A program made the translations under genes and the position numbers. Below are positions 1 to 64,000 of a stretch of 64,000 nucleotides of DNA, piece by piece. This stretch comes from a bacterium. GTDB lineage: Bacteria > UBA8248. Position 1 is the first letter of the stretch. Each line of letters begins with the position of its first letter. The notes beneath the pieces were generated by a model, which was not told where the DNA came from, ran no database searches, and was given only the letters and a program-made list of their open reading frames with translations. Where the stretch lies: the NCBI GenBank assembly GCA_965202625.1, contig CBDBBI010000010.1, forward strand, positions 384,001-448,000. Direction: 5' to 3'.

Positions 1-55
1 AAAAACCCGCCATCGGTCCCCATGGTTTTGAGGCGAAGTCGTTGGCTGGTCGCAT
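1..55 (-). CDS. 5' end of a gene running off the window (MRPANDFASKPWGPMAGF...)
   Basis: AAGGAG RBS upstream of ATG at 55 on the minus strand; open to the window edge. Confidence 0.45.
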   Translation of the reverse strand, partial: MRPANDFASKPWGPMAGF

Positions 56-584
56 AGCGAGGAACTCCTTTAAGAGAGACGCTGGGTTAGTAGGAATGAT
101 GTACGTTCCATTTTTTCTACCCAATCCCGACGTGAAAGACAACCCCAGGGGATGTGCGTTTCATCCTCAGGCGTGTGAAGGAATGGATTTGTATCCTGAG
201 TTTCCATAGCGTTTTGCTTGAAGCATACAACGTCCTTGGGAAATCGAATACCAGTTGGCGTTTCGCCTGAAAGTTGAAGCGTCTTTGGGGGGGGGGAGGT
301 TCCGACCTTTGGTTTCTCTCGCTTCAAGACGGCGCGTTGGTTTTTTCTTTTTGCTTGTTTCGCCTCGGTTTTTTTCGGCTCTTCGTTTCACTGGCGGCTT
401 TGGGCAGTGAATCGTCCGGCAGCTCGAGTGCGCTCGACGAAGGCCATCGCGATCTTTTTGTCTCTGGCGGGCTATTGTCTATGATTGAGTCTCGAAGGTT
501 TTGGGGGCGAACTGAGCGCTCGTTCTGCGCCCGTGCATCAAAGACCGCGTTCTCAAGCGCCGCTTTTAAGTCCTTGGGCTTCCT

Positions 585-1095
585 CTAGGCTGCTTTTCTC
601 GTCAAAGGTTGTTCTTCGCCTTTCATGCGCATGGGTTTGGTTTTCAGGTCATCAATGCGGCGATAAAAGCCTGGGCTATGGGGCGTGGACGGTATTCCGA
701 GTAGTTTCCTGTCGATGTGGTTCATGAGTTCATGCATGAGGGTATCGAGAAACGTTTTGCCTGCGACGAATTGTTTCCGCACGGCCGTCAAGGTTGGCGA
801 TTCCAATCGTCCCGCTTTCAAAGTAATAGACGCCATGTTCATTATACGTGAGCTTCCCCGCGCGCAGCTTGTGGAGTTGTCGTCCATCCAGTACGCGCAA
901 GCACGCGGGTTGAATTTTAATGGCGCGACAAATGTCGTTGAGTAGTTTTTGTCCCAAAGCTTCGCGCTCCTACGTGTCCCTAGACACGATAAACCTCCCG
1001 ACAAGTTCGCAGGTTTGCGCTGATGGTTGATATTTTAGGGAGAATAGTTTGTTGGAACGGATGAAATCCGGCGTATCGTGGCGACGCTTGCCCAT
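585..1095 (-). pseudogene. SprT-like zinc metalloprotease family pseudogene
   Basis: MGKRRHDTPDFIRSN... has an in-frame TAG at 970-972 and a frameshift near 790 into TAVRKQFVAGKTFLDTLMHELMNHID...TPHSPGFYRRI (HE..H-like motif). Confidence 0.55.
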
Positions 1096-1211
1096 TTGGA
1101 GGAGCCGCTTCTGAGGGAGAAGGCAGGCGGAACGGGCCTTGAATGCTCAATGGGCGGTTAATTAGCATCATATAAGAAGCGAACGCTCATAGCGAGAGTC
1201 GTCCTTCGGGT

Positions 1212-2249
1212 CTAATCCGTCTCCAATATTTCCTCAATCGTCACTATCCTCCTCTCGGCGTTGCTTTTCAGCATCGCTCGCATGATGGCGAGCGCTCGAA
1301 CACCGTGGCGTCCGGTAACTTCTGGGTCTCTGTCTTCTTGAATGGCTCCGACCAAATCGTCGAATTGCTCCCGGTTGGCCAGGAGCCTCCCCTCCACCAA
1401 ATCGTGGTCGAACGCTACGGTTTGCGTCTCCACGCCGCCCATCATGTCGACTGGTCGCTTGAGAGTCGGGTTTTCGGTTGCCGAAAGGCTTAGGTTCGCT
1501 TGCGTGCCTTGGACCTCAAAAGCGAAATGGAATGGAGCGAGGTAACTTCCGGAGATGGTTCCTAGAAGTCCGCTTTTGAACCGTAAAATAGCAGCGGCGG
1601 CATCCTCTTGGGGGTTGGGGCCGCCTACTTTGGCACATGAGGCGCTCAAATCGGCCACTTCGCCGAACAAGTATTCCATCACGTCCCCGAGATGGATGGT
1701 ATAGCTGTAAAGTGGCCCGCCCGGGTTCTCCGTGGCGTCCCATCTCATGCTTTTGGGGCCTGCAGTGAAGCCGTGGTTGTTGGAAAACGTGGCGACCGTG
1801 TAGTTCACCAACCCCAAATCTCCGTTTTCCACAATTTCTTTCGTTTTCCGAAACATCGGCCAGCGCCTGAAATTCTGCCCTATATGGAGTTTTACGCCAC
1901 AATCCCCGCAGACCCGCTCGATGGTTTGCGCATCAGAGACGCTCAGCGCCATAGGTTTTTCTAAGTGAATGTGTTTGCCTGCGCGCGCGGCTGCTATGGC
2001 AATTTTTTTGTGTGCGGAGTTCGCCGTGGCGATGACGACGGCAGACGTGTCCCCATCTAAGAACACCTCATCAAGAGAGGCAAAATTTTTGCCGCCATAT
2101 TTAGAGACAAACTCTTCCCGTGAGGAGAGTGTGCGCGCGAAGCCCCCGGTCACTTTCACTTTCCCTGAGGCGAGGGCGGCGTCCGCTAGGACGGCGCCCC
2201 ACCAGCCCAGCCCGATGAAGGCCATGCCGATTTTAGGGAGATCGCTCAT
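1212..2249 (-). CDS. Gfo/Idh/MocA family oxidoreductase
   Basis: GLGWWG Rossmann motif, LEKPMA motif, GGPLYSYTIH. Confidence 0.9.
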   Translation of the reverse strand: MSDLPKIGMAFIGLGWWGAVLADAALASGKVKVTGGFARTLSSREEFVSKYGGKNFASLDEVFLDGDTSAVVIATANSAHKKIAIAAARAGKHIHLEKPMALSVSDAQTIERVCGDCGVKLHIGQNFRRWPMFRKTKEIVENGDLGLVNYTVATFSNNHGFTAGPKSMRWDATENPGGPLYSYTIHLGDVMEYLFGEVADLSASCAKVGGPNPQEDAAAAILRFKSGLLGTISGSYLAPFHFAFEVQGTQANLSLSATENPTLKRPVDMMGGVETQTVAFDHDLVEGRLLANREQFDDLVGAIQEDRDPEVTGRHGVRALAIMRAMLKSNAERRIVTIEEILETD

Positions 2250-2300
2250 CCTATTGGCTCCTTCTCATATTCAAAGCGGGCGGGAAGGCGTATGCACACT

Positions 2301-3072
2301 CTAGCGGCTACGCCAGTTGGGTTTTCTTTTTTCCCTAAAGGCTGCCAAACCCTCTCGCGTGTATTCGGATGTCTGAAGACGATGGCTGATGAGTTTGGCC
2401 ATGCTGATGCCCTCGCGCCAGTCGGGCGTTTGCAAACCTTTGAGCAGTGCCTCTTTTGTGGTCGAACCGCCAAGGTCGCATTTTCGTTGATGAGGGTGGC
2501 CATGGCGCGCGCCTCGTCCATCAAAGTCTCATGGGGTGCATTTTTGTTCACCATGCCCCAGCGCACGGCCTCCTCCGCAGGGATGTTTCTACCGGTCAGC
2601 ATGAATTCCATGGCGATGCCAGGAGGTATGGTTTTGGGCAGATACTGGTGTCCCCCCCCCCCAGATTCATCGCGCCATATTTGGGTTGCGGGTGACCGAA
2701 AGTGGCGGTTTCTGAGGCGATTCTGAGATCGCACGAGAGTACCAGCGAACATCCCTCGCCAAAGGCGTAGCCGTTCACCGCGGCGATGGTAGGTTTATAA
2801 ATCTCGAGTTCTCCATGCCACATCGTGGGCGAATCATGATCTTTATATTGGCCTTCGCCCTCCACGATCATGGAGGGGTCGTGGCTCGAACAAAACGCGC
2901 GATCGCCGGCTCCGATGACAATGGCCGTCCACGCCTCGTCGTCTTTGGCGAATTTTTGCCAGGGGTCATATAGTTCACCCACTATTTCTTCGTTGTAGGC
3001 GTTGAGTTTCTCGAGCCGTTTTAGGGTGATGGTGGTGATTTTATCTTTCACCTCATAGATGATGATGCCCAT
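2301..3072 (-). pseudogene. Enoyl-CoA hydratase/isomerase, frameshifted
   Basis: GAGDRAFCS and KPTIAAVNGYAFGEG motifs; frame breaks at the C11 tract 2652-2662 and near 2460; C-terminus REGLAAFREKRKPNW lies in a third frame. Confidence 0.85.
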
Positions 3073-3312
3073 CAGTGATTCTCCAGGCTCGATTTGGCAG
3101 GCGTGATCGATTATGTTCATTGGGCCGAAAGTAGCGATGCCGGAGCTTTAAGTCAAATGTTTAAGGATGATATTCCTCTGGCCCCTTGGTTTTTGATGGT
3201 AAGCGGGGAGGGTGCCTTCTTCTCATGGATTTCACCGGAGGGTTCAGAAAGCGGACTCTGATCGCGCGACGATATGGCACTTCACTTTGTGTGCTGTCCA
3301 TTCGGCGTTTTC

Positions 3313-3341
3313 TTGACAAGTTTTAGCCTGGGTACTAGCGT
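3313..3341 (+). promoter_or_regulatory. Putative sigma70 promoter
   Basis: TTGACA-17 nt-TAGCGT upstream of the M24 peptidase. Confidence 0.4.
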
Positions 3342-3423
3342 CGCCTTGAAAATTCGATCTTTTAATCTATTTAGAAATACTTGACATTTTTTGTTTATAA
3401 CTTTTTTTAAGGAGAAATACCCC

Positions 3424-4662
3424 ATGACGAATTATCCCACGTGGGCGCGCGGCTCGATGATGGTCGATTGGGAACACCGAATCGACATGGAGCGCATGCG
3501 CAGAGAGCGCATTGAGAAGACTCAGGCGGCGATGAGGAATGAGGGCATTGATGCCCTCGTTCTTTGGAAGGATGAAAACGTGCGTTACCTGACCAGCGCG
3601 CGAGTCATCATGATTCAGTACCGCTCTTCCACCACATATGGCGTGCTGCTCAGGCAGGAGGGCACCCCGACGCTCTTAGCTTCAAGCGGCGAGGCGCACC
3701 GGATAGAGGAGTGTATGCCCTGGATCGACGATTATGTGCCCATCGGTATTCTGGAGGAACCGGGTCTGGTCGAGCACACGGTGCGGGAGGACATCAAAAA
3801 GCGATTTGATGACTGGGGGGTGTCGAACGGCACAATTGGCCTTGACGGCCATACATTCGTCCAGCGAGAGATGATAGAAAAATACTTTCCGGAAGCCACG
3901 TTCGTGGATGGCGAGCAGTTCATGTACATGAGCAGGGTTCAGAAGACGCCAGATGAAGTCGCTTGTCTTCAACAGGCGTGCGCTATTGCGGACGCCGTGA
4001 CCATAACGGCGCTAAACCACGCCGTGCCGGGCGTGCGCGAGTTTGACGTGGCAGCTGAAGCCATGAAGACGCTTTTCACTCATGGTGGGGAGTTCGGGCA
4101 TCTGGCGTCTCCGTTCGTGGCCTCGGGCGAGCACATGGCGCCTCCGACGCGCTTTCCCACTGACAAGATCATCCGAAACGGCGACATCGTATTCATCGAC
4201 ATTGGTGCTTGCTGGAACGGGTATTTTGGCGATTGTGGGCGTGCAAAGGTCGCGGGCGCTCCACCTCATCCCATGCAGCGAAAGGTGTATACGACTGTTT
4301 ACAAGGCGCTCAAGGCGGGAATCGACAAAATGCGCCCTGGATACACGAACGATGATTCGGCGGCGGAATTCTTGGAAGTCGCTCGCTCCGCGGGTCTGGA
4401 AGATAATTTCATCAAACTTTTTATTGGGCATGGCTGCGGCATATCGCCCAACGAGCCGCCCTACATAGGCGAGGTGATGCCCGGGGCCAGCAGCGTGGAT
4501 TTCTTGCCGGGGATGACATTCGCCGTCGAACCCCTAATATTCGTGCCGGGCGTTCCTGGTGGAGCTGGCGTGCGCATTGAGGATCATATTCTGATCACCG
4601 AGGATGGGCCCGTCTACATGACGCGCGCTCCCTATTGCGAGGAATTGATCGTTCAGGATTAG
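3424..4662 (+). CDS. Xaa-Pro aminopeptidase (M24B) family peptidase
   Basis: Creatinase-like N-domain, DIGACWNGYFGD, GHGCG, FAVEP, GVRIEDHILIT; AAGGAG RBS. Confidence 0.9.
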   Translation: MTNYPTWARGSMMVDWEHRIDMERMRRERIEKTQAAMRNEGIDALVLWKDENVRYLTSARVIMIQYRSSTTYGVLLRQEGTPTLLASSGEAHRIEECMPWIDDYVPIGILEEPGLVEHTVREDIKKRFDDWGVSNGTIGLDGHTFVQREMIEKYFPEATFVDGEQFMYMSRVQKTPDEVACLQQACAIADAVTITALNHAVPGVREFDVAAEAMKTLFTHGGEFGHLASPFVASGEHMAPPTRFPTDKIIRNGDIVFIDIGACWNGYFGDCGRAKVAGAPPHPMQRKVYTTVYKALKAGIDKMRPGYTNDDSAAEFLEVARSAGLEDNFIKLFIGHGCGISPNEPPYIGEVMPGASSVDFLPGMTFAVEPLIFVPGVPGGAGVRIEDHILITEDGPVYMTRAPYCEELIVQD

Positions 4663-4733
4663 GCGAGCGTTGGTTCGCAACGGCGTCCCTCTCCGCGCCG
4701 GATTCAGTATGCTTTTCGTTGTGATATGAGGCA

Positions 4734-5430
4734 GTGCTGACGGAAATTCCCTTGGCTGTTGCGGCGTCCGCCTGTTTTTCATGATCTGTGTATTCTCGCG
4801 CTTGGCGAGCTCATATCGTCCGGCACGGGGACACTGTTTTATTTGCCTTGGACATTGGCGCGAGTGCCGATGAGCGCTTTCTCTAGTTCGAATCTGTTCT
4901 GGCTTGTAGAAATTGGCATACTCATCCTTGGTGCGGCTCCTGTGGGGAGCCTGCGTGGCGTTGCCCGCTTTTATCCCGCACGCTTGCCGTCGCTGGAGTC
5001 CCCTATGGCTTTGCCGCGACGCTCATATAGGTGACACGCGCGACCTCATTATTCGCTACACCTCGCCCAGCTTGCCCTACAAGACGCTGGCGACTTTTGT
5101 GATAGCGATGATCTCCAGCGTTGTCATGTCCTCTTTTTGTGTGAACTCCAAATCCGGCCACCACACGTCTACGAAAAAGAAAAAGGGATATTCTATTTCA
5201 CACTTGGCGGAATCGCCAGTTTTCTGTTTTCTGCGCTGACGGTCCTGGTTTTGGCGCTTGAGCAGGGCAGCGTCGTCGTTGTGACGCCTATCGTCTCCAC
5301 CCAGCCATCGTTCGTGCTGCTTTCTTCGCGGCTTCTACTTTGAGGGATGGAGACGCTGACGCCGCCGATGATCTTAGGCGCTGCGTTCATTGTATCGGGG
5401 GCGCGCTGATTGGCCTTGGTGATTCATCAG
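4734..5430 (+). pseudogene. EamA/DMT transporter remnant
   Basis: Hydrophobic fragments across several frames with stops, e.g. ALEQGSVVVVTPIVSTQPSFVLL...*GMETLTPPMILGAAFIVSG. Confidence 0.7.
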
Positions 5431-6482
5431 ACGAGTTTGTCGTCGAGGCCGAGTTGCTCAGCCAGCTCTCGCAATCGCTTGATAAGGGGCGGTGCGACGG
5501 GGACGCCGTGTTGGCGCATCTCCTCTTTTCTTTGCTCTAGCCCCTCGCCAGGAACGCGAATGGGGCCTCCGCCTTCCATGGATGTAGAATTTTTGATTTC
5601 TCGGAGTTTTACGTCCATTTCACCCTTGAAATCGTCCAGATTCCGGAAAATATCCGGGCGCATGACGAAAAATGCCTGTCCCGTATTCGTGGGCGTCTGA
5701 AAATCCTTATTGAAGTCCACGACGCTTGAGCCGAAAGCCGCCCCGTTGAGCACGCCGGCGAGTGCGCCGATCATCATGTTCAGCCCATAGCCCTTATGAC
5801 CTCCGATGGGGAGCAAAAAACCCTCCTCGGCGCGCGAGGCATCCGTGAGAGGCTTCCCGTCCTTGGTCATCATCCAGCCCTCGGGCATCGGTTTTCCTTC
5901 CTGGGCGTAGATTTTCACTTTTCCATAAGAGGTCTCGGTGGTGGCCATGTCGAGAACGAAAGGTGCTTCCTCTCCCGCGGGAACGGCATAGGCGATCGGG
6001 TTGGTGCTGAGGAGCATGTCGGTACCGCCCCAGGGAGGCATGTGATTGGCGTTGGCGACCGCCATGTACATCCCGATCATGTCATGCGCAAGGGGCATCG
6101 CGGCGTAGACTCCCGCGGCGCCGGCATGGTTGCTGTGATGAATACCGATCCATGCCAAGCCATTTTCTTTTGCCTTTTGAATGGCGATCTCGGCCGCGAA
6201 CGTCACGACCACCTGTCCAAGGCCGTTGTCTCCGTTGACCAACGCGCTTACAGGGGTCTCGCGCTCAGCGCGTATGTGGGGCCTCAGGTTGTATCCGCCT
6301 TCTCGTATTCTGCGGCAATAAGGAGGAAGTCTAAAAATACCGTGTCCGCGCATTCCGTGGAGGTCTGCTTCAATCATCCGAGCGGCGCAGATGCGTGCAT
6401 GCTCCTCTAAGACGTCATGTGCCGTCAATGCGGTGCGAATGAAGTTCTCCAGGCGTTCGACGGGATAGCGTAGCACTGACAT
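5427..6482 (-). CDS. Ldh_2 family oxidoreductase (malate/lactate/ureidoglycolate dehydrogenase type)
   Basis: EADLHGMRGHG, SNHAGA, STNPIA, LDMATT, GGHKGYGL motifs. Confidence 0.92.
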   Translation of the reverse strand: MSVLRYPVERLENFIRTALTAHDVLEEHARICAARMIEADLHGMRGHGIFRLPPYCRRIREGGYNLRPHIRAERETPVSALVNGDNGLGQVVVTFAAEIAIQKAKENGLAWIGIHHSNHAGAAGVYAAMPLAHDMIGMYMAVANANHMPPWGGTDMLLSTNPIAYAVPAGEEAPFVLDMATTETSYGKVKIYAQEGKPMPEGWMMTKDGKPLTDASRAEEGFLLPIGGHKGYGLNMMIGALAGVLNGAAFGSSVVDFNKDFQTPTNTGQAFFVMRPDIFRNLDDFKGEMDVKLREIKNSTSMEGGGPIRVPGEGLEQRKEEMRQHGVPVAPPLIKRLRELAEQLGLDDKLV

Positions 6483-6730
6483 TTCATCTCCTCGTTCGGA
6501 TGAAGGTTTTGAGAGTTCCAGGGGGCGTGCGCGCAGTTCATGCGGCCAACCGTTGCCAGTTTGTCTGTAAAGATTCCTTAAAGTTCGCCTCTCTGTGCGA
6601 TTTCACGAGCTCGATATGATATGTTTTTATACGTCTTTATTAAAAGTGGTTTTGCGTAATTGAGAAAGATTTGACCTGCGCGTTGGGGAGGATGAACGCG
6701 GCTTCAGCATTTCACTCAAAAGGGGGTACG

Positions 6731-7735
6731 ATGAATTTTATCAAAAAACCCGAATGGTCGATACCTGAGTGCGAGGCGACGTCGGAGTCCGCATTTTTAA
6801 GTCGTCGCACTTTCATGGCGGGTGGCTTGAGCGTGATGTTGAGCCAAATGCTGACGCCTCCCTACTGGCCCGAGCGCGACGGTCCGATCACCTTGGCCCA
6901 AGCGAAGAAAGGGGAGGCGCACCTTAAAGATCAGACGGTGAATCTCTACCCGGCGCGCCGGAATCCCGCGTTTACTCTGGATCGGCCTTTGACGGATGAA
7001 AAAGTGGCCGCCGAGTACAATAATTTCTACGAATTCGGCGGTTCCAAGTCTATCGCCTGGCTTGCCAGGCGCATGGAGACGCGTCCTTGGCAAGTGGAGA
7101 TTAGAGGGCACGTCAAAAAGCCAAAAACCTATGACATTGATGATTTGATCAAGGGCATGACGCTTGAGGAGCGGCTTTACCGTTTCCGATGCGTGGAAGC
7201 ATGGGCGATGGCCGTTCCATGGACGGGTTTTAAGGTTTCAGAGTTGATCAAAAAAGTAGAGCCTACGAGCAAGGCGAAGTACGTCAAGTTCACCACTTTC
7301 TTGAACCGCAAGGTGGCACTAGGGCAGCTCCAAGTCTGGTACCCGTGGCCGTATGTAGAGGGCCTCACCATGAAGGAGGCCATGAACGAGCTGGCGATTA
7401 TGGGGACGGGCATTTATGGGCGTCCTCTGCCGCAGCAACATGGCGCACCTTTGCGATTGGTGGCGCCCTGGAAGTATGGATTCAAAAACGTGAAGTCCAT
7501 CGTCTCCATCGAATTTACCGACGAGCGACCCCGCACGTTTTGGGAGCGAGCGGCACCCAGCGATTATGGTTTTTGGGCGAATATCAACCCAAAATTTCAT
7601 CACCCTAGATGGTCCCAGGCCACTGAACGCATGCTCGGAACGAACGAGAGAAGGCCGACGCTCTTGTTTAACGGCTATGCAAAATGGGTGGGGGGTATGT
7701 ATCCGGATATGAACGACCGGAAGTATTTCATGTAA
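6731..7735 (+). CDS. msrP: Protein-methionine-sulfoxide reductase catalytic subunit MsrP (YedY)
   Basis: Tat motif SRRTF, YNNFYEFG, YRFRCVEAW, HGAPLRLVAPWKYGFK, HPRWSQATER. Confidence 0.95.
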   Translation: MNFIKKPEWSIPECEATSESAFLSRRTFMAGGLSVMLSQMLTPPYWPERDGPITLAQAKKGEAHLKDQTVNLYPARRNPAFTLDRPLTDEKVAAEYNNFYEFGGSKSIAWLARRMETRPWQVEIRGHVKKPKTYDIDDLIKGMTLEERLYRFRCVEAWAMAVPWTGFKVSELIKKVEPTSKAKYVKFTTFLNRKVALGQLQVWYPWPYVEGLTMKEAMNELAIMGTGIYGRPLPQQHGAPLRLVAPWKYGFKNVKSIVSIEFTDERPRTFWERAAPSDYGFWANINPKFHHPRWSQATERMLGTNERRPTLLFNGYAKWVGGMYPDMNDRKYFM

Positions 7736-7810
7736 GCGTGGGTCTGAGAAGAAAAACCATCGTCTGGCATGCCAAGGGATCGGGGGATGGTTTTTTCTTG
7801 CCAATAGGAA

Positions 7811-8986
7811 TTACGCTTTGAGCGCCCGATCGATATCCTCGAGCAAATCATCGGCGTCTTCAATCCCCACCGATAGCCGGATGAGCGTATCGCCGATGCC
7901 GAGCGCTTTTCTGCTTTCTTCGGTCAGAGAGGCGTGGGTCATAATGGCAGGGTGTTCCACCAAGGACTCCGTGCCTCCGAGGCTCTCCGCCAAGGTGAAC
8001 AGGCGAACGTTTTCCAGAAACTTCCTCGCGTTGGGCAAACCTCCTTTGATATAAAACGCCAGCATCCCCCCAAAACCGCTCATTTGCATTTTGGCCAATT
8101 TGTGCTGGGGGTGGGACGCAAGCCCGGGATAGAGCACTCTTTCCACATTCGCGCACCCCTCTAGAAACTTGGCGATTTTCATAGCGTTCTCTTGGTGTTT
8201 TTCCATCCGCACCGGAAGAGTGTCGATGCCCCGCATGGTCATGTAGCAATCGAAAGGAGAGGGAATCGCTCCAAGCGCGTTCTGGTAGTGTTTGATCCGC
8301 TCATGGAGCACTTCGTTCTTCGTCACGAGGGCACCGCCCACGACGTCGCTGTGTCCGCCGATGTATTTCGTCGTGCTATGAACGGCAATATCCGCGCCCA
8401 AGGCGAGCGGCCTTTGAAAGTAGGGACTCATAAAGGTATTGTCCACGGCGATGATGACGCCATCACTCCCAAACGTGGAGGCGATGCTCTGGATGTCCGC
8501 CATCTTCAAGAGCGGGTTCGTGGGGGTCTCTATCCAGATGAGTTTCGTATTCTCTCTGATTTTGCCGGCTAGGGACTCCTCATCGGACATATCGACATAG
8601 TCGCACTCGACTCCGAATTTTTCAAAACCCCTCAAATCTTTGCCTGTGATAAGGCGAAATGTTCCGCCGTACACGTCATCAGAGCAGAGCATGTGAGCGC
8701 CATGGGCCAGAAGAGCAAAAAGTATCGTGGTGCTAGTGCCCAGCCCTGAGGAAAATGCAAGGCCACGGCACTCCGCCTCTCCCTCCTCTGGACTCTCCAA
8801 ACTGGCGATATTTCGCTCCAGGGCTTGTCGCGTCGGGTTGTCCGAGCGCGAGTATTCGAAGTCGCCGACGGGCTCACCCGGCGTCCTTTGCTTGAACGTG
8901 CTGCTCATGGAGATGTCTGGCTTCACGGCGCCTGTGAGCGCGTTTGGCTCTTTTCCGACGTGGACTGCCCTCGTGGATATTTTCAT
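7811..8986 (-). CDS. Cystathionine gamma-lyase/synthase (Cys/Met PLP enzyme)
   Basis: YSRSDNPTR, IETPTNP, VDNTF, HSTTKYIGGHSD, AESLGG. Confidence 0.93.
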   Translation of the reverse strand: MKISTRAVHVGKEPNALTGAVKPDISMSSTFKQRTPGEPVGDFEYSRSDNPTRQALERNIASLESPEEGEAECRGLAFSSGLGTSTTILFALLAHGAHMLCSDDVYGGTFRLITGKDLRGFEKFGVECDYVDMSDEESLAGKIRENTKLIWIETPTNPLLKMADIQSIASTFGSDGVIIAVDNTFMSPYFQRPLALGADIAVHSTTKYIGGHSDVVGGALVTKNEVLHERIKHYQNALGAIPSPFDCYMTMRGIDTLPVRMEKHQENAMKIAKFLEGCANVERVLYPGLASHPQHKLAKMQMSGFGGMLAFYIKGGLPNARKFLENVRLFTLAESLGGTESLVEHPAIMTHASLTEESRKALGIGDTLIRLSVGIEDADDLLEDIDRALKA

Positions 8987-9068
8987 TTTGCTCCGAGTCG
9001 GTGTGTATGACCCTTGCGTTCTTTTTGGTGTTTTCCTTGTAGTGGAAATTCCACTAGGTCTCGGTCGT

Positions 9069-10064
9069 TTAATTTGCCGGCGTCCCCACAGTCTCTTTGT
9101 CGTCTAAAAACGAATTGGCTGCCATCCATTCGTCAGAGAATATCTTACTGAGATAAAACATGCCGGAATCAGGCAACAAGGTGATGATTTTCTCAGGTTT
9201 GTCGAGGGATCGCGCGTATTTAAGAGCACCCATGACCGCTCCACCCGCCGATCCACCTGCCAGGATGCCTTCTTCTCTCGATAGCTTTCGCGCCATCAAG
9301 AGCGATTCCTTGTCGGTGACCTGTACGACTTCGTCGACGTTGTCAAAACTAAGTGTCTTGGGTTTGAAACTTTCCCCAATTCCCTCCGTCTTGTAGGATT
9401 CAGCCTTGGGATCTATTTCGCCATGGAATAGACCGTATAGAATCGAGCCGATGGGGTCCACGCCGATAATTTTGACGCGAGGATTTAGTTCTTTTAAGAA
9501 TTTTCCGATGCCCGAGATGGTGCCGCCGGTGCCTAGACCGGTGACGAAAGCGTCAAAATCGCCTCCCGTTTGCTTCCAAATCTCGGGGCCCGTCGTGCGG
9601 TAGTGGGACTCCGGGTTGTTGGGGTTGTTGTATTGGTTCGCCAAAATGGAATTGGGTGTCTCTTCCACAATTCCGCGCGCGACACAGTAATGGCTTCTCG
9701 GGTCGTCTAGAGCTACCGTCGGTGTTACGATAACTTGTGCGCCATATGCGCGTAGCCTGTCGATTTTCTCCTGACTCATCTTGTCGGGCATCACGAAAAT
9801 GCACTTATAGCCTTTGACGGCTGCAACCATGGCGAGTCCGGCACCCGTGTTTCCGGAGGTGGCCTCGACGATCGTTCCGCCTGGTTTGAGTTCCCCTTTG
9901 CTCTCTGCGTCTTGGACGATCAGCGGCGCGATACGATCTTTTACCGATAATCCGGGGTTCATATATTCCACTTTGACGAACATTTTTGATTTCACGTCAG
10001 AGCCGATTGCGTTGAGCCTTACGATTGGCGTGTCGCCAATGGTTTCTAAAATGTTTCTCTTCAT
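9069..10064 (-). CDS. Cystathionine beta-synthase / cysteine synthase family
   Basis: NPGLSVKDR, EATSGNTG, GTGGT, PDKMSQEK. Confidence 0.92.
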   Translation of the reverse strand: MKRNILETIGDTPIVRLNAIGSDVKSKMFVKVEYMNPGLSVKDRIAPLIVQDAESKGELKPGGTIVEATSGNTGAGLAMVAAVKGYKCIFVMPDKMSQEKIDRLRAYGAQVIVTPTVALDDPRSHYCVARGIVEETPNSILANQYNNPNNPESHYRTTGPEIWKQTGGDFDAFVTGLGTGGTISGIGKFLKELNPRVKIIGVDPIGSILYGLFHGEIDPKAESYKTEGIGESFKPKTLSFDNVDEVVQVTDKESLLMARKLSREEGILAGGSAGGAVMGALKYARSLDKPEKIITLLPDSGMFYLSKIFSDEWMAANSFLDDKETVGTPAN

Positions 10065-10145
10065 GGAGTTGACCCCCTAAAGCCAGTTTGGGACCCGAAA
10101 CCCTAGAGACTGAGAGGAGATTATCCGATACTACACCGGATTCGC

Positions 10146-11371
10146 CTATAAATCATCTAAAATCTCGATGGGCTGAAACGATTTTCCTTCCATGAATTCA
10201 AGGCTTGCGCCACCATCCGTGCTCACATGTCTTACCCGATCGCTCAGCCCGAACATTTCGATGGCCGCCACGCTGTCGCCGCCGACGATGGTGGCTCTGT
10301 TTTGCGTCGCTTGCATGAGGGCGTCTGCGACAGAAAACGTACCCGCGCCAAACGGCTTGACCTCGAAAACGCTCATAGTACCGTTCCAGACGATGGTTCT
10401 TGCTTCTGAAATCACTTTCGAGAACTGACGCGTAGATTCCGGGCCAATGTCGAGATCCATCAAGCCATCCGGAATATCCTTATGGAAAATCTCGTATTTC
10501 ACCCTCTTTTTGAGCGCGCGTGAGGCACGAATATCTCGGGGTAAAAGGAGTTTATCTCCCCTTATGGATTGTAGACGCCTGGCCACATCAAGTTTGTCTT
10601 CCTCCACGAGGCTTGCGCCCATGCTTTGGCCGCTCACCCTCATGAACGTAAAAGCCATGGCGCCTCCTATGAGCACTCGATCTCATTTACCCAAAAGCGC
10701 CTCAATGAGCATCATTTTGTTGGACACTTTCTTTCCCCCGATAATGGCGACGAAAGGCCTTTTCGGTTCGTTCAACGCATCGCTAAGGTATTGAAGTTCT
10801 CTGGTCAGCAAAAATCCTGCGACGCGAGGCTTGTTGGTTATCGTTTTGGGGACGGCGAGCATGCTCGCGTTATCGCGATGGCAGGCGCCGAAGGCGTCGT
10901 TGACGTAAATATCGGCCAATGACGCCAGCCCTCGCGCAAAAGCGTCTTTCTTTTGTCTTTTCGTTTCATCGTGATTTTATCCTTGATCTGCTCTGCCTCG
11001 TGGAAGCGCAGGTTTTCAAGGAGACAGCGCTCCCCATTCGCTAGCGCCGCCGCCGTGTTCTCAGCCGCAGACCCCACGCAGCTTTCTGAAAAAGAGACGG
11101 TTTTGCCGAGCAGTTCCTCTAAACGCTTGGCTATGGGACTGAGCGTCCATTTTCTATCGGCTTGCGCACTTTTTCCTTTTGGGCGACCTAGGTGGCTGAT
11201 GAGAATGAGGCGGCCGCCTTCGTCCAATATGTGGTGGATCGTGGGAAGTGCCATACGGATTCTGCGATCGTCAGTGATGAGACCGTTCGCATCTTGGGGC
11301 ACGTTGAAATTCACCCGCATGAGCACGCGCTTACCGCGCTCATCCAGGCTCAATATACTTTTCTTCGCCAT
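10146..11371 (-). pseudogene. pgk: Phosphoglycerate kinase pseudogene
   Basis: RVNFNVP, SHLGRPKG, LLENLRF, YVNDAFG, VSTDGGASLEF; frameshift near 10930-10960, in-frame TGA at 10683-10685, several conserved-motif substitutions. Confidence 0.9.
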
Positions 11372-11601
11372 ACGATTCCGCGCATTTTTTGAAATTGAAA
11401 GATAAGAAAGAGATAAGTGATATATGGAAAGTTGTGATAAAAATCCAGGGCTGAGGCCAACGGTTCTCGACGCCGACATATTGGTTTGCACCTGGGCGAG
11501 GGTTTCCGTCTTGGTCTTCAAGATGGATGTGCGTGCCTCCAGGTAAGAAGTCGACAGGAGCGTGGAGATGGGGACGTTTGAGGAAATAGGGGAGGAGAAT
11601 T

Positions 11602-12396
11602 ATGATTGCCATAGATTTGAGTGAAAAAATCGCCATCGTGACGGGAGCGAGTCAGGGAATCGGGCAAGCGTGTGCCAAGGTGCTGGCGCGCGCGGGAGCT
11701 TCCGTCGCGCTTGCTGCCCGGAATGATGAGAATTTGGCGCGGACTGCCTCTGAAATTATCGCTGCCGGGGGACTGGCGGAGGTGATGGCAGGCGATCTCA
11801 CTCTCCCGGGAGAAACCGAGAGCGTGGTCGAGGGTACCTGCGCTCGCCTGGGGGGCATTGATTTTTTGATAAACGCCGCAGGCGTGAGTAGGCGCTCCGA
11901 CCCGATTGAGACGACGGATGATGATATAGATCTCTCCATCGACTTGAAACTCCGCGCCAGCATCCGTTTGACGAAAGCCGCGATTCCGCAAATCAGAAGG
12001 CGAGGTGGGGGAAGCATCGTCTATTTCTCGGGCTTGAGCCATGTGCACACCTCAGAATATCACGGCTCGGGTTGTATAGCGAACGCTGGTCTGTCCGCTT
12101 ATAAGCATCAGCTCGCTCGGAGGCTGGCGCCGGAGAACATCCGCGTCAACCTTATCAATCCCGGAACGACCGATACGCCAAGGTATGTAAGGCAGACGGC
12201 CGGAATCGCGGAGCTGACAAATCGCACGTATGAAGAAGTGGATGCGGAAAGACGCGCTGAATTGCCCATGGGACGTCTCACGCGGGCCGAGGATTGCGCG
12301 AATGCGGCGCTGTTCCTGGTATCTGATTTGGCTTCTAACATCACAGGCGAATCAATCAATGTGGATGGCGGGCGGTGCGATGTGGTCAGACCTTAG
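11602..12396 (+). CDS. SDR family oxidoreductase
   Basis: TGASQGIG, INAAG, RVNLINPG, NVDGG. Confidence 0.9.
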   Translation: MIAIDLSEKIAIVTGASQGIGQACAKVLARAGASVALAARNDENLARTASEIIAAGGLAEVMAGDLTLPGETESVVEGTCARLGGIDFLINAAGVSRRSDPIETTDDDIDLSIDLKLRASIRLTKAAIPQIRRRGGGSIVYFSGLSHVHTSEYHGSGCIANAGLSAYKHQLARRLAPENIRVNLINPGTTDTPRYVRQTAGIAELTNRTYEEVDAERRAELPMGRLTRAEDCANAALFLVSDLASNITGESINVDGGRCDVVRP

Positions 12397-13157
12397 AAGG
12401 CTTGAGAGCCGCCGTCCAAATATATCGTTTGTCCCGTCATGTAGTCGCTTTGAGAGCCGCAGAGATAGACGGCCAGGGCGCGTATTTCTTCCGGGTCGCC
12501 GTAGCGGTTCATGGGGACGAAGCGGAGAAACGCCTCGCTTTCCTGCAGGTCGGCGATGCGCTCGGCCGTCATCGGCGTATGGAAACGGCCCGGTGCGATG
12601 CAGTTGACCTGAATGTTTCTCCCGGCAAATTCAACGGCAAGCGCTTCGGTAAATCCCTTAACACCTGCTTTGGATGCGGCGTAAGCTACCTGATTGGAAC
12701 GGCCTCGACTACCGGCACTTGAGCCGATATTGATGATCTTGCCTTCTTCCGCCTTGAGCATAAAGTGGGCTGCGGCGCGGCAGCAGTAAAACATGCCGCT
12801 CAGATTCAAGTCGATGGTGTCTTGCCAAATCTCATCCCTCATCTCAAGAATCGGGCTGGGAAGCGATACGCCCGCGCTGTTGATGAGAATGTGCGGACCG
12901 CCTAATTCTTTGTTGATTTGCTCAAACAGGGCGTTCACGCGAGTCGAATCTGTGACGTCGCAAACAGCAGGTCTGGCCTGAACGCCAAATTTTTCACATT
13001 CTCCGGCAACCTCTACCATCGGGTCTGGTCTTCTGCCAACGAGAACGACGTCTGCGCCCGCCTCTGCTAAGCCTATGGCCATCGAGGCGCCGAGTCCCTG
13101 CCCGCCGCCTGTAATGCAGGCCTTTTTGCCGCTTAAATCCACGCCGGGTGACGTCAT
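12393..13157 (-). CDS. SDR family oxidoreductase (KduD/FabG-like)
   Basis: TGGGQGLG, YAASK, VNCIAPG, LDGG. Confidence 0.9.
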   Translation of the reverse strand: MTSPGVDLSGKKACITGGGQGLGASMAIGLAEAGADVVLVGRRPDPMVEVAGECEKFGVQARPAVCDVTDSTRVNALFEQINKELGGPHILINSAGVSLPSPILEMRDEIWQDTIDLNLSGMFYCCRAAAHFMLKAEEGKIINIGSSAGSRGRSNQVAYAASKAGVKGFTEALAVEFAGRNIQVNCIAPGRFHTPMTAERIADLQESEAFLRFVPMNRYGDPEEIRALAVYLCGSQSDYMTGQTIYLDGGSQAF

Positions 13158-13344
13158 ATTTTCCGCGACCAAAATTTCGTGAAATGAATCTTCGTTTTGC
13201 CGCTTTGCGCGTCAAAGCCGCTAAGAAGCTTTACTATCATACGCACCTAGGGTAGATAAAGTATAGTTCCGACGCGAAATCATGAAAAATTCGTTTTCCC
13301 TATATTGGCGGGAGAAGCAAGGGGGCCCATTCTGTGAGAGCGTC

Positions 13345-14586
13345 ATGAGCCGCGCGCAAGCGCCGGGAGTTATCAGTACTGAAAACGTGGAGCTGGTCGG
13401 TTATCACGACTTGGGAGACCGCCCCGCTTTCAAAACAGCGATTCAGGAAGTGGATGGACGCTTTTATCTGTATCTATCGCATTTTTGGGTGAGCGGCTGG
13501 AGCATTTTAGACGTAACAGAAACCCGGGACCCTAGGCTCCTGAAGTTTATTGAAGGGCCGGACAACACGTGGACCTTACAAGTCCAGGTGGCGGATGGCT
13601 TGCTCCTCACTTCTTTGGAGAAAATTCCGCGGGGTTGGGGGCCGAGGCCGGAAGATCCGCCAGAAGCCGAGGGCGTCTATATCTGGGACGTGGAAAAAGA
13701 GCCTGCGGCGCCGAAACTTCTCTCGCACTGGCGAACGGGGGCCGATGGCACACACAGAAATTTTTATAATGGCGGCCGCTACGCCCACCTGTCCGCTTAT
13801 GCGCCTGGCTATGAAGGGAACATTTACCGTATCTTGGATGTAGAAGATCCCCGAAACCCGAAAGAAGCGGGCCGCTTCTCGCTGCCTGAACAGATGGGAT
13901 GCGGTGCTGAGGCGACGGGTGACTGGAGCGAGGGTATGCGCGTTTTCCAGCATGGGCCTGCTCATGCGGAAAACGGAAGAGCCTATCTGCCCTATGCGCG
14001 TGGCGGGTTCGTCATCGCGGATATAGAGGACGTATCCAACCCCAAACTCATCAGCCGCTTCAACGTCTACCCGCCTCTGGGCAGCGCGATTGCCGTGCAC
14101 ACGGCGTATCCTTATCTGGGGCGAGGCTTCGCGATCATCAACAGCGAGGCTCTCAAGGAGAATTGCGATGAGCCGCTCAACTATGCGGCGATCGTCGACA
14201 TCAAAGACGAAGTGGACCCGAGGCTCATGTCGCTCTTCCCGACCCCCGAACCCCCACCTGGCTACTCTCACAGCAGCTTTTGTGAGCGAGGAGGACGGTT
14301 CGGCCCGCACAATCAACACCATTCCCAAGGGCTCGATTGTCTGGAGCAAAGGGAGGACCGCGTTTATCTGACGTATTTTAATGCGGGTCTTCGCGTTTAT
14401 GATATTTCCGAGCCGCTTCATCCACGCGAGGTCGCGCACTACATTCCGGCGGACCCAACGAGGCGGCTTGGTATGTTGCCGAAAACCCTCGTCACGCAGA
14501 GTGAGGACGTCATTGTGGATAGGCGTGGGGTAATTTATGTGACAGATAAAAACCATGGACTGCATATACTGCGTTGCACCGCCTAG
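13345..14586 (+). CDS. LVIVD-repeat beta-propeller protein
   Basis: Repeated xxILDVxDPxxP units, GRFGPHN, TYFNAGLRVYDI. Confidence 0.8.
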   Translation: MSRAQAPGVISTENVELVGYHDLGDRPAFKTAIQEVDGRFYLYLSHFWVSGWSILDVTETRDPRLLKFIEGPDNTWTLQVQVADGLLLTSLEKIPRGWGPRPEDPPEAEGVYIWDVEKEPAAPKLLSHWRTGADGTHRNFYNGGRYAHLSAYAPGYEGNIYRILDVEDPRNPKEAGRFSLPEQMGCGAEATGDWSEGMRVFQHGPAHAENGRAYLPYARGGFVIADIEDVSNPKLISRFNVYPPLGSAIAVHTAYPYLGRGFAIINSEALKENCDEPLNYAAIVDIKDEVDPRLMSLFPTPEPPPGYSHSSFCERGGRFGPHNQHHSQGLDCLEQREDRVYLTYFNAGLRVYDISEPLHPREVAHYIPADPTRRLGMLPKTLVTQSEDVIVDRRGVIYVTDKNHGLHILRCTA

Positions 14587-14606
14587 ACAAAAAAGGAGAA
14601 AACTTT

Positions 14607-15296
14607 ATGCCCACTATCGTTGATCTCGCGCGAGAAATTTATCATCGAACGCCCGCGTATCCGGGGCAGCCGCCCATCCTGTATGCCGAGTGGAAAAACC
14701 ATGAAGATGCTTTTAGGGACTCTGGCAACGTTTGGGGCAATGCCCTGAACTTCGTCACTATGCCCGAGCACGGCTCTACGCACCTCGACGCTCCACGCCA
14801 TTTTCACGAAGATGCGACGCCTATGAACGAGTACCCGCTTGAGAACTGCATCGTTCGTGGCATCTGCATTGATTTGCGGCATATCGCGCCTAGGGCGGAA
14901 ATCAGCCCTGATGATCTCGATGAGGCGGTGAAAAAGACGGGCCTCGCCATTCCCGAGGGAGGGACGGTTTTGCTTTGCACGGGTCATCATGTGCGCACTT
15001 TTCCGACCAAGGCGTATGGAACGGATAATCCAGGCGTCAACGTAGAAGCTACCGAGTGGCTCGCCGATCAGGGACTCGTTCACTTTGGAATCGATTCTAT
15101 GCGTCCCGGACCTGAGGGAGATGTCAACGCCTTGGTGCACAAAACCTGTTGGGAGAGGGGAATTACCCATCTGGAGAGTCTGTGCAATCTTGAAGTGCTG
15201 CTAGGCAAAGGAGAATTCCAATTTATTTGCTTGCCCTTGAAATTCCGTGAAGGGACTGGGAGCCCTGTCCGTACGGTGGCGGTTCTTGACGATTAG
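14607..15296 (+). CDS. Cyclase family protein (kynurenine formamidase-like metal hydrolase)
   Basis: EHGSTHLDAPRH, HLESL, PLKFREGTGSPVR; AAGGAG RBS. Confidence 0.9.
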   Translation: MPTIVDLAREIYHRTPAYPGQPPILYAEWKNHEDAFRDSGNVWGNALNFVTMPEHGSTHLDAPRHFHEDATPMNEYPLENCIVRGICIDLRHIAPRAEISPDDLDEAVKKTGLAIPEGGTVLLCTGHHVRTFPTKAYGTDNPGVNVEATEWLADQGLVHFGIDSMRPGPEGDVNALVHKTCWERGITHLESLCNLEVLLGKGEFQFICLPLKFREGTGSPVRTVAVLDD

Positions 15297-15410
15297 TTCA
15301 CTTTTTCGCGACCAAGCGCTCTCTTTTCTATGGTGATGAAAATGCTATGGGAAAAGTGTATCAACGATATTCGCCTTGAGGAAGGGAATTTGCAGATTTC
15401 GGCAAAGCCT

Positions 15411-15950
15411 ATGTTTCACTCTACCGAATCTCGACTTGAGTATGCCTTTGAGCTGGGTCGTTGCATCAAGCGCACGCGTGAGCACAAGGGATTAAACCGC
15501 AATGAACTGGCGCGCGGCACGGGATTACATGGGCGAACCTCACCCAGTATGAGCACGTAGAAAGCGAACCAGGCGCGAGTGAACTTTTGAGATAACCGAA
15601 GTGCTCGGCGTGTTCGGCGACTGGTTTTCGGGTCGAAGCGAAGCGCAAGAAATTACGGGTGCCGGACCCTTGGACATCGCCTTGCGCATGAGTGATAGAT
15701 TTGAGATGCGTAGGAATATACGCTCATCCACGATTCTCAGATTGCTAGGCGCGGCGATCTGGTTTTCGGTCAGGGTGGACAGAAAAATGGGGCGAAACAT
15801 GGTACCTGTAATACAGCCGGGTGCCGTTGTTGTCATTGAGCACCGTCTATGACTGGTGCCCGAGAATCGGTAGGAGGGCACGCACATCAATCTGGGTGGG
15901 GGTAGAGGAACCTGCCGATCGAATTGTGTGAGGGGGGCGTCGTGTGGGCC
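15411..15950 (+). pseudogene. XRE-family HTH regulator remnant with S24-like C-terminal part
   Basis: LGRCIKRTREHKGLNRNELA, then shifted NLTQYEHVESEPGASELLR*..EVLGV, later MVPVIQPGAVVVI; multiple frameshifts and stops. Confidence 0.6.
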
Positions 15951-15972
15951 TACCAGCTGCTCGTCTGAAAAA

Positions 15973-16965
15973 TCAAGAATCCATCAATTCTTTGAACTTC
16001 TGCGTCAGGGCGGGGATGATTTTTTTATAATCTCCTACGATCCCGTAGCGCGCGCGCTGGAATATGGGTGCATCGGCGTCCGTGTTGATGGCTACGATGT
16101 TTTTACTCGGGCCGGCGCCGACCATGTGCTGCATGGCGCCCGAAATGCCAACGGCAATATAGAGATTCGGACTCACGATCTTGCCCGTTTGCCCCACTTG
16201 CATGGGCGTGGGTGCCCAGCCGGCGTCAACGGCGGCGCGGCTCGCGCCCACGGCCGCTTTCAGAACTTTGGCGAGTTCTTGGAGATATTCAAAATTCTCT
16301 GGTCCCCCGAGGCCGCGGCCCCCGCTCACGACAATTTCCGCATCCTCTAGGCGGACGCCCTCCGCCTCCACTTTTTTCGCCTCCACAAAATTCATTCTCA
16401 TTTCCTCGGCGCCTACCGAAACCCTAATTTCTACGAACTCGCCCCCGCGGCCCTCTTGGATATCGGCTTGGGGCAGAGCTTTCGCGCGTGTTGAAGCGAT
16501 GGAGAGAGAGTCTGTTTTTGAACGAACATGGCTGATCGCGTTGCCTCCATGAACCGGGCGAACGGCGGCGAGTTTTCCATCCTCAAGCATGAGGTCTATG
16601 CAATCATGCGCATAGCTGGCGCCATTTCGGAAGGCGAGCCTAGGCGCGACGTCTCGCCCCACCGAAGTATTGGCGACTAGGAATATGGCTGGCTTCTCCT
16701 CCCCGATGACGGCGTCAATTACTTTCAAATACGCCCCATTGGTATAGCCGTCCAAAAGATCAGCCTCGGCCGCCAAAATCTTGTCGGCTCCCAAGGCGAT
16801 GAGTCCTTTCGCCAACTCCTGGGTCCCGGAGCCGCCGAGGAGGAGGGCGACTAAGGAGCCCTTTTTTTCATCGGCGATTTTTCGCCCGATTCCACAAATT
16901 TCGCTGCTCACGAGCGCGAGCTTATCCCCCGCGCGCTCAGCGAGAACGAGGACGTCATTCGACAT
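15973..16965 (-). CDS. etfA: Electron transfer flavoprotein alpha subunit
   Basis: [35 protein letters not shown]. Confidence 0.95.
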
Positions 16966-16983
16966 GGCTTCGCTCTTTCTCCC

Positions 16984-17784
16984 TCAAATAATTTTGTCTT
17001 CACGAAGACGGAGTGCCAAAACGCCAGCGGCTTCCTCGAGTGATTCGCCCTCGATGAATTCACAATTTCCGTCGAATACGGGCTGGTATAATTTGGTGAT
17101 TTCGAAGGTGGTCGCTTCTTTTCCCACCAAGCAGCGGTCTATTCCTATATCTTCTGCGCCCCAGACCGGTATTTGCTTGCGCGACGCCATCAATATGCCT
17201 TTGACTGAAGGCAGGCGAGGCGTGTTGATCTCGTTGCTGGCGGTCAGCAGACACGGGGTTGCGACCTCAATGACTTCCAGCCCGTCTTCCAGTACCCGTT
17301 CGCACCGCAGACCTGTGTCCGTTTTTTCCGCTTTTTGAAGCTGGCTCACGCTGGGAACCTCAAGCGCTTCGGCGAGGGCGAGAGCAGTGGTGCCGTAGCT
17401 CCAGTCGCTGCTCAACCTGCCGCAGAGAACGACGTCGAAACTGTCCAGTTTTTGAATGGCGCTCGCCAGAATTCGTGCCGTGCCGAAGGCGTCGGAACCA
17501 TCAAAGGCATCATCCATAAGCAGTATGGCGTCATCGCACCCCATGGCCAGACATTTTTTCAGACCGTCTCGGGCTTTCTTATCGCCGACCGTCATGACGG
17601 TGATTTTTCCGCCGTGTTTTTCTTTGAGGTGGATGGCCGCTTCAACGGCGTTTTCGCAAAAACCGTTGATGACTGGTGAGACGTTCACGGGTGGAATGAC
17701 GTCCATCCTCTCCTCGTCAACCTTAAAATCGCGGGGAGGAATATCCGGGTCTTGTACCTGCTTGATGCAGACGATGATGTCCAA
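16984..17784 (-). CDS. etfB: Electron transfer flavoprotein beta subunit
   Basis: IIVCIKQV, AVEAA, LAMGCD, NTPRLPS; TTG start after GGAG RBS. Confidence 0.92.
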   Translation of the reverse strand: MDIIVCIKQVQDPDIPPRDFKVDEERMDVIPPVNVSPVINGFCENAVEAAIHLKEKHGGKITVMTVGDKKARDGLKKCLAMGCDDAILLMDDAFDGSDAFGTARILASAIQKLDSFDVVLCGRLSSDWSYGTTALALAEALEVPSVSQLQKAEKTDTGLRCERVLEDGLEVIEVATPCLLTASNEINTPRLPSVKGILMASRKQIPVWGAEDIGIDRCLVGKEATTFEITKLYQPVFDGNCEFIEGESLEEAAGVLALRLREDKII

Positions 17785-18087
17785 AGGTTTTACTCTCCTC
17801 CGTGTTGGCTGGCATAAATCCATCGTGGTCGCCCGGGACGCGTGGACATGTTCTGCACCCACACAAGGAGACAGCCTAAAAATAATGAGATGCAGATAAT
17901 ACGTCAACCGGAGACGGCGTTTTTTTTTCGTTTTGCGCTCGCTCCTCGAAAGGGTCGAAAGGGAGCGCGCGCTTTTCTCGTTTGACAATAGAAAAATTCA
18001 GACGATAAGATGAGATAGAAAGCGAGGCAGTGCGCTGAGAAGCGATTTTCGAGTGAATTTCCCATTTTGGGCGAAAGGATCCCGTCA

Positions 18088-19179
18088 ATGTCCGAGGTAA
18101 CGGAAGCCCAGGTCTTGGAGGCTTTGAGAAGCGTGCGAGATCCTGAAATTGGAGAAGATCTCGTGAGCCTGAACATGATCAAGGATGTGCAGGTTTGTGG
18201 GGACGCAGTCGCCTTTTCGCTGGAATTGACCACTCCCGCGCATCCGCGCAAGGAGGAATTTGAGGATGAGTGCAAGCTGGCCGTCGGCGCCTTGGAGAAG
18301 GTGAATACGGTAAATGTCCGGGTGATGAGTCGTGTCTCCGCAAGACCCTCAATCGCTGGAAAGATGAACGTCGAGGGCGTGAAGAACATGGTTGCCGTGG
18401 CCAGCGGAAAAGGCGGCGTAGGCAAGTCGACCGTGGCGGTGAATATCGCGCTGTCCTTAAGGGGGGAAGGCGCGAAGGTGGGAATTTTGGACGCTGATAT
18501 TTACGGGCCGAGCCAGCCACTGATGCTGGGAATTCCCAAGGCGCAGCCCATCGCCGAGGGGGAAAATAAAATACGACCTTTGGAGGCGCACGGCGTGAAG
18601 GTCATGTCGATGGGCTTTCTGGTTGATGAGGACAGCCCCGTCATCTGGCGTGGCCCCATGGTCATGCGGGCACTGGTGCAATTCTTGAGCGAGACGATTT
18701 GGGGGGAGCTGGATTATCTCATTCTGGATTTGCCGCCCGGAACGGGTGACGCGCAATTGACCATTGTTCAACAAGTCTCTCTGGCGGGCGCCGTTATCGT
18801 CACCACCCCTCAGGACATCGCGTTGCTTGACGCGCGCAAGGGGCTGCAGATGTTCAGAAAGACGGACGTGCCTATCCTCGGTATCATTGAAAACATGAGC
18901 TACTACGAGTGTCCTGCATGTGGGCGCCGCGAAGATATCTTTGATACGGGTGGCGGCGAGAAAGCGGCTGAGCGCTACGATGTCCCTTTTTTGGGTGCCA
19001 TTCCACTCGACGTCAAGGTGAGGGCGGGAGGAGACCTTGGCGTGCCCATCGTGGCCGAAGAGCCAGGGCATCCCACGGCCATGGCGTTTCGCGTGGCCGC
19101 TAGAAGGGTGGCTGAGCAAGTGTCCATCGCCAATGCGTCGGGACCGATAGCTGCGCCAGAGTTGAAGATTATCGGGTGA
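18088..19179 (+). CDS. apbC: Mrp/NBP35 Fe-S cluster carrier ApbC with N-terminal DUF59
   Basis: VRDPEIG, SGKGGVGKST, WRGPM, DLPPGTGD, ENMSYYECPAC. Confidence 0.93.
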   Translation: MSEVTEAQVLEALRSVRDPEIGEDLVSLNMIKDVQVCGDAVAFSLELTTPAHPRKEEFEDECKLAVGALEKVNTVNVRVMSRVSARPSIAGKMNVEGVKNMVAVASGKGGVGKSTVAVNIALSLRGEGAKVGILDADIYGPSQPLMLGIPKAQPIAEGENKIRPLEAHGVKVMSMGFLVDEDSPVIWRGPMVMRALVQFLSETIWGELDYLILDLPPGTGDAQLTIVQQVSLAGAVIVTTPQDIALLDARKGLQMFRKTDVPILGIIENMSYYECPACGRREDIFDTGGGEKAAERYDVPFLGAIPLDVKVRAGGDLGVPIVAEEPGHPTAMAFRVAARRVAEQVSIANASGPIAAPELKIIG

Positions 19180-19348
19180 ATATAGAAATAGAAATAAGAA
19201 ATAAAAACTATTCTCTCGCCGGGATACGGGCAGGTATTGATCTTAATTCAGCATAGCATAATGAATCGCCCATGAGGCGCTTTCATGAGCATGTGTGGTT
19301 CCTCGGATCGGTGAGATGCGCGGGCTATTTATGAATGGAGTTTGAACG

Positions 19349-20296
19349 ATGGCTAAAGTCGTGTTGATCGATCCACTTTATGCGACTCCTGAATGGCGCG
19401 TGACTTCCGATTGGCTGGGTGCTGAACATGAGGTGATCGCACCGGATGCGTTTACTCCGGTAGCGATAGAACCGTTGTTGCCGGATGCGGAAGGCATACT
19501 CACGGTGTTTCGGTCCGTCTCGCGCGAGATGATAGCCATGGTGCCTAATCTGAAGGTTGTGGCCAAGCCAGGCGCCGGAGTGGACAATATCGACCTCCGT
19601 GCGGCGACCGAACGCGGTGTCATGGTGTGCAACGTCGAGGGCATTCGAGGTCGAGCTGTGGCGGAGCATTCTTTTTTCATGGCGTTGTATTTGGCGCGCC
19701 ACGCCTGGATGAGGGGTGATCAAGAGAAATGGGAACACGTGCCGGCGGTGCAATTGGGTGGCAAATCGCTCGGTATCGTGGGCCTTGGCGACATTGGTCG
19801 GAGAGCGGCCCGCATCGGCCATGGTTTTGGAATGGAGTTGCTCGTCAATACGCGGACAGAGGCTCCCTCCTACGTGCCTGAGGCGAATCTCGAGTTCGTG
19901 TCCTTTGACGCGCTTTTGTCGCGATCCGATTTCCTGATTTTATGCATGCCCTTGTCGCCCGAGATGAGAGGAATCCTCAATAAGAAAAATTTACTAAAAA
20001 TGAAGCCGGACGCTATTTTGATCAACGTTTCGAGAGGCCCTGCCGTGGTGAGCGACGATCTGCTGGAAGTGATGCGCGACGGGCACCTTGGCGGCGCAGG
20101 GCTTGACGTCACAGACCCTGAGCCCTTGCCGAAAGACCACGGTTTGTGGGGCTTGGAAAACATCATTATTAGCCCTCACCATGCCTCTCGAACGCCAGAG
20201 ACGCAAACGGCCGCAATGGCTCGCACTGCGGAGAATGTGTGTATGGCGTTGTCTGGCGAGAAGCCCATAAACATCGTCAATCTAGAGGTGCTCTAG
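19349..20296 (+). CDS. D-isomer specific 2-hydroxyacid dehydrogenase
   Basis: GAGVDNID, GLGDIG, INVSRG, LDVTDPEP, SPH. Confidence 0.9.
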   Translation: MAKVVLIDPLYATPEWRVTSDWLGAEHEVIAPDAFTPVAIEPLLPDAEGILTVFRSVSREMIAMVPNLKVVAKPGAGVDNIDLRAATERGVMVCNVEGIRGRAVAEHSFFMALYLARHAWMRGDQEKWEHVPAVQLGGKSLGIVGLGDIGRRAARIGHGFGMELLVNTRTEAPSYVPEANLEFVSFDALLSRSDFLILCMPLSPEMRGILNKKNLLKMKPDAILINVSRGPAVVSDDLLEVMRDGHLGGAGLDVTDPEPLPKDHGLWGLENIIISPHHASRTPETQTAAMARTAENVCMALSGEKPINIVNLEVL

Positions 20297-20355
20297 TCCT
20301 CGTCCATCTTTTCCCATGCCGAACAGATTAATATGCAGTCTGGGGCGGAGCCTGA

Positions 20356-21213
20356 ATGCCGTTTGAAGTGGTTGCCTTGAGTCCAGCCTTTTGGTTTTCC
20401 CTTTCAAGCATCATGACCAGAAGAGGGCTGGAGGGCAGTACGCCGCATACGGGGAGTCTGATTGTCCTCTTCATGCAGCTTTTCTTCTTCTCACTTTGCT
20501 TGGTGATGGTGGATTTTGACAACATATCGCTTTCGATCTACTGGCTTGCCTTTCTTGCAGCGGGGCTTTCCTCGCCTGCATTGGCTTTATTGTTTCTGTT
20601 TCGCTCCATCGAAAGAATCGGCGTGGCTCCCACAAGCGCCATCTCGAATACACATGCCATTTTGGGGGCGTTTTGGGCTTTCCTTCTCCTTGGGGAACGT
20701 CCACCCGTCGTGGTGTGGCTTGGCATCCTCTTTGTCGTGGCTGGGATTTCCTGGATGTCGAGCGGGGGAGGCCCGCTCGCAAGAGGGCGGGTGTTGCTCC
20801 TGCCCTTCATGTCCGCTGCTTGTTTTGGGTTCGCACATATGCTCAGAAAAGTGGGACTCGGTGGGATGGACTCGCTCGTTTTCGGGGGATTTTTGCAATC
20901 GCTCGCAGCGTGCACCATTGGGCCGCTGTTTTTAAAGGCGAGCGCGGGATGGCGTCCATTCGTGTTCAACAAACCATCGTGCAGGAATTTTTTCTGGGCA
21001 GGCCTTGCGATGTCGGCCGCTCAGTTGAGTTTGCTGGCCGCCCTGAGTATGGGGGAGGTCTCTCGCGTCTCGCCCTTGGTCGCGACGGTGCCACTTTTCA
21101 CGCTTGTGCTGGCGCCCTTGATTCTAGGGAACAGGGAAAAAATTACCTCGCGCATCGTCGTGGGCGCGCTTTTTACTGTCACCGGCGTGATTTTGGTGAC
21201 TTCGCTTCGGTAG
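20356..21213 (+). CDS. EamA/DMT family transporter
   Basis: About 10 hydrophobic segments in two EamA-like halves (LLGER / LGNREK). Confidence 0.85.
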   Translation: MPFEVVALSPAFWFSLSSIMTRRGLEGSTPHTGSLIVLFMQLFFFSLCLVMVDFDNISLSIYWLAFLAAGLSSPALALLFLFRSIERIGVAPTSAISNTHAILGAFWAFLLLGERPPVVVWLGILFVVAGISWMSSGGGPLARGRVLLLPFMSAACFGFAHMLRKVGLGGMDSLVFGGFLQSLAACTIGPLFLKASAGWRPFVFNKPSCRNFFWAGLAMSAAQLSLLAALSMGEVSRVSPLVATVPLFTLVLAPLILGNREKITSRIVVGALFTVTGVILVTSLR

Positions 21214-21440
21214 GGACGAATTCATCTCGTCCATGACGCGCGAAAGATATCGCCAGCGTGTTTCCGAAGCTATAAAAAGTAGTTGACAGAATGTGCCGTG
21301 AGCGTTTATTCAGAACTTATGAGTGATTTAAGTAGTTGGGCCGATTCTCCTTGCGATTTCAGAGGCCGCGGGCGTGCCGCGAATCGGGCGCGTATCGCGT
21401 CTGAGAGTCCCCTCTTGATTCGCTCCAGGAGGATGGGGCG

Positions 21441-21797
21441 ATGAGGTCGTCTTCAGCCAAAAATCCTTCCGCTGCGTCTCGCGCCGGTGATATCCTCCGT
21501 CATATTTTTGGAAATCTCGAGTACGGCCTCAACTTTCGCATGTGGGATGGCTCGGCGTTGGCGGTGGGACAAGAAGTGCTCCCCGTCACCGTGGTTTTCA
21601 CGTCGCTTGCCTCTTTCAAGCGCGTTTTGCTCAATCCCCAAGCGGACGGCTTTGCGGAAGCATATTGCGACGGAGAAATCGAATTTGAGGGCGATTTGTT
21701 TGAAGGCATGAAAGTGGCCGATAGTCTTGATAAGATTCAACTGACGATGACGTATAAACTCACGTTCGCTTTGCGCATATGGAAGCTGTCTGAATGA
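21441..21797 (+). CDS. Stand-alone N-terminal (lipid-binding) domain of CFA-synthase-like methyltransferase
   Basis: FRMWDGS...LLNP...FAEAYCDGEIEFEGDL matches the N-terminal region of CFA synthases; AGGAGG RBS. Confidence 0.7.
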   Translation: MRSSSAKNPSAASRAGDILRHIFGNLEYGLNFRMWDGSALAVGQEVLPVTVVFTSLASFKRVLLNPQADGFAEAYCDGEIEFEGDLFEGMKVADSLDKIQLTMTYKLTFALRIWKLSE

Positions 21798-22906
21798 GCA
21801 CTTGGGATGTTCTCATCGTTGGAGGCGGTCCGGGGGGCAGCACGGCTGGCTGGGAGTTGGCAAAGCGGGGCCGGCGCGTGCTGCTCCTTGACGCAGCGAC
21901 TTTTCCACGCGTGAAGCTTTGCGCGGGCTGGGTGACGAAGCAGGTCTTATCAGACCTTGAACTCGCGCCAAATGCATATCCTCATACGATACAGCCGTTT
22001 CAAAGCGTGTTCGTGGGCTATGACGACAAGCTCCTCGAGACGAAATGGAGCGAGCCTGCGAGTTATGGAATCGTCAGGAGCCAATTCGACTCCTATCTTC
22101 TGAGGCGCGCGCGGGAAGAGGGCGTTGAGGTGCAAGAGGGCGTGCGGATACGGGGCGTTGAGAAAACGTCTCGGGGAATGCAAGTGGATACCGGGGATGC
22201 GAAAATAGAGGCTTCTCTCGTCATTGGAGCGGGAGGACATACGTGTCCTGTCGCCAGAGCTTTTGGCGGCGTCTCGCAAAAAGAATCCGTTGTTTTGACG
22301 CAAGAGAGCGAAACGAACGTAGGAGCGGATACGTTGCGCTCCTTGGCGCCTAACTATGGCTTGCCCGAGTTGTTCGCGGAACCCGATTTCAAGGGTTACG
22401 CCTGGTATTTCACCAAGGGAGATTTTTTGAATATCGGCGTGGGCTGTATTGGCAAGCGACCGAGCGTTCATGAGCGACTGGAGACTCTGCTGGACAAATT
22501 TCGCCAAACGGGCAGGCTATCCGCGAAACTCGAACTGACGAAATTCCGCGGCCATGCCTATTCGATCTATCGTCGGCATCTTCGGAGGCCGGCGGGAGAC
22601 ACGTTCGTTTTGATTGGCGACGCTGCCGGACTGGCCAAGGATTTTAGTGGAGAGGGCATTGGTCCCGCCGTCCGTAGTGCGAAAATGGCGGCGGAAGCGG
22701 CGGATGCGTATTTAGAGACAGGGGAGAGTCTCTTTGCGTATGGCGAGGCGATTTCTGCGAAATATGGAAGCGGCGGGGAAGGTATGTTCGACAGGTTAAT
22801 TGACAAGGTTCCGGATAGTGTTCTTTTGGGTGTGGCCAGGTTTATTTGCGGCAATGCCTGGCTGAGGCGCCGATTGGTTTTAGAGGGTGCGTTCGGAATC
22901 GGTTAA
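21794..22906 (+). CDS. Geranylgeranyl reductase family FAD oxidoreductase
   Basis: GGGPGGS, FPRVKLCAGW, RSQFD, GYAWYF, IGDAAGL..GEGI; ATGA overlap with upstream gene. Confidence 0.88.
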   Translation: MSTWDVLIVGGGPGGSTAGWELAKRGRRVLLLDAATFPRVKLCAGWVTKQVLSDLELAPNAYPHTIQPFQSVFVGYDDKLLETKWSEPASYGIVRSQFDSYLLRRAREEGVEVQEGVRIRGVEKTSRGMQVDTGDAKIEASLVIGAGGHTCPVARAFGGVSQKESVVLTQESETNVGADTLRSLAPNYGLPELFAEPDFKGYAWYFTKGDFLNIGVGCIGKRPSVHERLETLLDKFRQTGRLSAKLELTKFRGHAYSIYRRHLRRPAGDTFVLIGDAAGLAKDFSGEGIGPAVRSAKMAAEAADAYLETGESLFAYGEAISAKYGSGGEGMFDRLIDKVPDSVLLGVARFICGNAWLRRRLVLEGAFGIG

Positions 22907-22925
22907 TCAAAGGTTTGAGGCGACA

Positions 22926-23843
22926 ATGGTGAAAGAGAGAACGAAAGATTTCGACGCCGAGGCGATATCGCATCACTACGATGTGTCCAATACGTTTTAC
23001 GAACAATTCCTCTGCGAAAACATGCTCTACACGTGTGCCTACTACCGTGAGCCCGACGGCGATCTCACCCAGGCCCAGCGTGACAAGATGGACCTTGTTT
23101 GCCAGAAACTCCGACTGTCCCCCGGAGATGATTATCTCGACATTGGCTGTGGGTGGGGCTCTTTAGCGATATGGGCGGCGAAGCGCTACGGCGTGAACGC
23201 AACCGGCGTGACGCTCTCGCGCGAGCAGGCGAAATGGGGCCAGGATTGGGTGCGTCGAGAGGGTCTCGAAGGTAGGTGCGAAATACATCACCTAGATTAC
23301 CGGGATTTTCCGGAGGAGAGGACTTTCAAGAAAATTTCCGCCATCGGAATCATTGAGCACATCGGCATTGCGAACTATCCGAGCTATTTCGCTTCCGTGA
23401 GGAAGCGTCTGCGCGATGGGGGTTTGTTCCTGAATCATGGAATTACGGCGAATAAATTTTGGAACCGCACGAGCCAATTTGACTTTCTGTTGCGCAACGT
23501 TTTTCCCAACGGCGAATTGGACAACATCTCTCATATTCAGGATGTGATGGAACTCGCGCGTTGGGAGATTCTGGACGTGGAGAGTCTAAGGCTTCACTAT
23601 GCGCGCACATGCAAGCAATGGTATGAGAAATTTGAAAAAAATACGCAAAGAATCAAAGAGTTAGTTGGTGAGCGCACCTATCGGATTTATCGAATCTGGC
23701 TTATTTGTTCGGCTAGCGCGTTTTTTTCAAATTCCTTGGGGCTCTATCAAGTTTTGGCGCAAAAATATAAAAGAACCTATTGTCAGGATGCCCCCACGAA
23801 TCGCGAGGATATATATAAAGCGCTTTTTGCCCTAGATGGTTAG
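22926..23843 (+). CDS. Cyclopropane-fatty-acyl-phospholipid synthase family methyltransferase (catalytic domain only)
   Basis: ISHHYDVSNTFY, YTCAYY, LDIGCGWG, VFPNGEL, LRLHYART. Confidence 0.9.
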   Translation: MVKERTKDFDAEAISHHYDVSNTFYEQFLCENMLYTCAYYREPDGDLTQAQRDKMDLVCQKLRLSPGDDYLDIGCGWGSLAIWAAKRYGVNATGVTLSREQAKWGQDWVRREGLEGRCEIHHLDYRDFPEERTFKKISAIGIIEHIGIANYPSYFASVRKRLRDGGLFLNHGITANKFWNRTSQFDFLLRNVFPNGELDNISHIQDVMELARWEILDVESLRLHYARTCKQWYEKFEKNTQRIKELVGERTYRIYRIWLICSASAFFSNSLGLYQVLAQKYKRTYCQDAPTNREDIYKALFALDG

Positions 23844-23867
23844 CTCTCGTTTGCGGAACCATGTGGC

Positions 23868-24860
23868 ATGAGTTCTCATAATTCCTTGGGTGTCCCCTCA
23901 TTCTCCCCCGCTTGGTATTGCTTGGGCCCTCACCTTCAAAGCGTATGGGGGTATTTTTTTCGAAAACATCCTCAAATCCCTTGGCGGCGGGAGCGTTGGG
24001 ACACGCCTGACGGCGATTTCCTCGACATTGATTTTCTGGATACGGGCGCGTCGGACGCTCCGACCTTGCTCGTTCTCCATGGGCTGGAAGGATCTTCCGG
24101 CTCGCATTACGTGCGCGGCACGGCCGAGAAGGCGAATGTGCTTGGCTGGAGGACGGCGGCATTGAACTTCCGCTCATGCAGCGGCGTCGAGAATCGAAAG
24201 CCTCGATTCTACCATTGCGGGGAGACGGGAGATTTGGATTTCGTGGTGAATCGCATTCTCGAGAGATTTCATGGGCCTCTGGCGTTGGTGGGATTCTCTC
24301 TCGGGGGGAGCGTCCTGTTGAAATGGCTGGGAGAACATGGAGAGACGGTTTCATCGCGGATATGTGGGGCTGTGGGAATTTCCGTCAGTTTCGCTCCTGC
24401 TGCGTGCGCTCGGGTTCTGGATTCCTTGCGAGGCTACTTGTTCAGATGGCATTTACTCACTATGGCAAAGCGAAAAGCCTATCGTCTTTACGAATCGTAC
24501 CCCCGACTCTTCGAGATAGACAAAGTGAGGGGTGCGCGGACTTTCCATGAATTCGATCGCCTGCTCATCGCGCCCTTGTATGGTTTTCGCGATGAGATAG
24601 ATTATTATGAAAAAGCCGACTCCTCCCCATATTTGCCCCGTGTGTGCGTGAGAACACTCATCCTCTCATCGGAGGATGACCCCATCGTTCCGTCCCATGT
24701 TTTTCCCCGAAAGCAAATAGAGGAATCGAGGTGGCTCAAGGGTATTTTGTTGAAAAAAGGGGGGCACGTGGGTTTTGTGTCGGGGCGGGACGTCCGCTCG
24801 CCGATTTACTGGGGTGAGAATCGCGCGCTGGAATTTCTGGAAACCTGCCTGAAATCATGA
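23868..24860 (+). CDS. YheT-family alpha/beta hydrolase
   Basis: GPHLQS, HGLEGSS..Y, GFSLGG nucleophile elbow, DDPI, GGHVGF. Confidence 0.9.
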   Translation: MSSHNSLGVPSFSPAWYCLGPHLQSVWGYFFRKHPQIPWRRERWDTPDGDFLDIDFLDTGASDAPTLLVLHGLEGSSGSHYVRGTAEKANVLGWRTAALNFRSCSGVENRKPRFYHCGETGDLDFVVNRILERFHGPLALVGFSLGGSVLLKWLGEHGETVSSRICGAVGISVSFAPAACARVLDSLRGYLFRWHLLTMAKRKAYRLYESYPRLFEIDKVRGARTFHEFDRLLIAPLYGFRDEIDYYEKADSSPYLPRVCVRTLILSSEDDPIVPSHVFPRKQIEESRWLKGILLKKGGHVGFVSGRDVRSPIYWGENRALEFLETCLKS

Positions 24861-24909
24861 TTTGTGAAGCCCACGAGGGGAGCCAGAGGGGCTTTCGTCG
24901 TCGAGTGCG

Positions 24910-26004
24910 TTAAACTTTTCTGCTGTGCTCTCTCGCACCTAATCGCTTGTGGCGTTCTATCGCGCAGTGGATGAGCCGATCCAGCATTTCCGCGTAGGGG
25001 ACGCCAGTTGCCTGTATCATTCGGGGGTATCCGCTCAGTCGTGTGAACCCGGGGAGCGTGTTCACTTCGTTGATATAGATTTCACCCGTTTTTTCGCGGT
25101 AAAAGAAATCCACGCGGGCGAGTCCCGAACAACCTAAAACCCGGAACGCGCTCCGCGCGTAGGAGCGGGCATTATTGGCGACCGACTTTTCTAAGGGCGC
25201 GGGAATCCGCAATTCGGCGTGCCCTTCTTCGTATTTTGCCTCATAGTCGTACCAGCCGGATTTTGTCTTGATTTCCATGAGCGGGCTGGTGATGAGGCCG
25301 CTTGTCGATGGCCCCTCAAGCACGGCGCATTCCAGCTCTTGGCCCCGAGCGTGTTCTTCAATCAAGACTTTGTGGTCAAATCTTAGAGCGTCGCGCACGG
25401 CGTCATAGAGCTCCTGCGGGCTTTCCACCTGGTGAACGCCAACGCTGCTGCCTGAGGAGGAGGGTTTGACGAATAACGGATAGCCGATTTTGGATGCCGT
25501 TTCCTCCTGAATGGAATTTTGGTTCTTCTCCCATGTCTCTGCATACAAGGTAATCGCTGGCAAAACGGGCAGCCCCGCCGCGTGCAGAACCGCCTTGGCC
25601 ACAGCTTTGTCCATCGATATTGCGGATGACGCGCATCCAGAACCCACGAATGGAACCTCCGCCAACTCGAACAACCCTTGGAGGGTGCCGTCCTCCCCGA
25701 AAGCGCCGTGAATGATGGGAAAGAATACGGCGATATTGAGGCTTTCATTGTTCGAGGCGTATCGAAGTGCTTTTCCATTTGGAGTGCCTGAAAAAAGTAC
25801 CTCCTCACCCGCCTCGGCCGGCGCATTCTGGCTGGGAAGGGAGAACCATGCGCCTGATTTCGTGATGAATATGGGGTGGATGTCATATTTTTGGGGGTCC
25901 AACTCCGCCATAATGGCTTTGCCCGAGTTGAGGCTCACCTCGTGCTCCGTGGATCGGCCGCCGAATATCACGCCGACTTTCATTTTGCCTGAGCATGGCC
26001 TCAT
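24910..26004 (-). CDS. ddl: D-alanine--D-alanine ligase
   Basis: GGRSTEHEVSL, HGAFGEDG, VKPSSSGSSVG, YDYEAKY, NEVNTLPGFT. Confidence 0.95.
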   Translation of the reverse strand: MRPCSGKMKVGVIFGGRSTEHEVSLNSGKAIMAELDPQKYDIHPIFITKSGAWFSLPSQNAPAEAGEEVLFSGTPNGKALRYASNNESLNIAVFFPIIHGAFGEDGTLQGLFELAEVPFVGSGCASSAISMDKAVAKAVLHAAGLPVLPAITLYAETWEKNQNSIQEETASKIGYPLFVKPSSSGSSVGVHQVESPQELYDAVRDALRFDHKVLIEEHARGQELECAVLEGPSTSGLITSPLMEIKTKSGWYDYEAKYEEGHAELRIPAPLEKSVANNARSYARSAFRVLGCSGLARVDFFYREKTGEIYINEVNTLPGFTRLSGYPRMIQATGVPYAEMLDRLIHCAIERHKRLGAREHSRKV

Positions 26005-26057
26005 AGTGGGAATATCCTGAGCGTGGACGATGTATGTGACCCTCTTTGATAGGGTAG

Positions 26058-26630
26058 TCAGCGTATCAGTTGCGAGAGGAATTTGAAGTCCCCCGTGCCG
26101 GCCACTTGCAGCAAGTCGAACAGTGCCTGTTCGGTCGTGGTGGGAACGGCACCGGCGCGTTCAAGGGTTAATAATCCTGTACGCCAGTTTAGCTTCGAGC
26201 GTGAGCAGAGCGCATCGGCCACCACATGAACGATAAAGCCGTTTTCCAATAAATCGAGTGCCGTTTGATAACAACAGACATGTGTCTCCGCTCCGGTGAG
26301 CAGTATTTTTGTTTTTCCAGATGCGCGCAGGCGCGGCAAAAATGTCTTCTCCCCGCAACAGCTGAACGAAATTTTTGCGATCGGTGAGAATCCGGGTATT
26401 GTCGTTTTGACTTCATCGACCGTGGGGCCGAGTCCCTTGGGGTATTGCTCGGTGACGAAAACTGGAAAATCAAGCCGAGCCGCCGCTCCGGCCAGTGTCT
26501 GAATACGAGCGATGACCTGGGCGCGAACGTTTTCTCTCATGGCGGCCATGAGTCTTTCTTGCGCGTCGACAACGAGCAATAGACATTCTTCTGGCCTCAG
26601 CCGAAATGCGTCAACGCTTGGGCTTGGCAT
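26058..26630 (-). CDS. Isochorismatase family hydrolase
   Basis: VVDAQERL, TEQYPKGLG, ETHVCCYQT. Confidence 0.9.
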   Translation of the reverse strand: MPSPSVDAFRLRPEECLLLVVDAQERLMAAMRENVRAQVIARIQTLAGAAARLDFPVFVTEQYPKGLGPTVDEVKTTIPGFSPIAKISFSCCGEKTFLPRLRASGKTKILLTGAETHVCCYQTALDLLENGFIVHVVADALCSRSKLNWRTGLLTLERAGAVPTTTEQALFDLLQVAGTGDFKFLSQLIR

Positions 26631-26785
26631 ACGCTCTCCGCAACAGAAGGTATCCTGCAGGCGAGTATAGCGTTTCTACAGGGGCTTGAGGAATGGGCGT
26701 AAAGCCTTGATTCCCATATTTATGTAGGATAGCATCGCTCAGCAAAATCCTTAGCTATCGCCTATGTGCGCAAAAGGAGGAAACC

Positions 26786-27775
26786 ATGCATGGGAAGGCG
26801 AAAGTTGTCCTCACCGATTACGTTTGGGAATCTTTGGACGTGGAGAACAGGATTTTAGGAGATATGGCCGAGATTGTCGCCTTGCAGGCGAAGGCGCCAG
26901 CGGAATTTTTGTCCGAGGCTGCTGATTGTGACGCCATACTGAACACCTATGCCGGTCCGATCACGAAAGAGGATATGGCGAAAATGCCGAATTGCAAGAT
27001 TATCGCGAGATACGGCATTGGGGTGGATACGATCGACTTGGACGCCGCTACGGAGGCGGGCATCATCGTCACGAATAATCCTGCTTATTGCATTGAAGAG
27101 GTTGCGGAGCACACAATGGCACTCTTGCTCGCATCGGCGAGAAAGGTTGTTTTTTATGACAGGCAGGCGCGCGCGGGCAAATGGGAGGTGCCGCCAGGTA
27201 AGCCGATGTTCCGACTGACAGGCGCCACTCTTGGGCTTGTGGGTTTTGGGAATATCGCCCGGATGGTGGCCGCTCGCGCCGCCTCATTCGGAATGAACGT
27301 TTTATTTAGCGATCCTTTCGTGGAGGAGGGGCGGTTTGATGCGCCGGGCAAGCGGCTGGAACTGACCGAAACGCTTGCGCAGTCTGACTTTGTCTCCATT
27401 CACCCGCCGCTTATACCTCAAACGCGTGGAATGATGAACGATGAGGCTTTCTCACAGATGAAAAACACCGCTTTTCTCATCAATTGCTCTCGCGGACCCA
27501 TAGTTGACACAGACGCCCTAGTCCGCGCGTTGGATGCAGGCGAGATCGCCGGGTGCTCTCTGGATACAACCGACCCGGAACCTCTGCCCGATCCGCACCC
27601 TCTGCGTGGCCGTGAGAACGTGATCATCAACCCGCACGTAGCCTGGTACAGTGAGCAATCAATGGTAGGGCTCCAGCAGGGCGCACCCAATGAGGTCAGG
27701 CGCGTTTTGTTGGATGAATGGCCTGTGAACGTGGTAAATAAAGACGTTAGGGGAAGGAGCAGAATTGGCCTGTAG
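26786..27775 (+). CDS. D-2-hydroxyacid dehydrogenase (CtBP-like)
   Basis: RYGIGVD, YCIEEVAEH, GFGNIA, NCSRG, PHVAWYS. Confidence 0.92.
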   Translation: MHGKAKVVLTDYVWESLDVENRILGDMAEIVALQAKAPAEFLSEAADCDAILNTYAGPITKEDMAKMPNCKIIARYGIGVDTIDLDAATEAGIIVTNNPAYCIEEVAEHTMALLLASARKVVFYDRQARAGKWEVPPGKPMFRLTGATLGLVGFGNIARMVAARAASFGMNVLFSDPFVEEGRFDAPGKRLELTETLAQSDFVSIHPPLIPQTRGMMNDEAFSQMKNTAFLINCSRGPIVDTDALVRALDAGEIAGCSLDTTDPEPLPDPHPLRGRENVIINPHVAWYSEQSMVGLQQGAPNEVRRVLLDEWPVNVVNKDVRGRSRIGL

Positions 27776-27995
27776 CGACACGGAGCATGGAGGTTTTGAG
27801 AAAGTATGCGACAATGGAAGTCGCCTCTTCGCCATTACACAATTCGATATTTCATTGATAAATTGAGCTTTCGATAAACGTTGCTCTTGAGGGGAACGAA
27901 GTGCTTCGCCCGTGCGAACTATGGAGGAGGAGTTCGCCCCCGTGTATGTCCTTCATGGGTTCAGAAACAGGAGAAGAGAAACCCTCCTCTGGGTC

Positions 27996-28024
27996 TTGAC
28001 ATGAGGTGATTTCGCCCGTAATAA
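27996..28024 (+). promoter_or_regulatory. Putative sigma70 promoter of the Rieske/cyt b operon
   Basis: TTGACA-17 nt-TAATAA. Confidence 0.5.
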
Positions 28025-28192
28025 AGTCCATTAATTATGATGTTTCCATATGGTCTTGGCGTCCGACGAGATCATGCGTCGCCCATGGTAAAGTCGAATG
28101 AATAGGTTTCGTTGTTCGTAATTTTTATGAATCGTGTATCTGTGGAAAGGTGAATTCTCGGATGAGCGTGAGAACAGGAGCCTAACGTCCTC

Positions 28193-28747
28193 ATGGACAC
28201 TCGTTTGAAATCTCCTCAGGTGAAGTTGCCCGCTGATTATGAGGCAGAGGCGAAACAGAACAAAGGGTTTATCGACCGCAGACGGTTTATGAACTACACC
28301 GGATGGCTGGGTATCCTGGGCAGCCTCCAAATCGCGCTGCTGGGGTTTTTGAGATTTATGTTCCCGCGCGTTTTATTCGAACCCCCCACCGAATTCAAGG
28401 CGGGTAATCCCGGAGACTACGCTGTGGGCGTGGTGGATACCCGATATGTGAACAGTGAGCGCGTATGGATTATTCGAGAGCAGGAGGGGTTTTACGCGTT
28501 GAGTGCAATATGTACGCATTTGGGGTGTACTCCGAAATATCTGGGTTCTGAGGATAAGTTCAAGTGTCCGTGCCACGGAAGCGGATTTCGCAGGAGCGGC
28601 GTGAATTTTGAGGGTCCCGCTCCGAGGCCGCTAGAGAGGCTGAAAATCGGTCTGGCCGAGGACGGGCAGCTACTCATTGATAAGGGCAAAATTTTTCGCC
28701 ATGAAAAAGGGGAATGGGAGAATCCGAGCTCTTTTCTCTTTATCTAA
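28193..28747 (+). CDS. Rieske [2Fe-2S] subunit of a quinol:cytochrome c oxidoreductase
   Basis: DRRRF Tat-like signal plus TM helix, CTHLGC, CPCHGS, GPAPRPL. Confidence 0.95.
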   Translation: MDTRLKSPQVKLPADYEAEAKQNKGFIDRRRFMNYTGWLGILGSLQIALLGFLRFMFPRVLFEPPTEFKAGNPGDYAVGVVDTRYVNSERVWIIREQEGFYALSAICTHLGCTPKYLGSEDKFKCPCHGSGFRRSGVNFEGPAPRPLERLKIGLAEDGQLLIDKGKIFRHEKGEWENPSSFLFI

Positions 28748-28789
28748 AGATTATCTGTTCGTTTGATGGCGAGCGGGTGGAGGTACTAG

Positions 28790-29578
28790 ATGTCCAGTTT
28801 GAAAGAACGCTTCAACCTAGAGCAGGTGAAAAGAAACGTTCTCGACTCCCAGGTGTGGAGATCGATGTTCCGGCATGGGTATGAAGATACTCCGAGGAAC
28901 CGTGTTCTCATGGTCGTGGATAATCTATGGCTGCACCTCCATCCCACGAAAATTAGGCGTCACGCCATTCGAATTCGTTTCACGTGGTGCATGGGTGGTG
29001 TGACGTTCTTGCTGTTCTTGTACCTTGTCGTCACCGGCGTTGTATTGATGTTTTACTATCGGCCAGTGGGCGAATACGCCTATGCCGACATTAAATTCCT
29101 AGAGTTTGACGCCCCCTTCGGCATGTTTATGCGCAACATGCATAGATGGGCGGCACACGCCATGGTCATCGCCGTGTGGCTGCACATGCTGCGCGTATTT
29201 ATGACGGGTTCCTACAAGCCGCCTCGTGAGTTCAACTGGGTGATCGGGGTGTTGTTGCTGACGCTCACCCTCTTGCTCAGCTTCACAGGCTATTTGCTTC
29301 CTTGGGATCAGTTGGCCATCTGGGCAGTTACGGTCGGAACCAACATGGCGCGTGCCACCCCCCTATTGGGGCATGAGGGCCCGTTTGCGGATATTGTGGG
29401 TGTTACACCCCGTTTTGACGCGCGCTCGGTTCTTCTCGGAGGAACCATCGTTGGCCCGCCCACGCTTCTGCGTTTCTACGTGCTACATTGCATTGTGGTT
29501 CCTTTAATAGCGTCGATTTTGATGATGGTGCATTTTTGGAGAATCCGCAAGGACGGGGGCATCTCCGGGCCTTTGTAA
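28790..29578 (+). CDS. Cytochrome b6-type N-terminal subunit
   Basis: [46 protein letters not shown]. Confidence 0.95.
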
Positions 29579-29599
29579 ATTTCCGCACATTGAGGAAAG

Positions 29600-30388
29600 G
29601 TGAGGACATTGGCCAAGGAAGACAAGGTGGTCGGATCTGCCGACGACATGGCAAAAACGAGCTGGGAGCGGGTGAACGACAAGGTTCACGTGTGGCCCTA
29701 TCTAACGCGTCTGGAGTTTATGTGCGCAATCATCATCACGTTGTTTTTGGTGGTTTGGTCCATCGTTATCGACGCGCCGCTGGAGGAGCCGGCGAATCCT
29801 TCCGTCACGCCCAACCCGTCGAAAGCCCCATGGTATTTTTTGGGACTACAGGAGATGCTCGTGTATTTCGACCCTTGGATGGCGGGCGTCGTCCTCCCCA
29901 CGCTCATCATCGTGGGCTTGATGGCCATTCCCTATATTGACGTGAACCCCAAGGGGAACGGCTATTACACCTTTCATGAGCGCAGATTCGCCATCATCAC
30001 CTTCTTGTTCGGTTTTTTGGTCTTGTGGGTGTGGATGGTGGTGCAGGGGACTTTTCTGCGGGGTCCCGGCTGGAACTTCTTTATGCCCTGGGAGTATTGG
30101 GACCCCCATAAAGTCGTGGCGCTGACGAACGTAGATTTACCCTATATGATAGGCTTCAGAAGCTACTGGGGCCAAGCAGCGGCGGGCACTGCGATGGTCG
30201 TCCTTTGGTACGCCACCATTCCGGCATACTATATTTGGCGGCGAGATAGGATGGCGAATGTAGGTCTCGTCCGATATGGACTGAAAGCGTTTTTGTATAT
30301 GACGATGATGGGACTGGTCGCGAAAATGACGCTGCGCATCGGACTTAATGTGAAATACGTTCTTGTGACTCCATGGTTTAATATCTAG
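29600..30388 (+). CDS. Cytochrome b6 subunit IV-like (cytochrome b C-terminal) protein
   Basis: VWPYL, APLEEPANPSVTPNPSKAPWYFLGLQE, IPYID. Confidence 0.9.
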   Translation: MRTLAKEDKVVGSADDMAKTSWERVNDKVHVWPYLTRLEFMCAIIITLFLVVWSIVIDAPLEEPANPSVTPNPSKAPWYFLGLQEMLVYFDPWMAGVVLPTLIIVGLMAIPYIDVNPKGNGYYTFHERRFAIITFLFGFLVLWVWMVVQGTFLRGPGWNFFMPWEYWDPHKVVALTNVDLPYMIGFRSYWGQAAAGTAMVVLWYATIPAYYIWRRDRMANVGLVRYGLKAFLYMTMMGLVAKMTLRIGLNVKYVLVTPWFNI

Positions 30389-30414
30389 GGTTCACGGGGC
30401 TTCGGACGGAGAAT

Positions 30415-30528
30415 ATGGTTCAGGTTCAAGATAGGCAGAGAAAGCACCTGTGGTGGGATGCTTGCGGCGTAAAATTGGGTGCCGTCGCCCTGCTGATCGC
30501 GTCTGGAGTGATATGCCTCTTGGCCTAA
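30415..30528 (+). CDS. Putative 37-aa single-TM small protein (MVQVQDRQRKHLWWDACGVKLGAVALLIASGVICLLA)
   Basis: Hand-translated; GGACGGAG just upstream; C-terminal hydrophobic helix; 26 nt after subunit IV. Confidence 0.4.
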   Translation: MVQVQDRQRKHLWWDACGVKLGAVALLIASGVICLLA

Positions 30529-30563
30529 TGAGTTTGAAAACGTATCACCCCCTTTTGGGGAGG

Positions 30564-31073
30564 TTAACCCGAGGGCCAGGCCATGCCGTGGTTATGCAGG
30601 AGCTCTCGAAGTTTCGAGACGTTAATCAATTCCATTGGAGCACCCTCTGAGTATTTTTGCACCTCTTCCGTAAAATACCCTGTCGATATGAGGATTCCCT
30701 TCAGTGCCCTTTCGGCGCGCACGGTGTCGGATAGGCCGATTACCCGTATCGAGTTCACGAAATCTCCCTCGGCCACCAATATACCATGGACAATGTAGTC
30801 GCCGCCGATAAGGGGGGCGGGGTTATGTGCAAGGATGTCGATTTCCTCGCCATTGACCCAGTGAACCTCAACGATGCGCATGTTGATATTTTCGAGCAAG
30901 TCGACGAGCATGTGCTCGAATGCATCTGGCGATAGCCGGCGTAGGGAATCGATTTCAGAGTCGTTTCGGATTTCTTCCGCATCCGCTTCAAGCGCGATGT
31001 TCGATGTTGTTCTCTTGACGAATAGTATGGTGATGAACCCCAGGACGAGCGCGAAGAAGATGAGTTCTAGCAT
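30564..31073 (-). CDS. Membrane-anchored Mrr-like (restriction endonuclease fold) protein
   Basis: N-terminal TM, then LSPDAFEHMLVDLL, EIDILA, KGILISTGYFT, MELIN..KLRELL. Confidence 0.75.
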   Translation of the reverse strand: MLELIFFALVLGFITILFVKRTTSNIALEADAEEIRNDSEIDSLRRLSPDAFEHMLVDLLENINMRIVEVHWVNGEEIDILAHNPAPLIGGDYIVHGILVAEGDFVNSIRVIGLSDTVRAERALKGILISTGYFTEEVQKYSEGAPMELINVSKLRELLHNHGMAWPSG

Positions 31074-31195
31074 GTGGATACCCAAAGATTTGCAAAGATA
31101 GAACGCATCGCCGCGCTTCGGTGATTCGTCAAGGGTTCGAGGCTCCAGAATGGACGCGTCCGAAGAGACATGCGCTCGGGCGCACTAGAGAGCAG

Positions 31196-31363
31196 CTATC
31201 GAATCATCTCGTCATATACGTCGTCTTTTTTCCCTTTTTCGATGAGTTTGTCGTGTCTGAGACCTTGCGATATCGCCAACCAGACGAAATACCCCACTAA
31301 GGGGATCATGAACGCGATAGGTATGTTGTCAGGTTTCGTTAGAATGGCCAAAAAATTTTCCAT
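31196..31363 (-). CDS. 55-aa membrane protein (KPDNIPI motif)
   Basis: MENFLAILTKPDNIPIAFMIPLVGYFVWLAISQGLRHDKL...; GAGG RBS; one TM helix. Confidence 0.7.
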   Translation of the reverse strand: MENFLAILTKPDNIPIAFMIPLVGYFVWLAISQGLRHDKLIEKGKKDDVYDEMIR

Positions 31364-31619
31364 CTCAGATCCTCTACGTATGCCTGGGCGGTTAGTGATA
31401 GAAGCAATACCCTTATTCTGGCGGAAATGGAAGCGGGGGGCAAGAGAATTAGAAGTTTCGCTCTGGGATGGGAGCCAGCCGCTCGGCAATGCGTCTTGAC
31501 AACTGCGGCGCGGAATGGATATATCTTTGATGTGCGAGAGATATATTGTCGGGTTCTAGTGTGCGCCCGGCGAGTTGCCCTTTGGCAAGGGAATCCGGCA
31601 AGAGAAAGAGGCTATAGAA

Positions 31620-32099
31620 ATGCCCCACTTTATCTTTGACGCCTGTATTGGATGTTCTGTGTGCGAGCCCGTTTGTCCGACCAAGGCTATCACAGGCGAG
31701 CCTCGGGAGATATACAAAATTGACCCCACGCTTTGTATTGATTGCGGCGTGTGCGGCAAGTATTGTCCTGCGTTTGCGATTCAAGATGATACAGGAGATG
31801 TGATCCGCAACATCAAGCATAAGGAGATGCCGAAGGCGTATGTCCTGGAGGAGAACTGCACGGGTTGCGTCTGGTGCGTGGACGTTTGTCCCTTTGATTG
31901 TATTCGCATGTCTCCCTCATCGGTGGAGCGAGATCATAGCGCTGTGGCCGTGGTGGATCAGTCTACGTGCGTCGGCTGTCGTCTGTGTGAGGAAATTTGT
32001 AACAAGGGGGCGATTATCGTGCCCAAGCATGAGGATGAGGCTGAATACATGACGCCGTTTATGCACGAATTTGTGACATCGCCCCTTCGCGCGTATTAG
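31620..32099 (+). CDS. Polyferredoxin (four CxxCxxCxxxC 4Fe-4S motifs)
   Basis: CIGCSVCEPVCP, CIDCGVCGKYCP, CTGCVWCVDVCP, CVGCRLCEEIC. Confidence 0.92.
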   Translation: MPHFIFDACIGCSVCEPVCPTKAITGEPREIYKIDPTLCIDCGVCGKYCPAFAIQDDTGDVIRNIKHKEMPKAYVLEENCTGCVWCVDVCPFDCIRMSPSSVERDHSAVAVVDQSTCVGCRLCEEICNKGAIIVPKHEDEAEYMTPFMHEFVTSPLRAY

Positions 32100-32119
32100 G
32101 ATAGGATTCCCATCGGCTC

Positions 32120-32147
32120 CTCCCCCAATTCGGGGGAGTTTTCTTTT
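32120..32147 (+). terminator. Intrinsic terminator
   Basis: CTCCCCC-AATTC-GGGGGAG hairpin followed by TTTTCTTTT after the ferredoxin stop. Confidence 0.65.
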
Positions 32148-32288
32148 GGGTTCACTCCTTGACGCCGTATTGAGGCTTGGGTAGCGTTTTACGTGAGAGA
32201 AGCTCTGTCGTCTCTTGCAGAGAGTTTGATGATGTTGGGGGTTTGTTCATCCATCTCCACTGAGCAAGTCGAAAGGGGAGGAAATTCA

Positions 32289-34520
32289 TTGCCTCCATTT
32301 TTGACGGCACGCCCACCCGCTCGAATTATGGACATCATCGATCTGGTCGAGGAATACGCGCCTGACTGCTCGCAATTACTCACCAAAGCTTATATCTTTA
32401 CGGCGAAGGTCCATAGAGGCCAATCTCGCATTTCCGGAGAACCCTACATCTCCCATCCGTTGGAAGTGGCCCGCATTTTGGCGGAGTTGCGCCAGGATCC
32501 GGAAACGGTATGCGCCGGATTGCTGCACGATACCTTAGAGGACACCTCGACGACGGGTAAAGAGATTGAAGCGCATTTCGGAGAGCAAGTAATGGAGCTC
32601 GTGGATGGCGTCACGAAGCTGGCGAAAATCGACATCTCCAATACCCAAGTTCGGCAGGCGGAAAATTATCGAAAGATGCTGATCGCCATGGCGAAAGATA
32701 TTCGGGTCATTATCATTAAGCTTGCGGACAGGCTCCATAATGCGCTTACGCTTCACCATCTTCCCCAAAAAAGAAGGGAACGCATTGCGAGAGAGACAGC
32801 GGAAATATATGCGCCGCTCGCCAATCGCATCGGGATTGGCTGGCTTAAAGGGGTTTTGGAGGAGGTGGCGTTCAAACATTTGCACCCCAAGGAATTCCTT
32901 GAAATTGACGAGATGCTACGCGATGGACTGGAAGACCGAGAAGCCTACATGGAGCGCGTTATTGCAAAAGTGAACGAAAGTATCGAGGAGGGAGGCGTCA
33001 TCGGCAAGGCGTCTGCGAGGTTCAAGCTTCATTACAGTATTTATGAGAAAATGCAGACGCAAAATCTCGATTTCCACCAGGTATATGATATTTGTGGCGT
33101 GAGAATCATCGTGAATGACGTGAAGGACTGCTATGCGGTGTTGGGGGTTTTGCACTCCAAGTGGACTCCCATCCCCGGACGCTTCAAGGATTATATCGCT
33201 TTGCCCAAGGCGAATTTGTACCAATCTCTCCACACCACGGTTGCGGGGCCAGAGGGACAAAGGGTGGAGTTCCAGATCCGGACGAAAGAGATGCACCGGG
33301 TAGCGGAAGAGGGCATTGCCGCGCATTGGAAGTATAAGGAAGGCGATGACGTCAACGACGACATGGTGGATAAGTTCGAGTGGATCAGGAGGATCGTCGA
33401 AAGCTTGAACGAGGAGTCCGACCCCCGGAATTTGGTCAACTCCGTAAAAGTGAATTTATTCCAGGACGAGGTGTTTGTTTTTACGCCCAGGGGTGAGGTG
33501 AAAAGTTTGCCGCGCGGGGCGACACCAGTCGATTTTGCTTTCTCTATCCATACAGAGGTGGGCAGGCACTGCGTGGGCGCGAAGATCAACGGAAAAGTCG
33601 CGCCACTACGCGCCCTCCTTGAGAATGGAGACATCGTTGAGATCATCACGAATCCGCACCGAAAACCCAGCGCCGACTGGATGAAATTCGTTGTCACCGC
33701 CAGGGCGAAGCAAAAAATTAGAAATTGGATCAAACAAGAGCAGAAAGAGCGCTCTCTCACTCTCGGCCGAGAGTTGCTGGAACATGAACTGGAGAGGTGT
33801 GTGGAGAGTTCCTCCACCTATATGGAGCCGAAGAAATTGAAGGAAGCGGCGCGATTCTTTGAGGCGCAAAGCGATGAGGACTTGTTGGTGTCAGTTGGTT
33901 TTGGGCGCGTATCCGCGCGTCAGGTCGCCCATAAGTTGTTGCCGGAAAAAATGGTGCACGAACGAGAGAGAAAGGAGAAATCTCGCCTCAGACGCCTGGT
34001 GAATCGTGTGAGTCGTCATAAAAACAAAATGGGCATCCACGTCAAAGGCCAGCAGGATGATGTGTTGATTCGCTATGCGAAGTGCTGCGCTCCGATTCCG
34101 GGAGATGAAATCGTTGGTTTTATCACCCGAGAACACGGGGTGACCGTGCACAACGAGAATTGCCTGAACATAAAGACGTTGATGGATGAGCAAGAGCGCT
34201 TGGTAGAAGTTTCTTGGGGCGAGATTGATAAAGATCAGAGGCACACGGTAACGCTCGTGGTGAAGGCGCATGACAGACCGGGTGTCTTGGCCGGTCTTAG
34301 CACCGCCGTCGCCGCTTGCGGAGCGAACATCTCGCGCGTCACGGCCGATGTTTCTGACGAGAAGGCGGGAATTCGCCTGGATGTGCAGGTACGTGATCTC
34401 TCCCATCTAAAGGACGTCATCAAAAAAATTCGAGATGAGAAATTAATTATCTCTGTGAACCGAATCGCTCCTGAGGCGGCTTCTCGCGAAGGACAGGTTC
34501 CGAAAATTCCCTCTGGTTAG
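32289..34520 (+). CDS. rel: Bifunctional (p)ppGpp synthetase/hydrolase RelA/SpoT
   Basis: HD motif LLHDTLED, KLADRLHN, YQSLHTT, EFQIRT, TGS (TPVDFA), ACT (DRPGVLA). Confidence 0.95.
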   Translation: MPPFLTARPPARIMDIIDLVEEYAPDCSQLLTKAYIFTAKVHRGQSRISGEPYISHPLEVARILAELRQDPETVCAGLLHDTLEDTSTTGKEIEAHFGEQVMELVDGVTKLAKIDISNTQVRQAENYRKMLIAMAKDIRVIIIKLADRLHNALTLHHLPQKRRERIARETAEIYAPLANRIGIGWLKGVLEEVAFKHLHPKEFLEIDEMLRDGLEDREAYMERVIAKVNESIEEGGVIGKASARFKLHYSIYEKMQTQNLDFHQVYDICGVRIIVNDVKDCYAVLGVLHSKWTPIPGRFKDYIALPKANLYQSLHTTVAGPEGQRVEFQIRTKEMHRVAEEGIAAHWKYKEGDDVNDDMVDKFEWIRRIVESLNEESDPRNLVNSVKVNLFQDEVFVFTPRGEVKSLPRGATPVDFAFSIHTEVGRHCVGAKINGKVAPLRALLENGDIVEIITNPHRKPSADWMKFVVTARAKQKIRNWIKQEQKERSLTLGRELLEHELERCVESSSTYMEPKKLKEAARFFEAQSDEDLLVSVGFGRVSARQVAHKLLPEKMVHERERKEKSRLRRLVNRVSRHKNKMGIHVKGQQDDVLIRYAKCCAPIPGDEIVGFITREHGVTVHNENCLNIKTLMDEQERLVEVSWGEIDKDQRHTVTLVVKAHDRPGVLAGLSTAVAACGANISRVTADVSDEKAGIRLDVQVRDLSHLKDVIKKIRDEKLIISVNRIAPEAASREGQVPKIPSG

Positions 34521-34644
34521 ACGCATCGCCGTCGAACTGATGAATGATGTAACGTATTGCGCCAGAACCCCTCAGACAGCGAAAAAAGAGCAAGAAATCG
34601 AGAATGCATTTTCATAAACCAACGATGTATAATATAGGCGTGAT

Positions 34645-35328
34645 TTGCTGAATCACTCATGGGAAATGACCATTCACGAGGCTATTCAGACCCAAAAGGC
34701 ACTTCAAGGGCGCGTGGTCCTGAACTCGCTCCTCACCTCGCCAGCAACCATTGCGGGGGCGGACGTTTCATGTGAATGGCGCGGTGGCTCAGGCGTTGGC
34801 GGCATGGTCGTTTTCTCTTATCCAGACATGCGGGTTGTCGACGAATCATTTTGTGGTGGGGAATTGCAGTTCCCTTACGTGCCTGGGCTGCTCTCTTTTC
34901 GGGAAGGGTTTTTGCTTGAAAAAGCTTTTGGGGGACTGCGCAAAAAGCCGGACCTCATTATTTTCGACGGCCAAGGCGTGGCGCATCCCAGAGGACTCGG
35001 CATCGCTTCACACTTGGGGCTGCGTTTGGGTTTGCCTTGTATAGGATGTGCGAAAAGCCGTTTGTTTGGCGATTCCTTCAAGACGCTGGGTGGGGAGAAA
35101 GGAGACTGGCAATACCTGTATGCACCAGACGGACGGGAGATAGGGGCCGTTCTTAGAACTAGAAGGGGCGTGAAGCCCGTCTATTTATCCCCGGGCCACC
35201 TTGTCAATATTGAAGATGCGGTTCATTGGGTGCTGAAAACCACCTCCCGGTATCGCCTTCCCGATGTGATACGCACAGCCCACAAGCGCGTCAATGAAGA
35301 GAGGGTAAGACAAAAAAGACAAAAGTAG
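34645..35328 (+). CDS. nfi: Endonuclease V
   Basis: AGADVS, FPYVPGLLSFRE, FDGQGVAHPRGLGIASHLG, GCAKS, YLSPGH. Confidence 0.95.
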   Translation: MLNHSWEMTIHEAIQTQKALQGRVVLNSLLTSPATIAGADVSCEWRGGSGVGGMVVFSYPDMRVVDESFCGGELQFPYVPGLLSFREGFLLEKAFGGLRKKPDLIIFDGQGVAHPRGLGIASHLGLRLGLPCIGCAKSRLFGDSFKTLGGEKGDWQYLYAPDGREIGAVLRTRRGVKPVYLSPGHLVNIEDAVHWVLKTTSRYRLPDVIRTAHKRVNEERVRQKRQK

Positions 35329-35355
35329 AGCAAAAAACGGGGATAGAGACGCCGG

Positions 35356-38229
35356 TTATCCTGAGGAGGCACCCACTCTGGTTTCTTTCGGTTGAGCGGG
35401 CAGCGCGAAGTTATTTTCCATCATCAGGTAATCACGAATCGCGCGGATTTGCCGGTAAGCGTCTCCTCCGAGCGTCTCTTCGTCAATGGGTTCGCCGTGG
35501 CTCTCTATCACCCCTTTGTCGATTGTTTTTCCGAGATCGGAGGGTGAAGCGATAGTCACCTTTCTCTCGTCAATGCCCATCACCTTGACGAGATGGGTGT
35601 TGCCTCCAATTCTCAAGGTGGCGAATTGCTCCTCTGCCAATTCAGCTTCTTTCTTGGTCTCGAGGTTGTAGGTGAATTGACCGTTCTCCTGCTCCCCCCG
35701 CTCCCCTTTGACGACCTCGGCCTGAATTCCTGCGCCTTCAAAGAAGTTCGGCATCTTGGTTCCCGGCTGGAGTTTGCCCGGGCTCACCAGCCAATCCACT
35801 ATCCAGTCGGAGCGCAGGCGGTTTTTGGCGAACGACAGGTTCGGTGCCGTAGGGGGTTCCTGTCCTTCTGGAGGTGGCCATTCCCCATGACATGACAGGC
35901 ACTCCGCCTTTGTGAACAATTCTTTTCCGGCCTTGAAGATTTTCGCGCTTATTTTTTCCCTGTCAAAATGGGTATAGGGTCGAAGTTTTGAGTCAAGCGC
36001 GGCGAAGTAATCCACAAGCGCGGCGGCATCTTCCGCCGGCATTTGGAAACTCGGCATCCGAACCTTCAACCAGGGTCTAAGAGGCACGACGTTTCGCAGG
36101 AAGCCGAAGAACCAGTCGGGCTGCACCTTCTTGCCCTCGCCGTTCAACAAGGGCGGGCCATTCGTTTTCTCCTGATAACGCCGAAGTAGGTTGCCCCCCC
36201 AGTTTTCAATCACGTGACAACCGGTGCAGTTATATTTCTCGATCATCCGACGGCCTTTTTCGACGCGCTTGGCGCGGGCATCCAGTTTGGCGTGGACGCT
36301 GTGCGGCACCCCATGAGGAGTCATAGAGCGGAGCAGGGTGCGTATAGCGGAGACTTCCGCGTCTGTGAACTCAAAGTTCGGCATGAGGAGGGTTTGGCGC
36401 TCCGTTTGATAAATTTGGGGATTTTTCAGCTTACCGAACGTCCACGCCTCCCAAGTATGGGGCATATCCACCACATTTCCGAACGAAATTTCAAACGGCT
36501 TTTTGGCGGCGAAACGAGTCAGGTTGGGCCCGATTTTAGAGAGATTCTCCGTGCCGGGGATGACGTGGCAGCCGAAACAGCCGCGGGTCGCCACGAGTTT
36601 CTTCCCTCGTTCGTACGAAGCGGAGTCTCCCAGTTTTTGGGGTTGCGATCGCATTGAGAGGGGTGTGAGGCTAATGAGATAAGACGTGAGCGCGTCCGCT
36701 TCCGCATTCGAGAGACGAAGGCTGGGCATTTTGGTATCATGCCAATACGATTTAGGGTTTTTTAGCCACCGGCGCAGCCAATCGGGTTGAACCTTCGCGC
36801 CAATTTTTTGTAAGGCCGGGGCGAAATCCCGATTGCGATAAACGATCGGCCTTCCATTCACACCTTTCAAGGGGGGGGCCGGGTTCAGGTCTTTTTCATT
36901 GCGAATGTGGCATCCCAGACACCCAACGGACGAAAAGATGGATTTTCCCTTCTTGATCTGAGCGGGGTCGTCCAAATTCGCAACCTCCGTCGACTCCACT
37001 TTTCGCTTGCCTTGTCGCCAGACGTATGTGGCGATGTCAAACGCCTCTTGTTCGGTCAGGCTGAAGTAGGGCATGCGGGTTCGCGGGTTATAGTCTTTTG
37101 GTTTGTTGATCCATGATACGAGCCAGGCAGGCGTTACTTTTTCCTGAATTCTAGACAGGTCCGGCCCTACTTTGCGCAACCCTTCCGTCCCTGGAAGGGT
37201 GTGGCAGCCGTTGCATCCCATCTCCCGAACGATAGATATTCCACGCGAAATCTTGGGTGCTTCAGGAATGTTGAACACCTCGGTGTGGCAGCTTCTGCAT
37301 TTGGTTTGGATTTCGCGGCCGTGAAGAAGGGGGTCTTCCCAAAATTCCACGTGGCCATGGGCTTTATCGACGCTGGTGACGGCTGTTCCCTGCCCACCGT
37401 GGCAAAGCGTGCAACCGACCTTGTTGAACTCGTGCTTCGAGAGGTAAAGACGCCTTTTCGGATGGGTGCGGAATGGTTGGGGTGCCTTTTCAAAACCCGC
37501 CCTATTGATTCCCAGATGACACGTTTGGCATCGCTCTACCTTCATGACCGGCTCGTTGAAATTGTTTCGCTCATATTCGCGCAGGACGATCTGGTTGATG
37601 TCATACGTGCGGCTTACGATGCTCTTGAGACGCCTCTCCTGAAAGGATATTGTGCTCGCTACATTTCGTCTCATCGCTTCAAGCGTTTTCAGTTCTTTTC
37701 GTTTGGACGAGATCTTCGCTTTTATCGCGTCTCTCGTGGCTTCCGCCCTTTCAGCGATGGGTTTGATCTGGTCGAGTTGGGCTTTGGCTTCATCAACTTC
37801 CCTTTGTTCGGCTTCTTTGTCGTGCCCTTGTCGAATGGCCTCCTGGAGATAGAAATAGGACTGATCAAAAAGGGCTTTTCTAAAGCCGAGTTCCTGAACT
37901 TTCTCGAAGGCGTCGAGTTCGCTTTTGGCGAGTTCCTCGTTGAGAGTCGCGAGTTCTTGATCCTCGGCGAGTTTTTGTTTTTGGGCGGCAATTTTCTGGT
38001 CGAGCTCGGAAATCTTGGCCCCGGTTGATTCCCTGAGCCTAGTGAGGTCCGCCTCTACGAGAGTTTTCTCATAGGAGTTGAACCGCTTTTGATATTGCTT
38101 CCATGGCCTGCGCGTGAACGCCTCGTCCCATACCGTCCAGAACGTGATAGCGACCATAATGAGACCCAGAATGAAAAACGGAATAGGGCTGGTTTTCTCT
38201 TCCGGGGGTTTGAAGTCTCGACCTTGCAT
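35356..38229 (-). CDS. Membrane-anchored octaheme c-type cytochrome
   Basis: N-terminal TM plus RPWKQYQ, coiled coil, eight CxxCH motifs (CQTCH, CTLCH, CRSCH, CNGCH, CLGCH, CFGCH, CTGCH, CLSCH). Confidence 0.9.
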   Translation of the reverse strand: MQGRDFKPPEEKTSPIPFFILGLIMVAITFWTVWDEAFTRRPWKQYQKRFNSYEKTLVEADLTRLRESTGAKISELDQKIAAQKQKLAEDQELATLNEELAKSELDAFEKVQELGFRKALFDQSYFYLQEAIRQGHDKEAEQREVDEAKAQLDQIKPIAERAEATRDAIKAKISSKRKELKTLEAMRRNVASTISFQERRLKSIVSRTYDINQIVLREYERNNFNEPVMKVERCQTCHLGINRAGFEKAPQPFRTHPKRRLYLSKHEFNKVGCTLCHGGQGTAVTSVDKAHGHVEFWEDPLLHGREIQTKCRSCHTEVFNIPEAPKISRGISIVREMGCNGCHTLPGTEGLRKVGPDLSRIQEKVTPAWLVSWINKPKDYNPRTRMPYFSLTEQEAFDIATYVWRQGKRKVESTEVANLDDPAQIKKGKSIFSSVGCLGCHIRNEKDLNPAPPLKGVNGRPIVYRNRDFAPALQKIGAKVQPDWLRRWLKNPKSYWHDTKMPSLRLSNAEADALTSYLISLTPLSMRSQPQKLGDSASYERGKKLVATRGCFGCHVIPGTENLSKIGPNLTRFAAKKPFEISFGNVVDMPHTWEAWTFGKLKNPQIYQTERQTLLMPNFEFTDAEVSAIRTLLRSMTPHGVPHSVHAKLDARAKRVEKGRRMIEKYNCTGCHVIENWGGNLLRRYQEKTNGPPLLNGEGKKVQPDWFFGFLRNVVPLRPWLKVRMPSFQMPAEDAAALVDYFAALDSKLRPYTHFDREKISAKIFKAGKELFTKAECLSCHGEWPPPEGQEPPTAPNLSFAKNRLRSDWIVDWLVSPGKLQPGTKMPNFFEGAGIQAEVVKGERGEQENGQFTYNLETKKEAELAEEQFATLRIGGNTHLVKVMGIDERKVTIASPSDLGKTIDKGVIESHGEPIDEETLGGDAYRQIRAIRDYLMMENNFALPAQPKETRVGASSG

Positions 38230-38406
38230 CGCGAAGAAACGCTCCTGACATCCTGAGCGGAAGTTGTTCTTCTGTCTCTCAAAATCAGGCTGATTATAGG
38301 TAGGGGGGGAGCGGGCGTCAACCGCAAGGCGAATGGTTTTCACTTCGCTCGACGCCACGCGGAGATGGGGCATTTGACGAAGGCGCGTAGCGTGCCATCG
38401 CCGAGA

Positions 38407-41400
38407 TTATGCGTTTTGGCTGCGGATGATGTTGGCGAGTTGTCCGATGATGGATATGGAGATGCTAGGATGTTCATGGATCAACTGCAAAAGGGGGTCT
38501 TTCTCGATGCCTAACAACGAAGTGTCCTGGCTTGCGCGCGCGCCTGCGCTTCTACCCTCGTCGCCAAACAGCGCGATTTCACCGAACGAGGCGTTGGGGC
38601 CAAGCGTGGTCAATATCCTTGTCGCCCTGTTCGCCTGGTTGAGCGTGATTTCGATTTCCCCATCGACGATGACGTAGAGGTAATCACAGGGATCGCCTTG
38701 CTCGAAAAGCGCCTTCCCCGCTTGTATCTGGATTTCCCTGGAAATGTTGCTCAATATCTTGAGTTCGTCCGCGCTCATCGTCTCGAACATGTTGACGCCT
38801 TTCAAGAAGAGGGCTTTCTCGATGGTCGAGAGCATGGTTTTCTCCTGTATGGGTGTGTTTGCGCCGGATTTTTCGTGACGGCCGAGCGCGCGGCACGCCT
38901 GAACGCGCACCAATTCCTCCGAGTCGTTCTCCGCGACTCTCAAAAATTCATCCACGCCATCCCCATCTTTCCTGATCATTCTCAAGGCGGCAACCGCGGC
39001 CTCTCGGATGAACGGATCCTCGTCCGTCGTTCGCCCTTTGAGTGGGGTGGACCAAGTGGCGGTGGATTCACGCCCCAGGTGCTCAAGATATTTTCCCGCC
39101 GCGTCAATGGCGATGGCCTGCAACCACACGTTCTTGGAATTCATGTATGTCCTTAGCACTTCGTCAATGGATTTATCGGGGATTTCCCAGAGTTTTTTCC
39201 CCTCAGAGATTCTCTCGGCGGTCGATCTGCCCAAAAGCAGAGGTTCGAGGGCCAGAATAAGAAGTCGCGTGTTTCCGATGGAGGAGAAGTTCGAGAGCGT
39301 CTCTATGGCAATCGCCCTTGAGGAGGAGCCCCCCTGGGTCAGGGACGCCGCCACGGTGTCCACCGTTTTTTCATCCCCAATCACCCCCAACAACTCGAGC
39401 AGGACGATTTGTCTTTCCGCCACGACGTCGTCCAGCGCTTTTCTCAGCATGATGAAAGGAGATGCGTTTTTTTGTCGTTCGATGACGTGGAGATGGTTAA
39501 TGACGTCGTATACTTCCTTGAGGTGTTCTACGGCGAATGCGGACAGGGATTCGACGATTCCCTCCGCGCTCATCTCGCGGGAGCCGTTTTTCGCGCCCCT
39601 GAGCAACAGCGGGGCCAGAAAGGAAAGCGCGCCAGAGCCTTCAAGAGAGAGAGTCCCTCTTCGCTTCATCTCTTTCAGCGCGTTGATGGCTTGCCTTCTT
39701 ACCAGAGAGTCGATGTCGGACAGAGCGCGCAAGGCGCGCTCAAAGTTCTCCGGCGTCCCCCTGTCGCCCAATTGTCGAACGCCTCTACGCCGAATCGCCG
39801 CGCTTTTGTCGGATATGGCGGTTCGGATGATTTCTTCCATCTTCTCCTCGTCAACTCCCTGATTGATGGCCAATGATTCTATCGCTTCCAGTGCGGTCTC
39901 GCGGACTGCTTCCTCCTCCTTATAGAGATAGGGAACAAGTTGTCTGATGAATCGCGGATTTTGGAGTTCTCCGATGCATCGCAAGGCGCAAACCCTGGAC
40001 ACCGTGTTTTCCTCGTTGAGCATTTGATGCAGCGTTTGCAAACCATTGGCGAGCCAGAACAGATCGTCAGAGCGCACGAGCAGCTGCACCGCGCGCGCCT
40101 TGACTTGCGGGGATTCGCTCTCCAAATTCTCATGCACTAGATCCGCAGTCTCTTCGGTCAGCCCGATTGCTTCGGCCGCATCCATGGCGGCGCATTGAAC
40201 GTCCGGGTATTCCGACCTCATATACGTCTCAAGCAAAGCCCGCATTTCTTCGCTTTCCTTGGCCTGTGGAGTTTGGGCGAGAATTTTTAACAATTCACCG
40301 GCCGCGTATCCTTCTCTCCTAGGAATTTCCTCCAGAATCATGTGGAAGGTTTCTTTTCTGCCGGCACCGGCCATCATCTGAGCGGTGAACACGCAAAGAT
40401 CGTCGTCCCCATTGCGTATGTTTTTTCTCAATATCGCCATGCTCTCGTCGTCAATAGGACCGAACCCTTCCTGAGCGTAGCGAAACAGCCCCAAGTTGCG
40501 CTCCTCCAACATTTTGCGCAGCGCGGCGCCGTATTCACGGCGAACGATGAAGCCGGTGGCTAGGTAGGCGAACGCGATGAAAAGGGAGATGAGCGCTACC
40601 CAACCCAAGCTGAGGGGGAAAATGGAGAGGCCGGTTGGCTTGATGATGAGCAGGACGACGCCACTGACGATACTGGCCATGGCAACCACTTGTCCCGCGA
40701 CGAACGCGCCCACCCGCGCGCGGATGGAAGGGGAAACGGCGTTATACAGCAGGGCGTTGATGGCGTTTCGAATGGATTCCTGAAGGTTCTTGTTGTTGAA
40801 TCGCAAAAAAACGGCCGAATAGAATCCGGGGGAGATCGCCATGCCGAGAAGTCCGACGATGGTAGTCATCGGATAGATGAGATTCGCGGTGCCAAGGCCC
40901 AGACGTCTGATGACGCGGGGGGTGATGAACGTCTGAATCAAGAGAGATAGGGAACTTCCGATGGCGGTAAAATACCCAAGAAAGGAGGCGAGTTGCGCGC
41001 GGTCGGAAAAGACTTCGCGAAAGATGAGGCTGTATTGAAAGTCCTGAAAACTTCTGAGAATGACCACGATGAAACTGAACAGTGCGAATGCACAAACGTA
41101 TCTGTTCGTTTTAATGAGCGTGAGATTGCTTTCCCTAGACGCCGCCCTCGTCGTCTTGCGTTTTTTAGGGACTGCGCTCTCAATGAGACGATCCCGAAGG
41201 CGCCATTCGACGTATTGCACCACGCCGATACTGATGACGATGGTCGCAATCCAAACGTAAAGCAGGTTCGTGACGCTTCCCATAATGGGAATGAGCAGTG
41301 GGATGGACAAACCGCCTAGAATGCCCCCGTAGCGTCCTCCCGTCAGGATAATCGGAACCAGTCGCTTCGATTGCAAGACATCGAGATACTGCCCATATAA

Positions 41401-41805
41401 GGCGCGAAAATTGTTCGGAAGCATGTTTGTGAATATGACGAACAGGGTGTGGAGAAGCGGGAATGCGATGGGCATCGCATAGGCGCGTATGTCGGCGAAG
41501 ATGAGTAGTTTGATGCCGAATATAAGGACGATAAAGAACGCCAAAACAGATTTAAACATGGATGGAATGGATAATTTTTGGGTGAGAGAGGAGTAGAAGG
41601 CACTGATGAAAATGATTATAAGGGCGTTGAATATGTACATGTAGGGGAGGAAACCCGGGCCGACTTCAGATAGGAACAATGCTTCGGATACAGTGAGGCC
41701 GATGGAGAATTGCACCCCGATCAGGAAATAAAACGAAAAGAACACGCCGAAGACGAGCAATTCTTCGGGGTGGATGTTAAACGCTTTTCTTAGGAACTTC
41801 GCCAT
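38407..41805 (-). CDS. NTT/TLC-like membrane domain + HEAT repeats + cyclic nucleotide-binding domain protein
   Basis: About 12-TM N-terminus (ALFLSEVG..LPYMY, QSKRL.P), HEAT repeats (VRRQAINAL, VRETALEA), C-terminal cNMP domain (FGEIALF...RSA). Confidence 0.85.
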   Translation of the reverse strand: MAKFLRKAFNIHPEELLVFGVFFSFYFLIGVQFSIGLTVSEALFLSEVGPGFLPYMYIFNALIIIFISAFYSSLTQKLSIPSMFKSVLAFFIVLIFGIKLLIFADIRAYAMPIAFPLLHTLFVIFTNMLPNNFRALYGQYLDVLQSKRLVPIILTGGRYGGILGGLSIPLLIPIMGSVTNLLYVWIATIVISIGVVQYVEWRLRDRLIESAVPKKRKTTRAASRESNLTLIKTNRYVCAFALFSFIVVILRSFQDFQYSLIFREVFSDRAQLASFLGYFTAIGSSLSLLIQTFITPRVIRRLGLGTANLIYPMTTIVGLLGMAISPGFYSAVFLRFNNKNLQESIRNAINALLYNAVSPSIRARVGAFVAGQVVAMASIVSGVVLLIIKPTGLSIFPLSLGWVALISLFIAFAYLATGFIVRREYGAALRKMLEERNLGLFRYAQEGFGPIDDESMAILRKNIRNGDDDLCVFTAQMMAGAGRKETFHMILEEIPRREGYAAGELLKILAQTPQAKESEEMRALLETYMRSEYPDVQCAAMDAAEAIGLTEETADLVHENLESESPQVKARAVQLLVRSDDLFWLANGLQTLHQMLNEENTVSRVCALRCIGELQNPRFIRQLVPYLYKEEEAVRETALEAIESLAINQGVDEEKMEEIIRTAISDKSAAIRRRGVRQLGDRGTPENFERALRALSDIDSLVRRQAINALKEMKRRGTLSLEGSGALSFLAPLLLRGAKNGSREMSAEGIVESLSAFAVEHLKEVYDVINHLHVIERQKNASPFIMLRKALDDVVAERQIVLLELLGVIGDEKTVDTVAASLTQGGSSSRAIAIETLSNFSSIGNTRLLILALEPLLLGRSTAERISEGKKLWEIPDKSIDEVLRTYMNSKNVWLQAIAIDAAGKYLEHLGRESTATWSTPLKGRTTDEDPFIREAAVAALRMIRKDGDGVDEFLRVAENDSEELVRVQACRALGRHEKSGANTPIQEKTMLSTIEKALFLKGVNMFETMSADELKILSNISREIQIQAGKALFEQGDPCDYLYVIVDGEIEITLNQANRATRILTTLGPNASFGEIALFGDEGRSAGARASQDTSLLGIEKDPLLQLIHEHPSISISIIGQLANIIRSQNA

Positions 41806-41874
41806 TTCGAATCACTTGTAGGCGAGGGATGAGGATGCGCGCGAGTCCACCCCCAAAGGTTCTAGGGATAGGTC

Positions 41875-41926
41875 GATAATCAAAAGATTGATTCTAACTT
41901 GATAATCAAAAGACTGATTCTAACTT
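41875..41926. repeat. 26-bp tandem direct repeat (2 copies, 1 mismatch)
   Basis: GATAATCAAAAGATTGATTCTAACTT / GATAATCAAAAGACTGATTCTAACTT. Confidence 0.9.
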
Positions 41927-43562
41927 AGAACTTTTGGGATTTCCAAGAATAAAACGACAAGGCGTCCTCCATCCATTGCGTACAGTTTTTACGGAATCGT
42001 CGCCAACGGCTGTTCGCGCATTGGGCGCGAACGGGATCGGCGTTGCCTTCGACGATCAGACCGTTAAGAGGCGAGAGGTCAAATTCCGCTCGAATGGGTA
42101 TTCTGCCGCGTTCTTCAGGGAGAGTGAGAGACAAAAAACGCGTAAACGCATAAAAGGCGCCACGAATTTTTTCGCACAATCGCTCCGCTCCTCCCGCGTA
42201 TGCGACCAGGGCGGGAACCAGGGGCGTGTAGCGGTTTAACTCCATTCCTCCCTCCGTGCGATTTGTGATGCTGTCAACGCCGACGATGCCGATGGAATCG
42301 TCTGAGAACTCAATCGGAAACAGTCTGGCGTATAGCGTTTCTGCGATTGGCCCTTCTCGGCTGAGGCGTAGATGCACCCGGACACTGAACAGGCCAAAAT
42401 CAATCCAGTCGCATATCAAGGGTAAGTAACGAGCGTCGAATACCTGCTCGTAATTCTCGATTGCGTTCGCCAGGAGCCGAATCGCGTCTTTTGGGGATCG
42501 GGACGATGCGCGCAGCTCAGATTCGAGTCGGGGCGCGGAGTCTCGGAGTATTTTTCGCAATGCGCCCGGCAATGTGTTGTTTCGCCCTATGGGTGTTGTC
42601 CTTTTGGTTCTGACGTAGGCTTTGGCGGTTGACGGACTGGCGCGGAAGCGATGGATAAGCCAGTCTATCGCTTCAAGATGGCTGTGATTCTCGACATCGA
42701 GGGACAAGGGCAGGGGCGTCGTGTTGTCCGTGGCGATCCCGAGTTTACTCAAGTCCGGAAGCCCGAATCCATCAGGATAGACGTCCAGACGAAAGCAACC
42801 CCGCCCGCCGCCGCCTTCCTGGGGTTTGACGAAGAAAGTCGTCGTGTTCCATCTTTTCGCCAAGGCGTCTGCGGCGTCCAGAATAGCGGCGGCGGTCTCC
42901 TCTGCTCCGCCTCCGTTTAATTCCACCACTTCATACTTGGCCATCAGTTGACGTGGGTGCCCATCCGCGTTTAGGATCTGTCTCCCCGCCCTGTTTCCGT
43001 TCAAAAGTTCGTAAGTGGTTTTTTTGTTGGACAATGGTCCGCCGGGGGCAGTAAGCGGTCCGGGCACGACGGCGATTCCCCGGCTTTCTAAAATCTTGGC
43101 CAGGGTTTCGTCGTATAAACTTCTTTGCGCGGCCTGGCTGATGACGAGTAGTTCTTTGGGCGCCTTGGCGGCGCGCGCCAGAAGCTCCTCTCTTCGATTC
43201 AGAACTTTGACGGGGATGGACAATCCGAGGTGATTCAGATGCGCGCTCATCACCCTTGCCGTTTCCATGGTAAGGGGTAGTCGACTCGGAGAGCCGTCCA
43301 GTAAAAGAATTTCTCTTGGACGCCGAAGAGGTGATGCGTCTGCTTGAATGCGCAAATTTGCGAATCGAGACTCCCGTGCCGCCCAATGGTTAAGACTCTC
43401 AAGCAGATCTTCATTTAAATCGCCCACGTTTGAATCGAACTCCTCGCTCACTCGATATAAGTCCCAAACACCGCCGCTCGCATCAGGTGTGAGGTCGTAG
43501 AAAGAAGGTTCCCGTGCGATGGATGAGCGATCGGAATCTGTTGATGTTCGATTTTTCCACAC
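41925..43562 (-). CDS. Divergent ATP-grasp fold protein
   Basis: SNKKTTYELL, FFVKPQEGGGGRGCF, SVRVHL, EFDL...IVEGNADP; start uncertain (ORF open to 43625). Confidence 0.65.
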   Translation of the reverse strand: MWKNRTSTDSDRSSIAREPSFYDLTPDASGGVWDLYRVSEEFDSNVGDLNEDLLESLNHWAARESRFANLRIQADASPLRRPREILLLDGSPSRLPLTMETARVMSAHLNHLGLSIPVKVLNRREELLARAAKAPKELLVISQAAQRSLYDETLAKILESRGIAVVPGPLTAPGGPLSNKKTTYELLNGNRAGRQILNADGHPRQLMAKYEVVELNGGGAEETAAAILDAADALAKRWNTTTFFVKPQEGGGGRGCFRLDVYPDGFGLPDLSKLGIATDNTTPLPLSLDVENHSHLEAIDWLIHRFRASPSTAKAYVRTKRTTPIGRNNTLPGALRKILRDSAPRLESELRASSRSPKDAIRLLANAIENYEQVFDARYLPLICDWIDFGLFSVRVHLRLSREGPIAETLYARLFPIEFSDDSIGIVGVDSITNRTEGGMELNRYTPLVPALVAYAGGAERLCEKIRGAFYAFTRFLSLTLPEERGRIPIRAEFDLSPLNGLIVEGNADPVRAQCANSRWRRFRKNCTQWMEDALSFYSWKSQKF

Positions 43563-43579
43563 GGTTTCGCTCTTGGTTG

Positions 43580-44749
43580 CTAGAACACGGATTTGCGTTG
43601 ATGGAGGAGGTGTTTGACCACCCAATCCCCAATGGCGCCGCCTACTGCCTTATCGGTAGCGAGAGAGGAGCAGCTTGGTGCGATACAGCTCAAGGCGTGT
43701 ATCCCCGTCATGCGATACGCCTCTTCGCGCGCGCGCTTTTCGTTGGCGAGTCGCCCGGAAATGAGTATGTTTGCCTCCCCTACCCTCAGATGGCTTCGAA
43801 GCCAATGAACGATGAGTGTTGATTCCAGTGTATCGCATGCGCAGATGATCAAACCTCTGCGTGAGAGCCAATTTTTGACCCAAGGGTCGCTCGCCACGTG
43901 AAAGCTGGCGTCAGAGCAGGGAGAATCCGCCAATTCCGCGATGACGATCTCTCCTTTAACGCAGGCGTGGCGCAGGAGATTCTGCGCGCATCGCCTGACC
44001 TGGTTTTGGGATATCTCATGGGTAGAAGGCAGCCCCGCATCGACGAAATCCCACCCAAGTCTCGTGGCATCGAAAAAACCGAGAGGTCTTCCATAGTTCA
44101 CCTGCATTAGATCTTTCATGCGTCCCGTTCCGGTGAGCTTCACATAAGAGGCGCGAACGCCTGAGGAATGGAGGGAAGAGGCGAGAGAAGCCGCGCAGGT
44201 TGTTTTGCCCACGTCCATCTCGGAGCCGGCGACCAAAACGATGGGCGCGCGCGGAATTCCTTCCTCATCGACGAGACACCGGGTGTCGGGGATGATGGGT
44301 AGATGAGGAAGCTGAGCGGGTTTTCCACCCAATGAAACGCTCCCTTTCACCTCTATTTTCACGCAGGGCGTTTGAGGGTTCTCGCATAACCCGCAAACGC
44401 CGCCCACGTTTAGCAAGTTCAGCACGGCGCCAGGCGGAGAGGGAGCGTCTGGCTTGCGGCCTGAAATGCTGCGATTCGCATACCGCCCGCCAATTGTGAT
44501 GGCGACGCTCATTTTTTCGCGCAACTTCACCTCGCTCGTTCTCCACGCGCCATGCGTGCCTTGGAGGGCTTCTAGGGTCTCCAGGCGCCCGATGGGTGTA
44601 TTTTCGGGAACGTCGATGACTTCGCCCAATGCGATTCCACCGGAGGGAACAGGTTGCGGGTTGGGCGGGAAATTCGCCTGGAACGCATACGGGCTTTGCG
44701 GGGACAGGAACAACCCTCGGGCCGTGGATGCGAAAAGATCTACTTTCAA
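43580..44749 (-). CDS. DUF1611-like P-loop protein
   Basis: GGRYA..., LNLLNVGGVCG, VAGSEMDVGKTT Walker A, KLTGTGRMKD, DFVDAGLPST. Confidence 0.7.
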   Translation of the reverse strand: MKVDLFASTARGLFLSPQSPYAFQANFPPNPQPVPSGGIALGEVIDVPENTPIGRLETLEALQGTHGAWRTSEVKLREKMSVAITIGGRYANRSISGRKPDAPSPPGAVLNLLNVGGVCGLCENPQTPCVKIEVKGSVSLGGKPAQLPHLPIIPDTRCLVDEEGIPRAPIVLVAGSEMDVGKTTCAASLASSLHSSGVRASYVKLTGTGRMKDLMQVNYGRPLGFFDATRLGWDFVDAGLPSTHEISQNQVRRCAQNLLRHACVKGEIVIAELADSPCSDASFHVASDPWVKNWLSRRGLIICACDTLESTLIVHWLRSHLRVGEANILISGRLANEKRAREEAYRMTGIHALSCIAPSCSSLATDKAVGGAIGDWVVKHLLHQRKSVF

Positions 44750-44763
44750 CTCTTCACCGTGTA

Positions 44764-46203
44764 CTAAGAAGGAGAAAGGGCAAGGCGGCGAATAAGGATA
44801 TTTATCATTTTTCGGGCTCTGGTGGATATTTGTTTTTCTCCTTCTTCATAGATCGAGGAGACGCCTTCCATCTTGCAAAACGCTCCTCTTGGTTCCACTA
44901 TGGTGCCTCTTGCCGGAGGAGAGCAAGTGATGAGCACCTCATCGTTTTCCTGCACTTCACTCAAGCGATAACCCCGCCTGACAAACGCTAGGTTTTTTTT
45001 TCTAAGGGCGTATATTCCAGGTGTCAATGAACGGCCCACCCGCACTCGTGAGGGGCTCGTGTTCCGAACGTAGAGCTGAAAACCGGACAGTTCCGGTTCC
45101 TTGAGGTCGGCAAGCAAACCTTGATGCGCGTCGATAGGGGTGCCTGGTCTGAGAAATTCAGCCAGATGCCAATAGGAGGTGGTGGGGGCACTGCCCTGAA
45201 TGTCCTCGAGCTCGGTCATCAGTTGCGTAGTTCCGAGCACGCGCGGGTTCAGTTCAAGGACGTAGGGTTTCTCACGATGGAGGATGAAATCGACGCCATA
45301 TATTCCCCGGTAACCCGCGTCAGATATCCAGCGTCCAATTCTCAAGGTGGCATCCTCGATTTTCCCTTGGCTCTCGGGGGAAAACAGTCGATACGCCGCG
45401 TAGTCGCTTCCCGCATAGTCAAAGCGGTGCATGGAGCAGCCGGGAATTCCGGTGAACATAACGGAAGGGTGGGACATCCAGGGTTTACCGTCGTAGATTA
45501 ATCCTGTCGCGCCGATGGCCGGTCCATCAAGAAATTTGTTCACGATAACCAGCGCGTCGGATCCTAGTTTTTCGATGAGCGCATCCCGTCTCCGTGAGAG
45601 TTCTTGAGAGGAACTGACGAGGTGCGTCTGGTTGCCTGACGAGCCGATTCTCTCGGAGATCACTACGGCGGGCCCAAAGGCTTGCATCTGTTTGGTCCCG
45701 AGCTCGCCCAATGCCACCACGTCGCCGGGGGGAACGTCGAGACCTGTTTCGATAGCTTGATGCCGAAGGGCTACCTTGTCATCAAAGCGGGTTTTGATTT
45801 CCAGAGGATTCGCCAGAATGCGGAGTCTCTCTCCGGCTTGCTCGGCGAGTTTGCCGAGAAATTCCGTGGAACGATAAGGGATGACATATTGAGGCCCCTG
45901 CCCTTGGGAGAGAAATTCACGAATTTGCGCCCCTAAGGCGCCTTCGTATGCTTCCGCAAGTGATGTGTGCGTCCACACGATTCGCCTTTTCTCCTCTCCC
46001 CGCTCCACGGCGAAATACCGGAGGCGTTTGTCCCATTCGGGTCCGTCGAGCCCGTAATCACAGGCGATGAGAAAATCGAGCGGAACGATGCGCTCCACGG
46101 TGATCGAATCGGCCGAGCGCAGCCCCTGAAAGCCGAATATTGCTCCATCCGGAATAGTGGACGTCAGCATGTCGTGAAAATCATCTTTTGTGCGTCCAGG
46201 CAA
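44764..46203 (-). CDS. ATP-grasp carboxylate-amine ligase-like protein
   Basis: FDDKVAL, GSSGNQT loop, KFLDG, GYRGIYGVDFI, ELNPR. Confidence 0.8.
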   Translation of the reverse strand: MPGRTKDDFHDMLTSTIPDGAIFGFQGLRSADSITVERIVPLDFLIACDYGLDGPEWDKRLRYFAVERGEEKRRIVWTHTSLAEAYEGALGAQIREFLSQGQGPQYVIPYRSTEFLGKLAEQAGERLRILANPLEIKTRFDDKVALRHQAIETGLDVPPGDVVALGELGTKQMQAFGPAVVISERIGSSGNQTHLVSSSQELSRRRDALIEKLGSDALVIVNKFLDGPAIGATGLIYDGKPWMSHPSVMFTGIPGCSMHRFDYAGSDYAAYRLFSPESQGKIEDATLRIGRWISDAGYRGIYGVDFILHREKPYVLELNPRVLGTTQLMTELEDIQGSAPTTSYWHLAEFLRPGTPIDAHQGLLADLKEPELSGFQLYVRNTSPSRVRVGRSLTPGIYALRKKNLAFVRRGYRLSEVQENDEVLITCSPPARGTIVEPRGAFCKMEGVSSIYEEGEKQISTRARKMINILIRRLALSPS

Positions 46204-46423
46204 GAAAGGCGTCCTTCATGGAGAATCATAGTGAATGCGCCCGGTTTTTTTATAAAAGCGAAACGCCAGATTTTATTTCGATGGCCTTGCTGACTTACAT
46301 GATGGATCGACGCCTCGCAACCGTGAAGTTTCAGACGTTGTCTGCTGCAAGTCGCCCCTCACTATGCTAAGATACATACATTCCCGTCCCGTGAATACGC
46401 CTTTGAGGCGCGCGAGTCAATGA

Positions 46424-47356
46424 ATGTCGGAAAAGAGAAAGATGCGAGAATCGGGTCTTGATGCGTATGATTACCCCACTATGTCCGCATCGGAACTGAG
46501 GTGGGAGAAGTTTCGCCGAAGCATGATGCGCTCGAAACCAGCGATGCTCGGTGGCGTTTTTCTCTTCATGCTTGTGATCGTTTCTGTTTCCGCTCCTCTC
46601 ATCGCGCCGCAAAACCCGCGAGAGGTTGACGTGAACTTGCGTTTGAAGCCCCCCGTCTGGGTGGAGGGAGGAACCTCGGCCTACCTTTTAGGTACCGACG
46701 CCTTGGGCCGGGACATTCTGAGCCGGCTCATTTACGGGGGCCGCATCTCTATTTTGGTGGGCCTTAGTTCCGTGGTGATTTCAGGGGCGATCGGGATAGT
46801 TCTGGGTCTCGTCTCAGGCTTTTTCGGAGGGAAGATCGACGACCTCATCAGCGGGTTCTCTGAAATTCAACTGGCGTTTCCCTTCATTCTCTTAGCCGTT
46901 ACCATCATGGCGGTTATCGGGCCAGGTCTTCTCAACATCATCCTGGTGCTGGGGATTAGCCGATGGGTAGCGTATGGGCGTGTGGTCAGAGGTCAGGTCA
47001 TCTCAATTCGAGAGCGTGAGTTCGTCGAAGCCACCCGCGCCCTCGGCTATCCTTTGTATCGCATTTTGTTTATGCAAATATTGCCTAATACCTTCTCTCC
47101 GCTGATCGTCATCGCCACGTTCGCTGTGGCGGGAAACATCATCTCTGAATCTTCGCTGAGTTTTTTGGGGCTTGGCGTTCCTCCTTCCGTGGTTACTTGG
47201 GGGGGTATGTTGTCCGAGGGGCGTGAATACCTTCGCGGCGCATGGTGGATGGCGACCTTTCCGGGCCTCGCCATCATGGCGACGGTTCTGAGCATCAACC
47301 TGATTGGAGACTGGTTAAGGGATTACATGGATCCCCGTATTGGCGATGAGCTTTAG
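46424..47356 (+). CDS. Peptide/nickel ABC transporter permease (DppC-like)
   Basis: LGTDALGRD, EFVEATRALG EAA loop, ESSLSFLGLG. Confidence 0.93.
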   Translation: MSEKRKMRESGLDAYDYPTMSASELRWEKFRRSMMRSKPAMLGGVFLFMLVIVSVSAPLIAPQNPREVDVNLRLKPPVWVEGGTSAYLLGTDALGRDILSRLIYGGRISILVGLSSVVISGAIGIVLGLVSGFFGGKIDDLISGFSEIQLAFPFILLAVTIMAVIGPGLLNIILVLGISRWVAYGRVVRGQVISIREREFVEATRALGYPLYRILFMQILPNTFSPLIVIATFAVAGNIISESSLSFLGLGVPPSVVTWGGMLSEGREYLRGAWWMATFPGLAIMATVLSINLIGDWLRDYMDPRIGDEL

Positions 47357-47390
47357 GCCTTTAGGTGTTTCGGTTTTTAAGGGAGTAGAC

Positions 47391-48944
47391 ATGAAAAAGA
47401 CCTTCTTCCGAGGACTTGCGCTTCTCACCCTGGCCATCGGCCTCATCGCTTGTGGCCAAGAGGCGAAGGACAGGCCGCTTGCGGTTCTCCTTCCGGTGGA
47501 GGCCAACACTCTCGACCCGCATCAGGCGACCTCCACCATTGAGTGGTCGATATTAATGAACATGTTCGACCCGCTCATCCACCGGCGCGACGATATGACG
47601 TTGGCGCCCGCTCTGGCCGAGCGTTGGGAGGTGGATGAGGCGAAGAGGGTATGGACGTTTTATCTGCGCAAAGGGGTGAAATTCCATAACGGTGAACCAT
47701 TCGACGCCGAATCCGTGCGCTATACGTTTGAGCGTATGCGCGATAAAAAACTCAAACATCGAATCACGGTTTATCGAAGGATTTTCTTAGATAAAATAGA
47801 AAAACTGGACTCCCACACCGTGAAAATTCACACCAGGCGCCCGGTTGCGACCTTGCCGGTGTGGATGGTGAACGCGTTCATGTTGCCGCCGAAATACTAT
47901 TCATCCACCTCTCCGAAAGAATTGTTGCGAAAGCCGGTGGGGACAGGGCCGTATAAACTGGTGGAATGGATCAAGGACGATCGGATCGTGATGGAGGCCA
48001 ACGACGGTTGGTGGGGGGGAGAGCCAGGAATAAAAAAAGCGGTGTGGAGGCCGGTGCCGGAGGTTTCCGCCCGAATAGCCGAGCTGGAAACGGGCGGGGC
48101 CGATATCATCTTGAACATCTCGCCCGATCAATCGAAAACCATAGCGGCGAGCGAAGATGGCATCCAGTTCAAGGGAATACAAGGGGGCCGCAGGGTGTAT
48201 CTTGGCGTTCGGACGGACCACGGAGCACTCGGCGACGGGCGCGTTCGCCGGGCGCTGAACTACGCGGTCGATTTTGGAACCATCGTCAAGAACGTTCTCC
48301 TGGGGCATGGCTCTCGAATGAAGAGCGTCGTGAACGCTCCTAACAGCGACCCCGCCTTGAAGGCGTATCCCTACGATCCCCAAAAGGCCAAGGCGCTTCT
48401 TGCCGAGGCCGGACTGAAAGACGCGGATGGCGATGGCGTCCTGGAGGTGAATGGAAAACCCTTCACGCTGGAGATTGAGGTGCCTGCTTCCAGATATCTT
48501 AAGGGCAAGGAGATGGCGGAGTCCGTGGCCGCGAACTTTCGCGCCGTGGGGGTTGAGGTGGAGGTGATCCCACTGGAATGGTCTCTGTTCCTGTCCAAGC
48601 GAAGGAAAAAAACGTTGGCGCCTTTGTATTTTCATGGATTCAGCTCCGCGTTCAACGAGGAGCTCGATTTGGGGGTTTTGCGGCCCAACCTTTTCGCCAA
48701 TCTCACCGCTTGGAGCGACGAGGCGTTTTTGGAAAATTACAAGAAATTGGGCCAGACGTTTGACCCCGAGGAGCGCAGGCGCATCAGCTTTCAAATGCAG
48801 CGGATTGTTCGCGAGGGCAGCCCTTGGGTGTTTCTCTGGAACCAGTATGATTTTTTTGGTCTTAGCGCTCGCGCGAAGTGGACGCCAAGGCCGGATGAAA
48901 GAATTTATTTGCCCACGGTTCGATTGGAAGAGGCGAAAGGATAA
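47391..48944 (+). CDS. ABC transporter substrate-binding lipoprotein, family 5
   Basis: Lipobox LIAC, LRKGVKFHNGEPF, PVGTGPYK, VRRALNYAVD. Confidence 0.93.
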   Translation: MKKTFFRGLALLTLAIGLIACGQEAKDRPLAVLLPVEANTLDPHQATSTIEWSILMNMFDPLIHRRDDMTLAPALAERWEVDEAKRVWTFYLRKGVKFHNGEPFDAESVRYTFERMRDKKLKHRITVYRRIFLDKIEKLDSHTVKIHTRRPVATLPVWMVNAFMLPPKYYSSTSPKELLRKPVGTGPYKLVEWIKDDRIVMEANDGWWGGEPGIKKAVWRPVPEVSARIAELETGGADIILNISPDQSKTIAASEDGIQFKGIQGGRRVYLGVRTDHGALGDGRVRRALNYAVDFGTIVKNVLLGHGSRMKSVVNAPNSDPALKAYPYDPQKAKALLAEAGLKDADGDGVLEVNGKPFTLEIEVPASRYLKGKEMAESVAANFRAVGVEVEVIPLEWSLFLSKRRKKTLAPLYFHGFSSAFNEELDLGVLRPNLFANLTAWSDEAFLENYKKLGQTFDPEERRRISFQMQRIVREGSPWVFLWNQYDFFGLSARAKWTPRPDERIYLPTVRLEEAKG

Positions 48945-48946
48945 GG

Positions 48947-49864
48947 ATGAGCGCCTATCTTCTGCGCAGAGTCGTCCGGGCGGTCGTGGTTGTGGCAGGC
49001 GTGAGCTTCATCTCGTTCGCGGTTTTGTTTTTGTCGGGCGATCCGACGGATACGATGGTGGGTGAGGATTGGACGGTGGAAGAGGTGGAAAAACTTCGCC
49101 AGGACATGGGAATCGACAAGCCTTGGTTCGTTCAATACACGTCATACGTGAGCAGGGCCGTCCGCGGCGATTTCGGGGAAAGTTTGCGTTATCGCCAGCC
49201 CGCCTTCGAGCTCATTATGGAGCGATTGCCGGCGACTCTGGAGCTTGCTCTCGTGGCGCTCGTTCTTTCGATCGTTCTGGCGTTTCCCGTGGGGATCGTG
49301 AGCGCGACGCAACGCGGCTCCTCCTATGACCATGGGGGAATGATTCTCGCGCTCCTGGGACAGTCCATCCCCGTTTTCTGGCTTGGCTTAATGCTGATCC
49401 TGATCTTTGGAGTGCATTTAAGGTGGTTGCCAGTTAGCGGTAGGGGCGGATGGGAGTATTTGGTGCTGCCCTCCATTGCTCTTTCTACGTATGCGATCGC
49501 GAGAAATACGCGGGTGGTCCGGAGCTCCATGCTGGAAGTGCTGCGGCATGAATACGTGAAGACGGCGCGCGCGAAAGGATTATCCGAATGGGTCGTCATC
49601 AACTTACATGTCCTCAGAAATTCCATGATTCCGGTGGTCACGATAATCGGGCTCGAGTTTGGACATCTGCTGGGGGGCGCCGTGATTGTCGAGACAATTT
49701 TTGCCTGGCCGGGGGTGGGAAGGCTCTTGATTCAGGCCGTCTACGCCAAGGATTTCCCCCTCGTGCAAGCCTCGGTGACCATCACCGCCCTGATATTCGT
49801 ATCCTTGAATCTCATCGTTGACCTTACCTATTCCCTCCTCGACCCGAGAGTCAGACTGCATTGA
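48947..49864 (+). CDS. Peptide/nickel ABC transporter permease (DppB-like)
   Basis: GDFGES, YVKTARAKGL, ETIFAWPGVG, DPRVR. Confidence 0.93.
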   Translation: MSAYLLRRVVRAVVVVAGVSFISFAVLFLSGDPTDTMVGEDWTVEEVEKLRQDMGIDKPWFVQYTSYVSRAVRGDFGESLRYRQPAFELIMERLPATLELALVALVLSIVLAFPVGIVSATQRGSSYDHGGMILALLGQSIPVFWLGLMLILIFGVHLRWLPVSGRGGWEYLVLPSIALSTYAIARNTRVVRSSMLEVLRHEYVKTARAKGLSEWVVINLHVLRNSMIPVVTIIGLEFGHLLGGAVIVETIFAWPGVGRLLIQAVYAKDFPLVQASVTITALIFVSLNLIVDLTYSLLDPRVRLH

Positions 49865-50799
49865 TCCGAACGGCTTATCTTTGGCCGCCGGAATCGCTCC
49901 TACATGACAACGGCCGGCACGTAGAGAACATAGCGCGCGCCAGACGACTAGCACCCGATAGGATCGTTCCGCAAATTCCCCATCTGGCGGAAGTGCCGAT
50001 CAAGCACCACGATGTCAGAAAATGGGTTCTCACGGTGCATGAGGAGTCGCACCATCGGTTCGTGCGCGAATCGTGCGCGGGAGGCGGATACGTTCTGGAT
50101 CGTGGCGATACGCAGGCCGGGCCTGGAAGCTATGAAGCCGCACTCGCCGCCGTGGATGCGGCACTGAGCGCGGCGGACGCCGTCATGGCGGCGGAAGCCG
50201 ACAACGCTTTTTGCGCCATCCGGCCGCCGGGCCACCACGCTTTACCCCATCAGTCCATGGGTTTTTGTTTGTTTGCCACCGCGTCCATTTTGGTTCGATA
50301 TCTACAGGAGCAACATGGGCTTAGCAGAGTCGCCGTGGTGGACTGGGACGTCCATCATGGAAACGGCACGCAGTATGTCTTCTGGCGTGATCCCGACGTG
50401 CTTTTCGTCTCCTTGCATCAACATCCGCACTATCCGGGCACGGGTCTTGCCAATGAAACGGGAGAGGGCGCCGGCCAGGGCAAGACGCTGAACGTTCCCA
50501 TTATGGCGGGGACTTACGAGGAGGAGTATCTCATACAGTTTCAAGAGAGCGTCGTCCCCGCCGTCGAGGCGCACGCACCGGAGGCGATCGTCGTATCAGC
50601 CGGCTTTGACGCGCACCGAGACGATCCGCTCGGAGAATTGATGATTAGCGAAGAGGGGTTCGCCTGCTTGACCCGGTCCGTAAAGGCGCTTTCTGAGAAT
50701 TTATGTTCAGGACGCCTCATCAGTCTGCTTGAGGGAGGATACGATCTCGATGCCTTGGAGCGTTCCGTTCTGGCTCACTTGCGGGAATTGTCCGCATGA
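49861..50799 (+). CDS. Histone deacetylase / acetylpolyamine amidohydrolase family
   Basis: RPPGHHA, GFCLF, DWDVHHGNGTQ, SAGFDAH, LEGGY. Confidence 0.93.
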   Translation: MIRTAYLWPPESLLHDNGRHVENIARARRLAPDRIVPQIPHLAEVPIKHHDVRKWVLTVHEESHHRFVRESCAGGGYVLDRGDTQAGPGSYEAALAAVDAALSAADAVMAAEADNAFCAIRPPGHHALPHQSMGFCLFATASILVRYLQEQHGLSRVAVVDWDVHHGNGTQYVFWRDPDVLFVSLHQHPHYPGTGLANETGEGAGQGKTLNVPIMAGTYEEEYLIQFQESVVPAVEAHAPEAIVVSAGFDAHRDDPLGELMISEEGFACLTRSVKALSENLCSGRLISLLEGGYDLDALERSVLAHLRELSA

Positions 50800-50870
50800 T
50801 GAATGATCTTTGAGAAGGGTTGCGGGTGCACTTTCATGTGCGCGTTCTAGGTGCGAAGCGGAGAATGAAG

Positions 50871-52019
50871 ATGAACGCGGGAGATGGAGAATTTCGTCGC
50901 GCGAACCCCCGCCCCGCCAGCAGATGGCGATGGAGCGTTTTGTCCGTTTTCCTCTTGGGCGCCGTTCTCGCGTGGCTGTTTGTGGAGCGCTACCTTGATG
51001 ACGTTCACGATCCGAACGCCGTCCCTCGTGTGGTCACCCCCCGTGGCGATCTCGCCTCCGAGGAAAAATCCAACATAGAACTTTTTCGCCTCTCCTCCCC
51101 GTCGGTCGTCTACATCACGACGCTGACGATGAGGCGCGACATGTTCAGTCTCAACACCTTTGAAATTCCACAGGGCACGGGCACTGGCTTCGTCTGGAAC
51201 GATCAGGGGCACGTCATCACGAATTTTCACGTCATCCGGCAGGCGAGCGTCTTGCGCGTCACTTTGGCGGATCAGTCCGAGTGGGAGGCGCGCGTCGTAG
51301 GTGTGGCACCGGATCAGGATTTGGCGGTTCTCTTCATTAACGCGCCGAAGAGGCGTTTGAAGCCGATTGCGGTTGGCCGGTCCGCGAATTTACAAGTGGG
51401 GCAAAGGGTGTTCGCGATTGGCAACCCTTTTGGATTGGACCAAACCCTCACCACGGGGATCATCAGCGCCTTGGGACGCGAGATCAACAGCGTCTCTGGT
51501 CGCAAAATCAACGGCGTCATTCAGACCGACGCCGCGATCAATCCGGGCAATTCTGGAGGGCCTCTCCTGGATAGCGCAGCGCGCCTTATAGGCGTCAACA
51601 CCGCCATCTTCAGCCCTTCCGGCTCCAATGCGGGCATTGGCTTTGCTGTTCCCGTGGACACCGTGAACCGAACCGTCCCCCAGTTAATTCGACATGGCCA
51701 CGTCATCAGGCCGGGCCTCGGCATCCACGTCGCCGACAGAAGCACGACGGAACGCCTCGGTATAGAGGGGGTATTGATCATTCGTGTGCAGAAGGGCAGC
51801 ACGGCCGAAGCCGTGGGGTTGCGCGGCATGGGGAGGAGCCCGGAAGGCCGGCTCGTTCTGGGAGACGTCATCGTTGGCGTGGCGGAGAAGTCTGTCGCCT
51901 CGCTTGATGACTTGTTGAACGCGCTTGATGCGCATAAGGTGGGCGACATCGTGCAGGTGCGTCTGGTGCGCGACGGGAGTTCGATGAGCGTGGACGTAAA
52001 ACTTCAGGCTCTCGGATAA
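50871..52019 (+). CDS. S1C (HtrA/DegP-like) serine protease with one PDZ domain
   Basis: TM anchor, TNFHVI, DLAVL, QTDAAINPGNSGGPL, C-terminal PDZ. Confidence 0.93.
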   Translation: MNAGDGEFRRANPRPASRWRWSVLSVFLLGAVLAWLFVERYLDDVHDPNAVPRVVTPRGDLASEEKSNIELFRLSSPSVVYITTLTMRRDMFSLNTFEIPQGTGTGFVWNDQGHVITNFHVIRQASVLRVTLADQSEWEARVVGVAPDQDLAVLFINAPKRRLKPIAVGRSANLQVGQRVFAIGNPFGLDQTLTTGIISALGREINSVSGRKINGVIQTDAAINPGNSGGPLLDSAARLIGVNTAIFSPSGSNAGIGFAVPVDTVNRTVPQLIRHGHVIRPGLGIHVADRSTTERLGIEGVLIIRVQKGSTAEAVGLRGMGRSPEGRLVLGDVIVGVAEKSVASLDDLLNALDAHKVGDIVQVRLVRDGSSMSVDVKLQALG

Positions 52020-52031
52020 GGGACGCGCGGC

Positions 52032-54446
52032 ATGTCGATACATTCGATTCCCGAAAAATTGGAAATTCCCGTTGAGGGTATGTCGTGCGCAGCATGTTCG
52101 GCGCGATTGGAGAAGCGACTCAACGCGCTCGATGGCGTCCTGCGCGCAAACGTGAGTTTGGCCCTGGCGCGCGCGCGAATCGAGTTTTTTCCTGCCCAGG
52201 TGACGCCTGCCGATATCGCCAAAAGAGTCGAGAGAACAGGTTTTCGCGTTCCGTATGCGGAAGTCGATTTTATCGTCGAAGGGGTGGAGGATGCGGAGGA
52301 CGCCGCTCGCTTGGAGGAGCGATTGACTCGGCTCGACGGCGTCGTATCCACCAGCGTGGATTTCTCGACGGGTAGAAGTCGAGTCAAATTCCAGCCGGCC
52401 ATCGTCGTGGTCGATGACGTTCTAGAATGTGTGGAGAAAGCGGGATACGCGACGCGCGTTCTGATGGATGAGGCGCAGAAAACCGAGAGGCGCAAACGCG
52501 AACACCAGCGCAAAAAAAATGCGCTTCTGCTACTGATGTCCATCGTTTTATCCGCGCCGCTTCTTATGCAGATGGTGGGGATGAGCCCAGGTGCGGCGCA
52601 ATGGGAGCTGCCCAGGTGGTGGCAATTTGCGCTTGCTACGCCGGTGCAGTTCATCGCAGGCTGGCGATTTTATCGGGGAGCATATCATTCGCTTCTGGGT
52701 GGCGGCGCGAACATGGACGTTCTCGTCGCTTTGGGAACGAGCGCTGCTTGGCTCCATAGCAGCGTGGTGACCTTGCGGGATTTAAGCGCGAATCATGTGT
52801 ATTTTGAAGCGTCCGCGATTTTGATCACGCTCGTTTTGCTTGGAAAAGTGCTTGAGGAACGCGCCATGGGCAGAACTTCTGACGCCATGAAAAAATTGAT
52901 GGACCTTCGGGCGAGGACGGCGAGAATCCTGAAAGACGGGGAGGAGCGCGAGCTCCCCGTGGAGCAAGTCCGCGTGGACGATGTCGTGGTCGTGCGTCCG
53001 GGCGAGAAATACCCCGTAGATGGAATCATAGTGTGGGGTGCCACTTCCGTGGATGAATCCATGCTGACGGGCGAGAGTGTTCCTGTGGCCAAGGCGGTGG
53101 GCGACGGCGTCACCGGGGCTACGCTCAACGTTGACGGGGCGGTGAGGTTCAGAGCGACGAAAGTGGGAAAAGAAACGATGCTGGCCCAGATCATACGAAT
53201 CGTGGAGCAGGCGCAAGCCTCCAAAGCACCGATTCAACGCATGGCGGATAGGGTGTCGGGCGTTTTCGTGCCAGTCGTGATGGGAATTGCCGCTATCACT
53301 TTCTTTCTTTGGCACAGCTTGGGAGGAGGATTCACGCCCGCGCTGGTCAACGCGGTCGCCGTTTTGGTCATCGCTTGCCCATGCGCTTTGGGTTTGGCGA
53401 CGCCTACGGCCATCATGGTGGGCGCAGGTAAAGGGGCTGAGGCCGGAATTCTTATTAAAAGCGGCGAATCTCTGGAAACTGCGCATAAAATAGACGCCGT
53501 CATCGTGGATAAAACGGGTACGCTGACGAGGGGCAAGCCTGTGGTGACCGATATGTTGCCGCTGAACCGGCTGGGAGAGGAGGAGTTGCTCCAGCTGGCG
53601 GCAAGCGCTGAACAGGGATCGGAGCACCCTCTGGGCAAAGCGCTGGTGGATGCGGGCAAGGTGCGCGGAGTGGAACTGCTTGAGATGAACGATTTCCGGG
53701 CGCACCCCGGCCATGGTTTGGAAGCGAGGGTGGGGGGGCGAAAAATGTATTTGGGAAACGAAAAATTCATGGCGGCGCATGGCGTGAGCGCGCCTCGCGA
53801 TACCGACGAGATGCGCCGGATGGAGGCGCAGGGGAAAACCGTCGTGTTGCTCGCCGATGAGGAAGGGTTGCTGGGCATCATCGGCATCGCCGACATCCTG
53901 AGGGAGCACTCGGCTGAGGCGGTGAAATCACTCCAGAATATGGGAATCGAAGTCTATATGATGACAGGGGACAACGAGCGGACGGCGCGCGCCATTGCGG
54001 CACAAGCCGGAGTGCGTCACGTGATGGCGGAAGTTATGCCGGATGAGAAGGCGGCCATGGTGGAGGAACTCAGGCGAAGCGGCAAGAAGGTGGGGATGGT
54101 GGGAGACGGCATCAACGACGCTCCAGCGTTGGCCGCCGCGGACGTAGGGTTCGCTGTGGACACAGGCGCGGACGTCGCGACGGAGGCGTCGGATATCACG
54201 TTGATCCAGGGAGATTTGATGGGCGTCGTGGCGGGTATTCGCCTCTCAAAGGCTACGATGCGGAAGATTCGCCAGAATCTTTTCTGGGCGTTTTTCTATA
54301 ACGTTCTTGGCCTCCCTCTGGCGGCGTTTGGTTTTTTGAGTCCCATATTCGCTGGAATGGCCATGGCATTCAGTTCCGTGTCCGTCGTGTTGAACACTTT
54401 GTTGTTGCGGAGGTGGAAACCCGCCTGTCGGGAGGGCGCGGGGTAG
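52032..54446 (+). CDS. copA: Copper-translocating P1B-type ATPase
   Basis: [38 protein letters not shown] and MAFSS Cu+ signatures. Confidence 0.93.
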
Positions 54447-54671
54447 ATTTTTAGCCGTGGCCTTGGCCGAGGCTTCATTGTGACGTCGGGCGAAGCGTGT
54501 TTTGGGGATGAAATGTAGGGCGGATGCGAATGTTTCCTCTCGCCTTGGTGGTTTGGTCTCACGCGATACTCCCCAAAACGTAAGGCGCGAATGCGCATCT
54601 GTTTTTTTCCGAACGATCGGGCGGCGTTCTCACGTCTGGCATCGACCATCCTCATTATGCGGGGATATACA

Positions 54672-54882
54672 ATACAAAAAGTAGAGCCAGTTGTGCGGGG
54701 AAATGAACTATGAGACGTGCCAATCGAATGTTCAAGATGCGCTTGGAGGTGTGGAAGGCGTGGCGGAAGCCATTGTAGATTCTTTAGCGGCAGAGAAGGC
54801 AAGAATCGTATTTGAGAAAGGGGTGACGAATCTTCCCGCTTTGTGCACCGCCATAGAGAAGGCAGATTTTGAAGTCAATTAA
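54672..54882 (+). pseudogene. CopZ-like metallochaperone remnant
   Basis: IQKVEPVVRG / MNYETCQSNVQDAL..VEGV: no ATG start, frameshift, first Cys of MxCxxC replaced by Tyr. Confidence 0.6.
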
Positions 54883-54988
54883 ATTTTTATGAAACAATAT
54901 GTTATATGTAATACATAAAGTATGACATGAGTATTTTGCCCCGCTCCCTTCTTCCTCTCAAGTGCGTCGGGGGATTTGTTGAAATCTC

Positions 54989-55612
54989 CTACCTCGGCTG
55001 TCCATCCTCGAAACTCCTTTCCAGAAACTCGCCCAGCCTACATTGCCAAAAGCCGTTCAGGCGACCGATAGGTTCCAGTTTCCGCGCGTCGATGTATTTG
55101 TCCGTCATGACTTTCGGGCTGACGTGAAAATACACCACCTCTCCGATCAGCAAGGGATGCTTGTTCGGCCCCAGCTCAAACACGTTGTGGGTTTTGCACT
55201 CAAAGTGAATGGGCGCGTCCTTGATGCGAGGAGCCTGTACCTTCCTGGCGGGTATCGGTTCAAGGCCGGCGGCGTCGAATTCGCTCTGCTGTGCCGGAAT
55301 GCCGTTCGCCGTATCCACCATCTGCTCCCAATGGCGCTCGGTGACCACGTTGAAGCAGAACTCTCCGGTTTCCTCCGCGTTGATGAGGGTGTGTTTTTTT
55401 GTTCCATCTGGGTTTCGCGCCACGGTGAGCGATATCATAGGCGGTGCCACGCACACGCAGGTAAAGAAGCTGAAGGGTGCGATGTTGTGAATCCCGTCCT
55501 TGCTGACGGATGACGCCCAGCCGATGGGGCGGGGGACGATAGAGCCGGTGAGCAGGCGATAAATCTCCCGCCGCTCGATCGCTTTGGGGTCAAACTCCAG
55601 ATATTCGCTCAT
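54989..55612 (-). CDS. Flavin reductase family protein
   Basis: IVPRPIGW, NIAPFSFF, KHTLINAEETGEF, ECK, PIGRL. Confidence 0.9.
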   Translation of the reverse strand: MSEYLEFDPKAIERREIYRLLTGSIVPRPIGWASSVSKDGIHNIAPFSFFTCVCVAPPMISLTVARNPDGTKKHTLINAEETGEFCFNVVTERHWEQMVDTANGIPAQQSEFDAAGLEPIPARKVQAPRIKDAPIHFECKTHNVFELGPNKHPLLIGEVVYFHVSPKVMTDKYIDARKLEPIGRLNGFWQCRLGEFLERSFEDGQPR

Positions 55613-55657
55613 CAGGAATCCTCAAACGGTGGCGTGAAACCAGCGGTGCGGGTGCCC

Positions 55658-56425
55658 CTACGCCATGAAGCGTCCCGCGTTCACGGCGATGGTCTGGCCG
55701 GTCAGATAGGCGGATTCGGGCGACGCCAACATGAGCACCCAGCCCACGACGTCCTCCACCTCGGCGATGCGGCCGAGGAGCGTTCCCTTGCCTATCATCT
55801 CGCGCTGTTCCTCGGATCGCACCGCAATGACGCGCTCGGTCGCCGTGGTTCCGGGCGCGATGGCGTTTACGCGCACGTTGTATCGTCCCAAGTCGTAGGC
55901 GAGTACGCGGGTGAGAGCGTGGACGCCCGCCTTGGCAGCCGCATAGGGCGGGGAGGAGGGTTGGAGCGTGGTGAGTCCCGACATTGAGCCCAGGTTGATC
56001 ACGCATCCGCGGTTTTGTTTCTCAAAAATGGGCGTTAGATGTTTTGAGGTCAGGAATACGCTTTTCAGGTTCTTGTCCACCACAGAGTCCCATTCGACTT
56101 CAGAGGTCTCGCCCATGGAGAGCTGCTGATGAAAACCGCCCGCGCAGTTGACGAAAACGTCGATGCCGCCCCCCTCGCGCACGATGCGTTCTATCATCTC
56201 TTTTACGGCGGCGGAATCCGTGAGGTCGCAATGGATGAAGGAGGCGTCGCCCCCATTGCCGCGAACGGCCGCCGCCGCCGCCTCTCCAGGATCGGCGTCG
56301 ACGTCGACGAGATAGACCCTGGCGCCCGCCTCGGCGAACCTCTCAGCGGATGCTTTTCCAATGCCGTGTGACGCGCCCGTGACGACGGCGACCTCTCCTG
56401 AAAAATCAAACCTTGTCTTGCCCAT
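55658..56425 (-). CDS. SDR family oxidoreductase
   Basis: TGASHGIG, YAAAK, RVNAIAPG. Confidence 0.9.
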   Translation of the reverse strand: MGKTRFDFSGEVAVVTGASHGIGKASAERFAEAGARVYLVDVDADPGEAAAAAVRGNGGDASFIHCDLTDSAAVKEMIERIVREGGGIDVFVNCAGGFHQQLSMGETSEVEWDSVVDKNLKSVFLTSKHLTPIFEKQNRGCVINLGSMSGLTTLQPSSPPYAAAKAGVHALTRVLAYDLGRYNVRVNAIAPGTTATERVIAVRSEEQREMIGKGTLLGRIAEVEDVVGWVLMLASPESAYLTGQTIAVNAGRFMA

Positions 56426-56659
56426 GAGACGCTCCCCTTAGCGGACGATGCGCTTTTCGCGACGCTAAATATGTTTTGTTGACGACGTGAGACGGCCGCT
56501 TCTCTTTGTGCGGCGTCTCCGATTCTATGGTTTTTGCTTTCATAATTCAATTTCAATGGGATATGGACGATCTGCGACCTCGCCCGAGGGCGGTGCCAGG
56601 CTTCTCGCTCTGAGGAAAAACCAATGCAGCCTGCCTGTTTCCCTCGGGCGGACGCCATC

Positions 56660-56689
56660 TTGTCCCGACGGTTCGGGTCATAATATAAT
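56660..56689 (+). promoter_or_regulatory. Putative sigma70 promoter for the helicase module
   Basis: TTGTCC-18 nt-TATAAT, about 50 nt upstream of 56741. Confidence 0.4.
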
Positions 56690-56740
56690 GAAGTTTCATC
56701 CGTCCGACTCTGGATATTCCTAGGTCCGAGAGAATCGCCG

Positions 56741-59131
56741 ATGACAGTCGAGAACAGCAAGATTGTTGAAGCGATAAAGGATTGGGCGCGTCGCTTATGG
56801 CGTCGAATAACGAGCTCAACTCCCGAGGAAGAGGATGACTCGCGCAATCCGCCAGATGGAACTGGTGAACCCGAATCACAAAATGCGCCAACAAGACGCG
56901 AACCGGAGCGAGAACCACCAGACGCGCGTTCCGGCGATATCGATCCTATAGATGATACCGATCCTGTAATGACTCGCCCCGAACCTGAACCCCTCGTTTG
57001 CGATGCGGGTGATGGGCAAGACGGCCTGCCTCGACCACCCGACCCACCACCGCCTGAGACTTCTGAGCCTACAGGCAATGCCCCAACGGGGGAGGGTGAA
57101 GAATCAACGGAACCTACGCTAAAGGCCTCAAGCGAGATTGGGGGGGAGGGAAAACGCAATGGGACTTCGACGAAAAATCCCCAGAAGATATCAGAAGATA
57201 ACAACGAAATGGATCGCAAATTCACGCCTCGCCCAGAGATCATTTGCCGAAATCTCCGCGGGCATTGGAAAGTGTTTCTGTCCGTAGATGACGAATGCGG
57301 CGTCAAGGAGGTGCGGCACAGCGGCGGCGAAACTTTGCCCGTGTCGGACGGCGAATATCCCCTCCCGTCCTTAGCCGGAAGCTTGTCTGTCGTCCTTGAG
57401 GACGATGGGCATAGTGAATTGATAGTTCCTTTGTTTGACGGCAAACCCCTCATCTTCAAGTTGCAGGAGGATTGGACCGGCGACGGACACAAGGTCGAAC
57501 GCATCACGAAGGGGTACTTCGTCGTCATCGCGCCGAACACCTGGACGCGCACGGGGCGCATTCGCGTGGAGTCGCAAGAGTGCGTAGATCCAAACTTCAA
57601 AGCGCACTATTTCTTTCAGCAACCAGGTGAAGCAGAGGCGGACGTGGGCGGCTTTAAGGAATACTCCGGGCCGTTGTTCGCCAATTCTTCCCTTACGCTC
57701 AAGGGCGAGCGCGTTTTTGACGACTCTGATGAAGGGGAGCTGTTCATAGGCGCCGTTCCAGAGTTGACTCCCTCGCAGGAAATCGCCTGGGTAAGGGTTG
57801 GCGAAGAACGGACGGGCGGCTGGAAGGGCGATAGCTACAGGCCGGACGAGAAAACTCTCGCTGACGTGCTGAACGACCGGCAAGGGCGGTTTTATGTCCG
57901 CGTTTACGGCAACGAGTCGAAGAAGATGGTGGATAGCGATCAGTTTCGCTATCTACAAAGTCTCAAAGAGATTCGTGTAAACGATGAGCTATATACGAAA
58001 GACGTGATTCTTGCGCCGCCTCCTGCAGGGTATCCTCCGACAGAGGTGTGCTTTGTCGGCGTCGATGGCGCGCCCATTCGCCCCATCTTGCCGTCCGAAG
58101 CAGCGCACGTGAAAGTGCTAGGGAGCGATCTCATCGTGGATCCGGTTCCGTGCAGCGACAACATATCGTGCGTGCTGGAGTCCGACACCGGTCGCGTCGA
58201 TATCGTCTTGAATCTGCCGCGCATCTGGTGGCGGATGGCGCGAGGCGGTGAGGAAGCCGATGAATGGCGAGATACCCCCCTGACGATGACGCGACAGGAA
58301 TATCGTGCGAATGCGGAGGCGGAAGCGGCAATTCATTTGCGTCTGCCGCGAAAAATCAAGTCGGTTCTCGTGGGTTTCGGGGATGAGGGGGATCGATCAT
58401 ACCGCCAGAAAAAGACGGGAGACGACATCGCGATTCCACTGATGAATTTCGCCGATTATACGCAGATTGACGAGCGGCTGAAACAGGACGCCTTGTTTAA
58501 CGCCCGATATGGCGAGGTAGATTGGACGCTTGTCAGGGTTTTTGCCGACCCCGCGCCGAGGATCGTCTCCTTCGAGTCGGAACCAGGGAAGATTGCGGTC
58601 GGAGGGACGGCGACGTTGCGTTGGGCGACCAAGAACGCGGAGGCTTGCGGCGTTCAGATCGATTCCGGAATCGGGGCGGTCGAACCTAACGGGAGTCGTG
58701 AGGTTGCGCCCTTGAAGAACACAACCTACACGCTGAGGTTGACGGCTCCCTATGTGGATAAGGTGATGGGAACTGTTCATGTGACCGTCAGCGTGCAGGA
58801 GTCGGGCACGACACCACCTGTCGTCACAACGGTGGACTATATGGCCGCGTCAACGACTTATGACGAAATGTTTGAAGAGGCGCTTGATGTCGTCAAGAAT
58901 CGCTTTTTACTCTCGGTGCTGCTCGCCAAGCGGGTGGCACAACTGCGGCAGGGGGCGGAGCCCCTGGTCGCCGCGCAGCCGAGGGACACGCAGCCGAGGG
59001 AGACGCATGAGCAGATCGTGTTCCGGGAAATTATCGAGGAGAAGCTGGAGTGGCGAAAGACCGCCTCGGCGGCTGACTTTTCCGACATGGACCACGGGTT
59101 TGCGGACGAGGGGTTCGACGACGGAGAGTAG
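56741..59131 (+). CDS. Multidomain partner of DUF1998 helicase: disordered N-terminus, beta-rich core, Ig-like domain, C-terminal RNA polymerase omega-like domain
   Basis: Single 796-aa ORF; last ~96 aa EEALDVVKNRFLLSVLLAKRVAQLRQGAEPLV...IVFREIIEEKL match RpoZ. Confidence 0.8.
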   Translation: MTVENSKIVEAIKDWARRLWRRITSSTPEEEDDSRNPPDGTGEPESQNAPTRREPEREPPDARSGDIDPIDDTDPVMTRPEPEPLVCDAGDGQDGLPRPPDPPPPETSEPTGNAPTGEGEESTEPTLKASSEIGGEGKRNGTSTKNPQKISEDNNEMDRKFTPRPEIICRNLRGHWKVFLSVDDECGVKEVRHSGGETLPVSDGEYPLPSLAGSLSVVLEDDGHSELIVPLFDGKPLIFKLQEDWTGDGHKVERITKGYFVVIAPNTWTRTGRIRVESQECVDPNFKAHYFFQQPGEAEADVGGFKEYSGPLFANSSLTLKGERVFDDSDEGELFIGAVPELTPSQEIAWVRVGEERTGGWKGDSYRPDEKTLADVLNDRQGRFYVRVYGNESKKMVDSDQFRYLQSLKEIRVNDELYTKDVILAPPPAGYPPTEVCFVGVDGAPIRPILPSEAAHVKVLGSDLIVDPVPCSDNISCVLESDTGRVDIVLNLPRIWWRMARGGEEADEWRDTPLTMTRQEYRANAEAEAAIHLRLPRKIKSVLVGFGDEGDRSYRQKKTGDDIAIPLMNFADYTQIDERLKQDALFNARYGEVDWTLVRVFADPAPRIVSFESEPGKIAVGGTATLRWATKNAEACGVQIDSGIGAVEPNGSREVAPLKNTTYTLRLTAPYVDKVMGTVHVTVSVQESGTTPPVVTTVDYMAASTTYDEMFEEALDVVKNRFLLSVLLAKRVAQLRQGAEPLVAAQPRDTQPRETHEQIVFREIIEEKLEWRKTASAADFSDMDHGFADEGFDDGE
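58841..59131 (+). other. rpoZ: RNA polymerase omega (RpoZ) domain, in frame with the upstream ORF; possible internal start
   Basis: NRF.L....AKR..QL..GA.PLV and REI..KL motifs, acidic tail; ATG at 58841 preceded by GGTGGA. Confidence 0.8.
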
Positions 59132-59144
59132 CCTCTCCCCCCTC

Positions 59145-59234
59145 CGTGCGCGTCAGTTGACGCCCATCGACAAACGCCGTCGCAGTGCACACCAGCGCAA
59201 CATAGAGATGCTTGGGAGGTTGATGGATGCCTGA
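59145..59234 (+). pseudogene. Out-of-frame remnant resembling the C-terminal half of ribosomal protein L13e
   Basis: RARQLTPIDKRRRSAHQRNIEMLGRLMDA* versus the L13e pattern A..LGIPVD.RR.S.H..NVE.L; stop overlaps the helicase ATG. Confidence 0.6.
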
Positions 59235-62200
59235 CGCCAACGACATGCAAACCATACAAACCTGGCCCGAAAAAATTCGACAACGTTACGAGAACTATTT
59301 GATAACCTCCTTTTTTTTTTCAAAGAGCCAAAATTGCGGGAATCGTTCCAGGCGGCTCTTCAAGAAGAGGGGAATCTTTTGAAAGGCCCATGCACCGAAA
59401 CGGACCGGGGCTTCAAGACCGGCTCAAGCGCGAGGGCATTGGCAAAGGGATGTTTTCCGGACGAGAGCGAAGGTATTCTCCCTGCACTGATCGATGCCCC
59501 CTTGTATTCGCATCAGGAAGGAGCCATTCGCGCCGCGCATATCGACGCCCGGAACGTCGTCGTCGCCACTGGTACCGCCAGCGGCAAAACGGAGAGTTTT
59601 CTCTACCCGATCCTTTTCGAGTTGTATCGCCAGCATCTCTTTGGGGAACTCGAAGAGCCAGGCGTGCGTGCGATGATCCTGTATCCAATGAATGCGCTCG
59701 CCAACGATCAGCGCGAGCGTCTGGGCAAAATCTGCAAGCATTTGCGCGATGCAAATTCGGCGTTCGCGCCGACGTTCGGACAATACATTGGGCAGACGCC
59801 CGAATCCGCTACGGACCGTTGGCGCAATGCCGCCGAGCGGGCGAAAGAACGCCTGCCCGGAGAACTCGTATTCCGCGACGAAATGCGAAAGAAGCCGCCC
59901 CATATTTTGCTGACGAACTACTCCATGCTGGAATATCTGCTTATTCGCCCCGACGACAGCCCTTTGTTCGACGATGGCCGCGGCGCGCGCTGGCAATTTA
60001 TCGTGCTTGACGAGGCGCACCAGTATCGCGGCGCCAAAGGCATGGAGATGGGTATGCTCCTCCGGCGCCTCAAGCAGCGGCTGCGCGACGGAGGACGGCA
60101 AGGTTCGTTCCGCTGCATCGCCACCAGCGCGACCATTTCCTCTGGCGAAAGCGATAAAGACAGGCGAGTTGTCGCCGAATTCGCGCAGGAGCTGTTCGGA
60201 GAACCCTTCCAGTCGGCTGGCGTTATTTTTGGCGATACACGGCCGGAAGCCACTGATTGTCCTCCACGCCGCTATCATGCCTTTTTGCGCGCTCTTGAAG
60301 GGGCGTTTCTCGTTCACAGGGACGGCGCGGATGCTGTCGTGCTCAATCGGAAGAGCGAAACTGAGAACGGGTCAAACGCGAAGCCGTTGGAAATCGCCCT
60401 GTGCCGTGAATGCGGCCAGTATTACTACGTTGGTCAGGAGCGAGACGGAAATCTGGGAGAAGCCGTCCGAGACCCCAGTCAACCCGACTTTGGCGTGGAC
60501 TATTACCTGGCAGCGAAGGATGGAGACAAGTGGCTGTGCAGGCTCTGCGGCGCGCTTTCAAAATCCACGTCGAGTTGTGATTGCGGCCCGGAGGTTCGCG
60601 TGAAGGTGAAGAAGTGCAAGAGTCACAAAGGGCACCCCGACCAACTGAAGGAATGCGAGACCTGCGGTTATCAACGCGGCGGCATCGGCGATCCGGTGCA
60701 GGAGATCGTGCATGGCTCCGACGGGCCCAACGCCGTCATCGCTACCGCCCTGCACGAATTGCTGCCGGAAGACAAACGCAAGGTGCTTGCCTTCGCCGAC
60801 AGCCGGCAAGAGGCAGCGTTCTTTGCCTGGTATGCCGAGGACTCCTACGAGAAGCTGCGCGACCGCAACCTCATGTTGCGGGCGATCAAGGCGGGAAAAG
60901 TCGTCCCGGAAGGCCTGTCTATCGACGATCTCCGAAACCGGCTGCACAAAGAGTGGGAGCAGGCTGGTCTGTTCAGGGAGACGGATTCGTCGGAAGGGCG
61001 AGACCGACGGGTGCTGACGTCAATTCTGCGCGAGGCGCTGACGGACGAAAGGCGGCTGTCCTTGAGTGGTGTTGGCCTGGTCAGGTGGTTCGTCAGGATT
61101 CCCGACAAGTTGCATTTGCCGGAAGCCATGCGAGAACCGCCATGGAAATTCACGAATGCCGAGGCGCGGCATCTGATCGGGTATCTCCTGGACGAGTTGC
61201 GCCTGCGCCGCGCCATGGACTTGCCGAAAGGTGCCGCAACGCCTGCATGGGGCGACGTATTGCCTCAACGGCCGCAGCAGGCTTACGGCAGCGGGTCGCC
61301 GGGCAAGCGACCGAACGTCTCTGAATGGGGCAGCCCTCAATCCGCAGTCATCCGACATTTCCTTCACCGGTTGCTTGATGACAGCGGCCTGTCTGAAGAA
61401 GGGAAGCAATCGGCGTCGAGGAAACTCATGAAGGACGTGTGGAAAAAGCTACGGAGTTATTGCGGCGAAACCATCCTTTCGTGCGGACGTGTGAACGGTA
61501 CGTTTCGGCTTGATCCGCGCTGGCTGCGGCTCAAGCCGGTTGCGCCTGGCGAAATCTGGGAGTGCGACACCTGCGCGACCTTGAGCGCTCACTACGTTCG
61601 CGCCGTCTGCCCCCGGAATCGTTGTCCCGGAACCCTGGTGCCCGCCGACGGAAGGCGCCTCGAGAAAAACCACTATCGCATCCTCTACGAAAGCGATGCT
61701 TTTCCTCCCGCTCTGAGGGCGGAGGAGCACACTGCACAGATCGACAGCGACGCGGCGCGCCAAAGGCAGAACGAGTTCAAGAATGGCAAGATCCATCTTC
61801 TCAGCTCTTCCACTACGTTTGAAGTCGGCGTCGATTTGGGGGATCTGAAAGTCGTGTTTCTCCGCAACGTGCCGCCGGAGCCGTTCAACTACACCCAGCG
61901 CGTCGGACGCGCGGGGCGAAGAGAGACTGGCTTGGCGCTGACCTACTGCCGCCGCAATCCACACGACTTATATTACTACGAAGATCCGGGGCGCATAATT
62001 GACGGCGCGGTGCATCCGCCGCGCCTGCGGATGAAGAACGAGAAAATCATCCTGCGGCACCTTGTCGCCACGGCCCTCTCCGCGTTCTTCAGGAAAAACG
62101 TTAGAGCGCGCTTCACCAAAGTAGAAGAATTTGTGAAAGACTGGTCGAGCCCCCGCGCCGCGTCCGATCTCAAGGAGTTTTGCGAGCGCAACAGCGAGTT

Positions 62201-63497
62201 GACGGATTCACTCCGCCAAATCGTTCCGAAGGACATGCGCGAACGAGCGGGGCTCAAGGATGACGCCTGGATTGAGAACGTCGCGGGACCAAAGAGTCGG
62301 CTCGCCAAGGCGGAGGCGGAAGTATGCGCAGATTACAAAGAGATGTCGAAGACTAAGGATACTCTCATCAAGGAGCAGCCTTCCAGGTGGACTGACAAAG
62401 TCAAACAACTGCAAAAACGTATGAAAACCATCGCCGGCGAACAAACCTTGAATTTCCTCTCACGCAAGGCCGTCATACCGAAATACGGGTTTCCGGTCGA
62501 CGTCGTCGAACTCGATACTCGGCCCGAATACGGCAACCGGACGGGCGTCACGCTCCAGAGAGATTTGTCCCAGGCTATCGCTGAATACGCGCCGGGCGGG
62601 AAGGTGGTGGCCAACAAACAAGAGTGGGAATCATGCGGCGTGAAGGTGGTGCCCGGAAAGGCATGGCCAGTCCGACGTTATCAATACGATGACGCCCGCA
62701 ATTTTGCGCAATGGAATGAAGGTGATCCATCCAGCTCGCACAAGCGCCTGGGGAATATGCAAGCTTATGGGAAATACTTGATCCCGGAGTTTGGTTTCGT
62801 AACGCCGTTGTTCAAGAAGCCCGAGAAGCCGAGCCGGCGAGCGCAACGATTGTACACAACCCGGCCGTTCTTTGGAGGCTTCGCTAACGACCCTCGTCTC
62901 GAAACTAAGACAATCCTCGGCGTCCAAATCACTAAAGCGGTGCCTGGTACCCTGGTCATATTATGCGAGGGCAAGAACAGGGAAGGCTTCTATATCTGCC
63001 GTTCGTGCGGCGCCCACATGACAGCGAAGAAAGCCGAGCACAAATCCCCCTCGGGTTCCGAATGTCGAGGCACCTTGGAACGCTTCTCGCTTGGGCACGA
63101 ACTGGTCACGGATGTGGTGCGCTTGCAGTTTCCGGGACTGCGTGACGAATGGAAGGCCTATTCCGTCGCCTACGCTGTCCTGCTCGGCGCGGCGAAGGCG
63201 CTGGACGTTCCGGATATGGACCTGAACGTGACGATTACGGGCGGCGGCGATTCGGATGCGTCCGCGATCGTGCTCTACGACAACGTGCCTGGCGGAGCCG
63301 GACTGGTGGAGCAACTGGAGCGGGAGAGCGTCTTCAGAGAGACGCTTCAAAACGCGCGCGCGCGGGTGGAGGGCAACTGTGGCTGCGACGCAAGCTGTTA
63401 CGGCTGCCTGCGCAGCTACCGCAACCAATTCGCGCATCCGCATCTGGATCGAGAGCAAGCGTTGCAAGCGTTGGAATCCCAACTCGCGCACGCATGA
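59227..63497 (+). CDS. DEAD/DEAH-box SF2 helicase with C-terminal DUF1998 (DruE/MrfA-like); frameshifted at T10 59311-59320
   Basis: ATGTASGKTE, LYPMNALANDQ, DEAH, TSAT, FADSRQ, STTFEVGVD, QRVGRAGRR, CGCDASCYGCL; GGAGGT RBS before ATG 59227; main ORF 59334-63497. Confidence 0.9.
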
Positions 63498-63644
63498 GAA
63501 CTTCAGGTTGTCTTCTCGTCGCAAGAGGCCTTGCAAGCCCTGGAATTCCGACAGCGTAGCTATGGCGCTGGACATCCCCTGAATTTGCTTGGTCCTGGGT
63601 CGGTTATTTCGGCTCTTTGGGGTTCTCATTTCACGGATGGAATC

Positions 63645-63803
63645 TCAATCGCCGCCTTTGATGAGCGCGGAGAACGTGGCGATGATTCCGTTGTCGTAAA
63701 GCGTCCATGCCGTCACCACCACCACGAGCGTCAAAACGCTGAGGAGCAGATATTCGAGCAAGCCATGCTTGGCGACGGATTTTTGGGAATTTCGTTTTGT
63801 CAT
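63645..63803 (-). CDS. Flp/type IVb pilin-like small protein (52 aa)
   Basis: MTKRNSQKSVAKHGLLEYLLLSVLTLVVVVTAW...: basic leader, G-x-x-EY followed by a hydrophobic helix. Confidence 0.5.
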   Translation of the reverse strand: MTKRNSQKSVAKHGLLEYLLLSVLTLVVVVTAWTLYDNGIIATFSALIKGGD

Positions 63804-64000
63804 GCGGGGGTTCTCGCGCTATGAGGGCCATGAAAAAGATGGAGGCGGTCGTGCACATTATAAACGCGACTCCTCGCTGGCGAAACCGGGCGCGCGGCGG
63901 GGAATGAAAATCTGAATGGACAAGGGTGGGGCATCCGTTTATGGTATGGTATAGATTGTCTGTCATTCTCCCGGGGAGTTTTGTATTGGGCATGGATTCC

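Follow-up and report, generated by a model that had tools for sequence, protein, structure and literature searches.

The window, by which we mean the whole 64,000-nucleotide stretch of DNA that was analyzed, carries two adjacent genes on the plus strand, the first ending in a complete RNA polymerase omega subunit (RpoZ) and the second encoding a helicase. The first gene, here called the partner, occupies 56741..59131 (+) as a single unbroken frame of 796 amino acids composed of an N-terminal helix and disordered region, an all-beta core, a linker, and omega, the last joined in frame. Residues 1–159 (56741..57217, +) comprise a conserved N-terminal helix followed by a low-complexity, P/E-rich stretch. 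The AF2 model places the helix at residues 4–24 and has pLDDT values <50 over residues 25–157; residues W15 and I8 are nearly invariant in the A3 profile. Residues 160–683 (57218..58789, +) form a conserved all-beta core predicted to fold into several Ig-like sandwiches (pLDDT mostly 85–98 in the AF2 model). Homologues align to the partner over residues ~6 to 683, and the core of the chimera deviates from them at only 1 of 68 highly conserved columns. The last core sandwich (residues 605–683) is of a repeat type also found in giant multi-Ig proteins; one of the proteins retrieved (P0125) has 47 stretches matching residues 605–674. When the core was compared with the PDB using Foldseek, the best matches were generic multi-Ig proteins, and no DruH structure appeared among the matches listed.

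The core is followed by a 17-residue linker, SVQESGTTPPVVTTVDY (residues 684–700; 58790..58840, +), the start of which aligns to the family tail profile up to position 73. The linker was also considered as an out-of-frame reading of an old GGGW motif, which we rejected since the tail HMM found no support in the other two frames. The omega part (58841..59131, +) has its own ATG, 96 codons, and a stop. It scores 37.4 bits against RNA_pol_Rpb6 (PF01192) when searched alone and 32.9 bits within the whole protein, for a cut-off of 26, and falls under the cut-offs of NCBIfam omega NF001579 (48.4 bits, cut-off 58) and TIGR00690 (15.3, cut-off 23.6). An in-frame fusion of complete omega to the C-terminus of a helicase partner through a short linker was what the earlier note had described, with an RNA_pol_Rpb6 search as its proposed check, and the protein bears this out. 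With a net charge of −10, the omega tail differs from 12 other family tails, which scored 0 to +17 (neutral to basic). The G+C content of the operon (0.56–0.60) is no different from that of its flanks.

The helicase gene and the operon

The helicase as listed is an open reading frame of 1,387 amino acids starting at TTG (59334..63497, +). It is DruE/YprA-like, with matches to DEAD (66.7 bits), Helicase_C (42.6 bits), and MZB (49.7 bits, residues 1279–1359), and its best PADLOC matches are DruE1 (E 1.7e-156) and DruE3 (1.8e-148), far above DrmA and DpdJ. The protein is compact, ending 28 residues past the MZB match (1359 of 1387), and a Pfam search found no nuclease domain in it. Its native start lies farther upstream. 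An SD-like GGGAGG (59214..59219, +) sits 7 bases before an ATG at 59227, from which the first 31 codons run (59227..59321, +) before ending at a run of ten T (59312–59321), where the frame breaks. The N-terminus encoded here, MPDANDMQTIQTWPEKIRQRYENYLITSFFF, matches the helicase N-termini of related loci, 26 of 33 of which carry the helicase as a single ORF of 1,399–1,500 amino acids. The operon hosting the chimera thus also has a frameshifted helicase. A contig from public run X1 agrees with the frameshift at the T10 run with 0 gaps; the equivalent SFFF/SFYF codons of 32 related loci (31 of L013–L045 plus L004) contain no T run longer than 5. The frameshift may reflect a homopolymer error, or slippage could bypass it.

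The pairing of the two genes is general. Helicase sequence directly follows the partner in 32 of the 33 related loci, the contig ending in the remaining one, and in 14 of 33 the helicase start overlaps the partner stop by 8 bases. The gene order, domain content, and PADLOC matches suggest that partner and helicase form a two-gene, compact, nuclease-less DruE/YprA system resembling Druantia type III-B, with a putative role in defense.

The variable tail slot and the captured rpoZ segment

The partner belongs to a family of proteins ~550–950 amino acids long that comprises, at E <= 1e-30, no fewer than 420 clusters at 50% identity. According to record titles, the genomes span many bacterial phyla, and a few of the titles point to sponge-associated groups. 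A scan of a viral contig collection found no relative of the partner. The usual tail, present in most members, is a basic, eL13-like domain of ~50 residues. Among the 201 homologues whose core is complete, 169 have it (157 recognized by motif and a further 12 by eye), as do 29 of 33 genome loci and five of six loci from JGI metagenome contigs, the sixth (L049) being cut before the tail. PF01294 (Ribosomal_L13e) matched all eight homologues searched at E <= 0.1, four of them above the 24.9-bit cut-off and four below, and the A3 profile matches the eL13 chain 9e6q_AH (E 3.3e-5).

Other members carry something else at this position. The tail of P0059 is a complete ribosomal protein S17 (104.9 bits), identical at 70 of 72 positions (97%) to a stand-alone S17; that of P0130 contains both S5 domains, which look diverged when the sequence is read by eye; and those of P0129 and P0196 give no more than two weak leads to S6 (an Atlas score of 0.76, and 15.8 bits for PF01250, whose cut-off is 27). 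A K/R-rich replacement tail is found in six protein clusters and at locus L030, where a decayed remnant can also be seen by eye, and such chimeras can therefore persist. Further lineages have unrelated tails in the slot: Pfam returned nothing over E 0.09 for six other tail types, P0196, P0169, and P0023 yielded nothing useful when searched by sequence against the PDB, and the P0075 tail found no usable match in the Atlas. Taken together, these sequences indicate that the partner tail position is a variable slot and a hot spot for swaps.

At the window, the usual tail is still partly legible. Its 3′ half (59148..59234, +; ..PIDKRRRSAHQRNIEMLGRLMDA) lies untranslated downstream of omega, in a frame other than that of omega, and ends with the stop TGA at 59232–59234. 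Against an HMM built from 178 family tails, the remnant covers positions 107–138 (35.1 bits, E 3.2e-12), this being a match to the family HMM and not a direct Pfam match. It is intact, and its stop overlaps the native helicase ATG as ATGCCTGA, so the arrangement of the related loci is kept. Profile positions 74–106 (~33 codons) have been displaced by an rpoZ segment of ~311 bp.

The segment (58830..59140, +) comprises the SD region, the coding sequence, and a few bases of 3′ flank, and aligns by blastn to the genome's stand-alone rpoZ at 97.7% identity over 311 bases with no gaps. A profile search of the genome returned exactly two RNA_pol_Rpb6 matches, each of 37.8 bits. The second rpoZ, for which the earlier note had advised looking, lies at L002 1417..1707 (−), on the same contig as the fusion and 733 kb from it, and encodes a 96-residue protein 100% identical to the omega part. 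In the 3.2 kb read around it, the neighbors are a DUF1844 protein, a cysteine-rich ORF, and an ABC permease, with no gmk. Stand-alone omega homologues are 75–83% identical in 19 of 22 same-genus genomes giving a match. A search for the same omega fusion elsewhere found no protein of 437–1,393 amino acids matching residues 684–796.

Seven of the 311 positions differ between the two copies. Four lie in the coding sequence, every one synonymous, and two are SD-region bases; the copied segment starts ~11 bases before the ATG at 58841 and retains a purine-rich, SD-like GGTGGA at the spacing of the stand-alone gene. Between the fusion copy and the stand-alone allele in run X7 there is a single differing position, so most of the fusion/stand-alone differences may be polymorphism of the stand-alone gene. 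An argument for selection on the fusion copy from its all-synonymous differences (neutral chance 0.013 if all are transitions) was dropped because of this comparison. The X7 contig, the only one from an RNA library, carries the stand-alone rpoZ flank; its presence there is not proof of transcription. Because only four synonymous differences separate the fusion copy from the genome's own gene and a single difference separates it from the X7 allele, and because the remnant is intact, the omega fusion counts as a very recent gene capture.

The junctions were checked in Logan contigs from public runs, which are k-mer contigs and not raw reads. In X1, record 1 (58000–58866) crosses the upstream junction with 0 other letters, extending 37 letters past 58830 and 26 past the ATG, and record 3 (59095–60000), also with 0 other letters, crosses the downstream junction and ties the fusion-specific base 59125 to the helicase flank. 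Record 12 of X6 (58788–58979), a run from another study, spans the upstream junction as well, whereas record 7 of X4 ends 13 letters past 58830 and was not counted as bridging. The earlier note had proposed looking for reads across both junctions; at the level of contigs, both are bridged in X1 and the upstream one in X6. X1 may be the source sample, and it alone bridges the downstream junction; neither X4 nor X6 has a contig on 59139–59488, which leaves that junction without an independent check. The genome assembly comprises 10 contigs, and its contamination is 4.69%.

Origin and possible roles of the chimera

The likeliest account, to which we give an even chance, is that the chimera is a fresh capture in a variable tail slot and a young, neutral or mildly disruptive intermediate, not an established RNA polymerase tether. 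The capture itself is real: in an Ig-rich, DruH-like partner, ~33 codons from the central part of the eL13-like C-terminal domain have given way to a copy of ~311 bp of the genome's own rpoZ. Since the 5′ junction is by chance in frame, a complete omega with its own stop now forms the end of the partner. The surviving half of the old tail goes untranslated and still supplies the SD motif and start codon of the helicase. The ancestral tail was probably a small, basic module for binding nucleic acids, as judged by analogy with DruH of E. coli, which binds ssDNA. The acidic omega tail could hardly take over such a role, which is why we favor a neutral or mildly disruptive intermediate. In place of the designed architecture implied by the earlier note, there is a near-identical copy of a host gene put recently into an eL13-like tail, destroying it and leaving a remnant, and the search for the fusion elsewhere, which that note had proposed, found no other long protein with this omega. 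Several observations weigh against decay, however. The fusion is in frame and the core is almost fully conserved; the upstream junction occurs in a second study's sample; K/R-rich replacement tails persist elsewhere; and the helicase frameshift could be an error or be bypassed. Fusions to the omega N-terminus also succeed in E. coli two-hybrid assays, according to the accessible part of PMC3325213. In addition, the slot repeatedly holds parts of the gene-expression machinery (S17, S5, the S6 leads), which is hard to ascribe to random accidents.

Most of the same observations lend some weight to a distinctly less probable account, in which the swap was adaptive. The C-terminal slot would be a sensor or adaptor, and omega would either dock partner and helicase on beta-prime, coupling helicase action to transcription of invading DNA, or act as a decoy for phage factors aimed at beta-prime or omega. 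Since the omega part matches the functional host omega at every residue (100%), it retains an intact beta-prime-binding surface, and 2026 preprints, in the parts available, call DruH a likely infection sensor or a scaffold for host proteins. Against an adaptive swap, omega, at −10, is not a basic RNA binder as S17, S5, and eL13 all are. To our knowledge, bacteria lack eL13, and the slot is therefore not generally a copy of a host component. We also know of no phage factor that targets omega. The chimera would compete with free omega from the stand-alone gene, and the event is very recent, was not found elsewhere, and left both a remnant and a frameshifted neighbor.

A broader version of this idea, which we hold slightly more doubtful, makes the slot a bait or tether that repeatedly captures near-identical host transcription and translation subunits (omega, S17, S5, and perhaps S6, with the eL13-like tail as an old capture). 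The captured parts would place the helicase on RNA polymerase or ribosomes, or sense phage attackers, and the omega chimera would be the newest allele.

It is unlikely that the locus serves as a second gene for free omega, translated mainly from the internal ATG at 58841 by means of the copied GGTGGA and leaving the partner without a useful tail or the junction without meaning. The complete coding sequence with its own stop, together with the SD-like motif at the stand-alone gene's spacing, makes free omega from the internal start possible, as the earlier note had supposed. Yet partner and omega share one frame with no stop in between, so any ribosome that translates the partner must continue into omega; moreover, two SD-region bases differ from the stand-alone copy, and the X7 RNA contig carries the stand-alone flank. 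That repeat misassembly misplaced the rpoZ segment in this metagenome-assembled genome is very improbable: the segment is a two-copy repeat in a 10-contig, partly contaminated assembly, and the support consists of contigs with the downstream junction seen in X1 only, but misassembly would have to produce two exact joins within an operon, spaced 311 bases apart. X1 crosses both of these without a mismatch and one recurs in X6; moreover, the two copies lie on one contig and differ at seven positions.

Comparison with known systems

The closest known system is Druantia type III, particularly its compact III-B branch (DruH plus DruE), in which the partner gene likewise precedes a gene for a YprA/MrfA-like helicase with MZB (DUF1998) in an operon of two genes. 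The accessible text of Bell et al. 2025 (section 8) finds nuclease-less helicases most frequent in the Druantia III-like branch, and in the available part of a 2026 preprint (10.64898/2026.05.13.724758) III-B DruE is compact and without PLD domains; the helicase described here likewise has no detected nuclease domain. The partner is predicted to be Ig-rich, as is E. coli DruH in the accessible part of a second preprint (10.64898/2026.05.12.722862). In contrast to DruH, the partner is shorter, and its C-terminal slot varies in content, most often being eL13-like and in this case omega. PADLOC DruH profiles gave no match to P0001, P0004, or P0014 even at E <= 10, and the chimera falls in no PADLOC family. 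The tail slot goes unmentioned in the main texts searched, although domain calls for partner genes may be listed in Supplementary Tables S1 and S2 of Bell et al. The earlier note knew of no described system with an omega fusion, and we likewise found none in the literature searched, including the main text of Bell et al. The partner and helicase represent a large two-gene family with a variable tail that includes ribosomal proteins, for which the literature searched yielded no description.

If the omega tail works, this would be the first natural defense protein built from a core RNA polymerase subunit, within the literature searched, and would open a direct, testable way into what is sensed by DruH-type partners, which are poorly understood. 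If the tail is neutral instead, the locus still shows a domain swap under way: the donor gene, the two junctions, and the untranslated remainder of the old domain can all be read.

Engineered omega fusions for bacterial one- and two-hybrid systems reportedly go back to Dove and Hochschild in 1998. As in those constructs, which the earlier note had mentioned correctly, a short linker attaches a protein to the N-terminal end of a complete omega (PMC3325213, seen in part). The constructs are laboratory products in E. coli, whereas the fusion described here is natural, coexists with a free omega gene, and is only putatively assembled into RNA polymerase. The usual tail and the remnant resemble eL13 (Ribosomal_L13e) in aligning to its conserved core, at Pfam positions ~56–104 of 180 and residues 19–67 of 9e6q_AH. 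Unlike eL13, the tail covers ~45–50 residues, about a quarter of the model, and occurs in bacterial defense-type operons, not in ribosomes.

Plant NLR immune receptors carry integrated decoy domains. If omega and S17 are decoys, the likeness is that of an immune protein to which a host-protein copy has been added as a further domain, at a position that varies; the commonest tail here, however, is not a bacterial host protein, and binding of phage factors is hypothetical. Should the slot prove to be a bait or tether, it would be a bacterial counterpart of these integrated decoys.

The fused omega subunit and its donor gene

The open reading frame preceding the DruE-like helicase gene encodes an Ig-rich partner protein of 796 aa in a single open frame (56741..59131, + strand). 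As the earlier note had described, this frame ends in an RpoZ-like domain: the last 96 residues, with their own ATG at 58841 (58841-59131, +), matched Pfam RNA_pol_Rpb6 at 37.4 bits (cut-off 26) and scored below the cut-offs of the NCBIfam omega models. A separate rpoZ, for which the note proposed a search, is also present. The genome (3.09 Mb, 10 contigs) contains exactly two RNA_pol_Rpb6 matches, each at 37.8 bits, the second of which lies on the same contig (CBDBBI010000010.1, 1176069-1176236, - strand). This stand-alone gene encodes a 96-aa protein identical to the fused omega, and the two copies share 97.7% DNA identity across 311 bases without gaps (window 58830-59140). Their likeness ends ~11 bases 5′ of the ATG and 6-9 bases 3′ of the stop, and all four differences within the coding sequence are synonymous. 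Given that the stand-alone omegas of same-genus genomes (19 of 22 gave a match) are just 75-83% identical, the fused copy derives from the window's own species. The region of the stand-alone gene (1174569-1177736 of the contig) places it after a DUF1844 gene, with no gmk adjoining within 3.2 kb.

The tail slot of the partner family

The upstream 700 aa of the chimera belong to a large protein family. A homologue search with the partner retrieved 180 matches at E <= 0.001 (8000 scored candidates), and a representative protein library yielded 4341 at the same threshold, at least 420 of them at E <= 1e-30; many of the weak library matches have only the last Ig-like repeat in common with the partner. 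The family-conserved core (residues 160-683) is all-beta in an AlphaFold2 model (35 sequences; pLDDT mostly 85-98), with which Foldseek returned multi-Ig proteins only. Of 68 highly conserved columns, the window's core departs at one, a number not exceeding that in its relatives. Contigs from public sequencing runs X4/X6 differ from the window within the core at 58178 and 58541 (protein changes E480K and F601L). One partner relative, P0069, carries a DUF4389 domain in its N-terminal region (residues 64-137, 73.2 bits), so the family N-terminus is variable as well.

Among 201 homologues with an alignment extending to the core end, 169 (157 by pattern and 12 by eye) carry a tail of ~50-70 aa with the motif GKGFS...ELxxAGL...IDKRRRSxH..N. 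The others comprised a K/R-rich helical tail (6), a second unknown tail type (11), two further types (3 each), an S17 tail (1), an S5 tail (1), singleton tails (4), unrelated giant Ig proteins (2), and one sequence cut short. In profile comparisons the common tail is eL13-like: the family alignment matched eL13 chain 9e6q_AH at E 3.3e-5, with eL13 chains in 55 of the 56 remaining rows. All eight tails tested against PF01294 matched at E <= 0.1, four exceeding the cut-off, and this label was precomputed for 24 of 120 homologues among the matches listed.

Parts of such a tail flank the omega segment. An HMM built from 178 eL13-like tails fits the window's frame to profile position 73, through the linker start, and matches positions 107-138 in another frame 3′ of the omega stop (35.1 bits, E 3.2e-12). 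This remnant (59148-59231, +; TGA at 59232-59234) reads ..PIDKRRRSAHQRNIEMLGRLMDA. Profile positions 74-106 (the GGGW...GKGFS...ELxxAGL part) are absent, and the rpoZ segment occupies their place. The missing positions, together with the remnant past omega, indicate that the fusion replaced part of an existing tail and was not appended to a complete protein. The remnant stop overlaps an ATG at 59227 (ATGCCTGA), from which the reading, MPDANDMQTIQTWPEKIRQRYENYLITSFFF, agrees with the helicase N-termini of related loci; at 14 of 33 related loci the helicase start likewise overlaps the partner stop by 8 bases.

Other members carry ribosomal proteins in this slot. The P0059 tail (residues 665-752) comprises a complete S17 (104.9 bits) that is 70/72 identical (97%) to a stand-alone 92-aa S17 (P0260) and 78/87 to another; it represents another capture, independent of that of omega and just as recent. 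In P0130 (residues 692-812) the tail consists of the N- and C-domains of S5 (30.9 and 68.4 bits), which seem, by eye, diverged from typical S5. Both forms are single-member clusters from metagenome contigs, and the tails of P0129 and P0196 gave two weak leads to S6. The presence of the K/R tail in six clusters indicates that a replacement tail of this kind can persist. At the one related locus with a K/R tail (L030), the partner stop lies 75 bases 5′ of the helicase start; by eye, the gap (9584-9660) resembles a decayed eL13-like 3′ end (..ADATRRMIP...TIRRLMDD) with a stop overlapping the helicase ATG, and the tail HMM gave no score on it.

The helicase gene and related loci

The helicase ORF as listed (59334..63497, +; 1387 aa) contains DEAD, Helicase_C, and MZB domains, and helicases of this system end right after MZB. 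Among PADLOC profiles, the helicase scored best against those of DruE (DruE1, E 1.7e-156); the partner matched no PADLOC profile. By record titles, the 33 related loci come from genomes of many phyla, and helicase sequence lies 3′ of the partner in 32, the contig of the other (L038) ending there. Of these 32 helicases, 26 are encoded by one ORF of 1399-1500 aa and one runs into a contig end; the other five are split or truncated (L016, L019, L021, L041, and L045, with the partner also broken in L021 and L045), reflecting either gene decay or assembly errors. Partner tails at these loci are eL13-like in 29, K/R in one, absent in one, and uninformative in two. Titles include Limisphaerales, Latescibacterota, Binatia, Acidobacteria-type, Alpha- and Gammaproteobacteria, Rhodothermales, SAR202, Poribacteria, Spirochaetia, and Gemmatimonadetes; a few name sponge-associated groups, and the loci are from metagenome-assembled genomes. 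Of 40 genomes related to the window's, just one (G007) has a partner homologue. The scatter of the two-gene system over distant groups suggests horizontal spread.

In the window, the helicase frame breaks after codon 31 at a T10 run (59312-59321); a run of T8 or T11 would preserve the reading frame of relatives. T runs at the equivalent codons of 32 related loci (31 of the 33, plus L004) are all <=5, and a contig from run X1 has the same T10 without gaps. Genuine inactivation, a phase-variable tract, and a homopolymer error could each account for the frameshift. An N-terminal strand is described as inserting into RecA2 in all YprA homologues (Bell et al. 2025, 10.1101/2025.09.15.676423), so loss of the helicase N-terminus would likely not be harmless.

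Readings of the fusion and relation to Druantia

The reading we favor, at about even probability, is that rpoZ was freshly captured into a variable slot, with a neutral or mildly disruptive effect. Signs of such an event are the few changes in the fused gene (at most four, synonymous, from the genome's own gene and one from the X7 allele), the still intact remnant, the T10 frameshift, and the net charge of the omega tail, -10 versus 0 to +17 in 12 other tails scored. Among proteins of 437-1393 aa, no second one matched residues 684-796, and the exact chimera is absent from a 15-billion protein collection.

The putative RNA polymerase tether or phage decoy raised by the earlier note is a tentative alternative. 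Omega, S17, and S5, the three captures identified, are each a small and complete subunit belonging to the transcription or translation apparatus, a pattern for which random insertion would be insufficient; the cause is either selection or a mechanism favoring highly expressed genes. S17, S5, and eL13 are basic RNA binders and thus could stand in for a nucleic acid-binding tail, whereas omega could not. That the locus is mainly an extra free-omega gene is improbable. The fused copy retains a start codon and lies in one frame with the partner. Misassembly is very improbable, given Logan contigs from X1, which may be the source sample, that span the two junctions without a single differing letter (records 1, 58000-58866, and 3, 59095-60000) and hold a stand-alone rpoZ flank separately (record 4). 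A different study (X6, record 12, 58788-58979) corroborates the upstream junction only. X4 has the stand-alone rpoZ in one contig with both its own flanks, and RNA run X7 has a contig carrying the 3′ flank of the stand-alone gene, for which 58909 is the sole difference from the fusion copy.

The literature searched gave no account of a fusion with omega, nor of Druantia partners tailed with ribosomal proteins, and Bell et al. 2025 do not use the words ribosomal, L13e, omega, or DruH in their main text. That work describes a distinct Druantia III-like branch, most often without a nuclease domain (10.1101/2025.09.15.676423). [quoted passage not shown] The window's system agrees with Druantia III-B in helicase and gene order, whereas its partner is like DruH in architecture only.

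Follow-up and report, generated by a model that had tools for sequence, protein, structure and literature searches.

Organization of the Locus

The window analyzed here, a 64,000-nucleotide stretch of a bacterial genome, contains a fused gene followed by the gene of a DruE-like helicase, with a short spacer between the two that is the subject of this study (Table 1). The product of the fused gene is composed of a low-complexity N-terminal region (approximately residues 1-159), a conserved, all-beta Ig-like core, and, as its tail, a complete omega subunit, in which Pfam recognizes RNA_pol_Rpb6 (PF01192) at residues 715-769 with 32.9 bits against a cut-off of 26. An AlphaFold2 model of residues 160-796 reached a mean pLDDT of 85.8, with beta strands only up to about model residue 525. 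Foldseek comparison of the core model with the PDB (to 2026-04-08) returned generic multi-Ig proteins with TM values of 0.09-0.17, the DruH structures not being among the matches. Homologs of the core are widespread: 192 were found by a word-indexed search and 4,955 representatives, from many phyla, by a full HMMER search at E ≤ 0.001.

Table 1. Features of the fused gene, the spacer, and the helicase gene, in window coordinates.
Feature	Position	Strand	Remarks
Fused gene, 796 aa	56741..59131	+	ORF; stop TAG 59129-59131
Captured rpoZ copy, 311 bp	58830..59140	+	304/311 identical to G000:C10:1175976-1176286(-)
Remnant of the eL13-like C-terminal module, 3′ part	59141..59234	+	Untranslated; profile positions 34-61
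Shine-Dalgarno-like GGGAGG	59214..59219	+	7 nt 5′ of the helicase ATG
DruE-like (YprA-family) helicase gene	59227..63497	+	PADLOC DruE1; Pfam DEAD, Helicase_C, MZB
T10 homopolymer	59311..59320	+	Frameshift site in the helicase

The helicase was matched by the PADLOC models DruE1 (E 1.8e-157) and DruE3 (E 8.6e-149), with the best stretches at residues 740-1410, and Pfam at E ≤ 10 added three weak unrelated matches to the domains listed in Table 1. Its gene is broken in the assembly by a +2 frameshift, so that a 51-codon ORF (59227-59382) is followed by a long frame running to 63497. A T8 run in place of T10 would give TSFFFKEPKL, as in the homologs, and would represent the in-frame allele. At this run, the contigs of read sets X6 and X1 are two letters shorter, and those of X4 and X5 agree with T10.

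Capture of the Host rpoZ

Over its final 96 residues, the fused protein matches the native omega of the genome at 96 of 96 positions. Besides the ORF and its stop (58841-59131), the captured segment includes flanking sequence, 11 nt on the 5′ side and 9 nt on the 3′ side. The left junction falls somewhere in approximately 58826-58838 and the right one in approximately 59138-59152; the breakpoints are known to about ±10 nt. The captured and native copies differ at 7 positions, four of them in the 291-nt ORF, all synonymous, and three in the 20 nt of flank (identity 9/11 on the 5′ side and 8/9 on the 3′ side). Exactly two omega matches exist in the genome, namely the window copy and C10:1176069-1176236. 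The rpoZ proteins of genomes of the same genus are only 75-83% identical, and the capture was therefore recent and local. Comparison with outgroup codons assigns one change or more to either copy (codon 23 in the fused and codon 55 in the native copy), and the copies have therefore diverged independently; just one or two of the four synonymous changes are attributable to the fused copy, too few to show purifying selection on the fused omega. Compared with RpoZ (PF01192), which is free-standing, the omega described here is fused behind a scaffold of about 700 residues, where it may still bind beta′. No other protein of 437-1393 aa with the same omega tail was found, and none was present among 253 proteins of the family.

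An eL13-Like Tail as the Norm of the Family

When the C-termini of homologs of the upstream gene core were catalogued, the full G.GFS..EL...D.RRRS.H..N domain was present in 208 of the 253 proteins examined and at 30 of 40 genomic loci, with other exchanged tails among the remainder. This bears out the proposal of an earlier note on this DNA that the ancestral partner ended in an L13e-like domain. The consensus of the tail reads ...GKGFS..EL..AGL....RRSIPIDKRRRS.H..NIETIRRLIDA before the stop, and homolog tails finish in ...RRSVPIDRRRRSAHRENVETIRRLIDA and a stop. To our knowledge, bacterial ribosomes have no eL13.

Profile comparisons argue that this tail is homologous to eL13. A profile built from 104 homologs matched 73 PDB sequences at E ≤ 1, with a best E of 5.1e-11; all of the 60 matches listed are eL13, and the best match covers residues 18-67 of a 157-residue chain. 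The Pfam model Ribosomal_L13e (PF01294) scored 25.3 bits on homolog P0007 (positions 56-104 of 180; cut-off 24.9) and 18.2 bits on homolog P0006, which is under that cut-off, and the NCBIfam model ‘50S ribosomal protein L13e’ (NF008914) gave E 1.2e-13 and a partial match to positions 26-75 of 83, its 50.5 bits staying under the cut-off of 96. The tail aligns to the eL13 core G.GFS..EL..AG.......I.VD.RR....H..N but covers only about 50 of the 180 Pfam positions, lies at the end of a non-ribosomal bacterial protein of 600-900 residues, and scores at or below the curated whole-protein cut-offs; it is thus not a full-length eL13. In structural models, the eL13-type tail forms an ordered module (pLDDT 73-93), and it may bind nucleic acid.

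The Remnant behind the Fused Gene

The frame with codon starts at 59139 and 59142 reads P L R followed by ARQLTPIDKRRRSAHQRNIEMLGRLMDA, the latter encoded at 59148-59231 (ARQLTPID starting at 59148 on direct reading) and closed by TGA at 59232-59234. About 30 codons are thus preserved together with the original stop, in a frame different from that of the fused gene, and no stop or frameshift interrupts them, so that the remnant is almost undecayed. The open frame that contains it extends from 58860 to 59234 (124 codons), its 58860-59140 part being an out-of-frame reading of rpoZ. Direct reading together with the match to the family-tail profile confirmed that the spacer encodes, in another frame, a peptide resembling the C-terminal motif of L13e. 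The earlier note had let it begin at 59145; the peptide is real, but the recognizable remnant begins at about 59142-59148 and not exactly there. Relative to eL13, the window retains just the last 28-30 codons, and these are untranslated.

The significance of the match was assessed with a profile of 61 positions derived from the C-terminal tails of 104 homologs, the window being left out. Against it, the remnant frame scored 35.8 bits over positions 34-61, and in a scan of the whole 3.09-Mb genome with filters off (77,361 stop-to-stop six-frame segments of at least 20 aa) it was the sole significant match, with E 1e-8 and 36.4 bits. The runner-up (E 0.027, C10:376865-376949, profile positions 8-35) was considered as the missing part of eL13 and treated as chance, as it lies antisense inside a 294-aa ORF. 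With a profile of the last 28 positions only, the remnant reached 51.6 bits, a score attained by none of 100,000 random 33-codon windows drawn from 40 related loci with the tail regions excluded. The 31-aa peptide alone found no match at E ≤ 10 in Pfam, nor did its 124-aa frame, and the lone peptide found none in the PDB at the same threshold. This does not refute a remnant, because it is the family profile that carries the significance, and the homologs do have L13e-like tails.

Position and phase point the same way. The helicase ATG (59227-59229) and the old stop share ATGCCTGA (59227-59234), an 8-nt stop/start overlap that the earlier note had rightly taken as the hallmark of the original gene end: a start overlaps the gene end at 26 of 40 family loci, with the conserved helicase N-terminus following in 25 of these 26, and the ATGnnTGA form of the overlap is the same as at 25 of the 40. 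Homolog gene ends read aggagg...gATGccTGA. The GGGAGG of the window corresponds in the old frame to the G-R of ..LGRL.., where most homologs have RR (AGGAGG). The nine closest eL13-tailed homologs (12 inspected) end in GKGFSYGELEEAGLATADAARRSVPIDRRRRSAHRENVETIRRLIDA-like sequence, which matches ARQLTPIDKRRRSAHQRNIEMLGRLMDA residue for residue. These homologs share only about 55% core identity with the fused protein, and no direct pre-swap allele was found. The agreement of profile score, place, phase, and overlap supports the assignment of the remnant to the eL13-like tail of the family.

Alternative Explanations

The rpoZ segment might be an assembly chimera of native rpoZ reads, the supposed remnant then simply closing, in frame, an undamaged gene with an eL13 tail. 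Speaking for such an error are the draft state of the genome (10 contigs), the repetition of the segment in two copies, and the merging of its 288-bp core into one unitig in short-read graphs. The reads contradict it: both junctions are spanned with 0 differences by contigs from X4 and X5 (58700-58866 on the left, 59095-59450 on the right), the right one is spanned by an X6 contig as well (59095-59185), and the flanks of native rpoZ form separate branches in the read graphs. The X4 and X5 reads may derive from the sample used for the genome assembly, and X6 is from the same study at depth 2; in X1, from another study, a contig reaches 13 nt beyond the left junction, which is under the 31-nt rule and was not counted as bridging, and its depth of 0 at 59142-59167 was, like other coverage gaps, not taken as evidence. 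The two rpoZ copies moreover differ at seven positions, and deleting the segment leaves the gene unrestored, with about 30 eL13 codons (profile positions 1-33) gone. The rpoZ-fused arrangement is not an assembly artefact, and a chimera is extremely improbable. Chance likeness, in which G+C-rich DNA read out of frame gives a basic, arginine-rich peptide that happens to resemble eL13, has a probability next to nil: 64 kb read in six frames against many motifs will yield some matches, and the lone peptide has no database match, but the genome-wide E of the family profile has no competitor, no background window equals the score, and the peptide occupies the exact position and phase of the family tail end with the same stop/start overlap.

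Gene conversion between paralogs is common, and an older, foreign omega tail could have become host-like through conversion with the resident rpoZ, in which case identity would give no date. The distribution of differences, sparse in the ORF and denser in the flanks, speaks for conversion; homology that runs into the native non-coding flanks is unexpected for an older foreign tail, no other omega-tailed member of the family is found, and the near-undecayed remnant, compared with scores of 4-19 bits behind other tails, fits a recent event. We therefore consider conversion most unlikely. The stretch might also be a working small ORF or leader (MLGRLMDA plus stop at 59208-59234, or the whole of 58860-59234) that couples ribosomes to the helicase start. 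Termination-reinitiation at stop/start overlaps is an established mechanism, the frame is open and closes within ATGCCTGA, and the fused gene now stops 95 nt upstream, so that the original coupling has been lost. The openness of 58860-59140 comes, for its part, from out-of-frame rpoZ, no RNA run contains the stretch, and a leader would concern present use alone and be compatible with an origin as a remnant; as a rival it is very unlikely.

Proposed History of the Gene End

The stretch 59141-59234 is thus very probably a fossil of the eL13-like module, half of which was replaced by a copy of the host rpoZ and the rest of which was retained as the start region of the helicase. Briefly, the ancestor of 56741-59131 would have carried an eL13-like C-terminal module, as most members of the family do today. 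The 311-bp rpoZ copy, comprising the whole ORF, its stop, and flanks, would then have entered the middle of the module in frame, possibly by illegitimate recombination, displacing roughly 30 codons (..RR.GGGW..GKGFS..EL..AGL..) and supplying its own stop. In such a sequence of events the fused protein would come to end in a full omega, and the old 3′ end would drop out of translation. Of the proposal that an L13e-like domain had been exchanged for a captured rpoZ, the capture from the host genome stands, but merely the 5′ half of the module was replaced.

The fossil would now serve as the 5′ leader of the helicase, with the Shine-Dalgarno sequence in the old codons and the ATG in ..GAT GCC TGA. 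It was presumably kept because it contains both of these signals; the 8-nt overlap and AGGAGG in the final codons are the norm of the family.

Alternative Tails and Recurrence of Swaps

Exchange of the C-terminal end is not confined to the window. Other tails recognized by Pfam among the homologs are S17, S5, S6, and TrcR-like, and at least six further tail classes received no family assignment in Pfam and PDB profile searches. Profiles of the tail classes against the PDB gave nothing significant for A3, a basic coiled-coil type (best E 0.066), or A4 (best E 0.82), and A5 had no match; the odd tails had either no Pfam match or weak ones below cut-off (P0168, HHH_5, E 0.0068; L055, HTH_12, E 0.043). 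The view that the slot is filled by pieces of gene-expression machinery is accordingly borne out by the S17, S5, S6, TrcR, and omega tails but fits the identifiable tails only, because at least six classes remain without a family match. Suspected resemblances of the P0057, P0059, and P0195 tails to S6, and of the L055 tail to the N-terminal domain of RNA polymerase delta, were supported by no model.

Remnants also recur. At four to five of seven alternative-tail loci, an eL13 remnant is kept behind the new stop and before the helicase start. The strongest is that of L055 (19.3 bits, 0 of 100,000 background windows), followed by those of the S17-tailed L048 (8.9 bits, 4 of 100,000), L057 (8.2 bits, 5), L049 (6.7 bits, 42), and L056 (4.4 bits, 221); no significant eL13 remnant was detected at L063 (3,365 of 100,000) or L047 (39,856). 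Furthermore, in L052 and L053 the eL13 module is split by an insert of about 70 aa between profile positions 27 and 32, a site that adjoins the window breakpoint at profile position 34.

The idea that every tail was copied from the present host was rejected as a general rule, since S17 and other tails have no near-identical host copy. The S17 tail in genome G061 is 46% identical to the S17 of the same genome, without a match at the DNA level, and a second copy of the L052, L063, or L057 tail or insert is absent from the respective genome at E ≤ 0.01. For the L055 tail, its own genome contains a single paralog, 39% identical, which no family model recognized.

Possible Function of the Slot

In this widespread and undescribed family of partners of DruE-like helicases, the C-terminal end acts as a slot with exchangeable contents. 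Its usual occupant is a ribosomal-protein fragment foreign to bacteria, and among the alternatives are whole ribosomal proteins of bacteria and a subunit of RNA polymerase. Carried by an Ig-like scaffold that partners the helicase, the module could serve in targeting or binding, directed to nucleic acid by the eL13, S17, S5, and S6 tails and to RNA polymerase beta′ by omega, a role to which we would give slightly less than an even chance. A bait that mimics host gene-expression parts is possible but rather doubtful. That the omega swap in particular was a neutral or degenerative accident, in a population in which the helicase is frameshifted, is on the unlikely side; a possible consequence of the T10 frameshift of the helicase in the assembly is that the locus is inactive and the swap without adaptive value.

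A broader and rather unlikely proposal would make the slot a re-armable bait or tether, charged with captured small host genes (omega; S17, S5, S6) and with the archaeal/eukaryotic-type eL13 fragment as its default, which would dock the helicase system to phage-hijacked machinery, or mimic that machinery, and so sense phage factors attacking RNA polymerase or ribosomes; the fossils would then record repeated re-arming at one hot spot. Were it true that the slot targets or mimics gene-expression machinery, infection sensing by Druantia-like systems would become directly testable, and natural tail variants could be compared in one scaffold.

An analogy can be drawn to integrated decoys, in which an immune protein incorporates a host component that pathogens target, as a copy or in imitation (PMC11702601), as in plant NLRs such as RRS1 and as proposed for bacterial bNACHT11. 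The host RNA polymerase subunit reproduced exactly in this defence-type protein, and the whole ribosomal proteins in relatives, would resemble such decoys; the likeness is one of analogy only. A domain swap in an immune-type gene that is directly legible in the DNA is a rare case: the donor gene is still in the genome at 98% identity, and the displaced domain is a nearly undecayed fossil with the reason for its survival visible.

Comparison with Druantia Type III

Among known systems, the locus is closest to Druantia type III (DruH-DruE), with which it shares a two-gene operon whose second gene encodes a helicase of the DruE/YprA family containing an MrfA-type zinc-binding (MZB) domain, and a large first-gene product in which Ig-like beta domains precede a C-terminal domain. 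In the available parts of two reports (10.64898/2026.05.12.722862, 10.64898/2026.05.12.724681), E. coli DruH is described as binding ssDNA between the fifth of its Ig-like subdomains and the C-terminal domain, and its Ig-like region is proposed as a phage sensor. E. coli DruE is described, in the part of the second report available, with two C-terminal PLD nuclease domains (10.64898/2026.05.12.724681), whereas the helicase studied here, of approximately 1,410 aa, has none by Pfam at E ≤ 10, and the DruE models align chiefly to its C-terminal half. Of 63 family members, none was matched at E ≤ 1 by a PADLOC model, DruH included, and the fused protein (P0001) matched no PADLOC family at E ≤ 0.01.

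A search of the available literature found no paper that connects the partners of Druantia-like helicases with L13e, with ribosomal domains, or with omega, and a swappable ribosomal or omega C-terminal slot is not mentioned in the available parts of 10.64898/2026.05.12.722862, 10.64898/2026.05.12.724681, and 10.1101/2025.09.15.676423, in none of which the words ‘ribosomal’, ‘L13’, or ‘RpoZ’ occur. The word ‘omega’ occurs twice in the first of these, in a context beyond the part covered, and not at all in the available part of the third, a preprint on YprA. The present helicase clade may already be listed in Table S1 of that YprA preprint (10.1101/2025.09.15.676423).

Operon and Features

The two-gene operon lies on the + strand at the right end of the window, with opposite-strand housekeeping genes (short-chain dehydrogenase, flavin reductase) upstream. 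DruE models align mainly to the C-terminal half of its ~1,410-aa helicase, in which the Pfam search found no PLD nuclease domain. The gene 1 product P0001 begins with a long proline- and acid-rich low-complexity region (aa 1-159, 56741-57217), preceded by a short conserved motif (..I..W.RRLWRR..) that recurs at the N-terminus of many homologs; apart from this motif, the region varies greatly in length among them.

Features of the operon, of alternative tails in gene 1 homologs (P-numbers) and of related loci (L-numbers)
Feature	Sequence	Position	Strand	Match or score	Remark
Gene 1	P0001	56741-59131	+	sole Pfam match RNA polymerase omega, aa 715-769, 32.9 bits (cut-off 26)	796 aa
Gene 2	window	59227 (ATG)-63497	+	PADLOC DruE1 E 1.8e-157; Pfam DEAD, Helicase_C, MZB	DruE-like YprA-family helicase
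Left rpoZ junction	window	~58826-58838
Right rpoZ junction	window	~59138-59152
eL13-like remnant	window	59141-59234
GGGAGG	window	59214-59219
T10 run	window	59311-59320
Native rpoZ	own genome	C10:1176069-1176236 (omega match)			96 aa, free-standing
S17 tail	P0068			E 2.4e-30, profile 1-67 of 68	locus L048 E 5.6e-28
S5 tail	P0083			both domains	P0196 similar by eye
S6 tail	P0253			E 8.3e-23, profile 1-90 of 90	P0256 weak
TrcR N-terminal part as tail	P0251			E 2.3e-10
Helix-hairpin-helix tail	P0168			weak match
Tails matching no model					at least 6 classes
Remnant	L055	7925-7999		19.3 bits; 0/100,000 background windows	old TGA now CGA
Remnant	L048			8.9 bits; 4/100,000	S17 tail
Remnant	L057			8.2 bits; 5/100,000
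Remnant	L049			6.7 bits; 42/100,000
Remnant	L056			4.4 bits; 221/100,000	frameshift splits remnant
Scored window	L063			1.0 bits; 3,365/100,000
Scored window	L047			-2.0 bits; 39,856/100,000
In-frame insert	L052	7405-7611			~70 aa
Paralog of L055 tail	L070	1378-1899	-	39% identical	173 aa, free-standing

A Remnant behind the Omega Stop

The spacer between the gene 1 stop codon (TAG, 59129-59131) and the helicase ATG measures 95 nt and, in the frame closing at the TGA at 59232-59234, encodes PLRARQLTPIDKRRRSAHQRNIEMLGRLMDA followed by that stop. Since the TGA lies within ATGCCTGA, an 8-nt overlap with the helicase start, direct translation confirms the L13e-like peptide that an earlier note had read at 59145-59234, with its stop overlapping the helicase ATG. 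The peptide alone has no Pfam or PDB match even at E ≤ 10. A search with the gene 1 core (aa 160-690) returned 192 relatives, many already annotated with PF01294, Ribosomal_L13e. The same note had proposed cataloguing the C-termini of such homologs, and L13e-like endings are what the fetched relatives carry: they read ...GGWKYGKGFSYGELEEAGLATADAARRSVPIDRRRRSAHRENVETIRRLIDA, the second half of which the spacer peptide follows nearly residue for residue, including the final D-A-stop.

A 61-position tail profile built from 104 homologs (alignment A1, window left out) matched the spacer frame at 35.8 bits over positions 34-61. With filters off, this frame was the only significant match in the genome (77,361 six-frame segments, 3.09 Mb; E 1e-8); the runner-up (E 0.027) was rejected as a second remnant, being antisense of an ordinary ORF. 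When only the last 28 profile positions were used, the spacer scored 51.6 bits, a value not reached once in 100,000 windows of 33 codons drawn at random from related loci. Most of the spacer, through to the TGA, is an untranslated remnant of the eL13-like tail and now contains the helicase start region.

Comparison of the 104-homolog profile with the PDB gave 73 sequences at E ≤ 1, and all 60 listed were eL13 (best E 5.1e-11), the alignment spanning the core G.GFS..EL..AGL....P.D.RR....N. Pfam Ribosomal_L13e matched homolog P0007 over profile positions 56-104 of 180 (25.3 bits, cut-off 24.9; 18.2 bits for P0006), and the NCBIfam archaeal L13e model matched over positions 26-75 of 83 (E 1.2e-13). 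These partial matches indicate that the usual tail is, as judged by sequence, a ~50-residue fragment homologous to the conserved eL13 core and not a whole ribosomal protein. AlphaFold2 predicts the P0007 tail as an ordered module (pLDDT 73-93; mean of the whole model 88.5), with two short strands, two short helices, an IPID.RRRS loop and a last helix.

Persistence of the remnant may be explained by the arrangement at 40 related loci, drawn from named MAGs across many phyla. At 26 of these, a long ORF starts from an ATG no more than 14 nt from the end of gene 1, and 25 of the 26 ORFs continue with the conserved helicase N-terminus (M..D.I..WPE.IR.RYENYLKTSFFFKEP); gene 1 and the ORF share 8 nt in 25 cases and 14 nt in the remaining one (L059). 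The codons of the family's ...I-R-R-L-I-D-A ending read ..AGGAGG...GATGCCTGA, and the helicase Shine-Dalgarno sequence and start codon therefore lie inside the tail's last codons. The window retains GGGAGG 7 nt ahead of the helicase ATG. A swap compatible with helicase expression would have to preserve this stretch, and the remnant was probably retained under selection for the helicase start signals.

Capture of rpoZ

Omega-family matches in the genome are exactly two, the one in the window and the native rpoZ; P0001 ends in 96 residues identical to the native protein. Segment 58830-59140 agrees with the native locus at 304 of 311 positions. It consists of the 291-nt ORF including the stop (58841-59131), an 11-nt 5' flank in which 9 bases are shared, and a 9-nt 3' flank in which 8 are; outside this segment the two loci are unrelated. 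P0001 can be aligned with its homologs up to the end of the last Ig-like domain (..TYTLRLTA...VTV..) plus a short stretch of linker, after which rpoZ takes over. Tail-profile positions 1-33 (..RR.GGGW..GKGFS..EL..AGL..ADA) are missing from the locus and positions 34-61 form the spacer, so that ~30 codons were swapped for 311 bp, in keeping with the proposal that an ancestral domain had been replaced by a captured rpoZ. The remaining 3' end is out of frame with gene 1, a phase made irrelevant because rpoZ supplied its own stop.

The four differences within the ORF are all synonymous (66 synonymous and 222 non-synonymous sites). At codon 23 the native state occurs in 11 of 18 same-genus rpoZ genes, which therefore places the change on the fused copy; at codon 55 the fused state occurs in all 18, which places it on the native copy. 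The copies have therefore diverged independently, with one or two changes on the fused copy, too few for a selection test. The P0001 omega tail shares only 75-83% identity with rpoZ proteins from other species in the genus, and no other protein (437-1393 aa) with this tail was found at E ≤ 0.001 among 115 candidates. Together with the native-copy match, this marks the capture as recent and as coming from this lineage's own chromosome. No pre-swap allele was found: core identity is ~55% for the nearest relatives with an eL13-type tail, and the one homolog in a same-genus genome, also eL13-tailed, is 43% identical.

A collapsed repeat could also have placed the rpoZ segment in gene 1 as an assembly artefact. 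However, Logan contigs of the public runs X4 and X5 cover 58700-58866 and 59095-59450 with zero differences each and therefore bridge both junctions, and a contig of run X6 bridges the right one (59095-59185). The native rpoZ flanks are separate loose ends, the common 288-bp core forms its own unitig, and the seven differences between the copies also speak against a collapsed repeat. X4 and X5 represent one sample, possibly the assembly source, and X6 another of the same study (depth 2); their junction support is not counted as fully independent. The fusion is not an assembly artefact.

An Exchangeable C-Terminal Slot

An eL13-like tail is present in 208 of 253 proteins (P0001, 120 close hits and 132 representatives of 50% clusters) and at 30 of the 40 loci. 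Among the 45 proteins without it, several are fragments or giant unrelated Ig-repeat proteins, and the others carry whole foreign modules (Table). The earlier note's expectation of other swapped domains is thus realized by S17, S5, S6 and the TrcR N-terminal part. Its view of a slot filled by pieces of gene-expression machinery applies to the identifiable tails, not to every tail class.

Remnants were looked for at seven loci whose tails are of other types by scoring a single window fixed in advance at each (33 codons up to the helicase ATG, ancestral phase). At four to five independent loci an eL13 fossil likewise follows the stop codon of a later tail, decayed further than that of the window. 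These fossils identify the eL13-like tail as ancestral and make the insertion of cassettes carrying a stop the recurrent route of change. Two of the 30 eL13-tailed loci, L052 and, at the same place, L053, have an in-frame insert of ~70 aa between profile positions 27 and 32, adjoining the window breakpoint (position 34); the insert has no Pfam match, and the L052 genome holds it only once.

Capture from the present host was rejected as a general rule for tails, one S17 tail (genome G061) being only 46% identical to the S17 of its own genome. For three of four other tails tested, no second copy was found in the own genome. The L055 tail has one paralog there, similar to part of the tail, with a very acidic C-terminus and no Pfam or NCBIfam family, which may be the kind of host gene behind this tail class.

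Likeness to Druantia III and Possible Roles

The P0001 core is modelled as a chain of beta-sandwich domains (pLDDT mostly >90), for which Foldseek returned only multi-Ig proteins with low TM scores. In Druantia III, DruE is partnered by DruH, which in E. coli is described as an Ig-like scaffold with a C-terminal domain; the site of ssDNA binding lies between its fifth Ig-like subdomain and this C-terminal domain, and its Ig-like part is a proposed phage sensor (10.64898/2026.05.12.722862; 10.64898/2026.05.12.724681). Gene 1, an Ig-like scaffold with a C-terminal module, resembles DruH as so described, and the system is therefore Druantia-III-like in architecture, with membership at most putative: PADLOC models matched none of 63 gene 1 family members. 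Against published descriptions of E. coli DruE, the present helicase is shorter, and Pfam recognises no PLD nuclease domain in it. The main text of a YprA-family survey does not mention ribosomal or omega modules (10.1101/2025.09.15.676423), and no description of the partner family, the eL13-like tail or omega/ribosomal-protein swaps was found in the literature searched. What is new here is a partner with an exchangeable C-terminal slot in a Druantia-like helicase system; the overall prediction of the earlier note is borne out in unusual detail, and the finding is real.

Identifiable slot occupants are small RNA- or DNA-binding proteins (the eL13 fragment, S17, S5, S6, TrcR-like) or omega. Omega is a subunit that binds RNA polymerase beta'. 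Of three readings the likeliest, if a tentative one, is that the slot provides the scaffold with a module for binding or targeting. That it acts as bait mimicking host machinery seems rather unlikely, and a neutral or degenerative accident, confined to the omega swap in this strain, is more doubtful again. This last reading stays alive because the T10 run breaks the helicase frame after codon 31, being +2 relative to an in-frame T8 that would give TSFFFKEPKL as in homologs. T10 is found in X4 and X5 contigs; those of X6 and X1 are two letters shorter (depths 2 and 3.9). Sequencing error, a dead gene or homopolymer phase variation are possible causes.

The homolog P0005 (1,366 aa) ends with a second Ig-like repeat, and P0101 opens with the last part of a repeat of this kind, after which comes a complete core. 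Each lies on a 15,687-nt contig, and two family members may here stand in tandem or have fused.
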